Positions 1 to 64,000 of a DNA stretch of 64,000 nucleotides are shown piece after piece. The notes under the pieces are model-generated. The model searched no databases. It was not told the DNA's origin and worked only from the letters and a program-made list of their open reading frames with translations. The number at the start of each line of letters is the position of its first letter. Positions within the stretch are counted from its first letter, which is position 1. The position numbers and the translations under genes are program-made. The DNA is from Escherichia phage vB_EcoM-BECP11. The stretch lies in sequence record MW286157.1. One strand, given 5' to 3'.

Positions 1-1103
1 TAACTTTGGTTTATGCTAAAGATAAATCATTTACCCGTAATTGCGCGCATGATTATAAATCATTTTCAATTCCGGTTTTATTGGCAAAAGAATACGATAA
101 AACACTTAAGCTGGTAAATGATTGTGATATTCTAATTATCAATTCAGTTCCTGCTACTTCAGTCGAAGAAGACACTATTAATAACTATAAAAAAATTATT
201 GATAACATTAAACCTTCGGTTCGTGTTGTAGTTTATCAACATGACCATTCTTCTCTTTCTTTGCGCCGAAATTTGGGATTAGAAGAAACTGTTCGTCGAG
301 CTGATGTTATTTTTAGTCATTCTGATAATGGTGATTTTAATAAAGTTCTGATGAAAGAATGGTATCCAGAAACTGTTTCTTTGTTTGATGATATTGAAGA
401 AGCACCGACTGTATACAACTTTCAGCCTCCTATGGATATTGCGAAGGTTCGATCAACCTACTGGAAAGATGTTTCTGAAATTAACATGAATGTCAACCGT
501 TGGATTGGTCGTACGACTACATGGAAAGGTTTTTATCAGATGTTTGATTTTCACGAAAAACATCTTAAACCTGCTGGGCTAAGTACTATTATGGAAGGTC
601 TGGAACGTTCTCCAGCGTTCATTCCTATTAAAGAAAAAGGAATTCCATACGAATATTATCGTCTTCATCAAGTAGACCAAATTAAAATTGCTCCTAATTT
701 GCCGACGCAAATTCTCGACCGTTATGTAAATAGCGAAATGCTTGAACGCATGAGTAAATCCGGATTTGGTTATCAGCTGAGTAAGTTGGATAAAAAATAT
801 CTACAACGTTCTTTAGAATATACTCATCTCGAGCTTGGTGCATGTGGAACAATTCCGGTATTTTGGAAATCTACTGGCGAAAATTTAAAATTCCGTGTTG
901 ATAATACTCCATTAATTTCTCATGATAGCGGTATCGTTTGGTTTGATGAAAATGACATGGAATCAACATTTGAACGTATTAAAGAACTGTCATCTGACCG
1001 AACTCTTTATGACCGTGAACGCGAAAAAGCTTATGAATTTTTGTATCAGCATCAAGATTCAAGCTTCTGCTTTAAAGAACAGTTTGACATTATTACAAAA
1101 TAA
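1..1103 (+). CDS. a-gt: alpha-glucosyltransferase, 5' end cut by window edge
   Basis: Frame open from position 3 to stop at 1101-1103; translation VYAKDKSFTR...EQFDIITK matches recalled T4 alpha-gt C-terminal region almost residue for residue. Confidence 0.9.
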   Translation, partial: TLVYAKDKSFTRNCAHDYKSFSIPVLLAKEYDKTLKLVNDCDILIINSVPATSVEEDTINNYKKIIDNIKPSVRVVVYQHDHSSLSLRRNLGLEETVRRADVIFSHSDNGDFNKVLMKEWYPETVSLFDDIEEAPTVYNFQPPMDIAKVRSTYWKDVSEINMNVNRWIGRTTTWKGFYQMFDFHEKHLKPAGLSTIMEGLERSPAFIPIKEKGIPYEYYRLHQVDQIKIAPNLPTQILDRYVNSEMLERMSKSGFGYQLSKLDKKYLQRSLEYTHLELGACGTIPVFWKSTGENLKFRVDNTPLISHDSGIVWFDENDMESTFERIKELSSDRTLYDREREKAYEFLYQHQDSSFCFKEQFDIITK

Positions 1104-1125
1104 AGGGCTTCGGCCCTTTAGCTTT
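1103..1125 (+). terminator. hairpin aagggc-ttcg-gccctt followed by U-rich tract
   Basis: GC stem with TTCG loop directly after a-gt stop. Confidence 0.55.
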
Positions 1126-1142
1126 ATACGGAGTTTGATATA

Positions 1143-1283
1143 ATGATATTTCTTGGATATGTGATACTTTTTCTCGCGTTTTATCTATTCACTAGAGCAT
1201 GCTGGATTGGGTTCTTTAGCACTCCAGATGGATTTATTTCAATAATTTTATTTTGCATTTCAATGACGGTTCTTGATATATGA
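1143..1283 (+). CDS. 46 aa hydrophobic peptide (47.1-like)
   Basis: ATG at 1143 overlapping a-gt stop region; stop TGA 1281-1283 overlaps gene 47 ATG (ATGA coupling); predicted membrane peptide. Confidence 0.4.
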   Translation: MIFLGYVILFLAFYLFTRACWIGFFSTPDGFISIILFCISMTVLDI

Positions 1284-2299
1284 AAATTTTAAATTTAGGT
1301 GATTGGCATTTAGGTGTTAAAGCCGACGATGAATGGGTTCAATCCATTCAGTTGGATGGAATTAAACAAGCAATAGAATATTCTAAGAAAAATGGAATTA
1401 CTACATGGATTCAATATGGCGATATTTTTGATGTGCGAAAAGCAATCACACATAAAACTATGGAGTTCGCCCGTGAAATAGTTCAAATGCTTGATGATGC
1501 TGGTATTACCCTACATACTGTCGTAGGAAACCATGATATGCACTTTAAAAATACTTTAACTCCAAATGCTTCTACTGAGCTTTTGGCTAAATATCCTAAT
1601 GTTAAAGTATATGATAAGCCTACTACAGTAGATTTTGACGGATGTTTGATTGATTTAATTCCTTGGATGTGCGAAGAAAATACTGGTGAAATTCTTGAAC
1701 ACATCAAAACTTCATCTGCTTCTTTTTGTGTTGGTCACTGGGAACTGAATGGATATTATTTTTATAAAGGAATGAAATCTCACGGTCTTGAACCTGATTT
1801 CCTTAAGACTTATAAAGAGGTGTGGTCTGGTCACTTCCATACTATCTCTGAGGCTGCTAATGTCAGATATATTGGGACACCATGGACACTAACTGCTGGT
1901 GACGAGAATGACCCTCGCGGGTTCTGGATGTTTGATACAGAAACAGAACGAATGGAATTTATTCCAAACAACACTACCTGGCATCGTCGAATTCAGTATC
2001 CATTTAAGGGAAAAATTGACTATAAAGATTTTACAAATCTATCAGTACGTGTTATAGTAACTGAAGTAGACAAAAATCTAACGAAGTTCGAATCTGAACT
2101 AGAAAAAGTTGTGCATTCATTACGAGTTGTGTCAAAGATTGATAACTCTGTCGAGTCAGATGATAGTGAAGAAGTTGAAGTTCAATCACTTCAGACGTTA
2201 ATGGAAGAATACATTAATGCAATTCCAGACATCACTGATTCTGATCGCGAAGCACTTATTCAATATGCAAACCAGTTATATGTAGAGGCAACACAATGA
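1280..2299 (+). CDS. 47: recombination nuclease subunit gp47 (Mre11-like)
   Basis: 339 aa; N-terminal MKILNLGDWHLG and GNHD phosphoesterase motifs; position between a-gt and 46. Confidence 0.9.
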   Translation: MKILNLGDWHLGVKADDEWVQSIQLDGIKQAIEYSKKNGITTWIQYGDIFDVRKAITHKTMEFAREIVQMLDDAGITLHTVVGNHDMHFKNTLTPNASTELLAKYPNVKVYDKPTTVDFDGCLIDLIPWMCEENTGEILEHIKTSSASFCVGHWELNGYYFYKGMKSHGLEPDFLKTYKEVWSGHFHTISEAANVRYIGTPWTLTAGDENDPRGFWMFDTETERMEFIPNNTTWHRRIQYPFKGKIDYKDFTNLSVRVIVTEVDKNLTKFESELEKVVHSLRVVSKIDNSVESDDSEEVEVQSLQTLMEEYINAIPDITDSDREALIQYANQLYVEATQ

Positions 2300-2559
2300 C
2301 TTTTGATGAATTTAAAAATGTTATGATGAGTCAGCATTTTGAATGCGAAGTAAAAGATGATATTGGGCATAAAGAAATTATTGAATATTGGTTTGAACCG
2401 CTAGAGGTTGAAGATAATTGTATTAAAAAGGTTACGGTCTGCACTGACTGGGCTGTATCTTTTAACTTCAACATTTTAGATAATGACACACCTAAATCAT
2501 TACAAGATATGGCTGTATCTTGTATTAAGGATGCATACTGTGAAGTTTTCGACATTTGA
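2296..2559 (+). CDS. hypothetical protein, 87 aa
   Basis: ATG 2296 overlaps gene 47 stop (ATGA); acidic small protein between 47 and 46. Confidence 0.5.
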   Translation: MTFDEFKNVMMSQHFECEVKDDIGHKEIIEYWFEPLEVEDNCIKKVTVCTDWAVSFNFNILDNDTPKSLQDMAVSCIKDAYCEVFDI

Positions 2560-2746
2560 CATTAACGATGAATTCGTAGCAAATATTGATTACACCGAAG
2601 AAGATTCTAGATATGTTGGAATAATTTATATCACATCAAAAGCAGCGCAAGGTGTTGTTTGCATGGCTGAATTTGATGAATACTTTTTAGATTATGATGA
2701 TATGATAGAATGGTCTAAAAGATACATTAAAAGGAATCTTTTGTGA
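2531..2746 (+). CDS. hypothetical protein, about 71 aa
   Basis: ATG at 2531 after taagg; stop overlaps gene 46 start; track ORF 2483-2746 probably starts here. Confidence 0.4.
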   Translation: MHTVKFSTFDINDEFVANIDYTEEDSRYVGIIYITSKAAQGVVCMAEFDEYFLDYDDMIEWSKRYIKRNLL

Positions 2747-4425
2747 AGAATTTTAAACTAAACCGAGTTAGGTATCAAAATATAATGTCAGTAGGTGGAA
2801 ATCCTATTGACATTCAACTAGATAAGGTTCAAAAAACTCTTATTACTGGACGAAATGGCGGTGGTAAGTCTACTATGTTAGAAGCCATCACATTTGGGCT
2901 TTTTGGCAAGCCATTTCGTGATGTAAAGAAAGGTCAATTAATAAACAGCACAAATAAGAAAGAACTTTTAGTTGAACTGTGGATGGAATATGATGAGAAA
3001 AAGTACTATATCAAAAGAGGACAAAAACCAAACGTTTTCGAAATCACCGTTAACGGTACACGTCTTAATGAATCTGCCAGCAGTAAAGATTTCCAAGCAG
3101 AATTTGAACAGCTTATCGGAATGTCATATGCCAGTTTCAAACAGATCGTCGTACTCGGCACGGCTGGATATACCCCTTTTATGGGCCTATCCACTCCTGC
3201 AAGAAGAAAACTCGTCGAAGACCTGCTCGAAGTAGGAACATTAGCTGAAATGGATAAGCTTAATAAAGCACTAATACGTGAATTAAATTCACAAAACCAA
3301 GTGCTTGATGTTAAAAAAGATAGTATTATCCAGCAAATTAAAATATATAATGATAACGTTGAACGCCAGAAAAAATTAACTGGTGACAATCTTACTCGTC
3401 TACAGAATATGTATGATGATTTGGCAAAAGAAGCTAGAACGTTAAAATCGGAAATAGAAGAAGCTAATGAAAGATTAGTTAATATTGTTTTGGATGAAGA
3501 CCCGACTGATGCATTTAATAAAATCGGTCAAGAAGCATTTTTAATTAAATCAAAAATTGACTCGTATAATAAAGTCATTAATATGTATCACGAAGGTGGA
3601 TTATGTCCAACCTGTTTGTCACAATTAAGTTCCGGTGATAAAGTTGTTTCTAAAATTAAAGATAAAGTTTCTGAATGCACGCATTCGTTTGAACAGCTTT
3701 CAACACATCGTGATAATTTAAAAGTTCTCGTTGATGAATACCGAGATAATATTAAAACCCAGCAGACGTTGGCGAATGATATTCGCAATAAAAAGCAATC
3801 TCTAATCACGACGGTAGATAAAGCTAAAAAAGTTAAAGCAGCTATAGAAAAAGCATCATCCGAGTTTATTGACCATGCTGATGAAATAGCACTGCTTCAA
3901 GAAGAACTTGATAAAATTGTTAAGACAAAAACTAATTTAGTAATGGAAAAATACCACAGAGGAATTTTGACTGATATGCTCAAAGATTCTGGTATTAAAG
4001 GTGCTATTATTAAAAAGTACATTCCATTATTTAATAAGCAGATTAACCATTATCTTAAAATAATGGAAGCGGATTATGTGTTTACATTAGATGAAGAATT
4101 TAATGAGACAATTAAATCCCGCGGTCGCGAAGATTTTAGTTATGCTTCATTTAGTCAAGGCGAAAAAGCACGAATTGATATTGCTCTTTTATTTACTTGG
4201 CGTGATATTGCTGAAAAAGTTTCAGGTGTTAAAATAAACACGTTAATTCTTGACGAAGTTTTTGATTCAGCAACCGATGTTGAAGGTGTAAAAGCTATTT
4301 CAACTATTTTAGATAGTTTAAAAAATACTAATGTTTTTGTTATTTCACATAGAGACCACGACCCACAAGCATATGGTCAGCATCTTCAAATGAAGAAAGT
4401 TGGTCGATTTACTGTAATGGTTTAA
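2743..4425 (+). CDS. 46: recombination ATPase gp46 (Rad50/SbcC-like)
   Basis: 560 aa; Walker A GRNGGGKST, central coiled coil with CPTC zinc hook, C-terminal LILDEVFD Walker B. Confidence 0.9.
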   Translation: MKNFKLNRVRYQNIMSVGGNPIDIQLDKVQKTLITGRNGGGKSTMLEAITFGLFGKPFRDVKKGQLINSTNKKELLVELWMEYDEKKYYIKRGQKPNVFEITVNGTRLNESASSKDFQAEFEQLIGMSYASFKQIVVLGTAGYTPFMGLSTPARRKLVEDLLEVGTLAEMDKLNKALIRELNSQNQVLDVKKDSIIQQIKIYNDNVERQKKLTGDNLTRLQNMYDDLAKEARTLKSEIEEANERLVNIVLDEDPTDAFNKIGQEAFLIKSKIDSYNKVINMYHEGGLCPTCLSQLSSGDKVVSKIKDKVSECTHSFEQLSTHRDNLKVLVDEYRDNIKTQQTLANDIRNKKQSLITTVDKAKKVKAAIEKASSEFIDHADEIALLQEELDKIVKTKTNLVMEKYHRGILTDMLKDSGIKGAIIKKYIPLFNKQINHYLKIMEADYVFTLDEEFNETIKSRGREDFSYASFSQGEKARIDIALLFTWRDIAEKVSGVKINTLILDEVFDSATDVEGVKAISTILDSLKNTNVFVISHRDHDPQAYGQHLQMKKVGRFTVMV

Positions 4426-4439
4426 TTTATAAGAGATTA

Positions 4440-4463
4440 TGCTTTAATTTATTAGAGTATAAT
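4440..4463 (+). promoter_or_regulatory. middle-type promoter: MotA-box-like TGCTTTA, 11 nt, TATAAT
   Basis: tgcttta at 4440-4446 and tataat at 4458-4463 upstream of 45.2/rpbA/45. Confidence 0.5.
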
Positions 4464-4480
4464 CTCTATGGAGGAAAAAC

Positions 4481-4669
4481 ATGGAATATTCAACTGGACA
4501 GCATCTATTAACTATTCCTGAAATAAAACGATATATTCTGAGAAATAATTTTTCTAATGAAGAGCATATAGTTACTGAATCTATGCTTAAGAATGCATTT
4601 AAAGCAGAATATACGAAAATAATGTCCAACAGAAATGAAGCTTGGACTGTTACTGATTATTATGACTAA
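4481..4669 (+). CDS. 45.2: small protein 45.2
   Basis: 62 aa, ATG with SD ggagga; size and position upstream of rpbA match T4 gp45.2. Confidence 0.6.
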   Translation: MEYSTGQHLLTIPEIKRYILRNNFSNEEHIVTESMLKNAFKAEYTKIMSNRNEAWTVTDYYD

Positions 4670-4678
4670 AGGTGTATT

Positions 4679-5068
4679 ATGACTAAAATTACTGTGAATT
4701 ATACTGTTGATGTAAAAGATATTCAGCCAAAACACGTGCGTTCTGAATCAAATCCACAAAACCAAAATAAAATTCGTCGAGCATGGGTTTTGTCTCTTTC
4801 TGATAACGCGATGGAAGTTATTCAGAACAAAATTAAATCTGCACCTGCTCGTCATGCGTATTATGAAGCTATCGATCGTGAAGTAAGTAATAAATGGATT
4901 GAACTAATGCGCAAACATACGACAGAATCTTTAAATGCTGGTGCTAAATTTATTATGACTTCATGTGGTGAACGCCTTGAAGATGATTATTGCGGTAATG
5001 CAGATGAACGTCTAATTGTTGCTGCTCAAATTGTTGCGGAAACAATTGCTGCCGATTTTAATCGTTAA
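4679..5068 (+). CDS. rpbA: RNA polymerase binding protein RpbA
   Basis: 129 aa immediately upstream of gene 45, as in T4. Confidence 0.65.
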
Positions 5069-5123
5069 TTGCTTTATTAAATTAGTTATAAAATTAAATC
5101 TCATTTGAATTGAAGGAAATTAC

Positions 5124-5810
5124 ATGAAACTGTCTAAAGATACTACTGCTCTGCTTAAAAATTTCGCTACTATTAACTCTGGCATTATGCTTAAATCTGG
5201 TCAATTTATTATGACTCGCGCAGTTAATGGTACAACTTATGCGGAAGCAAATATTTCTGACACCATTGATTTTGATGTAGCAATTTACGATTTGAACGGT
5301 TTTCTCGGTATTCTGTCCCTAGTTAATGACGATGCAGAAATTTCCCAGTCAGAAGATGGAAATATTAAAATTGCTGATGCTCGTTCAACAATTTTTTGGC
5401 CAGCAGCCGATCCGAGTACAGTAGTTGCTCCTAATAAACCAATTCCATTCCCGGTAGCATCTGTTGTTACTGAAATTAAAGCTGAAGACCTTCAACAACT
5501 GTTGCGTGTATCTCGTGGTCTGCAGATTGATACAATTGCTATCACAGTAAAAGAAGGAAAAATCGTAATTAACGGTTTTAATAAAGTAGAAGATTCTGCT
5601 TTGACCCGCGTTAAATATTCTTTGACTCTTGGTGATTATGATGGTGAAAATACATTTAATTTCATTATCAATATGGCAAATATGAAAATGCAACCAGGAA
5701 ATTACAAACTTCTGCTTTGGGCAAAAGGCAAACAAGGCGCTGCTAAATTTGAAGGTGAACACGCGAATTATGTAGTAGCTCTTGAAGCTGATTCTACCCA
5801 CGATTTTTAA
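5124..5810 (+). CDS. 45: sliding clamp gp45
   Basis: 228 aa; MKLSKDTTALLKNFATINSGIMLKSGQFIMTRAV... matches recalled T4 gp45. Confidence 0.95.
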   Translation: MKLSKDTTALLKNFATINSGIMLKSGQFIMTRAVNGTTYAEANISDTIDFDVAIYDLNGFLGILSLVNDDAEISQSEDGNIKIADARSTIFWPAADPSTVVAPNKPIPFPVASVVTEIKAEDLQQLLRVSRGLQIDTIAITVKEGKIVINGFNKVEDSALTRVKYSLTLGDYDGENTFNFIINMANMKMQPGNYKLLLWAKGKQGAAKFEGEHANYVVALEADSTHDF

Positions 5811-5812
5811 TA

Positions 5813-5828
5813 AAGGGCTTCGGCCCTT
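5813..5828 (+). terminator. hairpin aagggcttcggccctt after gene 45 (weak or partial terminator)
   Basis: GC stem with TTCG loop; no strong U-tract. Confidence 0.4.
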
Positions 5829-5859
5829 AAATTTACACTAAAACTTGAATGAGGAAATT

Positions 5860-6819
5860 ATGATTACTGTAAATGAAAAAGAACACATTCTTGAACAGAA
5901 ATATCGTCCATCTACTATCGATGAATGTATTCTTCCCGCCTTTGATAAAGAAACCTTTAAATCTATTACAAGTAAAGGTAAAATTCCACATATTATTCTT
6001 CATTCTCCTTCTCCAGGAACAGGTAAAACAACTGTAGCAAAAGCATTGTGTCATGATGTAAATGCTGATATGATGTTTGTGAATGGATCAGATTGTAAAA
6101 TTGATTTCGTTCGTGGTCCTTTGACTAATTTTGCTAGTGCAGCTTCATTTGATGGTCGTCAAAAAGTAATCGTTATTGATGAATTTGACCGCTCAGGGTT
6201 AGCAGAGTCTCAGCGACATCTTCGTTCCTTTATGGAAGCTTATAGTTCAAACTGTAGTATTATTATTACTGCTAACAACATTGATGGTATTATTAAACCG
6301 CTTCAATCACGCTGCCGAGTTATTACATTCGGTCAACCGACCGATGAAGATAAAATTGAAATGATGAAGCAGATGATTCGTCGATTGACTGAAATCTGCA
6401 AGCATGAAGGAATTGCTATAGCTGATATGAAAGTTGTAGCAGCTTTGGTTAAAAAGAATTTTCCTGATTTTCGTAAAACTATTGGTGAGCTCGATAGTTA
6501 TTCATCTAAAGGTGTTTTGGATGCTGGTATTTTATCACTGGTTACTAACGATCGTGGTGCTATTGATGATGTTCTTGAATCTCTCAAAAATAAAGATGTT
6601 AAACAGCTCAGAGCTTTAGCGCCAAAATATGCGGCTGATTATTCGTGGTTCGTTGGTAAACTTGCCGAAGAAATCTATACACGCGTAACTCCGCAAAGTA
6701 TTATTCGTATGTATGAAATTGTTGGTGAAAATAACCAGTATCATGGAATTGCGGCTAATACGGAATTACATTTAGCATATCTTTTCATTCAATTAGCATG
6801 CGAAATGCAGTGGAAGTGA
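5860..6819 (+). CDS. 44: clamp loader large subunit gp44 (AAA+)
   Basis: 319 aa from ATG 5860 (SD gaggaaa); Walker A GTGKTT; [17 protein letters not shown] start as in T4. Confidence 0.9.
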
Positions 6820-6820
6820 T

Positions 6821-7384
6821 ATGAGCTTATTTGAAGATGATATTCAATTAAACGAGCATCAAGTTGCTTGGTATTCAAAAGATTGGACAGCTGTCCAATC
6901 TGCTGCTGATTCTTTTAAGGAAAAAGCTGAAAATGAATTTTTTGAAATAATTGGAGCTATTAATAATAAAACTAAATGCTCTATTGCTCAAAAAGATTAT
7001 TCAAAATACATGGTTGAGAATGCATTATCACAATTTCCTGAATGCATGCCAGCTGTATATGCGATGAATTTAATTGGATCAGGTTTAAGCGATGAAGCCC
7101 ATTTTAATTATCTGATGGCTGCTGTTCCTCGGGGTAAAAGATATGGTAAATGGGCAAAACTGGTCGAAGATTCTACCGAAGTATTGATTATTAAGTTACT
7201 TGCTAAGCGGTATCAAGTTAATACAAATGATGCAATTAACTATAAATCAATTCTTACTAAAAATGGAAAACTTCCTTTAGTATTAAAAGAACTAAAAGGT
7301 TTAGTCACGGATGATTTTTTGAAAGAAGTGACTAAGAACGTAAAAGAACAGAAACAACTCAAAAAACTAGCATTGGAATGGTAA
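6821..7384 (+). CDS. 62: clamp loader small subunit gp62
   Basis: 187 aa directly after gene 44, coupled start. Confidence 0.8.
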
Positions 7385-7385
7385 A

Positions 7386-7754
7386 ATGATTGAAATTACT
7401 CTTAAAAAACCTGAAGATTTTCTGAAAGTAAAAGAAACTTTGACTCGCATGGGAATTGCTAATAATAAAGATAAAGTTCTGTATCAGTCCTGCCACATTC
7501 TCCAGAAAAAAGGACTATACTATATCGTTCATTTTAAAGAAATGCTTCGTATGGATGGCCGTCAGGTTGAAATGACAGAAGAAGATGAAGTTCGTCGTGA
7601 TTCGATTGCGTGGCTGTTAGAAGATTGGGGGCTGATTGAAATCGTTCCTGGTCAAAGAACTTTTATGAAAGATTTAACCAATAACTTCCGAGTTATTTCT
7701 TTTAAACAAAAACATGAATGGAAACTCGTTCCAAAATATACGATTGGTAATTAA
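7386..7754 (+). CDS. regA: translational repressor RegA
   Basis: 122 aa after gene 62 in the 45-44-62-regA operon order. Confidence 0.8.
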   Translation: MIEITLKKPEDFLKVKETLTRMGIANNKDKVLYQSCHILQKKGLYYIVHFKEMLRMDGRQVEMTEEDEVRRDSIAWLLEDWGLIEIVPGQRTFMKDLTNNFRVISFKQKHEWKLVPKYTIGN

Positions 7755-7755
7755 T

Positions 7756-7977
7756 ATGACTGCTATAACCCCGCAAGAATACATGGCGTCTCTTAAAGAA
7801 AAATATAATCTTTCTGCAACAGAAACACTTTTTGATTTACCAGAAAATCTCCAACTAAAATTTCAGGTAGAATTTCAAAAATTAGTTCACCCAGAACAAA
7901 AACACTTTACCGCAGTGGTTAAGTCAATTAATGCAGATGGATTGACAATTTTTCACCGACAAATGGTATTAATTTAA
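7756..7977 (+). CDS. hypothetical protein, 73 aa
   Basis: ATG 7756 two nt after regA stop; followed by hairpin. Confidence 0.45.
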   Translation: MTAITPQEYMASLKEKYNLSATETLFDLPENLQLKFQVEFQKLVHPEQKHFTAVVKSINADGLTIFHRQMVLI

Positions 7978-7980
7978 GCA

Positions 7981-8003
7981 AGGGGCTTCGGCCCCTTATT
8001 TGG
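7981..8003 (+). terminator. hairpin aggggc-ttcg-gcccct
   Basis: GC stem with TTCG loop then tatttgg. Confidence 0.5.
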
Positions 8004-8055
8004 AGTATAATATATCAAGAGCCTAATAACTCGGGCTATAAACTAAGGAATATCT

Positions 8056-10752
8056 ATGAAAGAATTTTATATCTCTATCGAAACAGTCGGAAATAATATT
8101 GTTGAGCGTTATATTGATGAAAACGGAAAGGAACGTACTCGTGAAGTAGAATATCTTCCGACTATGTTTAGGCATTGTAAGGAAGAGTCAAAGTACAAAG
8201 ACATTTACGGTAAAAATTGCGCTCCTCAAAAATTTCCATCAATGAAAGATGCACGAGATTGGATGAAACGAATGGAAGACATCGGTCTCGAAGCTCTCGG
8301 TATGAACGATTTTAAACTCGCTTATATCAGTGATACATATGGTTCAGAAATTGTTTATGACCGAAAATTTGTTCGTGTAGCTAACTGTGACATTGAGGTT
8401 ACTGGTGATAAATTTCCTGACCCAATGAAAGCAGAATATGAAATTGATGCTATCACTCATTATGATTCAATTGACGACCGTTTTTACGTCTTTGATTTGT
8501 TGAATTCAATGTACGGTTCAGTATCAAAATGGGATGCAAAGTTAGCTGCTAAGCTTGACTGTGAAGGTGGTGATGAAGTTCCTCAAGAAATTCTTGACCG
8601 AGTAATTTATATGCCATTTGATAATGAGCGCGATATGCTCATGGAATATATTAATCTCTGGGAACAGAAACGACCTGCTATTTTTACCGGTTGGAATATT
8701 GAGGGATTTGACGTTCCGTATATCATGAATCGTGTTAAAATGGTTCTGGGCGAACGCAGTATGAAACGCTTCTCTCCAATCGGTCGGGTAAAATCTAAAC
8801 TAATTCAAAATATGTACGGTAGCAAAGAAATTTATTCTATTGATGGCGTATCTATTCTTGATTATTTAGATTTATACAAGAAGTTCGCATTTACTAATTT
8901 GCCATCGTTCTCTTTGGAATCAGTTGCTCAACATGAAACCAAAAAAGGTAAATTGCCGTACGATGGTCCTATTAATAAACTTCGTGAGACTAATCATCAA
9001 CGATACATTAGTTATAACATCATTGACGTAGAATCAGTTCAAGCAATTGATAAAATTCGTGGGTTTATCGATCTAGTTTTAAGTATGTCTTATTACGCTA
9101 AAATGCCTTTTTCTGGTGTAATGAGTCCTATTAAAACTTGGGATGCTATTATTTTTAACTCATTGAAAGGTGAACATAAGGTTATTCCTCAACAAGGTTC
9201 GCACGTTAAACAAAGTTTTCCAGGTGCATTTGTGTTTGAACCTAAACCGATTGCTCGTCGATACATTATGAGTTTTGACTTGACGTCTCTGTATCCTAGC
9301 ATTATTCGTCAGGTTAACATTAGTCCTGAGACTATTCGTGGACAGTTTAAAGTTCATCCAATTCATGAATATATCGCAGGAACAGCTCCTAAGCCAAGTG
9401 ATGAATATTCTTGTTCTCCGAATGGATGGATGTATGATAAGCATCAAGAAGGTATCATTCCAAAGGAAATCGCTAAAGTATTTTTCCAGCGTAAAGATTG
9501 GAAAAAGAAAATGTTCGCTGAAGAAATGAATGCCGAAGCTATTAAAAAGATTATTATGAAAGGTGCAGGGTCTTGTTCAACTAAACCAGAAGTTGAACGA
9601 TATGTTAAGTTCAATGATGATTTCTTAAACGAATTATCGAATTACACTGAATCTGTTCTTAATAGTCTGATCGAAGAATGTGAAAAAGCAGCTACACTTG
9701 CTAACACAAATCAGCTGAACCGTAAAATTCTTATTAACAGTCTTTATGGTGCTCTTGGTAATATTCATTTCCGTTACTATGATTTGCGAAATGCTACTGC
9801 TATCACAATTTTCGGCCAAGTTGGTATTCAGTGGATTGCTCGTAAAATTAATGAATATCTGAATAAAGTATGCGGAACTAATGGCGAAGATTTCATTGCA
9901 GCAGGTGATACTGATTCGGTATATGTTTGTGTAGATAAAGTTATTGAAAAAGTTGGTCTTGACCGATTCAAAGAGCAGAACGATTTAGTTGAATTCATGA
10001 ATCAGTTCGGTAAGAAAAAGATGGAACCTATGATTGATGTTGCATATCGTGAGTTATGTGATTATATGAATAACCGCGAGCATCTGATGCATATGGACCG
10101 TGAAGCTATTTCTTGCCCTCCGCTTGGTTCAAAGGGTGTTGGTGGATTTTGGAAAGCGAAAAAACGTTATGCTCTGAACGTTTATGATATGGAAGATAAG
10201 CGATTTGCTGAACCACATCTAAAAATCATGGGTATGGAAACTCAGCAGAGTTCAACACCAAAAGCAGTACAAGAAGCTCTTGAAGAAAGTATTCGTCGTA
10301 TTCTTCAGGAAGGCGAAGAGTCTGTCCAAGAATACTACAAGAACTTTGAGAAAGAATATCGTCAACTTGACTATAAAGTTATTGCTGAAGTAAAAACCGC
10401 GAACGATATAGCGAAATATGACGATAAAGGTTGGCCAGGATTTAAATGTCCGTTCCACATTCGTGGTGTGCTAACTTATCGTCGAGCTGTTAGCGGTTTA
10501 GGTGTAGCTCCAATTTTGGATGGAAATAAAGTAATGGTTCTTCCATTACGTGAAGGAAATCCGTTTGGTGATAAGTGCATTGCTTGGCCGTCGGGTACAG
10601 AACTTCCAAAAGAAATTCGTTCTGACGTACTGTCTTGGATTGACTACTCAACTTTGTTCCAAAAATCGTTTGTTAAACCGCTTGCGGGTATGTGTGAATC
10701 GGCTGGTATGGACTATGAAGAAAAAGCTTCGTTAGACTTCCTGTTTGGCTGA
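8056..10752 (+). CDS. 43: DNA polymerase gp43 (family B, with 3'-5' exonuclease)
   Basis: 898 aa; exonuclease region, motif A NSLYGALG, motif C GDTDSVYV; size equals T4 gp43. Confidence 0.95.
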   Translation: MKEFYISIETVGNNIVERYIDENGKERTREVEYLPTMFRHCKEESKYKDIYGKNCAPQKFPSMKDARDWMKRMEDIGLEALGMNDFKLAYISDTYGSEIVYDRKFVRVANCDIEVTGDKFPDPMKAEYEIDAITHYDSIDDRFYVFDLLNSMYGSVSKWDAKLAAKLDCEGGDEVPQEILDRVIYMPFDNERDMLMEYINLWEQKRPAIFTGWNIEGFDVPYIMNRVKMVLGERSMKRFSPIGRVKSKLIQNMYGSKEIYSIDGVSILDYLDLYKKFAFTNLPSFSLESVAQHETKKGKLPYDGPINKLRETNHQRYISYNIIDVESVQAIDKIRGFIDLVLSMSYYAKMPFSGVMSPIKTWDAIIFNSLKGEHKVIPQQGSHVKQSFPGAFVFEPKPIARRYIMSFDLTSLYPSIIRQVNISPETIRGQFKVHPIHEYIAGTAPKPSDEYSCSPNGWMYDKHQEGIIPKEIAKVFFQRKDWKKKMFAEEMNAEAIKKIIMKGAGSCSTKPEVERYVKFNDDFLNELSNYTESVLNSLIEECEKAATLANTNQLNRKILINSLYGALGNIHFRYYDLRNATAITIFGQVGIQWIARKINEYLNKVCGTNGEDFIAAGDTDSVYVCVDKVIEKVGLDRFKEQNDLVEFMNQFGKKKMEPMIDVAYRELCDYMNNREHLMHMDREAISCPPLGSKGVGGFWKAKKRYALNVYDMEDKRFAEPHLKIMGMETQQSSTPKAVQEALEESIRRILQEGEESVQEYYKNFEKEYRQLDYKVIAEVKTANDIAKYDDKGWPGFKCPFHIRGVLTYRRAVSGLGVAPILDGNKVMVLPLREGNPFGDKCIAWPSGTELPKEIRSDVLSWIDYSTLFQKSFVKPLAGMCESAGMDYEEKASLDFLFG

Positions 10753-10765
10753 TAGAATAAATCTA

Positions 10766-10786
10766 GGGACCTCCGGGTCCCTTTTT
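10766..10786 (+). terminator. rho-independent terminator gggacc-tccg-ggtccc plus T5
   Basis: perfect 6 bp GC stem followed by ttttt after gene 43. Confidence 0.7.
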
Positions 10787-10868
10787 CATACAAGTAATAT
10801 AAATCTATACTTATGAAAAACAGATGATTCTGGACCTTTAGAATTCCCTAAAAAATTTTCACAAAACT

Positions 10869-10898
10869 GTTTACAAGACTGTTCTTCTGTGGTACTAT
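10869..10898 (+). promoter_or_regulatory. T4-type early promoter (-35 GTTTAC, 18 nt spacer, -10 TACTAT) with A/T-rich upstream element
   Basis: gtttac 10869-10874, tggtactat 10890-10898; near-identical copy at 38598-38627. Confidence 0.65.
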
Positions 10899-10935
10899 AC
10901 AACTATCAACTACTGATACAGATTTGGAGAATAAA

Positions 10936-11172
10936 ATGAAAATTGTTATGGGATGTTTAGCAGTTTGTTTAGTTGCATTAGTAGCAGTTCCATTTGTTAG
11001 TGTTGAAAATGATACTCAACCTGTGATTGAATCTAGCACCGTTATTCACACTAATGGTAAAATATCAGTTAAAATTGATGATAATCTTCATGTGAATACA
11101 AATGGATCTTTAGGTGTGCAAATGGGTAATACCTGCATAAGCACTACTGGAGCAATTACTACTTGCATTTGA
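10936..11172 (+). CDS. small secreted protein, 78 aa, N-terminal signal peptide
   Basis: ATG 10936 after ttggagaataaa leader; hydrophobic N-terminus, Thr-rich C-terminus. Confidence 0.5.
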   Translation: MKIVMGCLAVCLVALVAVPFVSVENDTQPVIESSTVIHTNGKISVKIDDNLHVNTNGSLGVQMGNTCISTTGAITTCI

Positions 11173-11182
11173 GGAAATTATT

Positions 11183-11563
11183 ATGAAAATCGCTATTTTG
11201 GTTATTGTATTAGGTCTTACTGGTTGTGTAGCTCAAGGACCGGTAGTAAATCAGTCTGATGTAGGAAAAATTGTAAACTGTTCAAGCAAATTTTATAATC
11301 CTAATGTCAAGTGTTATAAAGAAGCTCCAAAGCAAACAGTCGAACAAATGCAGGCGAATTTTGACGAAGCTATTCGTCCAGATGAATCTGCTCAAGCATA
11401 TCGTAATTCGGATGTAATTACACGCGAAGAAAAAATTGAAAACTACTGCGCCGAGCTTTGGGCTAATTGGGCCAATAATTACCAATGGCGTACTGGTAAA
11501 AATGCTCCGATGGAGTATGTAGTGAATTCTTATAATTCATGTGTAAAAAATTTGACTAAGTGA
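11183..11563 (+). CDS. putative lipoprotein, 126 aa
   Basis: signal peptide with lipobox LTGC (MKIAILVIVLGLTGC). Confidence 0.55.
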   Translation: MKIAILVIVLGLTGCVAQGPVVNQSDVGKIVNCSSKFYNPNVKCYKEAPKQTVEQMQANFDEAIRPDESAQAYRNSDVITREEKIENYCAELWANWANNYQWRTGKNAPMEYVVNSYNSCVKNLTK

Positions 11564-11570
11564 GGAAAAC

Positions 11571-11822
11571 ATGGAAACTTTAGTAGCAGGTTCAATTTTT
11601 ATGGTTTTAGTTTCAGGTGTGTTGGCTATTATTATATACATGCTTCCATGGTTTATCGCCTTGATGCGTGGGTCAAAATCGACAGTAGGAATCTTTTTCA
11701 CATCTTTACTGTTTAACTGGTCAATTATTGGTTGGTTTATTACATTTATTTGGTCAATTGCGGGTGAAACTAAAAAGTCTGCACAGCCAAATCAGGTAAT
11801 TATCATCAGAGAGAAGGAATGA
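11571..11822 (+). CDS. imm: immunity (superinfection exclusion) membrane protein Imm
   Basis: 83 aa, two hydrophobic helices, located between 43 and 42 as T4 imm. Confidence 0.75.
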   Translation: METLVAGSIFMVLVSGVLAIIIYMLPWFIALMRGSKSTVGIFFTSLLFNWSIIGWFITFIWSIAGETKKSAQPNQVIIIREKE

Positions 11823-11968
11823 AAAGCAAAATTATAACAGTGTTGCTTTTAATCTTGATGATTATAATAAGTATATACTATAGTGTAACGGTTCCTCTTA
11901 TGATTCCAACTATTATTTTAGGTTGGAGCTTATTACTGTTACAAGTTAAATATGAATGTATCAATTGA
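11819..11968 (+). CDS. 49 aa membrane peptide
   Basis: ATG 11819 overlaps imm stop (ATGA); almost entirely hydrophobic. Confidence 0.4.
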   Translation: MKSKIITVLLLILMIIISIYYSVTVPLMIPTIILGWSLLLLQVKYECIN

Positions 11969-11975
11969 GGTTTAA

Positions 11976-12716
11976 ATGATTAGTGACTCTATGACAGTTG
12001 AAGAAATCCGTCTTCATTTGGGGCTTGCATTAAAAGAAAAAGATTTCGTAGTTGATAAAACTGGTGTTAAAACTATTGAAATTATTGGCGCATCATTTGT
12101 AGCAGATGAACCGTTTATTTTTGGCGCTCTTAATGATGAATACATTCAGCGCGAACTTGAATGGTATAAATCTAAGAGCTTGTTTGTTAAAGATATTCCA
12201 GGTGAAACACCAAAGATTTGGCAGCAGGTAGCATCTTCTAAAGGCGAAATTAACTCGAATTATGGTTGGGCTATTTGGTCAGAAGATAACTATGCCCAGT
12301 ATGATATGTGTTTAGCTGAACTTGGTCAAAATCCTGATTCTCGACGTGGTATCATGATTTATACTCGTCCATCCATGCAATTTGACTACAATAAAGATGG
12401 TATGTCAGATTTCATGTGTACTAATACAGTACAGTACCTGATTCGTGATAAGAAAGTCAATGCAGTAGTAAGCATGCGCTCAAATGACGTGGTCTTCGGA
12501 TTCCGTAATGATTATGCATGGCAAAAATACGTATTAGATAAATTAGTATCTGATTTGAATGCCGGCGATTCAACTCGTCAGTATAAAGCAGGTTCTATTA
12601 TATGGAATGTCGGAAGTCTTCATGTATATTCTCGTCATTTTTACTTGGTTGATCATTGGTGGAATACTGGCGAAACTCATATTGTGAAAAAAGACTATAA
12701 AGGTGAGTGGAAATGA
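11976..12716 (+). CDS. 42: dCMP hydroxymethylase gp42
   Basis: 246 aa thymidylate-synthase-like fold protein; size and position as T4 gp42. Confidence 0.9.
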   Translation: MISDSMTVEEIRLHLGLALKEKDFVVDKTGVKTIEIIGASFVADEPFIFGALNDEYIQRELEWYKSKSLFVKDIPGETPKIWQQVASSKGEINSNYGWAIWSEDNYAQYDMCLAELGQNPDSRRGIMIYTRPSMQFDYNKDGMSDFMCTNTVQYLIRDKKVNAVVSMRSNDVVFGFRNDYAWQKYVLDKLVSDLNAGDSTRQYKAGSIIWNVGSLHVYSRHFYLVDHWWNTGETHIVKKDYKGEWK

Positions 12717-13555
12717 TTCAATTCGTAATTCCAAGTTATCAGCGTGTCGGGGCAGTTTCTGCCCTTGATATGTTTCCGACTGATTATGAACCCCATATTG
12801 TAGTGCGTGAACATGAAGAAAAAGCTTATCATGACGCTTATGGGTCTAGAGCTAAAATTATAACTATTCCTGATGATGTAAACGGAATTGCCGGTACTCG
12901 TAAAGCAATTACTGATATGTATGCAGGTCAACGAATTTGGATGATTGACGATGATACTACTATTCGTATGAGTTCAATGCGAAAAAGAGATGACCGTCGT
13001 TGTGTAGATAAAGTCAATCAATTAACCCATAAACAGTTCTATGAATTGATTCAATACGTTGAAGATGCCATGGATTGCGGGTATTATCATGGTCATGCTC
13101 GCCTACCAATTTTTAAAATTACTTCATCTTGGGGTAATTATCGTGAAAATTCATATGGATTCACGAATACATGGTATGACCTTGGAAAACTTACGACAGA
13201 ACAAATTGGGTATGGAAAAATTGATTTGTGTGAAGATATGTATGCATTTCTCAATTTAATTAATCAAGGTTATCCGCATTTGGCCTTGTTCAAATATCTG
13301 GTTGTATCTGGAAAAGCACAAGCTCCTGGCGGGTGCAGTTCAATTCGTAGTAATTCTAAACATAATAGAGCGCTTGAGCAAATCAATAGAGAGTTTCCAG
13401 AGCAAGCTCGTTGGAAAACTTCTAATATTGAAAAACGAAAATCGTTGGGTGAAGAAGACGAGCCATTAAAGGTTCTTCGCATGTGTGTTTCGCGTAAAGA
13501 AAAATCAGAAGCATTTCATAAATTTAATGCTATTCATCCGATAGCAGTTGATTAA
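12713..13555 (+). CDS. GT-A type glycosyltransferase in the beta-gt position (possibly beta-glucosyl-HMC-alpha-glucosyltransferase type)
   Basis: 280 aa; ATG 12713 overlaps gene 42 stop; DxD-like WMIDDDT motif; not T4 beta-gt (351 aa, unrelated sequence). Confidence 0.6.
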   Translation: MIQFVIPSYQRVGAVSALDMFPTDYEPHIVVREHEEKAYHDAYGSRAKIITIPDDVNGIAGTRKAITDMYAGQRIWMIDDDTTIRMSSMRKRDDRRCVDKVNQLTHKQFYELIQYVEDAMDCGYYHGHARLPIFKITSSWGNYRENSYGFTNTWYDLGKLTTEQIGYGKIDLCEDMYAFLNLINQGYPHLALFKYLVVSGKAQAPGGCSSIRSNSKHNRALEQINREFPEQARWKTSNIEKRKSLGEEDEPLKVLRMCVSRKEKSEAFHKFNAIHPIAVD

Positions 13556-13632
13556 TGCCTAAATTTATTGTGTTATAATTACTTTATCTTTAACCAGTGA
13601 GGAAAATATAATGATGCCTATGGAAAAAATGA

Positions 13633-14814
13633 ATGTCTATTGCAGATTTAAAATCCCGTTTGATTAAAGCTTCCACTTCTAAAATGACTGCTGAACTGAC
13701 TACATCTAAATTCTTTAATGAAAAGGATGTAATTCGTACAAAAATTCCAATGCTTAATATTGCTATTTCTGGTGCGATTGATGGCGGTATGCAGTCTGGT
13801 TTAACTATTTTCGCAGGGCCTTCTAAACACTTTAAATCAAATATGTCTTTGACTATGGTTGCGGCATATTTGAACAAATATCCTGACGCGGTTTGTCTAT
13901 TCTATGATAGCGAATTTGGTATTACTCCAGCTTATTTGCGATCCATGGGAGTTGACCCGGAACGAGTAATTCATACGCCGATTCAGTCAGTTGAACAGCT
14001 AAAAATTGATATGGTGAACCAGCTTGAAGCTATTGAGCGTGGTGAAAAGGTTATTGTATTCATCGACTCAATTGGTAATATGGCTTCTAAGAAAGAAACG
14101 GAAGATGCCTTAAATGAAAAATCTGTGGCAGATATGACTCGTGCTAAATCACTGAAGTCATTATTCCGTATTGTTACTCCTTACTTTAGCATTAAAAATA
14201 TTCCATGTGTTGCGGTTAACCATACAATTGAAACAATTGAAATGTTTAGTAAAACCGTGATGACAGGTGGTACAGGCGTAATGTATTCGGCTGATACTGT
14301 ATTCATTATCGGTAAGCGTCAGATTAAAGATGGTTCTGATCTTCAGGGGTATCAATTTGTTCTAAATGTAGAAAAATCTCGTACTGTTAAAGAAAAAAGT
14401 AAATTCTTTATTGATGTTAAATTTGACGGTGGTATCGATCCTTATTCTGGATTGTTAGATATGGCTCTAGAATTAGGATTCGTGGTAAAACCTAAAAATG
14501 GCTGGTATGCTCGTGAATTTCTTGACGAAGAAACCGGCGAGATGATTCGCGAAGAAAAATCTTGGCGTGCAAAAGATACCAACTGCACTACATTCTGGGG
14601 TCCTTTATTTAAGCATCAACCATTCCGAGATGCTATTAAACGTGCTTATCAGTTAGGTGCTATTGATAGTAATGAAATTGTTGAAGCTGAAGTTGATGAA
14701 TTGATTAACTCAAAGGTTGAAAAATTTAAATCTCCAGAAAGTAAAAGTAAATCAGCAGCTGATTTAGAAACTGACCTCGAGCAGTTAAGTGATATGGAAG
14801 AATTTAATGAATAA
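13633..14814 (+). CDS. uvsX: RecA-like recombinase UvsX
   Basis: 393 aa; sequence ...DLKSRLIKASTSK...GPSKHFKSN... matches recalled T4 UvsX. Confidence 0.95.
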   Translation: MSIADLKSRLIKASTSKMTAELTTSKFFNEKDVIRTKIPMLNIAISGAIDGGMQSGLTIFAGPSKHFKSNMSLTMVAAYLNKYPDAVCLFYDSEFGITPAYLRSMGVDPERVIHTPIQSVEQLKIDMVNQLEAIERGEKVIVFIDSIGNMASKKETEDALNEKSVADMTRAKSLKSLFRIVTPYFSIKNIPCVAVNHTIETIEMFSKTVMTGGTGVMYSADTVFIIGKRQIKDGSDLQGYQFVLNVEKSRTVKEKSKFFIDVKFDGGIDPYSGLLDMALELGFVVKPKNGWYAREFLDEETGEMIREEKSWRAKDTNCTTFWGPLFKHQPFRDAIKRAYQLGAIDSNEIVEAEVDELINSKVEKFKSPESKSKSAADLETDLEQLSDMEEFNE

Positions 14815-15151
14815 AGATGATTTAGATTTAGATCTAGAAATTATCGATGAATCCCCCTCTTCGGAGGGGGAAGAAGAAAGAAAAGAACGTCTTTTTAATG
14901 AGTCTCTTAAGATAATTAAATCCGCTATGGAAAATGTTATCCAGGAGATTGTCATTAAACTAGAAGATGGTTCTACACACATTGTGTATGTGACAAAATT
15001 AGATTGGGTTGATGGAAAAGTCGTAATGGACTTTGCTGTTCTTGACCAAGAAAGAAAAGCTAAGTTAGCTCCTCATGTAGAAAAATGTATTACAATGCAA
15101 CTGCAAGATGCATTTAATAAAAGGTCAAAGAAAAAATTTAAATTCTTTTAA
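14807..15151 (+). CDS. 40: gp40 head vertex assembly chaperone
   Basis: about 114 aa from ATG 14807 overlapping uvsX stop; position between uvsX and 41. Confidence 0.6.
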   Translation: MNKDDLDLDLEIIDESPSSEGEEERKERLFNESLKIIKSAMENVIQEIVIKLEDGSTHIVYVTKLDWVDGKVVMDFAVLDQERKAKLAPHVEKCITMQLQDAFNKRSKKKFKFF

Positions 15152-15160
15152 GGAGTAAGT

Positions 15161-16588
15161 GTGGTAGAAATTATTCTTTCTCATCTTATATTTGATCAAG
15201 CTTATTTTTCAAAAGTTTGGCCATATATGGATTCAGAATATTTTGAAAGTGGTCCAGCTAAAAATGCATTCAAATTAATTAAATCTCATGTTAATGAGTA
15301 CCATAGCGTTCCATCTATTAATGCGTTAAATGTTGCATTAGAAAATAGTTCATTTACTGAAACAGAATATTCTGGTGTAAAAACACTTATTTCAAAACTG
15401 GCTGATTCTCCGGAAGACCACAGCTGGTTAGTAAAAGAAACAGAAAAATATGTTCAGCAAAGAGCGATGTTTAATGCTACGTCTAAAATAATCGAAATTC
15501 AAACCAATGCTGAGCTTCCTCCGGAAAAACGAAATAAGAAAATGCCGGATGTTGGTGCTATTCCTGACATCATGCGCCAAGCATTATCAATTTCATTTGA
15601 TAGCTACGTCGGTCATGATTGGATGGATGACTACGAAGCACGCTGGCTATCTTATATGAATAAAGCTCGTAAAGTTCCATTTAAACTTCGTATTTTGAAT
15701 AAAATTACAAAAGGCGGAGCTGAGACTGGAACACTGAACGTTTTAATGGCTGGCGTTAACGTTGGTAAATCATTAGGATTGTGTTCATTAGCAGCAGATT
15801 ATTTACAGCTCGGACATAATGTTCTTTACATTTCCATGGAAATGGCAGAAGAAGTCTGTGCTAAGCGTATTGACGCTAACATGCTTGATGTTTCTCTTGA
15901 TGACATTGATGATGGGCATATTTCTTACGCTGAATATAAAGGAAAAATGGAAAAATGGCGTGAGAAATCTACCCTTGGTCGTTTAATCGTTAAGCAATAT
16001 CCTACTGGTGGAGCAGACGCTAATACATTTCGATCACTTTTAAATGAATTAAAGCTCAAGAAGAATTTTGTTCCAACAATCATTATTGTCGACTATCTAG
16101 GTATTTGTAAATCTTGCCGCATCAGAGTTTATTCAGAAAATAGTTACACAACTGTTAAAGCTATTGCAGAGGAATTGCGTGCTTTGGCTGTTGAAACCGA
16201 AACTGTTCTTTGGACTGCAGCACAGGTTGGTAAACAAGCTTGGGACTCTTCTGATGTTAACATGAGTGATATCGCAGAATCTGCTGGTCTTCCAGCAACA
16301 GCTGATTTTATGCTTGCGGTTATTGAAACCGAGGAGTTAGCAGCTGCTGAACAACAGCTTATTAAGCAAATCAAATCACGATATGGTGATAAGAATAAGT
16401 GGAATAAGTTTTTGATGGGTGTTCAAAAAGGAAATCAAAAATGGGTAGAAATTGAACAAGATTCTACTCCAACTGAAGTGAACGAAGTAGCAGGTTCACA
16501 ACAGATTCAGGCTGAACAGAATCGCTATCAAAGAAATGAATCCACTCGAGCTCAGTTAGATGCTTTGGCAAATGAATTAAAATTTTAG
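15161..16588 (+). CDS. 41: replicative DNA helicase gp41 (DnaB-like)
   Basis: 475 aa, GTG start, Walker A GVNVGKS; matches recalled T4 gp41. Confidence 0.95.
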   Translation: MVEIILSHLIFDQAYFSKVWPYMDSEYFESGPAKNAFKLIKSHVNEYHSVPSINALNVALENSSFTETEYSGVKTLISKLADSPEDHSWLVKETEKYVQQRAMFNATSKIIEIQTNAELPPEKRNKKMPDVGAIPDIMRQALSISFDSYVGHDWMDDYEARWLSYMNKARKVPFKLRILNKITKGGAETGTLNVLMAGVNVGKSLGLCSLAADYLQLGHNVLYISMEMAEEVCAKRIDANMLDVSLDDIDDGHISYAEYKGKMEKWREKSTLGRLIVKQYPTGGADANTFRSLLNELKLKKNFVPTIIIVDYLGICKSCRIRVYSENSYTTVKAIAEELRALAVETETVLWTAAQVGKQAWDSSDVNMSDIAESAGLPATADFMLAVIETEELAAAEQQLIKQIKSRYGDKNKWNKFLMGVQKGNQKWVEIEQDSTPTEVNEVAGSQQIQAEQNRYQRNESTRAQLDALANELKF

Positions 16589-16624
16589 TTTACAAGCTGA
16601 CAAGACTATGGTATAGTAGTCTTG
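16588..16624 (+). promoter_or_regulatory. early promoter (-35 GTTTAC 16588-16593, -10 TATAGT 16612-16617) embedded in 8 bp stem-loop caagacta/tagtcttg
   Basis: inverted repeat 16601-16608 / 16617-16624 flanks the -10 element. Confidence 0.6.
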
Positions 16625-16646
16625 TTGGTTAAATGAGGAGATTGTT

Positions 16647-16829
16647 ATGGAATTGGTAAAAGTAGTTTTTATGGGGTGGTTTAAGAACGAAAGTATGTTT
16701 ACTAAAGAAATCACAATGATGAAAGATGACGTTCAATGGGCTACTACTCAATATGCTGAAGTTAATAAAGCATTAGTTAAAGCTTTCATTGATGACAAGA
16801 AAGTATGCGAAGTGGATTGCCGAGGATAA
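16647..16829 (+). CDS. dmd: Dmd antitoxin-like protein (inhibitor of RnlA/LsoA toxins)
   Basis: 60 aa MELVKVVFMGWFKNES...; matches my recollection of T4 Dmd, adjacent to gene 41. Confidence 0.7.
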   Translation: MELVKVVFMGWFKNESMFTKEITMMKDDVQWATTQYAEVNKALVKAFIDDKKVCEVDCRG

Positions 16830-16830
16830 T

Positions 16831-17088
16831 ATGCATATTGTTTTATTTAAACCTACTCCGTATAACGTCAGGAAAAATACTCAATTCAAAGCACTTATTG
16901 CAGATACGTGGGAATTGGTGCTAGATATTCCAGCAGAAGAAAGTCCTCCATTTGGTCGAGTGGAATTTATTAAGTTTGCTGTACGTCCTACGAAGCGACA
17001 GATTCGTCAGTGTAAAAGGTATTTTCGTAAGATCGTTAAGCTAGAGAAACAGTTTGTAACATGTGATTATGCAGAAGTTTTAAAATAA
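16831..17088 (+). CDS. 61.4-like small basic protein, 85 aa
   Basis: ATG 16831 after SD gagga, 2 nt after dmd stop; basic C-terminus RPTKRQIRQCKRYFRK. Confidence 0.5.
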   Translation: MHIVLFKPTPYNVRKNTQFKALIADTWELVLDIPAEESPPFGRVEFIKFAVRPTKRQIRQCKRYFRKIVKLEKQFVTCDYAEVLK

Positions 17089-17148
17089 CTATTTACTTTT
17101 GTTGGAAATTGATATACTATATAAACATAAACTACTGAGGAGATTATC

Positions 17149-17442
17149 ATGAAAAAATTTATTTTTGCTACAATTTTTACTTTGGCTTCTTGTGCTGCTC
17201 AGCCTGCTATGGCAGGTTATGATAAAGATTTGTGTGAATGGTCTATGACTGCAGATCAGACTGAAGTTGAAACTCAAATTGAAGCGGATATTATGAATAT
17301 CGTTGAGCGTGATCGCCCCAATATGAAAGTTGAAGTACAAAAACAGCTTAAATCAGGTGGTGTGATGCAGTATAATTATGTTCTGTATTGTGACCCTAAT
17401 TTTGATAACAAAAATATCGTAACCGAAATCACAGGTGAATAA
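17149..17442 (+). CDS. sp: Spackle-like periplasmic protein
   Basis: 97 aa with signal peptide MKKFIFATIFTLASCAAQPAMA; size and position match T4 sp (61.3). Confidence 0.65.
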   Translation: MKKFIFATIFTLASCAAQPAMAGYDKDLCEWSMTADQTEVETQIEADIMNIVERDRPNMKVEVQKQLKSGGVMQYNYVLYCDPNFDNKNIVTEITGE

Positions 17443-17443
17443 T

Positions 17444-18082
17444 ATGATTTATTATATGCACAAAAATCCACCGTTTAAATACGGTAAATTTCCTGATGCA
17501 CAATGTTATAATATAACGCCTGATGAAAATAACCGTGGATATCTTATTGGCACAATTTTTGTAATTGTTAAAGATAACGAAATCGTTGCCTGGGCAGATT
17601 TTAAAGGTACAACACATGATGTTAATCCGGTGCCTTTCACATATTACAATATAATGGATTTGGCATATGATTATAATTGGTTTAATCATGACACGTTGGC
17701 TCATATTCATATTGAAGGTGTAGGATTTGACATCTCTTATTCTAGCTACTCATTGTGTCCTATGAGTCGGGCTCATAAAGAACCTGAATATTTTTCATTT
17801 AGGAAACGTGTAAACTTTAAACGCAACACAGAGTATGTCGGTGGAATCTTTGTTAAAGATAATCGAATTATTCGTATTAATTATCCTTTGAGCGTTAGTC
17901 AAAAAGATATTGATGTTGATTTAGATTTCACTGAAAATAATATTAATCATATTGCTTCTGTGTATTTTGGTATCGATCACAAAATTGTAATATGTGGATA
18001 TGAATTACCGTTTGAAGAACAGCCTAAAGTAAAAGTTTCTATTGACGATCAAATTTTTAATGCTTTTATGAATAAAGGTTAA
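17444..18082 (+). CDS. 61.2-like protein, 212 aa
   Basis: ATG 17444 right after sp stop; C-terminal tag SIDDQIFNAFMNKG shared with next gene. Confidence 0.5.
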   Translation: MIYYMHKNPPFKYGKFPDAQCYNITPDENNRGYLIGTIFVIVKDNEIVAWADFKGTTHDVNPVPFTYYNIMDLAYDYNWFNHDTLAHIHIEGVGFDISYSSYSLCPMSRAHKEPEYFSFRKRVNFKRNTEYVGGIFVKDNRIIRINYPLSVSQKDIDVDLDFTENNINHIASVYFGIDHKIVICGYELPFEEQPKVKVSIDDQIFNAFMNKG

Positions 18083-18086
18083 TATG
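18038..18086 (+). repeat. 49 nt module, copy 1 (3' end of 61.2-like gene plus RBS and start of next gene)
   Basis: tctattgacgatcaaatttttaatgcttttatgaataaaggttaatatg; second copy at 18396-18444 with 3 mismatches. Confidence 0.8.
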
Positions 18087-18440
18087 TATAGTTCTGAATT
18101 TTCATATTTAAAAATGGAAAAAATTTCATACGATTTTATAGATGAAAAGGTTTATTACAGTTTCCATGAACCACGTTTTAATAGTGAGGTTGGGTTTATT
18201 GTAGTAAAAGACAATTTCATTTTAAAGATATATTCGGCATTAAAGGATTTTCACTACGAAAATATTAACCTAAAATTTGATAAAGAAAACGTTCGTAATT
18301 GCGCAGTAACAATTACAGGAAATAAAGGCACATGTGTTATGCTATCTGATGAAATTAATGATTTGCTAAATGATGCCGAAAAGGTTGCTATTCCATCTAT
18401 TGATGACCAAATTTTTAATGCTTTTATGAATAGAGGTTAA
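18084..18440 (+). CDS. 61.1-like protein, 118 aa
   Basis: ends with SIDDQIFNAFMNRG, same tag as upstream gene. Confidence 0.5.
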   Translation: MYSSEFSYLKMEKISYDFIDEKVYYSFHEPRFNSEVGFIVVKDNFILKIYSALKDFHYENINLKFDKENVRNCAVTITGNKGTCVMLSDEINDLLNDAEKVAIPSIDDQIFNAFMNRG

Positions 18441-18444
18441 TATG
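18396..18444 (+). repeat. 49 nt module, copy 2
   Basis: tctattgatgaccaaatttttaatgcttttatgaatagaggttaatatg. Confidence 0.8.
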
Positions 18445-18606
18445 AAAACATATAAAGAATTTATTAAAGAAGATATGGTAGCTGGAGATTCAGGTGGTAA
18501 TCCTGAAAATATCTCTACTGGAACAACGTCGGGCGCTGTAGTAAATAAAGGTCCTGAACAGATTCCTAAAAAGAAAAAAGAGGAATCTAAAGAAAAAGAA
18601 GAGTAA
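18442..18606 (+). CDS. 54 aa Lys/Glu-rich peptide
   Basis: ATG 18442 inside repeat copy 2; stop 2 nt before gene 61 ATG; low complexity C-terminus. Confidence 0.35.
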   Translation: MKTYKEFIKEDMVAGDSGGNPENISTGTTSGAVVNKGPEQIPKKKKEESKEKEE

Positions 18607-18608
18607 AA

Positions 18609-19637
18609 ATGTCATCAATACCTTGGATTGATAATGAGTTTGCGTATCGTGCATTAGCTCATTTACCTAAATTCACACAAGTAAATAATAGTTCAACTTT
18701 TAAATTACGGTTTAGATGCCCTGTTTGTGGAGATTCAAAAACCGATCAGAATAAAGCCCGTGGATGGTATTACGGTGATAATAATGAAGGAAATATTCAT
18801 TGTTATAACTGTAACTATCATGCACCAATCGGAATATATTTAAAGGAGTTTGAACCTGATTTATATCGTGAGTATATCTTTGAAATAAGAAAAGAAAAAG
18901 GTAAAAGTCGTCCAGTAGAAAAACCTAAAGAACTTCCTAAACATCCTGAGAAGAAAATAATTAAATCTCTTCCGTCATGTGTTAGATTAGATAAACTGGT
19001 GGAAGACCATCCAATTATAAAATATGTAAAAGCTCGTTGTATTCCAAAGGATAAATGGAAATATCTTTGGTTTACAACCGAATGGCCTAAATTAGTTAAT
19101 AGCATAGCACCGGGAACATACAAAAAGGAAATTTCTGAGCCTCGTCTTGTTATTCCAATTTATAATGCTAATGGAAAAGCCGAGTCGTTTCAAGGGCGTG
19201 CATTAAAGAAAGATGCTCCTCAAAAATATATCACCATCAAAGCTTATCCTGAGGCAACAAAAATATATGGAGTCGAACGAGTTAAAGATGGTGATGTATA
19301 TGTTTTAGAAGGACCTATAGATTCACTTTTTATTGAAAATGGTATAGCTATTACGGGTGGTCAATTAGACCTAGAAGTTGTTCCATTTAAAGATAGGCGT
19401 GTGTGGGTCTTAGATAATGAACCTCGTCATCCTGACACTATTAAGCGAATGACTAAATTAGTTGATGCAGGAGAAAGGGTTATGTTTTGGGATAAATCTC
19501 CCTGGAAATCAAAAGATGTTAATGATATGATTAGAAAGGAAGGTGCAACCCCTGAACAAATTATGGAATATATGAAAAATAATATTGCCCAGGGGTTGAT
19601 GGCTAAAATGCGGTTATCTAAATATGCTAAGATTTAA
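18609..19637 (+). CDS. 61: DNA primase gp61
   Basis: 342 aa; zinc ribbon CPVCGDS...CYNC; Toprim-like core; size equals T4 gp61. Confidence 0.9.
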   Translation: MSSIPWIDNEFAYRALAHLPKFTQVNNSSTFKLRFRCPVCGDSKTDQNKARGWYYGDNNEGNIHCYNCNYHAPIGIYLKEFEPDLYREYIFEIRKEKGKSRPVEKPKELPKHPEKKIIKSLPSCVRLDKLVEDHPIIKYVKARCIPKDKWKYLWFTTEWPKLVNSIAPGTYKKEISEPRLVIPIYNANGKAESFQGRALKKDAPQKYITIKAYPEATKIYGVERVKDGDVYVLEGPIDSLFIENGIAITGGQLDLEVVPFKDRRVWVLDNEPRHPDTIKRMTKLVDAGERVMFWDKSPWKSKDVNDMIRKEGATPEQIMEYMKNNIAQGLMAKMRLSKYAKI

Positions 19638-19834
19638 ATTAACCCAACTAAAGCAAATGCTAAATCTACAAATGTATCAAGAGTAACTACTGGAATATTA
19701 ACACCATGTGCAATTGCAATTGGTGATAAAATAAAGTTCCAGAGTAAAATTCCTACCATAGCAGAAATAGTAAAAGCTATACGTTTCTTATTACCTTTGA
19801 TGGCATTAACAAGTGCCATTAATTTTTGTACCAT
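19634..19834 (-). CDS. 66 aa predicted membrane protein, antisense to flanking early genes
   Basis: strong SD aaggagg 4 nt before ATG on minus strand; two hydrophobic segments; convergent with gene 61. Confidence 0.35.
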   Translation of the reverse strand: MVQKLMALVNAIKGNKKRIAFTISAMVGILLWNFILSPIAIAHGVNIPVVTLDTFVDLAFALVGLI

Positions 19835-19847
19835 ATGTCCTCCTTAT

Positions 19848-19871
19848 TGCTTTATATATTTATTGTATAAT
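19848..19871 (+). promoter_or_regulatory. middle-type promoter: TGCTTTA, 11 nt, TATAAT
   Basis: tgcttta 19848-19854, tataat 19866-19871, 35 nt upstream of gene 56 ATG. Confidence 0.5.
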
Positions 19872-19905
19872 TAATCTACTAACCCATGAATTGAAAGGAA
19901 AAATA

Positions 19906-20424
19906 ATGGCTTACTTTAACGAATGTTCACAACTGATTGAAGGCGCTGATAAAGCTCAAAATGAATATTGGGATATTCTCGGTGATGAAAAAGACCCGCT
20001 GCAAGTTATGCTTGATATGCAGAAATCTTTACAGGTTCGTTTAGCTAAAGATAAACCTGAATATAACCGTCATCCTGATGATTTGGCTACTGCAGGTGAA
20101 GTTGTTGATTGGATGCGTAATCAGAAAGATTATATTGATGATGAATTCCGCGAACTTCTGACTTCTCTTGGTGGTATGAGCAATGGTGAAAAAGATGCAT
20201 CTGCTGTATGGAAACCTTGGAAGTCGCAGCATGGTGAACGTCGTGAAACTCTGATTACTGATTTGTCTCCACAAGACCAACTGGAAATTAAATTTGAAAT
20301 GATTGATATTCTCCATTTCGTTCTGAATATGTTCCAAGGTCTTGGTCTTACAGCAGAAGAAATCTTTAAACTTTATTACCTGAAAAATGCTGAAAATTTC
20401 GCACGTCAAGACCGAGGTTATTAA
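19906..20424 (+). CDS. 56: dCTP pyrophosphatase gp56 (MazG-like)
   Basis: 172 aa from ATG 19906; EEFRELL...KLYYLKNAENFARQDRGY resembles recalled T4 gp56. Confidence 0.75.
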   Translation: MAYFNECSQLIEGADKAQNEYWDILGDEKDPLQVMLDMQKSLQVRLAKDKPEYNRHPDDLATAGEVVDWMRNQKDYIDDEFRELLTSLGGMSNGEKDASAVWKPWKSQHGERRETLITDLSPQDQLEIKFEMIDILHFVLNMFQGLGLTAEEIFKLYYLKNAENFARQDRGY

Positions 20425-20564
20425 TGTCTCGTTTAAATAAACGTCAACTCAAAAAGTTGAATAAGAAAAGGGCGAAAGCCCTTACTGCTTTATTACGTAA
20501 TGAAATAACTAAAGAAATAGACCAAGAGATTATTGAACAACTCTGGAAAGCCGCTAAATTATAA
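20424..20564 (+). CDS. 46 aa basic peptide
   Basis: ATG overlaps gene 56 stop; contains internal hairpin agggcgaaagccct; may be non-coding. Confidence 0.3.
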   Translation: MSRLNKRQLKKLNKKRAKALTALLRNEITKEIDQEIIEQLWKAAKL

Positions 20565-20566
20565 GT

Positions 20567-20574
20567 TATAAATA
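20567..20574 (+). promoter_or_regulatory. late promoter TATAAATA
   Basis: exact tataaata 32 nt upstream of soc ATG. Confidence 0.65.
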
Positions 20575-20605
20575 CACCTGTAATTAAACAATAAAGGAGT
20601 TTATT

Positions 20606-20842
20606 ATGGGTGGTTTCGTTAACATCAAGACCTTTACTCATCCAGCAGGTGAAGGCAAAGAAGTTAAAGGTATGGAAGTTTCTGTTCCATTTGAAATCTA
20701 TTCTAACGAGCATCGTATTGCAGATTCTCATTATCAGACCTTTCCTTCTGAAAAGGCGGCATATTCTACTGTAGTTTCTGATGCAGCTGACTGGAAAACT
20801 AAGAATGCTGCGATGTTTACACCTACAGAAATAGGTGGTTAA
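20606..20842 (+). CDS. soc: small outer capsid protein Soc
   Basis: 78 aa; motif HYQTFPSEKAAYSTV as recalled for T4 Soc. Confidence 0.75.
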   Translation: MGGFVNIKTFTHPAGEGKEVKGMEVSVPFEIYSNEHRIADSHYQTFPSEKAAYSTVVSDAADWKTKNAAMFTPTEIGG

Positions 20843-20850
20843 TAATTTAA

Positions 20851-20876
20851 GGAATCCTTCGGGGTTCCTTTTTTTC
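20851..20876 (+). terminator. rho-independent terminator ggaatcc-ttcg-gggttcc plus T7
   Basis: stem-loop then tttttttc directly after soc. Confidence 0.75.
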
Positions 20877-20885
20877 ATTTTACCG

Positions 20886-20915
20886 GTTTACATATCAAAA
20901 TGAGTATGGTATAAT
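20886..20915 (+). promoter_or_regulatory. early promoter (-35 GTTTAC, -10 TATAAT)
   Basis: gtttac 20886-20891, tataat 20910-20915. Confidence 0.6.
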
Positions 20916-20941
20916 AGAATTATCTTATAGAGGAGAGCACT

Positions 20942-21148
20942 ATGTTAAATCGTTGGATTAAACCAAATGAAGATTTAGATATTATCATTTCACGACATGT
21001 AATGAAGAAATATGAACTGCAGCCATGGTCTACAGAAGTTGTTGTGCATTCATTTATGATGTACGCAGATGGTTCTGTTGAATTTAATGCAGAGATTAGG
21101 TATGATTATGGTGAGAAGCAAGTCGAATTCAAAAGAGGCTTTTTGTAA
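20942..21148 (+). CDS. hypothetical protein, 68 aa
   Basis: ATG after SD gaggagag; first gene of an uncharacterised early block. Confidence 0.45.
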   Translation: MLNRWIKPNEDLDIIISRHVMKKYELQPWSTEVVVHSFMMYADGSVEFNAEIRYDYGEKQVEFKRGFL

Positions 21149-21486
21149 TGTTTATCTTTAATTGGTTTAAAAATTTCTTTACAGATTTTTTCTCTACAAC
21201 TCCGGGAGAAGGTGTAGTTCCTATTTCAAATGACTACCTTCCTTTAACTGTAGTTGAGTATGTTTATATGGGAGATGGAACAGTTGAAGAAGTTACTATG
21301 ACTTATGAAGAAGCCCAAGAATATTATAAAAATCCTTGGCGCTGGTCAGTACCTACATCATCTAACACACAGAATACACAGTCTAGTTCTGATTCATATG
21401 ATACTAATGTTCCTGTTCATGTATGGACGGGCGATTCATGTGGAAGTTCTTGTGATTCTAGTTGTTCATCTACATCCTGTGATTGA
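21148..21486 (+). CDS. hypothetical protein, 112 aa, hydrophobic N-terminus and Cys/Ser-rich C-terminal tail
   Basis: C-terminus [20 protein letters not shown]; ATGA-type coupling with upstream ORF. Confidence 0.5.
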
Positions 21487-21494
21487 GGAAAATT

Positions 21495-21989
21495 ATGGAA
21501 GCAATTTTGTTTGAAATGTTTATCAATAGTATTAGTACGGTGTTTGTCAAGGATGTTCCAATTACTGTAGCAGTAATGATTGACAAAAGATATGACAATA
21601 GCATGTATCTAGTAGAAGATTTTATTTCAATGCCAGTTCCAGAAGATGTTGAAATAAAACTTAAAAAGATCGGAATTATTGAAACTGTACAAAATTCTCC
21701 ATTTACGTCAATTCAAGCATTTACTAAATCTAACTATATTGATGCTGGTGAAGCATTTTATAACAATAAACCGTTGTCCTTCTATTCATATGATTCAGTA
21801 CATGACTGGAAAATAGATAAGGGAGATAAGGGAAATAAATTCATAATTGCGGAAGAAATTGCGCTATCATATTTTATTACTTCTTTATGGAATAAATTAA
21901 CTCCAAATTTGCTAAAAATTCATAAATTTGACGATGCTCCTACTATTGTTTTAGGTAAAATGAATGAAAGTCCTAAAGAAAATGCTTGA
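21495..21989 (+). CDS. hypothetical protein, 164 aa
   Basis: ATG 21495 after SD gaggaaa. Confidence 0.5.
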
Positions 21990-22167
21990 ATGGTTCAATA
22001 GACCAAACTCAATGTATATTGATGATGGTTGGGTTGAACAAGCAAATAAAGAAATGCAGAACGAGTCAGAAGAATGGATGAAATCAATGATTAGTGCTGA
22101 GAAAGAAAAGAAATTAGAACGCTCAGCGCTTAAATTGATGAGAGACATCTATGGTGATAAATCATGA
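21964..22167 (+). CDS. hypothetical protein, 67 aa
   Basis: overlaps end of upstream ORF; Lys/Glu-rich. Confidence 0.4.
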
Positions 22168-22328
22168 CCAAAGATATGACGTTAGAAGAGGCAAAGGCTA
22201 AAGCAAATGAAGCTTTGGATTTGCTTCTTAAAATTGGCAGTAAAATGATGGAAGAAAATGAAAAATACATTCAGGAAAATAAAATTCCTGACGGTCCATT
22301 AGTAGGCAAAAGGAAATCACATGATTGA
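22164..22328 (+). CDS. hypothetical protein, 54 aa
   Basis: ATG overlaps upstream stop (ATGA); helical small protein. Confidence 0.3.
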
Positions 22329-22791
22329 AGTAGCAAAACATTATTCAATAGAATTTATGTCCAAAGAAGGTAAATCAGTAAATACACTTGATAAAAAGTG
22401 CTCATTAATTATTCCTTTAGCAGAAAATCCGGATATTTTAATTAAAGATATAAAAGAAAGAAAATATCCAGAAAATGTTATTCTAATTATAAAGCATACT
22501 GAAGATATTTTGCAGAATACTGATTCACCGTTTTCTTCTTCTGAAGCTTTAACTATTAAAGGCTATAAAAGAGCTCATGAATATGGTCTTTTTGACATGT
22601 TTGAAGACGATAAAGTTAAATTAGCGAGTCAACCTTCTAAAAGTAAAACATTCATTATTGAAGATATTAAAGATATAAATGCATTTGTTAGGATGGTCTG
22701 GGCTCATTTTGATGTTGGACTACGCTGGAGAATGTCCGAAGAAGAAAGAAAGATTATTGAAGCTAATCGTCAATTTGGTTTTTATCGCTAG
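22321..22791 (+). CDS. hypothetical protein, 156 aa
   Basis: ATG 22321 with aaaagga SD. Confidence 0.5.
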
Positions 22792-22799
22792 GAATTAGT

Positions 22800-22982
22800 A
22801 TGGATTTATTTGAGATGTTAGAAGATAATCATTCTACGAATATCCAGAATGATTCTAGTGATTATAAGAAAGAGTACCGTATAGTATTACAGAATTATGG
22901 AATTGAAGCCCCAGATGCTCTTCTAGAAGAACTAGCTTCATACCATCTTGACCCTCCGCCTTGGGCTCCCTGGGCAAAATAA
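22800..22982 (+). CDS. hypothetical acidic protein, 60 aa
   Basis: ATG 22800; ends PPPWAPWAK. Confidence 0.4.
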   Translation: MDLFEMLEDNHSTNIQNDSSDYKKEYRIVLQNYGIEAPDALLEELASYHLDPPPWAPWAK

Positions 22983-22993
22983 TTCAAAAAGTT

Positions 22994-23023
22994 GTTTACT
23001 TTCCTTTCTAACGATGATATGAT
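22994..23023 (+). promoter_or_regulatory. early promoter (-35 GTTTAC, -10 TATGAT)
   Basis: gtttac 22994-22999, tatgat 23018-23023 upstream of modB. Confidence 0.55.
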
Positions 23024-23049
23024 AGCTTCTGAAGTATACGGAGGCTATC

Positions 23050-23673
23050 ATGATTATTAATCCTGCAGATGTTGAACAGTTATCTATAAAAGCTGAAAAC
23101 GTTGATTTTCAATATGATATGTATAAAAAGGTCTGTGAAAAATTTACTGACTTTGAGCAGTCTGTTCTTTGGCAATGTATGGAAGCCAAAAAGAATGAAG
23201 CTCTTCATCGGCAGTTGAATAAAATCGTTAAAAAGCATTTAACTAAATCACCTTATCAGCTATATCGTGGTATATCAAAATCGACAAAAGAACTTATTAA
23301 AGATTTACAAGTTGGAGAAGTGTTTTCAACGAACAGGGTAGATTCATTTACTACTAGTTTGCACACAGCATGTGGTTTTTCTTATGTTGAGTATTTCACT
23401 GAAATAATTTTTCGCTTAAAAACTGATAAAGCTTTTAATTATTCTGACCATATCAGCGATATTATACTTTCTTCTCCTAATACTGAGTTTAAGTACACGT
23501 ATGAAGATACTGACGGGTTAGATTCAGAGCGTACTGATAACTTAATGATGATTGTGCGTGAACAAGAATGGATGATTCCAATTGGAAAGTATAAAATAAC
23601 TTCTATTTCAAAAGAAAAATTACACGATTCATTTGGAACATTTAAAGTTTATGATATTGAGGTAGTTGAATGA
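23050..23673 (+). CDS. modB: ADP-ribosyltransferase ModB
   Basis: 207 aa; R-S-EXE-type signature (LYRG..., STS region, EQEWMIPIG); paralogue of next gene. Confidence 0.7.
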   Translation: MIINPADVEQLSIKAENVDFQYDMYKKVCEKFTDFEQSVLWQCMEAKKNEALHRQLNKIVKKHLTKSPYQLYRGISKSTKELIKDLQVGEVFSTNRVDSFTTSLHTACGFSYVEYFTEIIFRLKTDKAFNYSDHISDIILSSPNTEFKYTYEDTDGLDSERTDNLMMIVREQEWMIPIGKYKITSISKEKLHDSFGTFKVYDIEVVE

Positions 23674-24272
23674 AATACTCAGTAATGCAACTAAAAGATT
23701 TTAAAATAAAATCAATGGATGCATCGGTGCGTGCTTCTATTCGTGAAGAATTACTTTCTGAAGGGTTTAATTTATCTGAAATTGAACTTTTAATTCATTG
23801 TATTACCAACAAACCAGATGACCATACTTGGTTAAATGAAATAATTAAATCTCGTTTGGTTCCAAACGATAAACCTCTTTGGAGAGGTGTTCCAGTTGAG
23901 ACTAAGCAGGTGTTAAATCAAGGAATTGATATTATTACATTTGATAAAGTCGTATCAGCTTCATATGATAAAAATATAGCTCTACATTTTGCTTCCGGTT
24001 TAGAGTATAACACACAGGTTATTTTTGAATTCAAAGCTCCTATGGTATTCAATTTCCAGGAGTATGCTATAAAAGCTCTACGTTGTAAAGAATACAATCC
24101 AAACTTTAAGTTTCCGGATAGCCATCGTTATCGTAATATGGAATTAGTTTCAGATGAACAAGAAGTAATGATACCAGCTGGAAGTGTATTTAGAATTGCA
24201 GATAGATATGAGTATAAAAAGTATTCAACATACACTATCTATACTCTTGATTTTGAAGGATTTAATCTATAA
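23670..24272 (+). CDS. modA: ADP-ribosyltransferase ModA
   Basis: 200 aa; LWRG..., EQEVMIPAG; synteny modB-modA-srd-dda. Confidence 0.7.
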   Translation: MKYSVMQLKDFKIKSMDASVRASIREELLSEGFNLSEIELLIHCITNKPDDHTWLNEIIKSRLVPNDKPLWRGVPVETKQVLNQGIDIITFDKVVSASYDKNIALHFASGLEYNTQVIFEFKAPMVFNFQEYAIKALRCKEYNPNFKFPDSHRYRNMELVSDEQEVMIPAGSVFRIADRYEYKKYSTYTIYTLDFEGFNL

Positions 24273-24328
24273 TGGAAGGACTTAGATTCATTATACCACG
24301 AAAGTTTTAAAGCATTTTACATAAAGTT

Positions 24329-24358
24329 GTTTACAAGCTGAAGTAAAAATGATATAGT
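24329..24358 (+). promoter_or_regulatory. early promoter (-35 GTTTAC, -10 TATAGT)
   Basis: gtttac 24329-24334, tatagt 24353-24358. Confidence 0.6.
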
Positions 24359-24388
24359 ATAAGTAAGTTAACCGTCCGTGAGAAAAAT

Positions 24389-25135
24389 ATGAAACTGTCT
24401 AATAACCAAATTCGTAAAATTAAACGTCGTTTAGAGCATACTCAGGCATCTGCAAAAAGACGTTCTAAAGATTTTAACTTAGACTTCAATTACATTAAGA
24501 ACATTTTAGATCAAAAAGTTTGTGCTTACTCGGGAGAACCTTTTGATAATCGTATTGAAGGAGAGAAATTATCATTAGAACGTTTTGATAATAACATTGG
24601 ATACATTAAAGGGAATGTTATTGCAGTAAAGAAAAAGTATAATACATTTCGTTCTGATTATACTTTAGAAGAGTTGATTGAAAAGCGTGATTTATTTGCT
24701 TTGCGAATTGGTCGTTCATCTGCGAAAAAAGTTCATAAACTAAATTTAGATGAAAAGAAATGGGCTAAAATCAAAAAGACTTATAATCAAATTAAAGCTA
24801 TACAGAAAAAACGTGAAAACCGAATTGAACACATTTCTCAGCTTTCTAAATCAAAACAGACCTCTGACATTAAGCTGAGGATTATAGCACTTAAAGCTCG
24901 TATTGATGGTTCTCGCATAGCAGAAGGCGCTGAAGTTGTTAAACTGAACGTTCTTCTTAAAGGCTCGGATTGGAAAATTGTGAAAAAGTTGTCAGAAGCA
25001 GAAATGCAATATGATATGTGTGATAAAATTATTCAAGGTGTAGAGCGGTATCAAAACTTGTCTTTTATTGATAAACTTAAACTGAAAAGAGGATACCCGC
25101 TAAATTGTTCAATTTTTAAACTTATCCGAGGATAA
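24389..25135 (+). CDS. srd: Srd-like protein (sigma-related early protein)
   Basis: 248 aa basic protein at the T4 srd position. Confidence 0.55.
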   Translation: MKLSNNQIRKIKRRLEHTQASAKRRSKDFNLDFNYIKNILDQKVCAYSGEPFDNRIEGEKLSLERFDNNIGYIKGNVIAVKKKYNTFRSDYTLEELIEKRDLFALRIGRSSAKKVHKLNLDEKKWAKIKKTYNQIKAIQKKRENRIEHISQLSKSKQTSDIKLRIIALKARIDGSRIAEGAEVVKLNVLLKGSDWKIVKKLSEAEMQYDMCDKIIQGVERYQNLSFIDKLKLKRGYPLNCSIFKLIRG

Positions 25136-25136
25136 T

Positions 25137-25448
25137 ATGGTTTATGTATATGCGATAGTTTACCGAGACAAAGACGGATTTACGGCGCCAGTTCCACTTG
25201 ATGAACATCGTCCTGCTGTGTTTTTTGAAAGAGAGATTGCTGATAGAGTTTTTACTACTCTCAAAGACCAATATAAACTAGCTTTAGGTATGGGAATTCC
25301 AAGACTAGTTGAGACTCCACGCAAGTTTTGGTTTAATAAAATAGAAGTTAAACATGTTAAGCCTGATGTAGATACACAAAGATTATATCAACGAATTCTA
25401 GATACTGGGCGTATTGTTAGTATTCCAATTGCAGGGACTTTCCGATGA
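25137..25448 (+). CDS. hypothetical protein, 103 aa (dda.1-like)
   Basis: directly upstream of and coupled to dda. Confidence 0.5.
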   Translation: MVYVYAIVYRDKDGFTAPVPLDEHRPAVFFEREIADRVFTTLKDQYKLALGMGIPRLVETPRKFWFNKIEVKHVKPDVDTQRLYQRILDTGRIVSIPIAGTFR

Positions 25449-26764
25449 CATTTGATGATTTGACAGAAGGCCAGAAAAATGCCTTTAACATCGTTATGAG
25501 GGCTATTAAAGAAAAGAAACATCATGTAACTATTAATGGACCTGCTGGTACTGGTAAGACTACTCTTACTAAGTTCATCATTGAAGCTTTAATATCTACG
25601 GGTGAAACTGGTATCATTTTGGCAGCTCCTACTCATGCAGCTAAAAAGATTCTTTCAAAACTGTCGGGGAAAGAAGCGAGTACTATTCACAGTATTCTTA
25701 AAATTAACCCAGTTACGTATGAAGAAAACGTTCTTTTTGAACAGAAGGAAGTACCAGATTTAGCTAAATGCAGGGTATTAATCTGCGACGAAGTGTCAAT
25801 GTATGATAGAAAGCTATTTAAAATTCTGCTTTCAACTATTCCGCCGTGGTGCACAATAATTGGAATAGGTGATAATAAGCAAATTAGACCTGTTGATCCA
25901 GGAGAAAATACTGCTTATATCAGTCCATTCTTTACACACAAAGATTTTTATCAATGTGAACTTACTGAAGTTAAACGCAGTAATGCTCCTATTATTGATG
26001 TAGCTACTGATGTTCGCAACGGTAAGTGGATTTATGATAAAGTTGTTGACGGTCATGGAGTACGTGGATTTACTGGTGATACCGCTTTACGCGATTTTAT
26101 GGTAAATTATTTTTCAATCGTCAAATCACTAGATGATTTGTTTGAAAATCGCGTAATGGCATTTACGAATAAATCTGTTGACAAGTTAAATAGCATTATT
26201 CGTAAAAAGATTTTTGAAACTGATAAAGATTTTATTGTCGGTGAAATTATTGTAATGCAAGAACCGTTAATTAAAACGTATAAAATTGACGGAAAACCGG
26301 TATCAGAAATTATTTTTAATAACGGACAATTAGTTCGTATTATAGAAGCAGAGTATACATCAACCTTTGTTAAAGCTCGTGGTGTTCCTGGAGAATATCT
26401 AATTCGTCATTGGGATTTAACAGTAGAAACTTACGGCGATGATGAATATTATCGTGAAAAGATTAAAATAATTTCATCTGATGAAGAGCTATATAAGTTT
26501 AACCTGTTTTTAGGTAAAACGGCAGAAACTTATAAAAATTGGAATAAAGGCGGAAAAGCTCCGTGGAGTGATTTTTGGGATGCTAAATCACAGTTTAGTA
26601 AAGTGAAAGCACTTCCTGCATCAACATTCCATAAAGCTCAGGGTATGTCTGTAGACCGTGCTTTCATTTATACACCTTGTATTCATTACGCAGATGCTGA
26701 ATTAGCTCAACAACTTCTTTATGTTGGTGTAACACGTGGTCGTTATGATGTATTTTATGTGTGA
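25445..26764 (+). CDS. dda: Dda DNA helicase (SF1B)
   Basis: 439 aa; Walker A GPAGTGKTT, DEVSM Walker B; size equals T4 Dda. Confidence 0.9.
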   Translation: MTFDDLTEGQKNAFNIVMRAIKEKKHHVTINGPAGTGKTTLTKFIIEALISTGETGIILAAPTHAAKKILSKLSGKEASTIHSILKINPVTYEENVLFEQKEVPDLAKCRVLICDEVSMYDRKLFKILLSTIPPWCTIIGIGDNKQIRPVDPGENTAYISPFFTHKDFYQCELTEVKRSNAPIIDVATDVRNGKWIYDKVVDGHGVRGFTGDTALRDFMVNYFSIVKSLDDLFENRVMAFTNKSVDKLNSIIRKKIFETDKDFIVGEIIVMQEPLIKTYKIDGKPVSEIIFNNGQLVRIIEAEYTSTFVKARGVPGEYLIRHWDLTVETYGDDEYYREKIKIISSDEELYKFNLFLGKTAETYKNWNKGGKAPWSDFWDAKSQFSKVKALPASTFHKAQGMSVDRAFIYTPCIHYADAELAQQLLYVGVTRGRYDVFYV

Positions 26765-26770
26765 GGCTAT

Positions 26771-27031
26771 ATGATTAACATCAATTCAAAATATTTAAAT
26801 CGTCTAATAGATGGTATAAGGAAGCATACTAATAAGCAAGATAATCTCGATGTTATGGTAACAGGAGCTGAGCTCCTTCATAAGCTTTATCTTATAAGTG
26901 ATACTATATTAGCAATTAAACGAATTGAAAAACAATCATATCACAGTAATACAGATACGGTAATTACACTAGATGAAAGTGTCTGTAAATTACTAATTAA
27001 ATTTGAGGAAGCTATTCGTGGAAATAACTAA
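26771..27031 (+). CDS. hypothetical protein, 86 aa (dexA.2-like)
   Basis: first of three tandem small genes between dda and dexA. Confidence 0.45.
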   Translation: MININSKYLNRLIDGIRKHTNKQDNLDVMVTGAELLHKLYLISDTILAIKRIEKQSYHSNTDTVITLDESVCKLLIKFEEAIRGNN

Positions 27032-27263
27032 AGACCAGTTTTATCTTCTTCAAGATAAAGTTAGCGAAATTTATGAATTAGCTTATAGTAAAAATCGTAG
27101 AAATGTAAAAATTGAATCTAGTAAGTTAATGCTTCAATTAGAAGAAATTGAACGAGATTTAATTGCGTTAGAATTCTTTTGTGGTGAAGCGAAAACTGTC
27201 ACAATCAGTGATTATGTTTTAGGTGAAATTAGCCATCTTTATAAGGCGATTATTAATGATTGA
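27018..27263 (+). CDS. hypothetical protein, about 81 aa (paralogue family)
   Basis: probable GTG start 27018 after SD gaggaag; C-terminal half similar to next ORF. Confidence 0.4.
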   Translation: MEITKDQFYLLQDKVSEIYELAYSKNRRNVKIESSKLMLQLEEIERDLIALEFFCGEAKTVTISDYVLGEISHLYKAIIND

Positions 27264-27498
27264 ATTAAGTTGGTACCAGTTTAAATCTCTTATGGCAAAT
27301 GTTAAAGCTGTCATTGAAGAAAATCCAGGACCTGAAAATGTAACTATTCGTGAAAAAGCTTCAAAGATAGTATACAGTCTTGAAGAGATACAAAAAGATA
27401 TTGAATCTATGGCAAAATTTATTGATGAGCCTATTAATAAAGTTTATATCCAAGATTATACTGTAGGTCAAATTCGCGATTTAGCAAGGAAAATTTAA
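27256..27498 (+). CDS. hypothetical protein, about 80 aa (paralogue family)
   Basis: ATG 27256; motif LEEIQKDI...YIQDYTVGQIRDL resembles LEEIERDL...TISDYVLGEISHL of upstream ORF. Confidence 0.4.
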   Translation: MIELSWYQFKSLMANVKAVIEENPGPENVTIREKASKIVYSLEEIQKDIESMAKFIDEPINKVYIQDYTVGQIRDLARKI

Positions 27499-28181
27499 TG
27501 TTTGATTTTATTATAGATTTTGAAACAATGGGAAGCGGTGAAAAAGCAGCTGTTATTGATTTGGCTGTAATTGCTTTTGACCCTAATCCAGAAGTCGTTG
27601 AAACATTTGATGAATTAGTTTCACGTGGCATTAAAATCAAATTTGATTTAAAAAGCCAAAAAGGACATCGTCTTTTTACTAAAAGCACTATCGAATGGTG
27701 GAAGAATCAATCTCCTGAAGCTCGAAAAAATATTGCGCCATCAGATGAAGATGTAAGCACTATCGATGGTATTGCAAAATTTAATGATTACATCAATGCG
27801 CATAATATCGATCCTTGGAAATCTCAAGGCTGGTGCCGTGGAATGTCGTTTGATTTTCCAATTTTAGTCGATCTCATTCGCGATATTCAACGTCTTAACG
27901 GCGTTTCCGAGAATGAACTTGACACATTTAAGTTAGAACCATGTAAATTCTGGAATCAGCGTGATATTCGTACCAGAATTGAAGCACTTCTGCTTGTTCG
28001 TGATATGACCACATGTCCTCTTCCAAAAGGAACTTTAGATGGATTCGTTGCGCATGATTCCATTCATGACTGTGCGAAAGACATCCTGATGATGAAGTAT
28101 GCTTTGCGCTATGCTATGGGTCTTGAAGACGCTCCATCAGAGGAAGAATGCGATCCTCTGTCTCTTCCAACAAAACGATAA
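27498..28181 (+). CDS. dexA: exonuclease A (DEDDh 3'-5' exonuclease)
   Basis: 227 aa; N-terminal FDFIIDFETMG exo motif; size and position as T4 DexA. Confidence 0.8.
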   Translation: MFDFIIDFETMGSGEKAAVIDLAVIAFDPNPEVVETFDELVSRGIKIKFDLKSQKGHRLFTKSTIEWWKNQSPEARKNIAPSDEDVSTIDGIAKFNDYINAHNIDPWKSQGWCRGMSFDFPILVDLIRDIQRLNGVSENELDTFKLEPCKFWNQRDIRTRIEALLLVRDMTTCPLPKGTLDGFVAHDSIHDCAKDILMMKYALRYAMGLEDAPSEEECDPLSLPTKR

Positions 28182-28187
28182 AAAGTT

Positions 28188-28220
28188 GTTTACTTCCTCG
28201 GTTAGTTGTGGTATTATAAC
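28188..28220 (+). promoter_or_regulatory. early promoter (-35 GTTTAC, -10 TATTAT)
   Basis: gtttac 28188-28193; tggtattataac 28209-28220. Confidence 0.55.
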
Positions 28221-28244
28221 ACCATAGCTACTGAGGATAATAAA

Positions 28245-28757
28245 ATGAAAATTTATCGTGTTGAATCATCGTTTAGCGCATTAAATGATGATAGTGGTAT
28301 AGTGAAAATTAGGCAAGAGTTATGCGTTCAATCAACTCCTTATCGTGGATTTGATTCTATGAAAACTCGAACTTGGCTAAAATTTTGTGGTATTAATTCA
28401 TCGTCATTTCATCATCATAGCGATAATTATGAAAGCCATGAAAGTATTCCTATTCCACACGATGATAAGTTATTAGTTGAAAATGCTAATGATGTTATTA
28501 AAACTAAATGTAATAAAGATTATTCACAATTTGAAAATTATATTCCATTGTGGCTTATTGCATTATATCATTTTGCTTTCGCTAGTGAATATGATATGAT
28601 GAGATGGTTCACCCGAGAAGAGCGTGAAGACTTAAAAGATCGTGGAATGTACATTGCGATTTATGAAGTTCCTGAAGATGAAGTTATCATTGGTGGGCAT
28701 CAAGTAATGTTCCGTAAATCCCATGCTGAACTTGTAGATTTTATTGAAATGAGATAA
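28245..28757 (+). CDS. hypothetical protein, 170 aa
   Basis: ATG 28245 after SD gaggataa. Confidence 0.5.
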   Translation: MKIYRVESSFSALNDDSGIVKIRQELCVQSTPYRGFDSMKTRTWLKFCGINSSSFHHHSDNYESHESIPIPHDDKLLVENANDVIKTKCNKDYSQFENYIPLWLIALYHFAFASEYDMMRWFTREEREDLKDRGMYIAIYEVPEDEVIIGGHQVMFRKSHAELVDFIEMR

Positions 28758-28759
28758 TT

Positions 28760-29302
28760 ATGAAATTTAATTATAATCCTGAATACACACCAAATCCTGT
28801 AGATAAACCGTTTGATATGGATATAGCAAGCATGTACGGCACTCTTGTTAAACCATTAGAAATTAAGGAAACATTTATGACTGCTCGGACCATCGAAACT
28901 GGCAAAACCTACAAACTGGTTGAAACTGAAATTAAAACTGCTGAATTAAATTTGGGTTATAAAGCATTGACTAGTGTTTTTGGTGAAGGCGAGTTTGTGG
29001 TTAAAAGCTTTTCAAAAAGTAACTGGTATGATAAAAATAAAGCTTACGTGATTCGAGCACATCGCTTAGATAATGATGAAGTAATTAAAACTATAGTCTT
29101 TGAAGCAGAGCTTATCCTCTTTCAAGAATGCGATCCTACTGACCTTTTAACTCGTGCGGTAGCTATCAAGACTCCATTTATTTCGGTCTGTGGTTGGGTA
29201 ACAGACCAGTGGGTAGAAGACGGTGTTGAACTTCTGAACGTTGTTCATGCAGGTGATTTTAGTGTAGTACCTCGTAGTGCGGTGGTAGCTATTTTAAATT
29301 AA
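28760..29302 (+). CDS. hypothetical protein, 180 aa, paralogue A
   Basis: C-terminal TDQWVEDGVELLNVVHAGDFSVVP shared with ORF 29379-29876. Confidence 0.5.
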   Translation: MKFNYNPEYTPNPVDKPFDMDIASMYGTLVKPLEIKETFMTARTIETGKTYKLVETEIKTAELNLGYKALTSVFGEGEFVVKSFSKSNWYDKNKAYVIRAHRLDNDEVIKTIVFEAELILFQECDPTDLLTRAVAIKTPFISVCGWVTDQWVEDGVELLNVVHAGDFSVVPRSAVVAILN

Positions 29303-29304
29303 TA

Positions 29305-29340
29305 GTTTACAAACTCTTGGGACCAGAGTATAATGGTCCC
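29305..29340 (+). promoter_or_regulatory. early promoter (-35 GTTTAC 29305-29310, -10 TATAAT 29329-29334) inside stem-loop gggacca/tggtccc
   Basis: 7 bp inverted repeat 29319-29325 / 29334-29340 flanks -10. Confidence 0.65.
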
Positions 29341-29378
29341 GTGGAGTATAAAATCTTTTTAACAAGTGAGAGATAACT

Positions 29379-29876
29379 ATGATTATTAATATTGGTGAAA
29401 TTGCTCGTGTATCTGATAAATCCCGTTCTAAAGCAGCAGGAAAATTGGTAGAAGTTGTAAGCATTCAGCTTAAACATGGTGTTAAAGATGAAGATTCTGA
29501 AGTAAAAGTGCGTATCATTCCTAAAGATGGAAAGTCTAAACCTCAGTTTGGCTATGTTCGTGCGAAATTTCTTGAATCTGCGTTTTTGAAAGCTGTTCCT
29601 GCTAAAGGAATTGAAACGATTGATACTTCGCATGTAGGTGTAGACTTTAAGTGGAAACTCGGTCAGGCTATTAAGTTCGTTGCTCCTTATGAATTCGAAT
29701 TTACTGAAGATGAGGAAGGGGTTGTTCAAAAACACCGTACTCGTGCTATGTGCGCATACATTACTGATCAGTGGGTAGAAGACGGTGTTAAGCTGTACAA
29801 CGCGGTATATTTAGGAACATACAAAGTCATTCCTGAAAGTTGGATTAAACACTATAGCAAAGCTCGCTATGCATAA
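29379..29876 (+). CDS. hypothetical protein, 165 aa, paralogue B
   Basis: C-terminal TDQWVEDGVKLYNAVYLGTYKVIP; identical 21 nt core cagtgggtagaagacggtgtt at 29207 and 29769. Confidence 0.5.
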   Translation: MIINIGEIARVSDKSRSKAAGKLVEVVSIQLKHGVKDEDSEVKVRIIPKDGKSKPQFGYVRAKFLESAFLKAVPAKGIETIDTSHVGVDFKWKLGQAIKFVAPYEFEFTEDEEGVVQKHRTRAMCAYITDQWVEDGVKLYNAVYLGTYKVIPESWIKHYSKARYA

Positions 29877-29906
29877 AGTTTAAAAATTTTTCATAAAACT
29901 ATATAC

Positions 29907-29949
29907 ATCAGTAGTTGATTATGGTACTATATCAATATCAACTACTGAT
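29907..29949 (+). repeat. 13 bp perfect inverted repeat atcagtagttgat / atcaactactgat enclosing promoter -10 TACTAT
   Basis: arms at 29907-29919 and 29937-29949; -10 at 29925-29930. Confidence 0.8.
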
Positions 29950-29973
29950 ACAGAAAATAACTTGGAGAATAAA

Positions 29974-30243
29974 ATGGAAAACTTAATTATCATCGAGCAA
30001 TCTTTCAACGATTATGGTATGGCTTACGGTTATCGTGCGATAATGGAAGATTCTCGTGGATGTGTTATCGATATTGCTGAATGTAAAGATTTACTGCAGC
30101 TTTTGAAGATTGTTCGCAAAAATTGGGATTGTGAAAACATTAAAGCTCGTGTTGTAACGGAAGAAGAAACTGTTTTTCATGATGTAAAATTCGCTAAAGG
30201 TGCTGCTACTCTTCTGAAACGCATCGCTCCACTGTTCAATTAA
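29974..30243 (+). CDS. hypothetical protein, 89 aa
   Basis: ATG 29974 after ttggagaataaa leader identical to that at 10924-10935. Confidence 0.45.
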   Translation: MENLIIIEQSFNDYGMAYGYRAIMEDSRGCVIDIAECKDLLQLLKIVRKNWDCENIKARVVTEEETVFHDVKFAKGAATLLKRIAPLFN

Positions 30244-30256
30244 TGAGGAAATTGTA

Positions 30257-30472
30257 ATGAAACGTAAAATTGTTCAGAATTGTACTAATGACGAATTTGA
30301 AGATGTATTATTCGATCCAGATTTGGTAGTAGTTCAAAAGGAACATACTAATAAGTTTACTCACTTGACTTCGGTTTATGTGTATGAAAAGGTTGGTGAT
30401 AAACAACCAATTTACGGTGTATTTCGTGAAATTACTGAAGATGGCACAACTTACTGGAAGGAAATTTATTAA
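30257..30472 (+). CDS. hypothetical protein, 71 aa
   Basis: SD gaggaaa then ATG. Confidence 0.45.
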
Positions 30473-30891
30473 TGGCTATTAAATTTGAAGTTAATAAATG
30501 GTATCAATTTAAAAATAAACAAGCTCAAGAAAATTTTATTAAAGACCATACTGATAACGGAATCTATGCACGCCGTTTAGGTATGCATCCTTTTAAAATT
30601 TTAGATGTTGACCATCTTGGTCGTCCTACTAAAATTGTGACATCTACTGGCACAGTTGGATATGCAACACATGGTGATATCCTTGACGAAAACTTTATCT
30701 GGCTTTCTACTACCGAAGCTGGGTTCTTTGATGAAGTGGAAAATCCATATCAGGCAGCTGAAGAACAAGAGCAGGAAGAGCAAGAACAAATAGAAGATTT
30801 CACAGAATTTCCTGTCATGAAAGTTACTATTGAAAATAATGAACAGGCATGGTCCTTGTATCAGATGTTGAAAGCACACTTTAAGGAATAA
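30472..30891 (+). CDS. hypothetical protein, 139 aa, acidic [10 protein letters not shown] tract
   Basis: coupled to upstream ORF. Confidence 0.45.
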
Positions 30892-30893
30892 TT

Positions 30894-31070
30894 ATGCCAA
30901 TGTATGATTATAAATGCCAATCCGAAGATTGCGGGCATGAATATGAAAAAATTAAAAAGATTTCTGAACGAGAAAATGATGTTTGCCCTAAATGTCATCG
31001 TCTGTCTACTCGTCGGCCTTCTGCTCCTAAGCATGTGAATGGTGGTTTTTACGACTTACTTAAAAGGTAA
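30894..31070 (+). CDS. 58 aa zinc-ribbon protein (FmdB-like CxxC...CxxC)
   Basis: MPMYDYKCQSEDCGHEYE...CPKCH pattern. Confidence 0.5.
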   Translation: MPMYDYKCQSEDCGHEYEKIKKISERENDVCPKCHRLSTRRPSAPKHVNGGFYDLLKR

Positions 31071-31072
31071 TT

Positions 31073-31444
31073 ATGTTTAAAATCGGTAAGAAATATCGCA
31101 TTTGTGAAGGTGAAGAACAGAAATATCTACTTTCTGCTAGTAATAGGAATAGTTCTATTAATGCTGTAATATCTACAAGCGAATTTATCGTTGAAGATAT
31201 GAAAGGTCATAATGTTACGATGATTAGTACAGCGTCTGGAAATAACGGAAAAATTCTTCACAGTATGCAGAGTAATGTTCTAATTTATGATGAAGAATTT
31301 GACTTCTTCAAAGAAGTTTCCGAAGATTTTGATTTTGAATGTACCATTACTATGAAATCTGGTGACCCTCTTTCTTTTACAGTTAAAGATGAAAGAAGCC
31401 GCTTGAGAATTATTAGTCTTCTTCAAGCCATTAAATTTGAGTGA
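31073..31444 (+). CDS. hypothetical protein, 123 aa
   Basis: ATG 31073, 2 nt after upstream stop. Confidence 0.5.
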   Translation: MFKIGKKYRICEGEEQKYLLSASNRNSSINAVISTSEFIVEDMKGHNVTMISTASGNNGKILHSMQSNVLIYDEEFDFFKEVSEDFDFECTITMKSGDPLSFTVKDERSRLRIISLLQAIKFE

Positions 31445-31449
31445 AAATT

Positions 31450-31710
31450 ATGAAATATATTAATCGTTCTATCGCGGCATTAGTATTAGCAGTGTCTTTA
31501 GCAGGATGTACTGATGCTGATAATGCAACCAAAGTTTTATCTTCAAGTGGTTTTACTAATATTGAAATCACTGGATATAATTGGTTCGGTTGCTCTGAAA
31601 ATGATTTCCAACATACTGGATTTCGTGCTATTGGACCTACTGGGCAGAAAGTAGAAGGAACAGTATGTTCTGGGCTGTTCTTTAAGGATTCAACTATTCG
31701 TTTTAAATAA
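31450..31710 (+). CDS. putative lipoprotein, 86 aa
   Basis: signal peptide with lipobox LAGC (IAALVLAVSLAGC). Confidence 0.5.
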   Translation: MKYINRSIAALVLAVSLAGCTDADNATKVLSSSGFTNIEITGYNWFGCSENDFQHTGFRAIGPTGQKVEGTVCSGLFFKDSTIRFK

Positions 31711-31735
31711 AAGGCCTTCGGGCCTTTAGCTTTAT
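31711..31735 (+). terminator. hairpin aaggcc-ttcg-ggcctt plus U-rich tail
   Basis: directly after lipoprotein gene stop. Confidence 0.55.
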
Positions 31736-31779
31736 GATTGCCGGAGTATAATATTCCCGAAACCAAACGAGGATAAGTG

Positions 31780-33597
31780 ATGATTAAGAATGAAATTAAA
31801 ATTCTGAGCGATATTGAACATATCAAAAAGCGTAGTGGCATGTACATTGGCTCTTCTGCTAATGAAATGCATGAGCGCTTTCTGTTTGGTAAATGGGAAA
31901 GTGTTCAGTATGTACCTGGTCTTGTTAAGCTTATTGATGAAATTATCGATAACTCAGTCGATGAAGGTATTCGTACTAAATTTAAGTTCGCAAATAAAAT
32001 TAATGTTACCATTAAAAATAATCAGGTGACAGTTGAAGATAACGGTCGCGGTATTCCACAAGCGATGGTTAAAACACCTACTGGTGAAGAAATTCCTGGT
32101 CCTGTTGCTGCGTGGACTATTCCAAAAGCAGGTGGTAACTTTGGTGATGATAAAGAACGTGTCACCGGTGGTATGAATGGTGTTGGTTCTAGTTTAACTA
32201 ACATTTTTTCTGTGATGTTTGTCGGTGAAACTGGCGATGGTCAAAATAATATTGTAGTTCGTTGTTCAAATGGCATGGAAAATAAATCATGGGAAACTAT
32301 TCCAGGAAAATGGAAAGGAACTCGTGTTACTTTCATTCCTGATTTTATGTCATTTGAAACTAATGAGCTGTCCCAAGTTTATCTTGACATTACACTAGAT
32401 CGTCTTCAGACACTTGCTGTTGTTTATCCTGATATTCAATTTACTTTTAATGGTAAAAAGGTTCAGGGCAATTTTAAGAAATATGCACGGCAGTATGATG
32501 AACATGCTATTGTTCAAGAACAAGAAAATTGTTCTATTGCGGTTGGTCGTTCACCTGATGGTTTTCGTCAATTAACTTATGTGAATAACATTCACACTAA
32601 GAATGGTGGCCATCACATTGACTGTGTTATGGATGATATTTGTGAAGACCTTATTCCACAAATCAAACGTAAGTTCAAAATTGATGTAACTAAAGCACGT
32701 GTCAAAGAATGTTTGACTATCGTTATGTTTGTTCGTGATATGAAAAACATGCGATTTGATTCTCAAACTAAAGAACGACTTACTTCTCCTTTTGGTGAAA
32801 TTCGTAGTCATATTCAACTTGATGCTAAAAAGATTTCACGCGCTATTCTAAATAATGAAGCAATTTTAATGCCGATTATTGAAGCTGCTTTAGCACGTAA
32901 ATTAGCAGCAGAAAAAGCAGCAGAAACTAAAGCAGCTAAAAAGGCTTCTAAAGCTAAGGTTCATAAACATATCAAAGCGAATCTTTGCGGTAAAGATGCT
33001 GACACTACTCTTTTCTTGACTGAGGGTGATTCTGCTATCGGATATCTTATTGATGTTCGTGATAAAGAACTTCATGGTGGTTATCCATTGCGTGGTAAAG
33101 TTCTCAACAGTTGGGGTATGTCATATGCTGATATGCTTAAAAACAAAGAACTATTTGATATTTGCGCAATCACTGGATTAGTTCTTGGTGAAAAAGCTGA
33201 AAACTTGAATTATCATAATATTGCTATTATGACCGATGCTGACCATGATGGTTTAGGAAGCATTTATCCTTCTCTGCTCGGATTTTTTAGTAATTGGCCA
33301 GAACTGTTTGAACAAGGAAGAATTCGCTTTGTCAAAACTCCTGTAATCATCGCTCAGGTCGGTAAAAAACAAGAATGGTTTTATACAGTCGCTGAATATG
33401 AGAGTGCCAAAGATGCTCTACCTAAACATAGCATCCGTTATATTAAGGGACTTGGCTCTTTGGAAAAATCTGAATATCGTGAGATGATTCAAAACCCAGT
33501 ATATGATGTTGTTAAACTTCCTGAGAACTGGAAAGAGCTTTTTGAAATGCTCATGGGAGATAATGCTGACCTTCGTAAAGAATGGATGAGCCAGTAG
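31780..33597 (+). CDS. 39: topoisomerase II large subunit gp39 (GyrB-like), single uninterrupted gene
   Basis: 605 aa; ATPase and Toprim regions in one ORF, so no separate gene 60. Confidence 0.9.
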   Translation: MIKNEIKILSDIEHIKKRSGMYIGSSANEMHERFLFGKWESVQYVPGLVKLIDEIIDNSVDEGIRTKFKFANKINVTIKNNQVTVEDNGRGIPQAMVKTPTGEEIPGPVAAWTIPKAGGNFGDDKERVTGGMNGVGSSLTNIFSVMFVGETGDGQNNIVVRCSNGMENKSWETIPGKWKGTRVTFIPDFMSFETNELSQVYLDITLDRLQTLAVVYPDIQFTFNGKKVQGNFKKYARQYDEHAIVQEQENCSIAVGRSPDGFRQLTYVNNIHTKNGGHHIDCVMDDICEDLIPQIKRKFKIDVTKARVKECLTIVMFVRDMKNMRFDSQTKERLTSPFGEIRSHIQLDAKKISRAILNNEAILMPIIEAALARKLAAEKAAETKAAKKASKAKVHKHIKANLCGKDADTTLFLTEGDSAIGYLIDVRDKELHGGYPLRGKVLNSWGMSYADMLKNKELFDICAITGLVLGEKAENLNYHNIAIMTDADHDGLGSIYPSLLGFFSNWPELFEQGRIRFVKTPVIIAQVGKKQEWFYTVAEYESAKDALPKHSIRYIKGLGSLEKSEYREMIQNPVYDVVKLPENWKELFEMLMGDNADLRKEWMSQ

Positions 33598-33626
33598 TTT
33601 ACTTTACCACAAGGATGTGGTATAAT
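33597..33626 (+). promoter_or_regulatory. early promoter (-35 GTTTAC, -10 TATAAT)
   Basis: gtttac 33597-33602, tataat 33621-33626. Confidence 0.6.
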
Positions 33627-33651
33627 TAATTGGGCAAATGAGGATATTGGA

Positions 33652-33855
33652 ATGAAATCATATAAAGTAAATTTAGAACTTTTTGATAAAGCAGTTCATC
33701 GAGAATATAGAATCATTCAACGCTTTTTCGATATGGGAGAAGCCGAAGAATTTAAAAACCGCTTTAAAGATATTAGAGATAAAATTCAATCCGACACCGC
33801 AACTAAAGATGAACTACTAGAAGTTGCTGAAGTTATTAAGCGTAATATGAATTAA
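33652..33855 (+). CDS. hypothetical protein, 67 aa (rIIA.1-like)
   Basis: small ORF immediately upstream of rIIA. Confidence 0.45.
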
Positions 33856-33865
33856 TGAGGAAATT

Positions 33866-36043
33866 ATGATTATCACCACTGAAAAAGAAACAATTCTTGG
33901 TAATGGTTCTAAATCAAAAGCATTTAGCATCACAGCATCTCCTAAAGTATTTAAAATTCTGTCATCTGATTTGTATACAAACAAAATTCGCGCAGTAGTC
34001 CGTGAATTGATTACTAACATGATTGATGCCCATGCACTCAATGGAAATCCTGAAAAATTTATCATTCAAGTTCCTGGACGTTTAGATCCACGATTTGTTT
34101 GCCGAGATTTTGGTCCGGGTATGAGTGATTTTGATATTCAAGGTGATGATAATTCTCCTGGTTTGTATAATTCATACTTCAGTTCATCTAAGGCTGAATC
34201 TAACGATTTCATTGGCGGATTTGGTTTAGGTTCTAAATCTCCGTTTAGTTATACTGATACATTTAGTATTACTTCGTATCATAAAGGTGAAATTCGTGGT
34301 TATGTAGCTTACATGGATGGCGATGGTCCACAAATTAAACCTACATTCGTGAAAGAAATGGGTCCAGATGATAAAACTGGTATTGAAATCGTAGTTCCAG
34401 TTGAAGAAAAAGACTTTAGAAACTTTGCTTATGAAGTTTCTTATATCATGCGACCGTTCAAAGATTTGGCTATCATTAATGGTCTTGACCGCGAAATTGA
34501 TTATTTTCCGGATTTTGATGACTATTACGGTGTAAATCCAGAAAGATACTGGCCAGATCGTGGTGGATTATATGCTATCTATGGCGGTATTGTATATCCT
34601 ATCGATGGCGTTATTAGAGAGCGTAACTGGCTAAGCATTCGCAATGAAGTGAATTACATTAAGTTTCCAATGGGTTCGCTGGATATTGCTCCATCACGCG
34701 AAGCTCTTTCATTAGATGATCGCACTCGTAAAAATATTATTGAACGAGTTAAAGAACTCAGTGAGAAAGCATTTAATGAAGATGTAAAACGATTTAAAGA
34801 ATCTACATCTCCTCGTCATACATATCGTGAATTGATGAAGATGGGGTATTCTGCTCGAGATTATATGATTAGTAATTCAGTCAAATTCACGACTAAAAAT
34901 CTGTCATATAAGAAGATGCAGAGCATGTTTGAACCTGACAGTAAGTTATGCAATGCAGGAGTTGTGTATGAAGTAAATCTTGACCCTCGACTGAAACGCA
35001 TTAAGCAAAGTCATGAAACTTCAGCCGTTGCATCAAGTTATCGTCTGTTTGGCATTAATACAACAAAAATTAATATTGTTATTGATAATATTAAAAATCG
35101 TGTTAATATTGTCCGTGGATTAGCACATGCGCTAGATGATAGTGAATTTAATAACACTTTAAATATTCATCACAATGAGCGTCTTCTGTTTATTAATCCG
35201 GAAGTAGAATCGCAGATTGATTTACTACCTGATATTATGGCAATGTTTGAAAGTGATGAAGTTAACATTCATTATTTGTCAGAAATTGAAGCTTTAGTTA
35301 AAAGCTATATTCCAAAGGTAGTTAAAAGTAAAGCTCCTCGTCCTAAAGCTGCTACAGCATTTAAGTTTGAAATTAAAGATGGGCGATGGGAAAAAGAGGA
35401 ACTATTTACACTTACGTCAGAAGCAGATGAAATTACTGGTTATGTAGCGTACATGCATCGTTCTGATATTTTCTCTATGGATGGTACTACATCGCTTTGT
35501 CATCCATCTATGAATATTTTGATTCGTATGGCTAATCTTATTGGCATTAATGAATTTTATGTTATTCGTCCGCTTTTACAGAAAAAGGTAAAAGAACTCG
35601 GTCAGTGCCAATGTATTTTTGAAGCTTTGCGTGATTTATATGTAGATGCTTTTGATGATGTAGATTATGATAAGTATGTAGGTTATTCAAGTTCAGCTCA
35701 ACGATATATTGATAAAATTATCAAGCATCCTGAATTAGATTTTATGATGAAGTACTTCAGTACAGATGAAGTTTCTGAAGAATATACACGACTCGCTAAT
35801 ATAGTTAGTTCATTGCGCGGTGTATATTTTAATGGTGGAAAAGATACCATCGGTCATGACATCTGGACAGTAACTAATCTTTTTGATGTATTATCAAATA
35901 ATGCTTCAAAAAACAGTGATAAAATGGTTGCTGAGTTTACCAAGAAATTCCGTATTGTTTCCGACTTCATCGGTTATCGCAGCTCTTTAAGCGATGATGA
36001 AGTCTCCCAAATCGCTAAAACTATGAAGGCCCTTGCGGCCTAA
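33866..36043 (+). CDS. rIIA: rIIA protein
   Basis: 725 aa; N-terminal GHKL-like ATPase region; size equals T4 rIIA; followed by rIIB. Confidence 0.9.
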
Positions 36044-36054
36044 TAAGGAAAATT

Positions 36055-36993
36055 ATGTACAATATTAAATGCCTGACCAAAAATGAACAAGCTGAAATTG
36101 TTAAACTGTATTCAAGCGGTAATTATACTCAGCAAGAATTGGCTGATTGGCAAGGTGTATCGGTTGATACAATCCGTCGTGTTTTGAAAAATGCTGAAGA
36201 AGCTAAACACTCTAAAATTACTATTAGCGGTGATATTACAGTTAAAGTTAATAGCGATGCAGTTATTGCTCCAGTTGCTAAATCTGACATTATTTGGAAT
36301 GCATCTAAAAAATTCATTTCGATTACTGTTGATGGTGTAACTTATAATGCAACACCTAATACTCATTCAAACTTCCAGGAAATTCTTAATCTGCTCGTAG
36401 CGGATAAGCTGGAAGAAGCAGCACAAAAAATTAATGTTCGCCGCGCTGTTGAAAAATATATTTCCGGCGATGTTCGAATTGAAGGTGGAAGCTTATTCTA
36501 TCAAAATATTGAATTGCGGTCTGGTTTGGTTGATCGTATTCTTGATTCGATGGAAAAAGGCGAAAACTTTGAATTTTATTTTCCGTTCTTGGAAAATCTG
36601 CTGGAAAATCCAAGCCAGAAAGCGGTATCTCGACTCTTTGATTTCTTGGTAGCAAACGATATTGAAATTACAGAAGATGGTTACTTCTATGCTTGGAAAG
36701 TAGTTCGTAGCAATTACTTTGATTGTCACTCAAACACTTTTGATAACAGTCCTGGTAAAGTAGTTAAAATGCCGCGTACTCGCGTAAATGACGATGATAC
36801 ACAAACTTGTTCTCGCGGTTTGCATGTATGTTCTAAATCTTATATTCGTCACTTCGGTGGTTCAACTAGTCGAGTTGTAAAAGTTAAAGTTCATCCACGT
36901 GATGTAGTATCAATTCCGATTGATTACAACGATGCTAAAATGCGTACCTGCCAATACGAAGTAGTTGAAGACGTTACTGAACAATTTAAATAA
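36055..36993 (+). CDS. rIIB: rIIB protein
   Basis: 312 aa following rIIA. Confidence 0.9.
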   Translation: MYNIKCLTKNEQAEIVKLYSSGNYTQQELADWQGVSVDTIRRVLKNAEEAKHSKITISGDITVKVNSDAVIAPVAKSDIIWNASKKFISITVDGVTYNATPNTHSNFQEILNLLVADKLEEAAQKINVRRAVEKYISGDVRIEGGSLFYQNIELRSGLVDRILDSMEKGENFEFYFPFLENLLENPSQKAVSRLFDFLVANDIEITEDGYFYAWKVVRSNYFDCHSNTFDNSPGKVVKMPRTRVNDDDTQTCSRGLHVCSKSYIRHFGGSTSRVVKVKVHPRDVVSIPIDYNDAKMRTCQYEVVEDVTEQFK

Positions 36994-37007
36994 GGGCTTC
37001 GGCCCTT
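36992..37007 (+). terminator. hairpin aagggc-ttcg-gccctt overlapping rIIB stop
   Basis: GC stem with TTCG loop; weak U-tract. Confidence 0.45.
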
Positions 37008-37021
37008 AACTAAGGAAAATT

Positions 37022-37216
37022 ATGTTAGGTTATCAAGCACGAGTAAAAGAAGAATACGATCAATTAATGCTCAAAATTAATGCACTGAGCAAATTTTTAG
37101 AAAGCACAAAGTTTCTAACAGTTAGTGCAGTTGAGCAAGAATTACTGCTTTCACAGTTCATCTCAATGAAATCTTATGCTGAATGTCTAGAGAAAAGAAT
37201 TGCACAATTCAAATAA
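37022..37216 (+). CDS. hypothetical helical protein, 64 aa
   Basis: ORF bracketed by two copies of the same hairpin motif. Confidence 0.45.
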   Translation: MLGYQARVKEEYDQLMLKINALSKFLESTKFLTVSAVEQELLLSQFISMKSYAECLEKRIAQFK

Positions 37217-37218
37217 AT

Positions 37219-37241
37219 AAGGGCTTCGGCCCTTTTGTTTT
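37219..37241 (+). terminator. rho-independent terminator aagggc-ttcg-gccctt plus ttttgtttt
   Basis: stem-loop followed by T-run. Confidence 0.7.
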
Positions 37242-37252
37242 AAGGAAAAATT

Positions 37253-37582
37253 ATGATTTATTGTATGAATATCGGCGATTCCGACATAAAAGAGATTAAA
37301 CTGCACGGAAATCATCACGCTAATATTGTGTACTGTAATAAATTTGAGTTTGGTCACGAAAAACTTGGGTTTCTTTACTGTAATGATGTTATAGTCATGG
37401 ATAAAAAGGAGCTCGATGAACTTGACCTCGAGTCTTTAGATGAAAATGACCGAATTTATTATGGTACTCTTAAAGTATATAACGCTTATCTCGGTGGTAA
37501 AAAGGAAAGTCTAAATGCAGAAAACGAATCCGGGTTTACAGAGACTATTTCAGATTCCGACATTTACCCTATCGAACAGTGA
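37253..37582 (+). CDS. hypothetical protein, 109 aa
   Basis: ATG 37253; overlaps denB start. Confidence 0.45.
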   Translation: MIYCMNIGDSDIKEIKLHGNHHANIVYCNKFEFGHEKLGFLYCNDVIVMDKKELDELDLESLDENDRIYYGTLKVYNAYLGGKKESLNAENESGFTETISDSDIYPIEQ

Positions 37583-38072
37583 TTTGACTAGTGAAATGAA
37601 GGTCAAAATTGCTGATACTGCGAGATACTCTTTAAAACAAAATCCAAACCAGGATAAGGCTGAGGTCATCGAAAGATGTCGTATCGCAGTGTATGCTGAG
37701 TATGTTGTAGCAGATTGGTTAAGTGGGTATGTTAACAAAGGTCAAGAAGACGTCGATGATCCGTATACATATGCATGGGATGTTTTAGCACATCCAAAAT
37801 ACTGCGGGCTTCGGGTAGAAGTTAAAACACACCAAACTGACTCTCGATGGATTTCAGTAACGACAGGACACAGCGGAGAGTATCCATACGGTTCTGGAAT
37901 AAATCTAGGGCCCATTCTAAATCATCAAGTCGCTGACTGTATAATTATATTCAACACTAAAGAAATTCATCCAGGTGTCATCCAGTACACTCCGAAGTTC
38001 ATCGGTGACAGAGAAGACCTTCGTAAGGTTGTAAGAAAAAGCAACTACAACGGATGGTATCTTTCCATTTAA
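37515..38072 (+). CDS. denB: endonuclease IV DenB
   Basis: 185 aa at the T4 denB position next to rIIB. Confidence 0.7.
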   Translation: MQKTNPGLQRLFQIPTFTLSNSDLTSEMKVKIADTARYSLKQNPNQDKAEVIERCRIAVYAEYVVADWLSGYVNKGQEDVDDPYTYAWDVLAHPKYCGLRVEVKTHQTDSRWISVTTGHSGEYPYGSGINLGPILNHQVADCIIIFNTKEIHPGVIQYTPKFIGDREDLRKVVRKSNYNGWYLSI

Positions 38073-38091
38073 AAAATTTTTTCACAAAACG

Positions 38092-38121
38092 GTTTACATA
38101 CCACAAGGACCGTGGTACTAT
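38092..38121 (+). promoter_or_regulatory. early promoter (-35 GTTTAC, -10 TACTAT)
   Basis: gtttac 38092-38097, tactat 38116-38121. Confidence 0.6.
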
Positions 38122-38149
38122 TACCCTATCAACTACGGAGGAGCGGAAA

Positions 38150-38413
38150 ATGAAATTTAAATTTTATTACGCTAAACATAAAATAACTGATGAGTTTGTG
38201 TCAGTTGAATATTCTAGCGACGATGAAGGTATGATTTATACTCGCTTGGGACTATCGCATTGGGAGTCTGATCAGCCTTATTTTTCAACTCCTGAAGAAA
38301 TTACACGCTTAGTTAGTGGTCATATGAATGACCATTGGAATGTAATTCTTTCAGATAGTCTTAAAGCGGCTATTAATAGTAATGAAATGAAAATCGCTGA
38401 GATTGAGCTGTGA
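38150..38413 (+). CDS. hypothetical protein, 87 aa
   Basis: ATG 38150 after SD ggaggagcgg. Confidence 0.45.
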   Translation: MKFKFYYAKHKITDEFVSVEYSSDDEGMIYTRLGLSHWESDQPYFSTPEEITRLVSGHMNDHWNVILSDSLKAAINSNEMKIAEIEL

Positions 38414-38492
38414 GTTCACTATGGTGGTGTTTTGTTTGGTTAATTAGTATTCCAGTAATTTGTTTAACATTTACTTTTGTAATGAGGTTATT

Positions 38493-38591
38493 ATGAAAAT
38501 TTTGAATTCTGTACTTATTGCTTGCGCGTGGTGGGTTGCACAGGTTTCAGCGGTAGTAGTTGGTATTCACATTTATTACGAATATTTTTAA
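38493..38591 (+). CDS. 32 aa hydrophobic micro-protein
   Basis: SD aatgaggtt then ATG; single predicted TM helix. Confidence 0.3.
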   Translation: MKILNSVLIACAWWVAQVSAVVVGIHIYYEYF

Positions 38592-38597
38592 AAAGTT

Positions 38598-38627
38598 GTT
38601 TACAAGACTGTTCTTCCGTGGTACTAT
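38598..38627 (+). promoter_or_regulatory. early promoter, near-identical copy of the one at 10869-10898
   Basis: gtttacaagactgttcttccgtggtactat differs by one base from 10869-10898. Confidence 0.65.
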
Positions 38628-38655
38628 TACCCTATCAACTACGGAGGAACAGAAA

Positions 38656-38769
38656 ATGAAAAAGATTGTTAAAGCTATATGGAATGTAGTTATAATACTA
38701 ATAGTTTTGAGTATATTCCCAATCGTTTTAATGATTGATGTATTAAACGCTTACTTTGGATTTATGTGA
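38656..38769 (+). CDS. 37 aa hydrophobic micro-protein
   Basis: SD ggaggaac then ATG 38656. Confidence 0.35.
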   Translation: MKKIVKAIWNVVIILIVLSIFPIVLMIDVLNAYFGFM

Positions 38770-38776
38770 GGAAAAT

Positions 38777-38974
38777 ATGAAGCGTAAACGCAGTGCTTTT
38801 ACATTTATTGAATGGTTTTTCGATAATATTTTTCCGGCTTTATTCATTTTTATGCTGATTTTTGCCTTAGGTTCAGTTGTAGTTGGAATCTATTTGATGA
38901 CAGTAGTCGGAATTGATATTCATCAAAATGGTTTAAAATCTGTGGTTGAAACAATTTGGAATGGTGTAAAATGA
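38777..38974 (+). CDS. 65 aa membrane protein
   Basis: SD gtgaggaaaat then ATG 38777; two hydrophobic segments. Confidence 0.4.
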   Translation: MKRKRSAFTFIEWFFDNIFPALFIFMLIFALGSVVVGIYLMTVVGIDIHQNGLKSVVETIWNGVK

Positions 38975-39081
38975 TGAATTTGTTGAGCGGTTGGTTTTAT
39001 ATTCTTATGTTTTACATTGGTGCAAATTTTCCATATTGGATGGGATGGTCAACAACTGCATTCGGATTTTATACTCCTTGA
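38971..39081 (+). CDS. 36 aa hydrophobic micro-protein
   Basis: ATGA coupling to upstream ORF. Confidence 0.3.
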   Translation: MMNLLSGWFYILMFYIGANFPYWMGWSTTAFGFYTP

Positions 39082-39089
39082 GGTGAATT

Positions 39090-39305
39090 ATGAAAAGTTT
39101 TAAAGATGTAAAAGTTGGTGAAATTTTCTGTTTAGATAACGGTGATCAGTTAATTCGTATTTCACCTCTTAAGAGCACTAGCGAGAAACTGACAGTTAAT
39201 GCTACTTTAGCAAATAACAGTAATGAACGTTTCTGTATTGAAAATGATACTGAAACTTATACTGTAGAAGAGTTTTGGGAATTGAGCGTCGACTGCGACG
39301 ATTAA
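39090..39305 (+). CDS. hypothetical protein, 71 aa
   Basis: SD gaggtga then ATG. Confidence 0.4.
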   Translation: MKSFKDVKVGEIFCLDNGDQLIRISPLKSTSEKLTVNATLANNSNERFCIENDTETYTVEEFWELSVDCDD

Positions 39306-39364
39306 TTTAATGGCCGCGTATTCATGCGGCCTTGGAGTAGAAAATAATTTTAGAGGAAATTAAT

Positions 39365-39823
39365 ATGAAATATATGACTGTTACTGATCTGAATAATGCG
39401 GGCGCTACTGTTATTGGTACAATCAAGGGTGGTGAGTGGTTTTTGGGAGTTCCACATAAAGACTTTTTATCTAAACCTGGATTTTACTTTTTAGTGAGTA
39501 AATTAGATGGTCGTCCATTTAGTAATCCATGTGTGTCTGCACGATTTTATGTAGGTAATCAGCGTTCTAAGCAAGGATTCAGCGCGGTTCTAAGTCATAT
39601 TCGTCAACGTCGGTCTCAGCTTGCACGTACTATTGCAAATAACAATGTTCCATACACAGTGTTTTATCTGCCTGCTTCTAAGATGAAACCTCTGACGACG
39701 GGATTTGGAAAAGGACAGTTAGCTTTAGCGTTTACTCGTAATCATCATTCTGAGTATCAAACACTTGAAGAAATGAACCGTATGTTGGCTGATAACTTTA
39801 AATTCGTTTTGCAGGCATATTAA
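39365..39823 (+). CDS. ndd: nucleoid disruption protein Ndd
   Basis: 152 aa; [33 protein letters not shown] matches recalled T4 Ndd. Confidence 0.85.
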
Positions 39824-39910
39824 TGAGTAATTTCCATAACGAACATGTGATGCAGTTCTATCGTAATAATTTTAAAACTAAAGGCGTCTTCGGACGCCAG
39901 TGAGGAAAAT

Positions 39911-40063
39911 ATGAAATTTGTTTATGGTATAGCCTTTTTCTGCTGGTCCTTTTTATTCGCCGGAACAGTAATAACTGGAGAAACTTCAGTATTTTTACAA
40001 GCAACAGCTCAAGGCGTATTAGCAATTTTATCATTGTTTTGGCTATTAAATGAAAATGATTAA
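39911..40063 (+). CDS. 50 aa membrane peptide
   Basis: SD tgaggaaaat then ATG 39911. Confidence 0.4.
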   Translation: MKFVYGIAFFCWSFLFAGTVITGETSVFLQATAQGVLAILSLFWLLNEND

Positions 40064-40196
40064 GAAAATCTTGGGCTATTCATTAGCCCTTGCTACTTTA
40101 TTAGTAGCACTATATTATGGAGTAATGTTCGGATTAATTCAAGTCGTGCTTTTCATTTCTGATGTTATTATGGCACTACATTCACTAGTATGGTAA
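40056..40196 (+). CDS. 46 aa membrane peptide
   Basis: overlapping start; hydrophobic. Confidence 0.3.
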   Translation: MIKKILGYSLALATLLVALYYGVMFGLIQVVLFISDVIMALHSLVW

Positions 40197-40200
40197 ATTT

Positions 40201-41529
40201 ATGCAACTGAATAATCGCGATTTAAAAAGTATCATTGATAATGAAGCATTGGCTTATGCTATGTACACGGTTGAAAATCGTGCCATTCCAAATATGATTG
40301 ACGGATTTAAGCCAGTTCAACGATTTGTTATTGCTCGAGCTCTTGATTTGGCACGAGGAAATAAAGATAAGTTTCACAAACTCGCTTCTATTGCAGGTGG
40401 TGTAGCGGACCTTGGATATCACCATGGCGAAAACTCTGCACAAGACGCAGGTGCTTTGATGGCTAACACTTGGAATAATAACTTTCCTCTGTTAGATGGT
40501 CAAGGAAACTTTGGTTCTCGTACCGTCCAAAAAGCAGCAGCAAGTCGTTATATTTTTGCTCGTGTAAGTAAAAATTTCTATAACGTATATAAAGATACTG
40601 AATATGCTCCGGTACATCAAGATAAAGAACACATTCCGCCTGCTTTCTATTTGCCTATTATTCCTACTGTTCTTCTTAATGGTGTTTCCGGTATTGCAAC
40701 TGGTTATGCAACTTACATTCTTCCTCATAGTGTTTCTTCTGTTAAGAAAGCTGTATTACAAGCTCTTCAAGGAAAGAAAGTAACTAAACCGAAGGTAGAA
40801 TTCCCAGAATTTCGTGGTGAAGTCGTTGAGATTGATGGCCAATATGAAATTCGTGGAACATATAAGTTTACTTCACGAACTCAAATGCATATCACTGAGA
40901 TTCCGTATAAGTATGATCGTGAAACTTATGTGAGTAAAATCTTAGACCCACTTGAAGATAAAGGCTTCATTACATGGGATGATGCTTGTGGTGAGCATGG
41001 TTTTGGATTCAAAGTTAAATTCCGTAAAGAATATTCTTTGAGCGATAACGAAGAAGAACGCCATGCAAAAATTATGAAAGACTTCGGGTTGATTGAGCGT
41101 CGTTCTCAGAATATTACGGTTATTAATGAGAAAGGAAAACTACAAGTTTACGATAACGTAGTTGATTTAATTAAAGACTTTGTTGAAGTTCGTAAAACTT
41201 ATGTCCAAAAACGAATTGATAACAAAATCAAAGAAACTGAGTCAGCTTTTCGTTTAGCCTTTGCCAAGGCACATTTCATTAAGAAAGTAATTTCAGGTGA
41301 AATCGTTGTGCAGGGTAAAACTCGCAAAGAACTGACCGAAGAACTTTCGAAAATCGATATGTATTCTTCTTATGTTGATAAACTAGTTGGAATGAATATT
41401 TTTCATATGACTTCCGACGAAGCAAAGAAACTTGCTGAAGAAGCTAAAGCTAAGAAAGAAGAAAACGAATATTGGAAAACTACTAATGTAGTTACCGAAT
41501 ACACTAAAGATTTAGAGGAAATCAAATGA
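40201..41529 (+). CDS. 52: topoisomerase II medium subunit gp52 (GyrA-like)
   Basis: 442 aa; size and position equal T4 gp52. Confidence 0.9.
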   Translation: MQLNNRDLKSIIDNEALAYAMYTVENRAIPNMIDGFKPVQRFVIARALDLARGNKDKFHKLASIAGGVADLGYHHGENSAQDAGALMANTWNNNFPLLDGQGNFGSRTVQKAAASRYIFARVSKNFYNVYKDTEYAPVHQDKEHIPPAFYLPIIPTVLLNGVSGIATGYATYILPHSVSSVKKAVLQALQGKKVTKPKVEFPEFRGEVVEIDGQYEIRGTYKFTSRTQMHITEIPYKYDRETYVSKILDPLEDKGFITWDDACGEHGFGFKVKFRKEYSLSDNEEERHAKIMKDFGLIERRSQNITVINEKGKLQVYDNVVDLIKDFVEVRKTYVQKRIDNKIKETESAFRLAFAKAHFIKKVISGEIVVQGKTRKELTEELSKIDMYSSYVDKLVGMNIFHMTSDEAKKLAEEAKAKKEENEYWKTTNVVTEYTKDLEEIK

Positions 41530-41675
41530 GTCCATTCATAGGTATTACAAGCGCTGCATTAGTATCCGGTAGCATTTTACTGGCGGGTTTAGGTGTTGTT
41601 CCAGCCGTAGCAGGAGGTCTTCTTGCGTTCGGCATTCAACGTGTTATCATGACAGTTATCACAGTCATGCAGTAA
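41526..41675 (+). CDS. 49 aa hydrophobic peptide
   Basis: ATG overlaps gene 52 stop (ATGA); Gly/Ala-rich TM peptide. Confidence 0.35.
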   Translation: MSPFIGITSAALVSGSILLAGLGVVPAVAGGLLAFGIQRVIMTVITVMQ

Positions 41676-41680
41676 TTTTT

Positions 41681-41707
41681 AGGGAGAGCCTCGGCTCTCC
41701 CTTTTTT
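41681..41707 (+). terminator. rho-independent terminator agggagagcc-tc-ggctctccct plus T6
   Basis: strong GC stem followed by tttttt. Confidence 0.75.
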
Positions 41708-41733
41708 ATTTCAAAAATTTTTTTCACAAAACG

Positions 41734-41763
41734 GTTTACAACCAAAGCATACTGTGGTACTAT
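41734..41763 (+). promoter_or_regulatory. early promoter (-35 GTTTAC, -10 TACTAT) with shared leader caactatcaactactgatacag
   Basis: gtttac 41734-41739, tactat 41758-41763; leader identical to 10899-10919. Confidence 0.65.
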
Positions 41764-41804
41764 ACAACTATCAACTACTGATACAGAATTACGGAGATTA
41801 GAAA

Positions 41805-42440
41805 ATGTCTAAAGTAACTTACATCATCAAAGCTTCTAACGATGTTCTGAATGAAAAAACTGCTGCGATTTTAATTACTATTGCTAAGAAAGATTTCATT
41901 ACAGCTGCAGAAGTTCGTGAGGTGCATCCAGATTTAGGTAACGCAGTAGTTAATAGTAATATTGGGGTGTTGATTAAAAAAGGCCTGGTGGAGAAATCTG
42001 GTGATGGATTAATCATTACTGGTGAAGCTCAGGATATTATTTCAAACGCAGCAACTTTATACGCACAGGAAAATGCTCCTGAACTGCTGAAAAAACGAGC
42101 AACTCGTAAAGCTCGCGAAATTACTTCTGATATGGAAGAAGATAAAGACTTCATGTTAAAACTTTTAGATGAAAATGGATTTGTTCTTAAAAAGGTTGAA
42201 ACTTATCGTAGTAACTATCTCGCTATTTTAGAAAAACGTACTCACGGAATTCGTAATTTTGAAATTAACAACAATGGAAATATGCGAATTTTTGGATACA
42301 AAATGATGGAACATCATATTCAGAAATTTACTGATATCGGAATGTCATGTAAAATTGCTAAAAACGGTAATGTGTATCTTGACATTAAACGCTCGGAAGA
42401 AAACATTGAAGCAGTAATCACTGTAGCATCTGAACTGTGA
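41805..42440 (+). CDS. motA: middle transcription activator MotA
   Basis: 211 aa next to gene 52 as in T4. Confidence 0.75.
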   Translation: MSKVTYIIKASNDVLNEKTAAILITIAKKDFITAAEVREVHPDLGNAVVNSNIGVLIKKGLVEKSGDGLIITGEAQDIISNAATLYAQENAPELLKKRATRKAREITSDMEEDKDFMLKLLDENGFVLKKVETYRSNYLAILEKRTHGIRNFEINNNGNMRIFGYKMMEHHIQKFTDIGMSCKIAKNGNVYLDIKRSEENIEAVITVASEL

Positions 42441-42450
42441 GGAATAAATA

Positions 42451-42780
42451 ATGAACAAGTTAGAAATTATCAATGAACTTCGTCGTTGTGCAGAACCTAC
42501 TCAAGAGGGTTGGGATATTTGGTACCATGGAGCTTATCTTGGAACTATTGTAAAGATTAAGACTGGTAAATACATGATTATTCGTGAAAGTAAAGATGCT
42601 CCAGTAGGTATTCGCAATAATTTCATGGCAGCGATAAGTTCCTTTACAGATGCAGCTTACGAAATTTACCTTGCCGATTATAAAGAATTCCAGGAATCTC
42701 AACCAGTTATTCGCTCAATTGGTGTTAACAAAGCTCAACAGAAAACTTTGTGGCAACGTATTAAAGGATGGTTTAAATGA
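42451..42780 (+). CDS. hypothetical protein, 109 aa
   Basis: SD gaggaataaat then ATG. Confidence 0.45.
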
Positions 42781-43238
42781 ACCCATTTATCAATCGTTTA
42801 AAAATGCTGAATGTTCCTTTATCTCGTGAAACTCCAGAAAGTCTTGCTGAAAAATTTAAAGCGCATGGTTATAAATGCACAGAAGAAGATATTCTAAAAG
42901 AAGTTCCTGAAATATGTTGGCAGACTGCGTATTGGGATGAAAACCAAAAGTATCAGCGACGAATTGTCTGTGCAGCCAACCGTTTTAAATTAAAAGATGG
43001 ACGAACTCTTATTATTCCAGGTGCTCGTCATTATTCTAAAGATATGGCAGAAGTTTTAGATGTAGTTAAACCTCAATTAGTTACTCAACAAGTTTGTGAT
43101 GATGACCAAGGGTTTATTGACCAATATAGTAATTATTGGACACGTGAAGAAGCAATGATTATTGCAACTTACGCTGGACAAGTACGTATTGAACGTGGTG
43201 GTAGTGAAAAAGAACTTTACTCTGAGGACCTTTACTAA
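42777..43238 (+). CDS. hypothetical protein, 153 aa
   Basis: ATGA coupling. Confidence 0.45.
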
Positions 43239-43534
43239 TGAATATTAAAAAGTTTCAAATCGATGGGATTATGAATCAAATTCAGGCACTGGAATATGCC
43301 AATAAAATGATGTCAACTAATTGGGGAATTTATGCGAATGAGCCAGCATTTAAATTTTGTGATATGGAATTTACCAAAAAGCTTGTAGGAAAAGATTATG
43401 TATGCCCATTTAGTTCTCCGGTAAATGGAATGCTAAAACCTGCTTTACGCGATCTTTATATTGCGATGAACGAAGAAATGATAAAAGAATTAAAACGTCA
43501 ACTGAAGGTGATTCAATTTGGCCAGGGAAATTAA
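43238..43534 (+). CDS. hypothetical protein, 98 aa
   Basis: overlapping start with upstream stop. Confidence 0.45.
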   Translation: MNIKKFQIDGIMNQIQALEYANKMMSTNWGIYANEPAFKFCDMEFTKKLVGKDYVCPFSSPVNGMLKPALRDLYIAMNEEMIKELKRQLKVIQFGQGN

Positions 43535-43736
43535 TTCAAAATCTGATTATTTTAATTCTCTCAATGATAAAGATAAAAATCTAATAAGGCATTTTATTGT
43601 TGAGATGGGATATACTGATACACGTGATTTAAGAGAACATATATTTGAATGCGGTGTAGCTAAAAAGTTTTCATTCACATGCAAATGTTTAAGAGAGGTA
43701 ATTCAGCACTATGAACAATTTAGTCGCAAAACATAA
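43518..43736 (+). CDS. hypothetical protein, up to 72 aa, start uncertain
   Basis: no in-frame ATG near 5' end (TTG at 43518); Cys-containing C-terminus. Confidence 0.3.
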   Translation: MAREINSKSDYFNSLNDKDKNLIRHFIVEMGYTDTRDLREHIFECGVAKKFSFTCKCLREVIQHYEQFSRKT

Positions 43737-43819
43737 TTTTAATAAAGCTTCTGTTCATAAGGATAAGAAGAAAGCGTTTAAAGAATCTAATCGCAAACAG
43801 AAACATAAGGGGAAGGTCT

Positions 43820-44098
43820 ATGATTATTGATTCTCAGTCTGTGGTTCAATACACAATCAAAATTGATATTCTAGAAAAGCTATATAAGTTTCTACCAAAT
43901 TTATACCACTCAATTGTTAATGAATTAGTTGAAGAACTACATCTCGAGAATAATGATTTCTTGATTGGAACTTATAAAGACCTCTCAAAAGCAGGATATT
44001 TTTACGTAATTCCAGCTCCAGGAAAAAGTATTGATGATGTATTAAAAACTATAATGATTTATGTCCATGATTATGAAATTGAAGATTATTTCGAATGA
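43820..44098 (+). CDS. arn: Arn-like anti-restriction protein
   Basis: 92 aa acidic protein immediately upstream of asiA region, same size and position as T4 arn. Confidence 0.55.
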   Translation: MIIDSQSVVQYTIKIDILEKLYKFLPNLYHSIVNELVEELHLENNDFLIGTYKDLSKAGYFYVIPAPGKSIDDVLKTIMIYVHDYEIEDYFE

Positions 44099-44247
44099 GT
44101 CATAATCTTGAAAAAGTAATCGAGCATAATGTAGCTCAGGAACGTGAGTCGTTCAAGGAATTCGTAGAAAAAATTTTTGAAGAAAATAGCACAGACCAGT
44201 TTACAAATCAAACGTCTGATGATATTATAACAAAGTCAACTAATTGA
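44095..44247 (+). CDS. 50 aa acidic protein
   Basis: ATGA coupling to arn-like gene. Confidence 0.35.
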   Translation: MSHNLEKVIEHNVAQERESFKEFVEKIFEENSTDQFTNQTSDDIITKSTN

Positions 44248-44259
44248 GTGGTATAGTTA

Positions 44260-44532
44260 ATGAATAAAAATATTGATACAGTTCGTGAAATTATTACTGT
44301 TGCGTCTATTTTGATTAAATTTTCCAGAGAAGATATTGTTGAGAATCGTGCTAATTTTATTGCATTTCTGAATGAGATTGGAGTAACACATGAAGGTAGA
44401 AAATTAAATCAGAATTCATTCCGTAAAATTGTTTCTGAATTAACTCAAGAAGATAAGAAAACCCTCATCGACGAATTCAACGAGGGTTTTGAGGGTGTAT
44501 ATAGATATTTAGAAATGTATACAAACAAATAA
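44260..44532 (+). CDS. asiA: anti-sigma70 factor AsiA
   Basis: 90 aa; MNKNIDTVREIITVASILIKFSREDIVENRANF matches recalled T4 AsiA. Confidence 0.9.
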   Translation: MNKNIDTVREIITVASILIKFSREDIVENRANFIAFLNEIGVTHEGRKLNQNSFRKIVSELTQEDKKTLIDEFNEGFEGVYRYLEMYTNK

Positions 44533-45189
44533 TTATTTAGCCCTTCCTAATATTCTGGCCGCCTGAGCACATATTGATTCAAGGCGGTCATTACTTATAT
44601 GATCATTTCTATACCAGTACATGGTTATTGTTCCAGCATAGATATTATCCAAATTAAAATATGGACAACTGTACATGTAGTTTATTTCGGGAGTAGGCTT
44701 TTTAGTTGGTAAAAAAGCAAATTTTGAGTTGGAATAATAATGACGTCCATTTAAATGAACTGCATATTCATCCATAGTTTTATCAACAGGATATCCTCCA
44801 AGTGATTTTTCACTTATTGTTGAAGGTAATTTTCCTTCATATGCTATAATATCAACAAAATAGTTTAAGTTTTTAGGGCGGAAAGAATACACCGCACTAA
44901 AGTCTGCCTCAGATGATATGTGAACTATCTGGAGTTGTTCCAGGGCGACAGATTCAAAGCGTGCATTTCTTTCCTTTTCAATAATTTCACTGTATGTTTC
45001 ATACTTTGATTGCTTATAGTACTCAAAGAAACTATCTCCCCTATACCAAACAATCGCCATCATAAACAAAAGAATTACGACAGCTACCCGGGAAGCAAGA
45101 ACTTTCCCGGTAGCGTTATCTTTGAACAAGCGATCTAGAACACCAAATAGAATATCAGAGGGCGAAAATGATATTCTAGGTGCTGCCAT
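44533..45189 (-). CDS. t: holin T
   Basis: 218 aa, N-terminal TM segment then large periplasmic domain; size and position (between asiA and 38) as in T4. Confidence 0.85.
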   Translation of the reverse strand: MAAPRISFSPSDILFGVLDRLFKDNATGKVLASRVAVVILLFMMAIVWYRGDSFFEYYKQSKYETYSEIIEKERNARFESVALEQLQIVHISSEADFSAVYSFRPKNLNYFVDIIAYEGKLPSTISEKSLGGYPVDKTMDEYAVHLNGRHYYSNSKFAFLPTKKPTPEINYMYSCPYFNLDNIYAGTITMYWYRNDHISNDRLESICAQAARILGRAK

Positions 45190-45219
45190 AGACCCTCCTT
45201 TTAAGGATATTTATTCAAA

Positions 45220-49360
<4,141 letters not shown>

Positions 49361-49368
49361 AAGTCCTC

Positions 49369-50025
49369 TTAATAATAGCCGAAATCTTGAACAGAATCCT
49401 TAATTACGATTTGGTCAAATCGCGGAACATGCGAGGGTTGAGATGCAGGATTCTGTGAAAAAAGGTTTGGCGCAGTTAAATTTCCTGTCATAGTGTCTCC
49501 AGAGCGTAATACTCTAGAGTTTACATTTGTTGTAACAATATTTATTGCTCCATCAACATAATCTTTTCTCGTAAGGTCATAATTATTTACTGGTGATAAC
49601 GAAGTTGCGCGTATTTGTGATGCTTCAATTACACCCTTTGAGCTAATATCTCCGTTTCGTGTGTTAATTACTACAGTTCTACCTGCTGCCCCTTGTGATG
49701 ATTTAAAGCCGATACCATACCATGAAACAATATCCATATTTGTAGTATCATATGTGGCATTATCACCAGGACCGGCAAAAATACCGTTGTCACCTGACCC
49801 AGCACCAGGAACAGTCATTCCTTTATTAAAAATTACTTTATTTAAATATGTACCACCATTAGCTTTAGAAACGAAATCGTTATCAGCAGCTTGTGGTTTA
49901 TTATATTCTGAATATATTTTAAATGATTTATAGAGTACATCGTCACCGGCTGGATTCAATGGAAAATTTCCTTGATGCCAAATGACAGAGCCTCCAGTTG
50001 TTGAACCTACTTTTAAATCAGCCAT
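49369..50025 (-). CDS. 36: long tail fibre distal connector gp36
   Basis: 218 aa, position between 35 and 37. Confidence 0.8.
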   Translation of the reverse strand: MADLKVGSTTGGSVIWHQGNFPLNPAGDDVLYKSFKIYSEYNKPQAADNDFVSKANGGTYLNKVIFNKGMTVPGAGSGDNGIFAGPGDNATYDTTNMDIVSWYGIGFKSSQGAAGRTVVINTRNGDISSKGVIEASQIRATSLSPVNNYDLTRKDYVDGAINIVTTNVNSRVLRSGDTMTGNLTAPNLFSQNPASQPSHVPRFDQIVIKDSVQDFGYY

Positions 50026-50048
50026 TGTATGCCCCTTTATTTTAATAG

Positions 50049-50056
50049 TATTTATA
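50049..50056 (-). promoter_or_regulatory. late promoter TATAAATA (minus strand)
   Basis: plus-strand tatttata 24 nt upstream of gene 36 start. Confidence 0.6.
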
Positions 50057-50082
50057 AAGAAAAAGGGAGCCCGAAGGCTCCC
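50057..50082 (-). terminator. minus-strand rho-independent terminator gggagcc-ttcg-ggctccc plus U-tract
   Basis: hairpin 50065-50082 followed on minus strand by tttttctt. Confidence 0.65.
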
Positions 50083-50087
50083 TCAAT

Positions 50088-51203
50088 TTAAACTTCTCTA
50101 AATTCTTGCCCAAACACTTTACCAGTTTTAGACGATGCTTGCGTAGGAAGTACCATTATATCTGGAGGTGAAGCAGATTCGCAGATATAATTAACTCGAA
50201 TACCATTGACGCCAAACTCAGCAGGTTTTGAAATGCCGCCATTTCTTGACACTTCAGAAAAGCTTAAATTTCTCATACCGCCTTGACCCGCTTGTGCAGT
50301 TCTCTGTGCGTATATCGTAAATCCTACTGCATTTTCAGGAACAACTACATAATCTTCTTTTAATTCCCAAGACCCAGCTTGTCCGGTAAACTCAGCTTGT
50401 GTCGAGGAAATATATCCATTTGATGCATTATAAAAACGGATAGATATATTTGTAGTTCCAAGAGCAAGTAAATCAGCATCAGCATATAGTTGTGCTTTAA
50501 GATAAAGAACATCTCCAGGAATTAAATTATAGTCAGAAAGTTTACTTATTGCAGATGCTGTAGGTAGACGTGCAATTTCGTTATTAGTTCCACCAACAGC
50601 TGACATAAATTGCTCAACGCTTTCATATGTTCTTTTAGGAAATCCTGTCGCTCCAACATCTTCTAAACTGTCAAATACTACATCTAATATAGTTTGATAG
50701 TCATCTGTGCTTTTTCTGTTACTCAGTTTAACATGCTCTAGTGCGATAGCTCTTTTAGAAGAAGTGTAAAAGGCAGCATATGATACATCAAATCTTGACA
50801 ATAAAGAATCAGATGGAAAAGCAGATGTTCCTGCCGTTCTTAACCAAGATACTACTTCAGGAGGAAAATTAACCTTTCCGCTAGTTAATATGGCAACAAG
50901 TCTATTGCTTGAAAAAGAATTCATGAAACTAACAAAAGCAGCTGATGTAGTATCATTTGAAGTCGAAAAAACATATGACTTACTATCAACCAATGCTCCC
51001 GTGGAAGGGTCAAAAACTCTTAAATGAAGACCTGCACTAAATGTTTGACTTCCTACAGGATTATCCTGAAATTTAACGTATGGTCCTGCGGTAGAAAGCG
51101 GGCAAGAACCCGCTATACTTATTTTATATCTTACTGAATTGCTTTCCGATAAAAATGGCGTTTGGACATATCCTTGTCCAAACTCTGCCATAAATTTTTC
51201 CAT
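50088..51203 (-). CDS. 35: long tail fibre hinge protein gp35
   Basis: 371 aa, position between 34 and 36. Confidence 0.8.
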   Translation of the reverse strand: MEKFMAEFGQGYVQTPFLSESNSVRYKISIAGSCPLSTAGPYVKFQDNPVGSQTFSAGLHLRVFDPSTGALVDSKSYVFSTSNDTTSAAFVSFMNSFSSNRLVAILTSGKVNFPPEVVSWLRTAGTSAFPSDSLLSRFDVSYAAFYTSSKRAIALEHVKLSNRKSTDDYQTILDVVFDSLEDVGATGFPKRTYESVEQFMSAVGGTNNEIARLPTASAISKLSDYNLIPGDVLYLKAQLYADADLLALGTTNISIRFYNASNGYISSTQAEFTGQAGSWELKEDYVVVPENAVGFTIYAQRTAQAGQGGMRNLSFSEVSRNGGISKPAEFGVNGIRVNYICESASPPDIMVLPTQASSKTGKVFGQEFREV

Positions 51204-51211
51204 AATACCTC

Positions 51212-54200
51212 TTATTCAACCCATTCAAATTTAACAGTTTTATTCACTGGGTCAGGAATAATGCGAACATTACCAATTCGTAAGAAATCACGAATAGTAA
51301 GATTACCCATTGTAGCATTATCAGATGGTAAAGCACCGATATCAGACGGTTGAGGAGGGTTACCTCCATCAAATACCTGAACAAAACTTGACCAAGAATT
51401 TTTGGTTTTCTGCCATGTACGTGTCCAGCGAGTGGTACGCGCTTCTGGCGTCGTTGGATAAGTAATCCAATCTTGGTAAAGCGAATCAAGTGTGTTACCA
51501 AACTGAGTCAGTGTACCAGGAGATTTAACTTCTTCGCCACGTTCTAAATATGGAAGACCAGTCACTTCATTAGTTTTTTCAACCATTTTAAAATAACCTG
51601 GGAACTGGTTATAAGTAGCTGAATCGTTAATATCAATTGACCAGAATCCTACAGTATCAGATGTTGGCGCACGTGTATATAAGTCAGATGTTTTAGTACC
51701 TTGAGAACGAATTCTCGAGTTAACAGTCAAACCACCTGAATTTATAGTAGCACCTTTGGCAATGATTAAGCCTTCACCAATCGTTACTTGGCCAGATGCA
51801 TTATTAATAGCTAATGGGCGTAATCCATTAAATCCACCAGTCTGATCACCCGATGCAGTAAGCATAAAATTCGTTACTGATCCATCATTGCGAACAATGA
51901 AACCGTAATTTCCGTTAATAGCACGGAAAGCATTTGCGCTTCGAGAAATAATTTCACCAGTTGCAGTGACTGAATTACCAAATGTTGCTACGCCATTTGC
52001 ATTCAATGTTCCTGAAGCATTAACATTTATCGGTGTTACTGTACCGTTGATATTAAATGTTATATTTCCGGCTTTATTGCGCTGAGAATAAAAATGACTA
52101 GATGTTTCATCACTAACTTCAAATACGGTAGAACGTGTTGTATCTAATTCCCCACTAAATTGATTTCCCCACACTCTAACAGTCATCGTTTGGGCTGGGT
52201 TTGTTCCAGTTTGAGGTCCTTTCTCAAAAATCAATCGAGTTGCTGTTCCAGCATTAGAAATAGTTAATGTACTATTTGCTGAAACTGATCCACCGAACGT
52301 AGCAGTACTAGATGATACAAGAGGGGCACTCAGATTCGTTTGTTGAGTTAAGGTTAGTGAACCATTAACCGTCTGCGCAATATCCCTACGAATGAACTGA
52401 GATGAATCTAGACCATCCAATAAATTACTATCTGCAGCTTTTGCTTTTAATGGCAAATAATTTGCTAATACACGGTTTAATTCATATGGTGATACTGCAT
52501 AGCTATTTTTCTCGTATAGCTCTAAGTCCTGAGTAGAACCGGCTGTATCATTACCAACGAATGTAATTGAACCAGATGAAGTTTTAACAAAGCCTCTTAC
52601 TGCAGTAGTAGCTGCCCAAGTAGGTTCACTCTGCACAATCCATTTTAAATTTTTTGGAGATACAGCAGTATTTGCCGATGTTCCAGCAACAGTTTCGGTT
52701 TGTGTTGCAACTTTAATAACACCTTCTTGTGCTTCAGTAGATTTAGTACCTAAAAGCTTTTTAGGAGTTATTAAAACATTATCTAATTTTCCAGCAGCAG
52801 CTTCAACTTGTGTAGCCACACGAAGTGTACCACGTTGTGTCTCATTTGCTTCAAGAATATTAAGGGTATAATGGTCCCAGAGAGTTCCTGATTCAACTAA
52901 TCCAGATAGAGCAACAACAGAAGTACGATCAGTACTATTAAATCTAGTTTTAATTTTTAATGGTGTAGAGATACGAGTATCGTCGACGCCTGCGTCGAAT
53001 TCAACTTGTGTAGCAATTTCAGCTATACCACTTAAACTTTCAGTTGCTCTACGGTCATTTAAAGTTTTAGGAGTGACTGCACGAGTATAATCAGTTCCTG
53101 TATTAACTTCACTTTGCGTAGCAATTTCAATTAAACCAATTCTTCCATCAGTTGATGTCTTTTTGTGTAACGTTTCTGGCGTTACAACCGCATTTGCCCA
53201 TCCTTCTTGACTTTGACCAGCAATTACTTCACTTTCAACTGCTAAAATTACTGCACCTTGCTGTGTTGGAGTAGCTTTATACTGATCCAAGGCTTTAGGT
53301 GAAACAACTAAGTTATTGGTGTTTTTATTATAAACATTCGTACCATTTAATTCGCGGCTAGAAGCTGGAGTAGCTCCTGCAGTAGATACAAAAGTTACAA
53401 TACCAGATAATGATTCAGAACCTTGGCGAGCTTGAAGCTTTTTAGGAGTGATGATTGTCGTATCATCGGTTCCTGCATTAGTTTCTTGCTGCGTAGCAAT
53501 TTCGGCAACACCTCTGCGAGTTTCAGTAGCTGTTCTTTCATTCAGCTTTTTAGGAGTGATGATAATATCATCAGCAAAAGAGAATGTAGTATCCTGGTTA
53601 ACTTGAGCAGTAGTTGCTATTCTTGCAATACCTCTACGAGTTTCTGTAGCAGTACGATTAGCTAACGTTTCTGGAGTAATTGCCAGTTCTTTTTGTGGAG
53701 AATTTTCTAGATCAGCATTAGCTTGAGCCTGTGTAGCTAAAGCAATTACGCCTAATCTTGCTCTAGTAGAATTATTTAAAGAGTCTACTCTTTCTACAGT
53801 TGGAACATTTTGCTGTACAACCCAATATTTTCCATCGGAATCTTCGATATAAGCAAGCTGTAAAACTGGAACATAATTGGTTTCGCCATTAAAAACTAAT
53901 TCTTGAACAGTCACCCATTTAGTTTCAGGTGGGTATTCTGAACGTTTTGGAAATTGCAGCAATTGAACTGAAGAAGCAATTTTATCTTCACCGGCAGCTT
54001 TGATTTTAACTGTTTGTCCTTTTCTCATATAATTCATGGAAATCTTAACAGTATCACCGATAGAAATATCAGTTGGAAGCTGAAGTTCAATTGTTTGGGT
54101 TGTTCCATTATTCGCGCCAAATACCATGACTTCTTCATTTGGACGAATATTAGAATTAGTCGTTATAATGCGTAAACGTGCTTTACTATCCCCGTCAAAC

Positions 54201-55081
54201 AATCTCCACAATTTCTCATTATCATCAAACATTAAGAAACCATCAATAGATGTACGGCCTTCAATAGAATGAGTTCCAACTTCTTGTACTGAAGTCGTTT
54301 CATCGTATGTAGTAACGATAGTATGATATAACGGATTTAATTTATCTAAATCAACAAAATTAATAATATCCCCATGATTAGCAAATCTAGGAAGTTTAAT
54401 ATTAATTGCTGAAGCAGAAGTAAATCTACGCACGATAAAATCGTTTGATTGCGCTTGATAAAGACTTGCTGGTGTTACAACTGCCGCTTCTCTGCTATAA
54501 TCAGCAACATACATTTGCCACAGACGATTACTAAAAATTAAAACTATCTGTGATTTTGGATGAGTCATTAGTACTGAGCGTACTTGTTGACCTCTAAAGT
54601 TTACAATGCTTTGTACCGGAGCTGTAATTAAAACCTGGTTAACTCCAGGTTTTCCTCCAATATCTTGGAGAACGATAGTATCACCATCAATTGGAGAAGA
54701 TGGCAAAGTAAATGTAATGTCATTACCCGCTGCGGTGTTAACTGAAATCGATTCGCCTGATTTTAATTGATAAGGTCCTGACGAAACAGTTGTCCAGTTT
54801 GCATCAGTGCGTAACGCTCTCCATCGTACGCTATTAAAAGCTCCTGCTGGTTTTGGAATATCATTTATAGCAGCCCAAAAGCGGTTATCATAAATGATTA
54901 CAAAATCTTTTAAATATCCACGAGTTGGATCATATTGTTGAACTGTGTTTTCTTGAATTAAGTAATCAACGTTTACACCGTCAGTTCCTACGGCACGATC
55001 AGCTAAAGCTACGTTGATTATTTTATCACCACCTGCGTCCAGACCATCTTCTGCTCTGAACTTTCTTTTAATCTCGGCCAT
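51212..55081 (-). CDS. 34: long tail fibre proximal subunit gp34
   Basis: 1289 aa (same as T4 gp34); internal tandem repeats of TATETRRG-IA-IATQ type. Confidence 0.9.
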   Translation of the reverse strand: MAEIKRKFRAEDGLDAGGDKIINVALADRAVGTDGVNVDYLIQENTVQQYDPTRGYLKDFVIIYDNRFWAAINDIPKPAGAFNSVRWRALRTDANWTTVSSGPYQLKSGESISVNTAAGNDITFTLPSSPIDGDTIVLQDIGGKPGVNQVLITAPVQSIVNFRGQQVRSVLMTHPKSQIVLIFSNRLWQMYVADYSREAAVVTPASLYQAQSNDFIVRRFTSASAINIKLPRFANHGDIINFVDLDKLNPLYHTIVTTYDETTSVQEVGTHSIEGRTSIDGFLMFDDNEKLWRLFDGDSKARLRIITTNSNIRPNEEVMVFGANNGTTQTIELQLPTDISIGDTVKISMNYMRKGQTVKIKAAGEDKIASSVQLLQFPKRSEYPPETKWVTVQELVFNGETNYVPVLQLAYIEDSDGKYWVVQQNVPTVERVDSLNNSTRARLGVIALATQAQANADLENSPQKELAITPETLANRTATETRRGIARIATTAQVNQDTTFSFADDIIITPKKLNERTATETRRGVAEIATQQETNAGTDDTTIITPKKLQARQGSESLSGIVTFVSTAGATPASSRELNGTNVYNKNTNNLVVSPKALDQYKATPTQQGAVILAVESEVIAGQSQEGWANAVVTPETLHKKTSTDGRIGLIEIATQSEVNTGTDYTRAVTPKTLNDRRATESLSGIAEIATQVEFDAGVDDTRISTPLKIKTRFNSTDRTSVVALSGLVESGTLWDHYTLNILEANETQRGTLRVATQVEAAAGKLDNVLITPKKLLGTKSTEAQEGVIKVATQTETVAGTSANTAVSPKNLKWIVQSEPTWAATTAVRGFVKTSSGSITFVGNDTAGSTQDLELYEKNSYAVSPYELNRVLANYLPLKAKAADSNLLDGLDSSQFIRRDIAQTVNGSLTLTQQTNLSAPLVSSSTATFGGSVSANSTLTISNAGTATRLIFEKGPQTGTNPAQTMTVRVWGNQFSGELDTTRSTVFEVSDETSSHFYSQRNKAGNITFNINGTVTPINVNASGTLNANGVATFGNSVTATGEIISRSANAFRAINGNYGFIVRNDGSVTNFMLTASGDQTGGFNGLRPLAINNASGQVTIGEGLIIAKGATINSGGLTVNSRIRSQGTKTSDLYTRAPTSDTVGFWSIDINDSATYNQFPGYFKMVEKTNEVTGLPYLERGEEVKSPGTLTQFGNTLDSLYQDWITYPTTPEARTTRWTRTWQKTKNSWSSFVQVFDGGNPPQPSDIGALPSDNATMGNLTIRDFLRIGNVRIIPDPVNKTVKFEWVE

Positions 55082-55115
55082 TCTCCCGGGCTCCTATTGT
55101 GTTTTCAATAATAAG

Positions 55116-55123
55116 TATTTATA
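55116..55123 (-). promoter_or_regulatory. late promoter TATAAATA (minus strand) for gene 34
   Basis: plus-strand tatttata about 35 nt upstream of gene 34 start codon. Confidence 0.6.
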
Positions 55124-55126
55124 CTT

Positions 55127-55156
55127 GTTTACTTTAAGATTTGGATGGTATATAAT
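55127..55156 (+). promoter_or_regulatory. early promoter (-35 GTTTAC, -10 TATAAT)
   Basis: gtttac 55127-55132, tataat 55151-55156, upstream of rnh; divergent from gene 34 late promoter. Confidence 0.6.
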
Positions 55157-55185
55157 AGAAATCTCACTAATTGAACGAGGTTCAT

Positions 55186-56103
55186 ATGGATTTAGAAATG
55201 ATGCTGGATGAAGATTACAAAGAAGGAATTTGCTTTATTGACTTTAGTCAAATTGCGCTTTCAACTGCTTTGGTAAACTTTCCAGATAAAGAAAAAATTA
55301 ATTTATCAATGGTTCGTCATTTGATATTGAACTCAATTAAGTTTAATGTCAAAAAAGCAAAAACTCTTGGATACACTAAAATTGTACTGTGTATTGATAA
55401 TGCGAAATCTGGATATTGGCGTCGTGATTTCGCGTATTATTATAAGAAAAACCGTGGAAAAGCACGAGAAGAATCTACTTGGGACTGGGAAGGTTATTTT
55501 GAATCCAGTCATAAAGTTATAGATGAATTGAAAGCTTATATGCCATACATTGTTATGGATATCGATAAGTATGAAGCAGATGACCACATTGCTGTTCTTG
55601 TTAAAAAGTTCTCTTTAGAAGGACACAAGATTTTAATCATTTCATCTGATGGTGACTTTACGCAGCTTCACAAATATCCAAATGTTAAGCAATGGTCACC
55701 GATGCATAAGAAATGGGTTAAAATTAAAAGCGGTTCTGCTGAAATTGACTGTATGACTAAAATCCTTAAAGGTGACAAAAAGGATAACGTTGCTTCAGTT
55801 AAAGTACGATCTGACTTTTGGTTTACCAAAGTTGAAGGTGAACGAACTCCTTCAATGAAAACTTCAATCGTTGAAGCTATTGCTAATGACCGTGAACAAG
55901 CTAAGGTGCTTCTCACAGAATCTGAATATAATCGTTATAAAGAAAATTTAGTTCTAATTGATTTTGATTATATTCCTGATAATATTGCTTCAAACATTGT
56001 GAATTACTATAATTCATATAAATTACCACCGCGTGGCAAAATTTATTCTTATTTTGTAAAATCTGGTCTTTCTAAATTAACTAACAGCATTAATGAATTT
56101 TGA
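55186..56103 (+). CDS. rnh: RNase H (5'-3' exonuclease / flap endonuclease)
   Basis: 305 aa from ATG 55186; MDLEMMLDEDYKEGICFIDFSQIA as recalled for T4 RNase H. Confidence 0.85.
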   Translation: MDLEMMLDEDYKEGICFIDFSQIALSTALVNFPDKEKINLSMVRHLILNSIKFNVKKAKTLGYTKIVLCIDNAKSGYWRRDFAYYYKKNRGKAREESTWDWEGYFESSHKVIDELKAYMPYIVMDIDKYEADDHIAVLVKKFSLEGHKILIISSDGDFTQLHKYPNVKQWSPMHKKWVKIKSGSAEIDCMTKILKGDKKDNVASVKVRSDFWFTKVEGERTPSMKTSIVEAIANDREQAKVLLTESEYNRYKENLVLIDFDYIPDNIASNIVNYYNSYKLPPRGKIYSYFVKSGLSKLTNSINEF

Positions 56104-56111
56104 GGTGAATA

Positions 56112-56381
56112 ATGGCTAAAAAAGAAATGGTTGAATTTGATGAAGCTATCCATGGCGAAGACTTGGCTAAATTTATTAAAGAAGCATCTGATCATAAACT
56201 GAAAATTTCCGGTTATAATGAACTGATTAAAGATATTCGAATTCGTGCCAAAGATGAACTTGGCGTTGATGGTAAGATGTTTAATCGTCTATTAGCTTTG
56301 TATCATAAAGATAACCGTGATGTGTTTGAAGCTGAAACTGAAGAGGTAGTTGAACTTTATGACACAGTTTTCTCTAAATGA
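56112..56381 (+). CDS. dsbA: double-stranded DNA binding protein DsbA
   Basis: 89 aa between rnh and 33. Confidence 0.7.
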   Translation: MAKKEMVEFDEAIHGEDLAKFIKEASDHKLKISGYNELIKDIRIRAKDELGVDGKMFNRLLALYHKDNRDVFEAETEEVVELYDTVFSK

Positions 56382-56697
56382 TATTCGTCCGGTCGATGAG
56401 ACCGGTCTTTCAGAAAAAGAACTTTCAATTAAGAAAGAAAAGGATGAAATTGCAAAGCTTCTTGACCGCCAAGAAAATGGATTTATTATTGAAAAAATGG
56501 TAGAAGAGTTTGGAATGAGTTATCTTGAAGCTACGACAGCATTCTTAGAAGAAAATTCTATTCCTGAAACTCAATTTGCTAAATTTATTCCTTCGGGTAT
56601 AATTGAAAAAATTCAGTCAGAAGCTATTGACGAAAATCTTTTACGTCCTTCTGTTGTTCGTTGTGAAAAAACTAATACATTAGATTTTCTACTATGA
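56359..56697 (+). CDS. 33: late transcription co-activator gp33
   Basis: 112 aa from ATG 56359; MTQFSLNDIRPVDETGLSEKEL. Confidence 0.75.
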   Translation: MTQFSLNDIRPVDETGLSEKELSIKKEKDEIAKLLDRQENGFIIEKMVEEFGMSYLEATTAFLEENSIPETQFAKFIPSGIIEKIQSEAIDENLLRPSVVRCEKTNTLDFLL

Positions 56698-57347
56698 TTA
56701 AACTCCGCATGCCTGCTGGTGGTGAAAGATACATTGATGGTAAATCAGTTTATAAATTATACTTAATGATAAAACAGCATATGAATGGAAAGTATGATGT
56801 TATTAAGTATAATTGGTGCATGCGGGTGTCTGATGCCGCTTATCAAAAGCGAAGGGATAAGTATTTTTTTCAGAAGTTATCAGAAAAATATAAATTAAAG
56901 GAACTTGCTTTAATCTTTATAAGTAATTTGGTTGCTAACCAAGATGCTTGGATTGGTGACATCTCTGACGCTGATGCACTTGTGTTTTATCGTGAATATA
57001 TCGGACGCTTAAAGCAAATTAAATTTAAGTTTGAAGAAGATATTCGCAACATTTATTATTTTAGTAAAAAAGTTGAAGTTTCTGCTTTTAAAGAAATTTT
57101 TGAATATAATCCAAAAGTTCAATCAAGTTATATTTTTAAACTTCTGCAATCGAACATAATTTCGTTTGAGACGTTTATCTTGCTTGATTCATTTTTAAAT
57201 ATAATTGATAAACATGATGAACAAACCGATAATTTAGTTTGGAACAATTATTCTATAAAGTTAAAAGCTTATAGAAAAATTTTAAATATCGATTCACAGG
57301 AAGCTAAAAAAGTTTTTATTGAAACTGTGAAATCTTGTAAGTATTAA
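56694..57347 (+). CDS. 59: helicase loader gp59
   Basis: 217 aa, ATGA coupling to gene 33, immediately upstream of gene 32. Confidence 0.85.
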   Translation: MIKLRMPAGGERYIDGKSVYKLYLMIKQHMNGKYDVIKYNWCMRVSDAAYQKRRDKYFFQKLSEKYKLKELALIFISNLVANQDAWIGDISDADALVFYREYIGRLKQIKFKFEEDIRNIYYFSKKVEVSAFKEIFEYNPKVQSSYIFKLLQSNIISFETFILLDSFLNIIDKHDEQTDNLVWNNYSIKLKAYRKILNIDSQEAKKVFIETVKSCKY

Positions 57348-57446
57348 TTGCTTATTATAAATAAATTATAATTATCTCACTGACCAGCTATGAGGTCATA
57401 CATCGTCATAGCACCAACTGTTAATTAAATTAAAAAGGAAATAAAA

Positions 57447-58355
57447 ATGTTTAAACGTAAATCTACTGCTGAACTCGCTGCACAAATGGCTAAACTGGCT
57501 GGAAATAAAGGTGGTTTTTCTTCTGAAGATAAAGGCGAGTGGAAACTGAAACTCGACAATGCGGGTAACGGTCAAGCAGTAATTCGTTTTCTTCCGTCTA
57601 AAAATGATGAACAAGCACCATTCGCAATTCTTGTAAATCACGGTTTCAAGAAAAATGGTAAATGGTATATTGAAAACTGTTCATCTACCCACGGTGATTA
57701 CGATTCTTGCCCAGTATGTCAGTACATCAGTAAAAATGATCTGTACAACACTGACAATAAAGAGTACGGTCTTGTTAAACGTAAAACTTCTTACTGGGCT
57801 AACATTCTTGTAGTAAAAGACCCAGCTGCTCCAGAAAATGAAGGTAAAGTATTTAAATACCGTTTCGGTAAGAAAATCTGGGATAAAATCAATGCAATGA
57901 TTGCAGTTGATGTTGAAATGGGTGAAACTCCGGTTGATGTAACTTGTCCGTGGGAAGGTGCTAACTTTGTACTGAAAGTTAAACAAGTTTCTGGTTTTAG
58001 TAACTACGACGAATCTAAATTCCTGAATCAATCTGCGATTCCAAACATTGATGATGAATCTTTCCAGAAAGAACTGTTTGAACAAATGGTTGACCTTTCT
58101 GAAATGACTTCTAAAGATAAATTCAAATCGTTTGAAGAACTGAGCACTAAGTTCAGTCAAGTTATGGGAACTGCTGCTATGGGTGGTGCCGCAGCGACTG
58201 CCGCTAAGAAAGCTGATAAAGTTGCTGATGATTTGGATGCATTCAATGTTGATGACTTCAATACAAAAACTGAAGATGATTTTATGAGCTCAAGCTCTGG
58301 CAGTTCATCTAGTGCTGATGACACAGACCTGGATGACCTTTTGAATGACCTTTAA
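57447..58355 (+). CDS. 32: single-stranded DNA binding protein gp32
   Basis: 302 aa; zinc-binding region, acidic Ser-rich C-terminus; matches recalled T4 gp32. Confidence 0.95.
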
Positions 58356-58377
58356 TAGATTATATTACTAATTAATT

Positions 58378-58402
58378 GGGGACCCTAGAGGTCCCCTTTT
58401 TT
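58378..58402 (+). terminator. rho-independent terminator ggggacc...ggtcccc plus T6
   Basis: hairpin then ttttttatt after gene 32. Confidence 0.75.
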
Positions 58403-58426
58403 ATTTCAAAAATTTTTCATAAAACG

Positions 58427-58456
58427 GTTTACATCCTTGTCCTTCCATGGTACTAT
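58427..58456 (+). promoter_or_regulatory. early promoter (-35 GTTTAC, -10 TACTAT)
   Basis: gtttac 58427-58432, tactat 58451-58456. Confidence 0.6.
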
Positions 58457-58499
58457 ACAACTATCGGCAATACTGCTGATAATTAAAGAGGAAAATAAT

Positions 58500-58730
58500 A
58501 TGGCTAAAGTTGATATTGACATCGTTGATTTTGAATATATTGAAGAAATTATTCGTAATCGTTATCCTGAACTTAGTATCACAAGTATTCACGATGATCC
58601 CAATTATTGCAATTTTTCTATTGTCATTGAAGGTCCTCTTGAAGACCTCACCCGCTTTATGGCTAATGAATATTGTGATGGTATGGATTCTGAAGACGCA
58701 GAATTTTACATGGGATTGATTGAACAATAA
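58500..58730 (+). CDS. hypothetical acidic protein, 76 aa
   Basis: ATG 58500 after SD aagaggaaaat. Confidence 0.45.
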
Positions 58731-58775
58731 TTATCAAGGGGCTATTACAAGCCCCGTTAAAATGAGGAAAACGTA

Positions 58776-59141
58776 ATGTATATTGGCAAAAAGTATGAGC
58801 TTGTTCCAAGACTTATTGATACATTTATTAATTATCGCCCACGTTCTAATTCATCAATAGTTAAAATTATTCAAGAAAATGGTGGATGGTTTGAAGTTAA
58901 AGAAGCTTTCTTTGTTGATGGATTTAGAGTAATAAAACACATTGAATGCGCAAATGGAAAGCATTTTTACTTTAACGTTTGTGAAGACGAATTTCATTGT
59001 TTCCGCGAATATAAAGAACCTACTTCTGAAGAGGATGAAGTTAAAGACAAGGTTTCTGGCGTAACAAAAATTCACTGCATTGTTGACGAAAATAATGTAG
59101 ATGAAATCATTGAACTTTTGCGAAAAACTTTCAAAAAGTAG
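58776..59141 (+). CDS. hypothetical protein, 121 aa
   Basis: SD gaggaaaacg then ATG. Confidence 0.5.
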   Translation: MYIGKKYELVPRLIDTFINYRPRSNSSIVKIIQENGGWFEVKEAFFVDGFRVIKHIECANGKHFYFNVCEDEFHCFREYKEPTSEEDEVKDKVSGVTKIHCIVDENNVDEIIELLRKTFKK

Positions 59142-59170
59142 TTTACAACAGGGTAGTAGTGTGATACTAT
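59141..59170 (+). promoter_or_regulatory. early promoter (-35 GTTTAC, -10 TACTAT)
   Basis: gtttac 59141-59146, tactat 59165-59170. Confidence 0.6.
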
Positions 59171-59200
59171 TACCCTATCAAAACTAATGGAGAAAAGAAA

Positions 59201-59269
59201 ATGTTCGCACCTTATATTATGGCAGCAGTTATGTTGGTCTGTTTATATCTTTTGATTAAAGCTTGCTAA
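59201..59269 (+). CDS. 22 aa hydrophobic micro-peptide
   Basis: SD ggagaaaag then ATG 59201, own promoter; may be leader peptide or non-coding. Confidence 0.25.
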   Translation: MFAPYIMAAVMLVCLYLLIKAC

Positions 59270-59279
59270 GGAGAATAAA

Positions 59280-59522
59280 ATGAGATTACAACGCCAGAGC
59301 ATCAAAGATTCAGAAGTTAAAGGTAAATGGTATTTTAATATCATCGGTAAAGATTCTGGGCTTGTTGAAAAAGCTGAACATCTTTTACGCGATATGGGGT
59401 GGGAAGATGAATGTGATGGATGTCCTCTTTATGAAGACGGAGAAAGCGCAGGATTCTGGATTTATCATTCTGATGTTGATCAGTTTAAAGCTGATTGGAA
59501 AATTGTGAAAAAGTCTGTTTGA
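59280..59522 (+). CDS. hypothetical protein, 80 aa
   Basis: SD aaggagaat then ATG. Confidence 0.45.
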   Translation: MRLQRQSIKDSEVKGKWYFNIIGKDSGLVEKAEHLLRDMGWEDECDGCPLYEDGESAGFWIYHSDVDQFKADWKIVKKSV

Positions 59523-59532
59523 GGAAAATAAT

Positions 59533-59865
59533 ATGTCTGACATTCATGTAACTGGAATTGCTCAAGTAAACATCCGCTGCCAATTTAAAACTGTACCTGG
59601 GGTGACTCATATTACTTTATCACACGACCCATATTCTCGTGGAAGACAGTTAACTGGTGTAATTAAGTTTTTCGGTGGAATTGGTGGTAATGAATTTACT
59701 ATAGGCGATGAAGAAATTGTTGGATGTAAATTAAAAGTTCAGAAGGGCGTGTTAGAACTTTTTAGTGATGAAGTTTTTGATGAAATCTCACGAGCAGTTA
59801 ACAAAGGAATGTTAACGTTAATTAAAATGATTAAAGCTAGCGGATATGTTCCTGATCCTTTTTAA
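59533..59865 (+). CDS. hypothetical protein, 110 aa
   Basis: SD gaggaaaat then ATG. Confidence 0.45.
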   Translation: MSDIHVTGIAQVNIRCQFKTVPGVTHITLSHDPYSRGRQLTGVIKFFGGIGGNEFTIGDEEIVGCKLKVQKGVLELFSDEVFDEISRAVNKGMLTLIKMIKASGYVPDPF

Positions 59866-59876
59866 TAGGAGATAAT

Positions 59877-61073
<1,197 letters not shown>

Positions 61074-61118
61074 TTATTTAGCTTCATAAAATGTATTATA
61101 ATTTATATAAGGTACTAA

Positions 61119-61979
61119 ATGAAACAATACCAAGATTTAATTAAAGACATTTTTGAAAATGGCTATGAAACCGATGATCGCACAGGCACAGGAACAATTG
61201 CTCTGTTCGGTACTAAATTGCGTTGGGATTTAACTAAAGGCTTTCCTGCAGTAACAACTAAAAAGCTCGCCTGGAATGCATGCATTGCTGAGCTAATATG
61301 GTTTTTATCAGGAAGCACAAATGTCAATGATTTGCGATTAATTCAACATGATTCATTAATTCAAGGCAAAACAGTCTGGGATGAAAATTACGAAAATCAA
61401 GCAAAAGATTTAGGATACCATAGCGGTGAACTTGGTCCAATTTATGGAAAACAGTGGCGTGATTTTGGCGGTGTAGATCAAATTATAGAAGTTATTGATC
61501 GTATTAAAAAACTGCCAAATGATAGGCGTCAAATTGTTTCTGCGTGGAATCCAGCTGAACTTAAATATATGGCATTACCGCCTTGTCATATGTTCTATCA
61601 GTTTAATGTGCGTAATGGATACCTTGACCTTCAGTGGTATCAACGTTCGGTAGATGTTTTCCTCGGTCTTCCATTTAATATTGCATCATATGCTACGTTA
61701 GTTCATATTGTAGCTAAAATGTGTAATCTTATTCCTGGAGATTTGATATTTTCTGGTGGTAATACTCATATCTATATGAATCACGTAGAACAATGTAAAG
61801 AAATTTTACGCCGTGAACCTATGGATTTATGCGAATTACAATTAAAATTTCCAGATGAATTTGATGAATGGGACACAGAATCGCAGGTATTTTGGTTGAG
61901 TCAATTTGCAAAGCCTCATAATTTTGTTCTTAACAACTATGTATCTCATCCGTCAATTAAAGGAAAGATGGCGGTATAA
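61119..61979 (+). CDS. td: thymidylate synthase, uninterrupted
   Basis: 286 aa continuous ORF with LPPCHMFYQF active-site region. Confidence 0.9.
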   Translation: MKQYQDLIKDIFENGYETDDRTGTGTIALFGTKLRWDLTKGFPAVTTKKLAWNACIAELIWFLSGSTNVNDLRLIQHDSLIQGKTVWDENYENQAKDLGYHSGELGPIYGKQWRDFGGVDQIIEVIDRIKKLPNDRRQIVSAWNPAELKYMALPPCHMFYQFNVRNGYLDLQWYQRSVDVFLGLPFNIASYATLVHIVAKMCNLIPGDLIFSGGNTHIYMNHVEQCKEILRREPMDLCELQLKFPDEFDEWDTESQVFWLSQFAKPHNFVLNNYVSHPSIKGKMAV

Positions 61980-62002
61980 TTTTAATTTAATTGAGAGGAT
62001 AT

Positions 62003-62266
62003 ATGATTTTACGATTTAAAGATACTTCTGGTGTAGTTCTTTTTACACTTCCTAATCCAAGTGAGTTAGAAGTTCCAGGACCAAATCAGCCTATTATCAT
62101 TTATGGCAAAAAATATTATACTCATAAAATGACTCGTGAGTATTTTGATAATAAAATTTCCACAGTTAAAACTTCTTCTGACTGTTACTACGATATTACT
62201 GTTTTAACGGAAGAACAATATGAACACCTACAACCGCGCAGGCCGTATATGCCGAGTAGTGAATAA
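62003..62266 (+). CDS. hypothetical protein, 87 aa
   Basis: ATG 62003 after SD gagagga. Confidence 0.4.
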
Positions 62267-62546
62267 ATATAAATCCGACTTTGATGTTAATATTCACCGT
62301 GGTACATTTTGGGGAAATTACGTCGGTAAAGATGCTGGCAGCCGGGAGGCTGCCATTGAATTATTCAAAAAAGATTTTATACGTCGAATTAAATCCGGAG
62401 AAATAACTAAAGCACATTTAGAGCCTTTACGTGGAATGAGGCTAGGATGCACATGTAAACCAAAGCCGTGTCATGGTGATATAATAGCTCATATAGTTAA
62501 CCGATTGTTTAAAGACGATTTTCAAGTTGAGGACTTATGCAATTAA
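62220..62546 (+). CDS. hypothetical protein, 108 aa
   Basis: ATG 62220; stop overlaps nrdA start; [11 protein letters not shown] motif. Confidence 0.45.
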
Positions 62547-64000
62547 TTAATGTTATCAAAAGTAGTGGTGTTTCTCAGAGCTTTGACCCGCAAAAAATTA
62601 TTAAAGTTTTATCCTGGGCAGCTGAAGGAACATCTGTAGATCCTTATGAATTATATGAAAATATTAAATCATATCTCCGTGATGGAATGACCACTGATGA
62701 CATTCAAACCATTGTAATTAAGGCTGCTGCGAATTCGATTTCAGTTGAAGAGCCTGATTATCAATACGTAGCCGCTCGCTGTTTAATGTTTGCTCTTCGT
62801 AAGCATGTTTACGGACAATATGAACCACGTTCATTTATTGACCATATTTCTTACTGTGTAAATGAAGGTAAATATGACCCTGAACTGCTGTCAAAATATT
62901 CAGCAGAAGAAATTACATTTTTAGAATCAAAAATTAAGCACGAGCGGGATATGGAATTTACTTATTCCGGGGCGATGCAATTAAAAGAAAAATATCTAGT
63001 TAAAGATAAAACCACTGGTCAAATTTATGAAACTCCTCAGTTTGCATTTATGACTATTGGAATGGCATTGCATCAAGATGAACCTGTTGATAGATTAAAA
63101 CATGTTATTCATTTTTATGAAGCAGTATCTACTCGACAGATTTCACTGCCAACCCCTATTATGGCTGGTTGCCGTACTCCAACTCGGCAGTTTAGTTCAT
63201 GCGTTGTTATTGAGGCAGGTGATTCATTAAAGTCTATCAATAAGGCTTCTGCTTCAATTGTTGAATATATCTCCAAACGCGCTGGAATTGGTATTAACGT
63301 TGGTATGATTCGTGCCGAAGGTTCTAAGATTGGAATGGGTGAAGTGCGTCATACTGGTGTTATTCCTTTTTGGAAACATTTTCAGACTGCAGTTAAATCA
63401 TGTTCACAGGGTGGAATTCGTGGCGGCGCTGCTACTGCTTATTATCCTATTTGGCATTTGGAAGTTGAAAATCTTCTCGTTTTGAAAAATAACAAAGGTG
63501 TAGAAGAAAACCGTATCCGTCATATGGATTATGGCGTCCAGCTGAATGATTTGATGATGGAACGATTCGGAAAGAATGATTACATTACTTTGTTCAGTCC
63601 GCATGAAATGGGTGGCGAACTTTATTATTCTTATTTTAAAGACCAAGACCGTTTCCGTGAATTATACGAAGCCGCAGAAAAAGACCCTAATATTCGTAAA
63701 AAGCGTATTAAAGCCCGTGAACTGTTTGAATTACTCATGACTGAACGCTCAGGAACAGCAAGGATTTATGTGCAGTTCATTGATAATACGAATAACTATA
63801 CGCCATTTATTCGTGAAAAGGCACCTATTCGTCAGAGTAACTTGTGTTGTGAAATTGCTATTCCAACAAATGATGTGAATAGTCCTGATGCTGAAATTGG
63901 ATTGTGCACGTTATCTGCATTTGTGTTAGATAACTTCGATTGGCAAGACCAAGATAAAATTAATGAATTGGCAGAAGTCCAAGTTCGTGCTCTTGATAAT
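62537..64000 (+). CDS. nrdA: ribonucleotide reductase large subunit, 3' end beyond window
   Basis: ATG 62537; frame open to window end; [21 protein letters not shown]... ATP-cone then RNR catalytic region; absent from ORF track because no stop in window. Confidence 0.8.
   Translation, partial: MQLINVIKSSGVSQSFDPQKIIKVLSWAAEGTSVDPYELYENIKSYLRDGMTTDDIQTIVIKAAANSISVEEPDYQYVAARCLMFALRKHVYGQYEPRSFIDHISYCVNEGKYDPELLSKYSAEEITFLESKIKHERDMEFTYSGAMQLKEKYLVKDKTTGQIYETPQFAFMTIGMALHQDEPVDRLKHVIHFYEAVSTRQISLPTPIMAGCRTPTRQFSSCVVIEAGDSLKSINKASASIVEYISKRAGIGINVGMIRAEGSKIGMGEVRHTGVIPFWKHFQTAVKSCSQGGIRGGAATAYYPIWHLEVENLLVLKNNKGVEENRIRHMDYGVQLNDLMMERFGKNDYITLFSPHEMGGELYYSYFKDQDRFRELYEAAEKDPNIRKKRIKARELFELLMTERSGTARIYVQFIDNTNNYTPFIREKAPIRQSNLCCEIAIPTNDVNSPDAEIGLCTLSAFVLDNFDWQDQDKINELAEVQVRALDN

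Follow-up and report, generated by a model that had tools for sequence, protein, structure and literature searches.

We analyzed a window of 64,000 nt from Escherichia phage vB_EcoM-BECP11 (MW286157.1), a T4-like phage genome of the genus Tequatrovirus, in which the interval between rIIB and denB holds a 64-aa ORF, denB.1, and a gene of the DUF7418 family, with one UUCG hairpin on either side of denB.1 (H1 and H2; Table 1). Of the T4-like loci recovered, 31 carried denB.1, and every one of them had the gene order rIIB, denB.1, DUF7418 and denB. The 14-mer TAAGGAAAATTATG that precedes rIIB is identical to the 14-mer preceding denB.1. The DUF7418 gene is intact in the window phage and in approximately half of the Tequatroviruses, and in T4 it lacks 213 nt (37288-37500 in window numbering), the deletion having its endpoints at ATAAAAG and GTAAAAAG.

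Table 1 Features of the rIIB-denB interval and further copies of the hairpin core in the window
Feature	Position	Strand	Remarks
rIIB translation initiation region, TAAGGAAAATTATG	36044..36057	+	without hairpin
rIIB CDS	36055..36993	+	312 aa; from the ORF list; 98-100% identity to Tequatrovirus rIIB
rIIB stop TAA	36991-36993	+	makes the base of hairpin 1
Hairpin 1 (H1), UAAGGGC-UUCG-GCCCUUA	36991..37008	+	7-bp stem, UUCG tetraloop
denB.1 translation initiation region	37011..37024	+	Shine-Dalgarno TAAGGAAAA, then ATG
denB.1	37022..37216	+	64 aa; PF21825 / phrog_774 protein; stop 37214-37216
Hairpin 2 (H2), AAGGGC-UUCG-GCCCUU	37219..37234	+	6-bp stem, UUCG tetraloop
U-tract UUUUGUUUU	37233..37241	+	3' of and overlapping the H2 3' arm; from sequence and terminator scan
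DUF7418 gene translation initiation region, TAAGGAAAAATTATG	37241..37255	+	
DUF7418 gene, PF24193	37253..37582	+	109 aa
denB, endonuclease IV	37515..38072	+	185 aa; 68-nt overlap with the end of the DUF7418 gene
GGGCTTCGGCCC copy	1105..1116	+	directly 3' of the a-gt stop (a-gt as named in the original prediction)
GGGCTTCGGCCC copy	5815..5826	+	2 nt past the stop of a 228-aa ORF (gene 45)
GGGCTTCGGCCC core copy, stem AAGGGGC	7983..7994	+	58 nt upstream of an 898-aa ORF (DNA polymerase size)
GGGCTTCGGCCC core copy	46013..46024	-	3 nt past the stop of a 1109-aa ORF

By its sequence, the 64-aa ORF is denB.1, a known T4 accessory gene, and the same ORF is annotated as denB.1 in T4, RB51 and PP01. 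Its product matched PF21825 (crAss001_48-related protein) with 69 bits against a Pfam gathering cut-off of 24.8, residues 4-61 aligning with positions 3-60 of the 61 in the profile, and matched phrog_774 in PHROGs (E = 2e-22). An AlphaFold2 model of the product was a generic helical hairpin (mean pLDDT 95) for which no significant fold match was found, and a search by sequence for relatives of solved structure returned none. In addition, a rough denB.1 tree agreed with the tree of rIIB and denB. These data are consistent with denB.1 being a long-resident accessory early gene of the non-essential region from rIIB to gene 52 in T4-like phages.

The original prediction read this gene as a cassette bracketed by direct repeats of a junction made of a stop codon, a hairpin and a ribosome-binding site, and the repeat itself was confirmed. 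The exact 20-mer AAATAAGGGCTTCGGCCCTT lies at 36988-37007 and again at 37215-37234, TAAGGAAAA (37011-37019 and 37241-37249) and then ATG (37022 and 37253) stand downstream of both copies, and the 64-aa ORF at 37022-37216 is the one small ORF between the copies. In 100 shuffles the expected number of matches to the 20-mer was 0, but shuffled sequence is the wrong null for such a repeat. The window contains 11 stable CUUCGG hairpins, nine of which begin within 6 nt of the stop codon of the upstream ORF, and the 12-mer core GGGCTTCGGCCC, found in six of the 11, is the commonest stem variant of this genome, so that two adjacent junctions sharing this core is not improbable (about 0.27). Moreover, the similarity of the two junctions is modular, and the stop codons stand in different registers to it. 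The TAA contained in the first copy of the 20-mer ends rIIB, whereas that in the second copy (37218-37220) is not the denB.1 stop, which lies at 37214-37216, one base out of step with the 20-mer. As for TAAGGAAAA, it is the local consensus ribosome-binding site and is also present, without a hairpin, between rIIA and rIIB (36044-36052).

Upstream of both hairpins lies CAATTYAAATAA, and the rIIB and denB.1 proteins both end in QFK*, which could be read as a trace of duplication. We rejected this reading and regard the shared ends as a coincidence, because EQF also ends the Dhakavirus rIIB (EQFANEYKY*) and because the conserved ending of denB.1-family proteins is RIxxF.

Intercistronic hairpins with C(UUCG)G tetraloops were reportedly described in phage T4 mRNA by Tuerk et al. 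in 1988. H1 and H2 have the same C-UUCG-G loop on a short G+C stem (GGGC-UUCG-GCCC in both) and likewise lie on the sense strand, between genes and right after stop codons, the rIIB stop being within the stem of H1 and H2 beginning 2 nt past the denB.1 stop. No difference from the T4 hairpins was found, and both are ordinary members of this class. The UUCG tetraloop was first found in T4 mRNA (Hall 2015, PMC4371310). That the same hairpin also closes a-gt and gene 45, as the original prediction had noticed, was borne out, the form AATAAAGGGCTTCGGCCCTT being present at 1099-1118 and 5809-5828, and the copy after alpha-gt has been catalogued as the alpha-gt terminator (PMC5931544). Two more copies of the core, at 7983 on the + strand and at 46013 on the - strand, had been overlooked; the latter indicates that the motif occurs in both transcription directions.

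The two hairpins differ in what follows them. The predicted folding energy is -10.1 kcal/mol for H1 (18 nt, z -2.7) and -8.8 kcal/mol for H2 (16 nt, z -2.5). Like the Rho-independent terminators catalogued for T4-type phages, of which 34 are given for T4 (Miller et al. 2003, as cited in PMC5931544), H2 is a G+C hairpin followed by a U-tract, with the tail TTGTTTTAAG; the terminator scan called it on the + strand. In contrast, the coding-strand tail of H1, AACTAAGG, contains no U-tract, and the scan called H1 solely on the - strand. Both hairpins are on record as predicted terminators (PMC5931544; annotation of phage G4507), and Table 2 of the former includes H2 (CAAATAAATAAGGGCTTCGGCCCTTTTGTTTTAA) among the predicted terminators of phage UFV13, under the name 'denB.1'. 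A search of the accessible literature for mapping of T4 3' ends or terminators returned nothing usable. H2 with UUUUGUUUU is a predicted intrinsic terminator or attenuator ahead of DUF7418 and denB. A hairpin stands at the rIIB stop in 48 of 51 T4-like loci, regardless of the next gene. Its stem shows compensatory changes, with both-sided changes in 6 of 7 stem pairs, and its covariation score was 0.53 compared with 0.20 in shuffles, in an alignment whose paired-cell percentage is inflated by construction since the hairpins were chosen by a stem finder. On this comparison of sequences, H1 is tied to rIIB and not to denB.1, and it may be viewed as the 3' hairpin of the rIIB message. As H1 lacks a U-tract, it is probably a stabilizer of the 3' end of that transcript or a weak attenuator, and not a strong terminator.

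Within Tequatrovirus, denB.1 is fixed, even though laboratory deletions show the gene to be dispensable. Its DNA was matched by 496 phage records and its flanks by 497, and the lone record with flanks and without denB.1 is X04376, a T4 sequence from which 2.73 kb, denB.1 to 52.1, is gone, so that rIIB is joined directly to gene 52 at an AAA within two ribosome-binding sites. The two junctions around the gene have drifted independently: the second junction of T4 reads AATAAAGGGC...AAGAGAAATT, unlike that of the window; a UUUG loop occurs in two relatives, in H1 only; and Sf22-type phages carry a 4-nt insertion 3' of H1 only. Since the junctions diverge independently around a gene that is universal in the genus, nothing points to an insertion or duplication in recent times, and the suggestion that the arrangement looks like one was not upheld at this level. 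Concerted evolution of H1 and H2 was also considered and was dismissed because the UUUG variant is limited to H1. A search of viral contigs for the junction predicted from a deletion between the hairpins gave no exact match, at low power, as only about 5 Tequatrovirus loci came from these contigs. When a synthetic 80-nt junction was compared with phage records by megablast, all of the best 12 matches consisted of two pieces approximately 307 nt apart, which is the normal layout; because megablast joins two such pieces, coverage does not discriminate in this comparison.

That stem-loop junctions recombine and thereby shuffle small ORFs, the mechanism put forward in the original prediction, is the same idea as that of the PeSL (promoter-early stem-loop) elements, mobile regulatory cassettes of T4-type phages, each of which consists of a strong sigma70-like early promoter and a stem-loop (Arbiol et al. 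2010, PMC2839356). Applied to our locus, denB.1 with its flanking hairpins would be a promoter-less PeSL-like cassette. A crossover between the two near-identical hairpins would remove the gene, perhaps in the form of a mini-circle, leaving one hairpin, while the reverse reaction would insert it, and the two-hairpin state seen here would be either ancestral or the immediate product of an insertion. The layout is that of the PeSL loci (PMC2839356; Comeau et al. 2014, PMC4122927), with the upstream stop in an AT-rich context, a stem-loop, a Shine-Dalgarno sequence and a small gene that starts just after it, all within a hyperplastic region, and the stem-loop stands between stop and Shine-Dalgarno/start, as in PeSLs. 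Moreover, nearby PeSL cassettes recombine and form mini-circles in RB49 and phi1 (PMC2839356), and the same mechanism has been proposed to account for the ndd.4/ndd.5 exchange, close to this locus, between T4 and PST (PMC4122927). However, only 13 nt (H1) and 18 nt (H2) lie between stem and ATG, a promoter scan found no + strand site at 36987-37252, the presence/absence of PeSL cassettes between close relatives is not seen for denB.1, and none of the approximately 497 Tequatrovirus records has lost the gene by hairpin exchange. The independent drift of the junctions likewise shows no homogenization.

Comparison across genera gave a more varied picture. denB.1 is either there in full or missing altogether, a difference seen between genera only, and the rIIB-denB interval takes at least five configurations of genes and hairpins across T4-like genera. 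The gene content of the whole rIIB-to-52 region also varies between genera, and the region is deletable, as in X04376; a large deletion from gp52.1 to rIIB has been reported in T4 (PMC9712115). The state with two hairpins occurs in three distant clades, namely Tequatrovirus, Winklervirus-like phages (L064 and L066) and L079, and could thus be ancestral; the stems of H1 and H2 are identical in Tequatrovirus only. Dhaka-, Gapriver-, Kanagawa- and Marfavirus-like phages have denB.1 with the upstream hairpin alone, and there the denB.1 stop either overlaps the following ATG or is separated from it by no more than 7 nt. Translational coupling of denB.1 and the DUF7418 gene is found in several other genera. 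The clade L058-L060 has denB.1 with the downstream hairpin alone. In L091, a T4-like locus from metagenomic data, the same site between two near-identical hairpins is occupied by another ORF, which has a promoter-like sequence.

The empty site foreseen in the original prediction, consisting of rIIB, a single hairpin and the next gene, exists. RB69 (Mosigvirus) and at least three other clades without denB.1 (CC31-like phages, L056 and L062-65) retain exactly one hairpin, as excision between the hairpins predicts.

Recombination between hairpins gains from these configurations, because there are at least four clades with an empty site and one hairpin, because the upstream-only, downstream-only and double forms can each be reached from the two-hairpin state by simple deletions, and because this state recurs in three distant clades and a different ORF sits between hairpins in L091. 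Yet a viable whole-gene deletion must end in intergenic junctions, so that a single surviving hairpin is expected under any mechanism. The gain/loss boundaries of the single-hairpin denB.1 lineages lie at overlaps of start and stop codons and not at hairpins: when sister clades are compared, the boundary between Marfavirus and L062-65 resembles an ATG-to-ATG event downstream of the single hairpin, and that between L058-60 and L056 or the CC31-like phages resembles a stop-to-stop event upstream of it. Nor did spacer similarity tell whether the hairpin surviving in RB69 is H1 or H2, since the U-rich, Shine-Dalgarno-containing spacers from hairpin to ATG were 60-85% alike whatever the category. 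What stands of the proposed shuffling is that genes come and go one by one in this interval, with the hairpins as candidate crossover sites at most. Likewise, the proposed comparison across relatives bore out the idea in part between genera, and within the genus it returned the outcome that had been named as speaking against it, a universal ORF with diverged flanks. We consider it unlikely that denB.1 is a PeSL-like cassette moved by its hairpins. The fuller version, in which UUCG hairpins serve both as RNA signals and as DNA crossover sites, the two-hairpin form is ancestral and denB.1 was excised independently at least four times (Mosigvirus, CC31-like, L056 and L062-65), appears equally doubtful.

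The absence of a hairpin after denB.1 in the Dhaka-, Gapriver-, Kanagawa- and Marfavirus-like loci, together with the restriction of identical H1/H2 stems to Tequatrovirus, could also suggest that H2 and its ribosome-binding site were copied from the rIIB|denB.1 junction, or from another GGGC hairpin, and pasted between denB.1 and DUF7418 in the Tequatrovirus ancestor. Such a local duplication seems very improbable to us. The core shared by H1 and H2 is the commonest hairpin of the genome (6/11), and the identity beyond the 16-nt hairpin is short, does not keep register with the stop codons, and is less pronounced in T4 than in the window. In addition, a hairpin with a U-rich spacer before the DUF7418 ATG is widespread (RB69, CC31-like, L056 and L058-60) and looks older than the genus, and L066, from a distant clade, has the same AAGGGCTTCGGCCCTT after denB.1.

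Taken together, the bracket around denB.1 probably represents two separate intercistronic punctuation modules rather than a scar left by an insertion or duplication in the recent past. The resemblance of the two modules would come from three shared signals, each under its own constraint: a TAA stop with A-rich surroundings, a minimal G+C stem capped by the extra-stable C(UUCG)G tetraloop, and the consensus Shine-Dalgarno AAGGAAA at its spacing from the ATG. Both hairpins would act in the mRNA, and the bracketed appearance would be a side effect of an arrangement in which hairpins stand between single genes. Whole genes have been lost and gained here over deep time, with endpoints in the short signals repeated at the junctions, namely start/stop overlaps, the ribosome-binding site and the hairpin, the last of which does not stand out as the preferred crossover site. 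This implies that in genomes of T4-type phages convergent gene punctuation alone can surround a small gene with a striking direct repeat, and that such brackets should be tested against relatives before they are read as insertion scars. The configurations of the rIIB-denB interval form a small usable data set, and the interval is a compact site for testing whether stem-loops or any microhomology guide gene loss in hyperplastic regions.

Deletions between short direct repeats are known in T4 from the classical rII deletion studies. A perfect 20-nt direct repeat with copies 227 nt apart is a plausible substrate for T4 slippage or short-homology recombination, so that some excision from hairpin to hairpin is expected, and such recombination may underlie old losses of denB.1. 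The two T4 deletions seen at this locus, the 213-nt deletion in the DUF7418 gene and that of X04376, have microhomology endpoints as well; both used other microhomologies, which argues against hairpin-mediated shuffling, and neither ended in the 20-nt hairpin repeat.

The repeats flanking the 64-aa ORF are the usual punctuation between T4 genes, here on both sides of an accessory gene that is already known. The window is from a Tequatrovirus, with 98% identity at the locus to Escherichia phage Ec_O157kw, and the ORF is the gene named denB.1 in the T4, RB51 and PP01 annotations. Its product matched Pfam PF21825 ('crAss001_48 related', 69 bits) and phrog_774, with remote homologues in crAss-like, Pseudomonas and Sinorhizobium phages. 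A helical hairpin was predicted with confidence by single-sequence AlphaFold2 (mean pLDDT 95), and no significant match was found in the PDB by fold or by sequence. Downstream, denB starts 68 nt within the 3' end of the DUF7418 gene (37515-37582) in a different frame. This overlap is retained in many genera (Dhakavirus-like, CC31-like and others), which suggests conserved coupling or a conserved start-site arrangement; a later denB start was chosen in some annotations, e.g. RB69 and Ec_O157kw.

Features of the rIIB-denB region and the five configurations found among T4-like phages (H, hairpin; =, genes overlapping or nearly abutting; L numbers, T4-like comparison loci)
Feature	Position or gene order	Product or occurrence
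rIIA	33866-36043	725 aa
rIIB	36055-36993	312 aa
64-aa ORF (denB.1)	37022-37216	64 aa
DUF7418 gene	37253-37582	109 aa
denB	37515-38072	185 aa
X04376 junction	L093 500-545	window ~37020 joined to ~40197
State 0	rIIB-H-DUF7418-denB	RB69/Mosigvirus, CC31-like, L056, L062-65
State 1	rIIB-H-denB.1=DUF7418	Dhaka-, Gapriver-, Kanagawa-, Marfavirus-like
State 2	rIIB=denB.1-H-DUF7418	L058-60
State 3	rIIB-H-denB.1-H-DUF7418	Tequatrovirus, L064, L066; L079 without DUF7418
State 4	rIIB-H-denB	more distant phages

Along the + strand, the order is rIIB ...CAATTTAAATAA-GGGCTTCGGCCC-TTAACTAAGGAAAATT-ATG (64-aa ORF) ...CAATTCAAATAAATAA-GGGCTTCGGCCC-TTTTGTTTTAAGGAAAAATT-ATG (109-aa ORF). The original prediction correctly placed repeats on both sides of the 64-aa ORF: the 20-mer AAATAAGGGCTTCGGCCCTT occurs in exact copies at 36988-37007 and 37215-37234, each followed by TAAGGAAAA (at 37011 and 37241). 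The 20-mer recurs at 1099 and 5809 with two mismatches each, no such copies being expected in shuffles. rIIB terminates at the TAA within the first 20-mer; at the second, the denB.1 stop (37214-37216) is one base off and the internal TAA (37218-37220) is not the stop.

Eleven stable CUUCGG hairpins were found in the window, on both strands and sense to the adjoining genes; in nine cases, the hairpin begins no more than 6 nt from the stop codon of an upstream ORF (≥50 aa). The core GGGCTTCGGCCC is present in 6 of the 11 (+ strand 1105, 5815, 7983, 36994 and 37221; - strand 46013), and the chance of finding it at both of two given junctions is about 0.27. The copy at 46013-46024 closes a 1109-aa ORF 10 nt ahead of a 259-aa ORF; judging by size, these two are probably gene 37 (long tail fibre) and a gene 38 of the T2 type. 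TAAGGAAAATTATG also precedes rIIB, there without a hairpin, and thus three successive genes share one strong initiation region. TAAGGAAAA(A)TTATG starts rIIB, denB.1 and DUF7418 (36044-36057, 37011-37024 and 37241-37255); the four TAAGGAAAA copies in the window (2.05 expected) are not above chance, three being at these successive starts and the other at 6916.

Both hairpins are C(UUCG)G tetraloops, a class discovered first in T4 mRNA (PMC4371310). Their predicted stabilities are -10.1 kcal/mol (hairpin 1, after rIIB) and -8.8 kcal/mol (hairpin 2, after denB.1). Hairpin 2 is followed by UUUUGUUUU and scored as a coding-strand terminator, and hairpin 1 has no U-tract on the coding strand. Both are already predicted terminators in the annotation of Tequatrovirus phage G4507 and in the paper on the UFV13 genome, whose Table 2 puts the denB.1 hairpin on the coding strand and that of rIIB on the opposite one (PMC5931544). 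Their function most likely lies at the RNA level. Hairpin 1 may mark and protect rIIB messages at their 3' end or attenuate read-through, hairpin 2 with its U-tract would terminate or attenuate transcription upstream of DUF7418 and denB, and each downstream gene would be served by its own strong ribosome-binding site.

The two junctions do not evolve as mutual copies. At the second junction, T4 has AAGTAAAATAAAGGGC...TTTTGTTTTAAGAGAAATTATG, with a 5' flank and Shine-Dalgarno sequence unlike those of the first; in two relatives the loop of hairpin 1 is UUUG and that of hairpin 2 UUCG, and Sf22-type phages carry 4 additional nt after hairpin 1 only. The QFK* ending common to the rIIB and denB.1 proteins was considered as a sign of duplication and rejected as coincidental, because EQF is likewise present at the end of rIIB in Dhakavirus and the denB.1 C-terminus is conserved as RIxxF. 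Hairpin 1 (window 36991-37008) reads AAGGCTTCGGCCC in the T4 reference (NC_000866.4) and X04376, one G fewer than the AAGGGCTTCGGCCC shared by every other Tequatrovirus and by T4 as resequenced (OL964745); the reference probably carries a gel-compression error from early sequencing. Codon 3 of denB.1 differs as well (GCT vs GGT).

Within Tequatrovirus, denB.1 and both hairpins were present in T4, Sf22, G4507 and Ec_O157kw when aligned with the window. The denB.1 DNA matched 496 phage records, all over its full length at ≥90% identity, compared with 497 records for the last 196 nt of rIIB (≥90% identity) and 497 for a locus-spanning query. Thus denB.1 is near-universal, and the product that hairpin-to-hairpin recombination would leave was found in none of the ~497 sequenced Tequatrovirus records. 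The sole record to depart from this pattern of denB.1 presence is X04376, a 1,969-bp T4 sequence in which rIIB and hairpin 1 are followed by TTAACTAAGGAAA fused to TTTATG of gene 52, with 2.73 kb (denB.1 through 52.1) gone relative to NC_000866. The junction is an AAA common to both ribosome-binding sites, GGAAAATTATG and GGTAAATTTATG. The record does not give its origin, presumably a laboratory strain deleted in the rIIB-to-52 region. Together with a large gp52.1-rIIB deletion on record for T4 (PMC9712115), X04376 indicates that this region is dispensable in the laboratory; the retention of dispensable denB.1 by ~496 isolates implies selection in nature.

The polymorphic gene in the Tequatrovirus alignment is instead DUF7418 (PF24193), next after denB.1. 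It is intact in the window and ~231 of roughly 450-497 records, and lacks 213 nt (window 37288-37500) in T4, T2, RB-series phages and others, with endpoints at the short direct repeats ATAAAAG and GTAAAAAG. Because of this internal deletion, the 'intergenic' denB.1-denB spacer of T4 is a gene remnant. Sf22-type phages have lost 22 nt more, between TGATT repeats.

Across T4-like genera, loci were gathered by denB.1 alignment (26) and denB alignment (54), and reference records of RB69, RB49, IME08, PEi20, Marfa, F48 and Gravdalen were added. Of 51 loci, 48 have a stable hairpin, mostly C(UUCG)G, after the stop of rIIB, regardless of the next gene. Its stems vary by compensatory change (GGGC, GGAGGC, GGGGC, GGGGAC, GGAGAC, AAGGGCC and others), with both-side changes in 6 of 7 pairs and a covariation score of 0.53 vs 0.20 in shuffles, the sequences having been chosen by a stem finder, which inflates the percentage of paired cells. 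Therefore, hairpin 1 is an ancient property of the 3' end of rIIB rather than of a denB.1 cassette. State 1 has denB.1 translationally coupled to DUF7418 and no second hairpin. In state 0, denB.1 is truly absent, as rIIB and the next gene are just 38-63 nt apart; the RB69 site reads ...GAATAATAATT-GGGGACTTCGGTCCCC-TTTTTTCTTTAGGGGTAATT-ATGATT. In L058-L060 (~885-1140), rIIB shares 1-16 nt with denB.1, and a lone hairpin stands 3' of denB.1, on the opposite side from that in Dhaka- and Marfavirus-like phages. A rough neighbour-joining tree of rIIB and denB, crude and midpoint-rooted, joined Mosigvirus and Tequatrovirus as sister groups and left the Dhaka- and Gapriver-like phages outside this pair, and the denB.1 tree was broadly congruent with it. 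On these crude trees, the simplest reading is that denB.1 arose once and was later lost independently four or more times.

Recombination between hairpins, proposed in the original prediction as a means of shuffling small genes, is itself the published promoter-early stem-loop (PeSL) model (PMC2839356; PMC4122927). The single-hairpin sites without denB.1 anticipated in that prediction do exist across genera, states 0, 1 and 2 are each derivable from state 3 through deletions, and state 3 recurs in three distant clades. However, viable whole-gene deletions must end in junctions, so that a surviving hairpin is expected under any mechanism, and that of RB69 was assignable by spacer comparison to neither hairpin 1 nor hairpin 2. 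Against a crossover at the hairpins, in two sister-clade comparisons the gain/loss boundaries lie away from them, apparently start-to-start downstream of the single hairpin (Marfavirus vs L062-65) and stop-to-stop upstream of it (L058-60 vs L056/CC31-like). Moreover, both deletions documented here, in DUF7418 and X04376, used other microhomologies, and the sigma70-like promoter that defines PeSLs was not found at the denB.1 locus in the window. The mechanism is thus unsupported for this genome, and we consider it an unlikely cause of the ancient denB.1 losses. In its favour, one metagenomic T4-like contig (L091, IMGVR_UViG_3300045988_066415) carries another ORF and a promoter-like sequence at the same site between two near-identical hairpins, a PeSL-like cassette in the place of denB.1. 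This cassette (~1150-1540, between rIIB and denB) is bracketed by GGGACTCTTCGGAGTCCC and GGACTCTTCGGAGTCC, and its small ORF, unrelated to denB.1, is preceded by TTTACA...TATACA.
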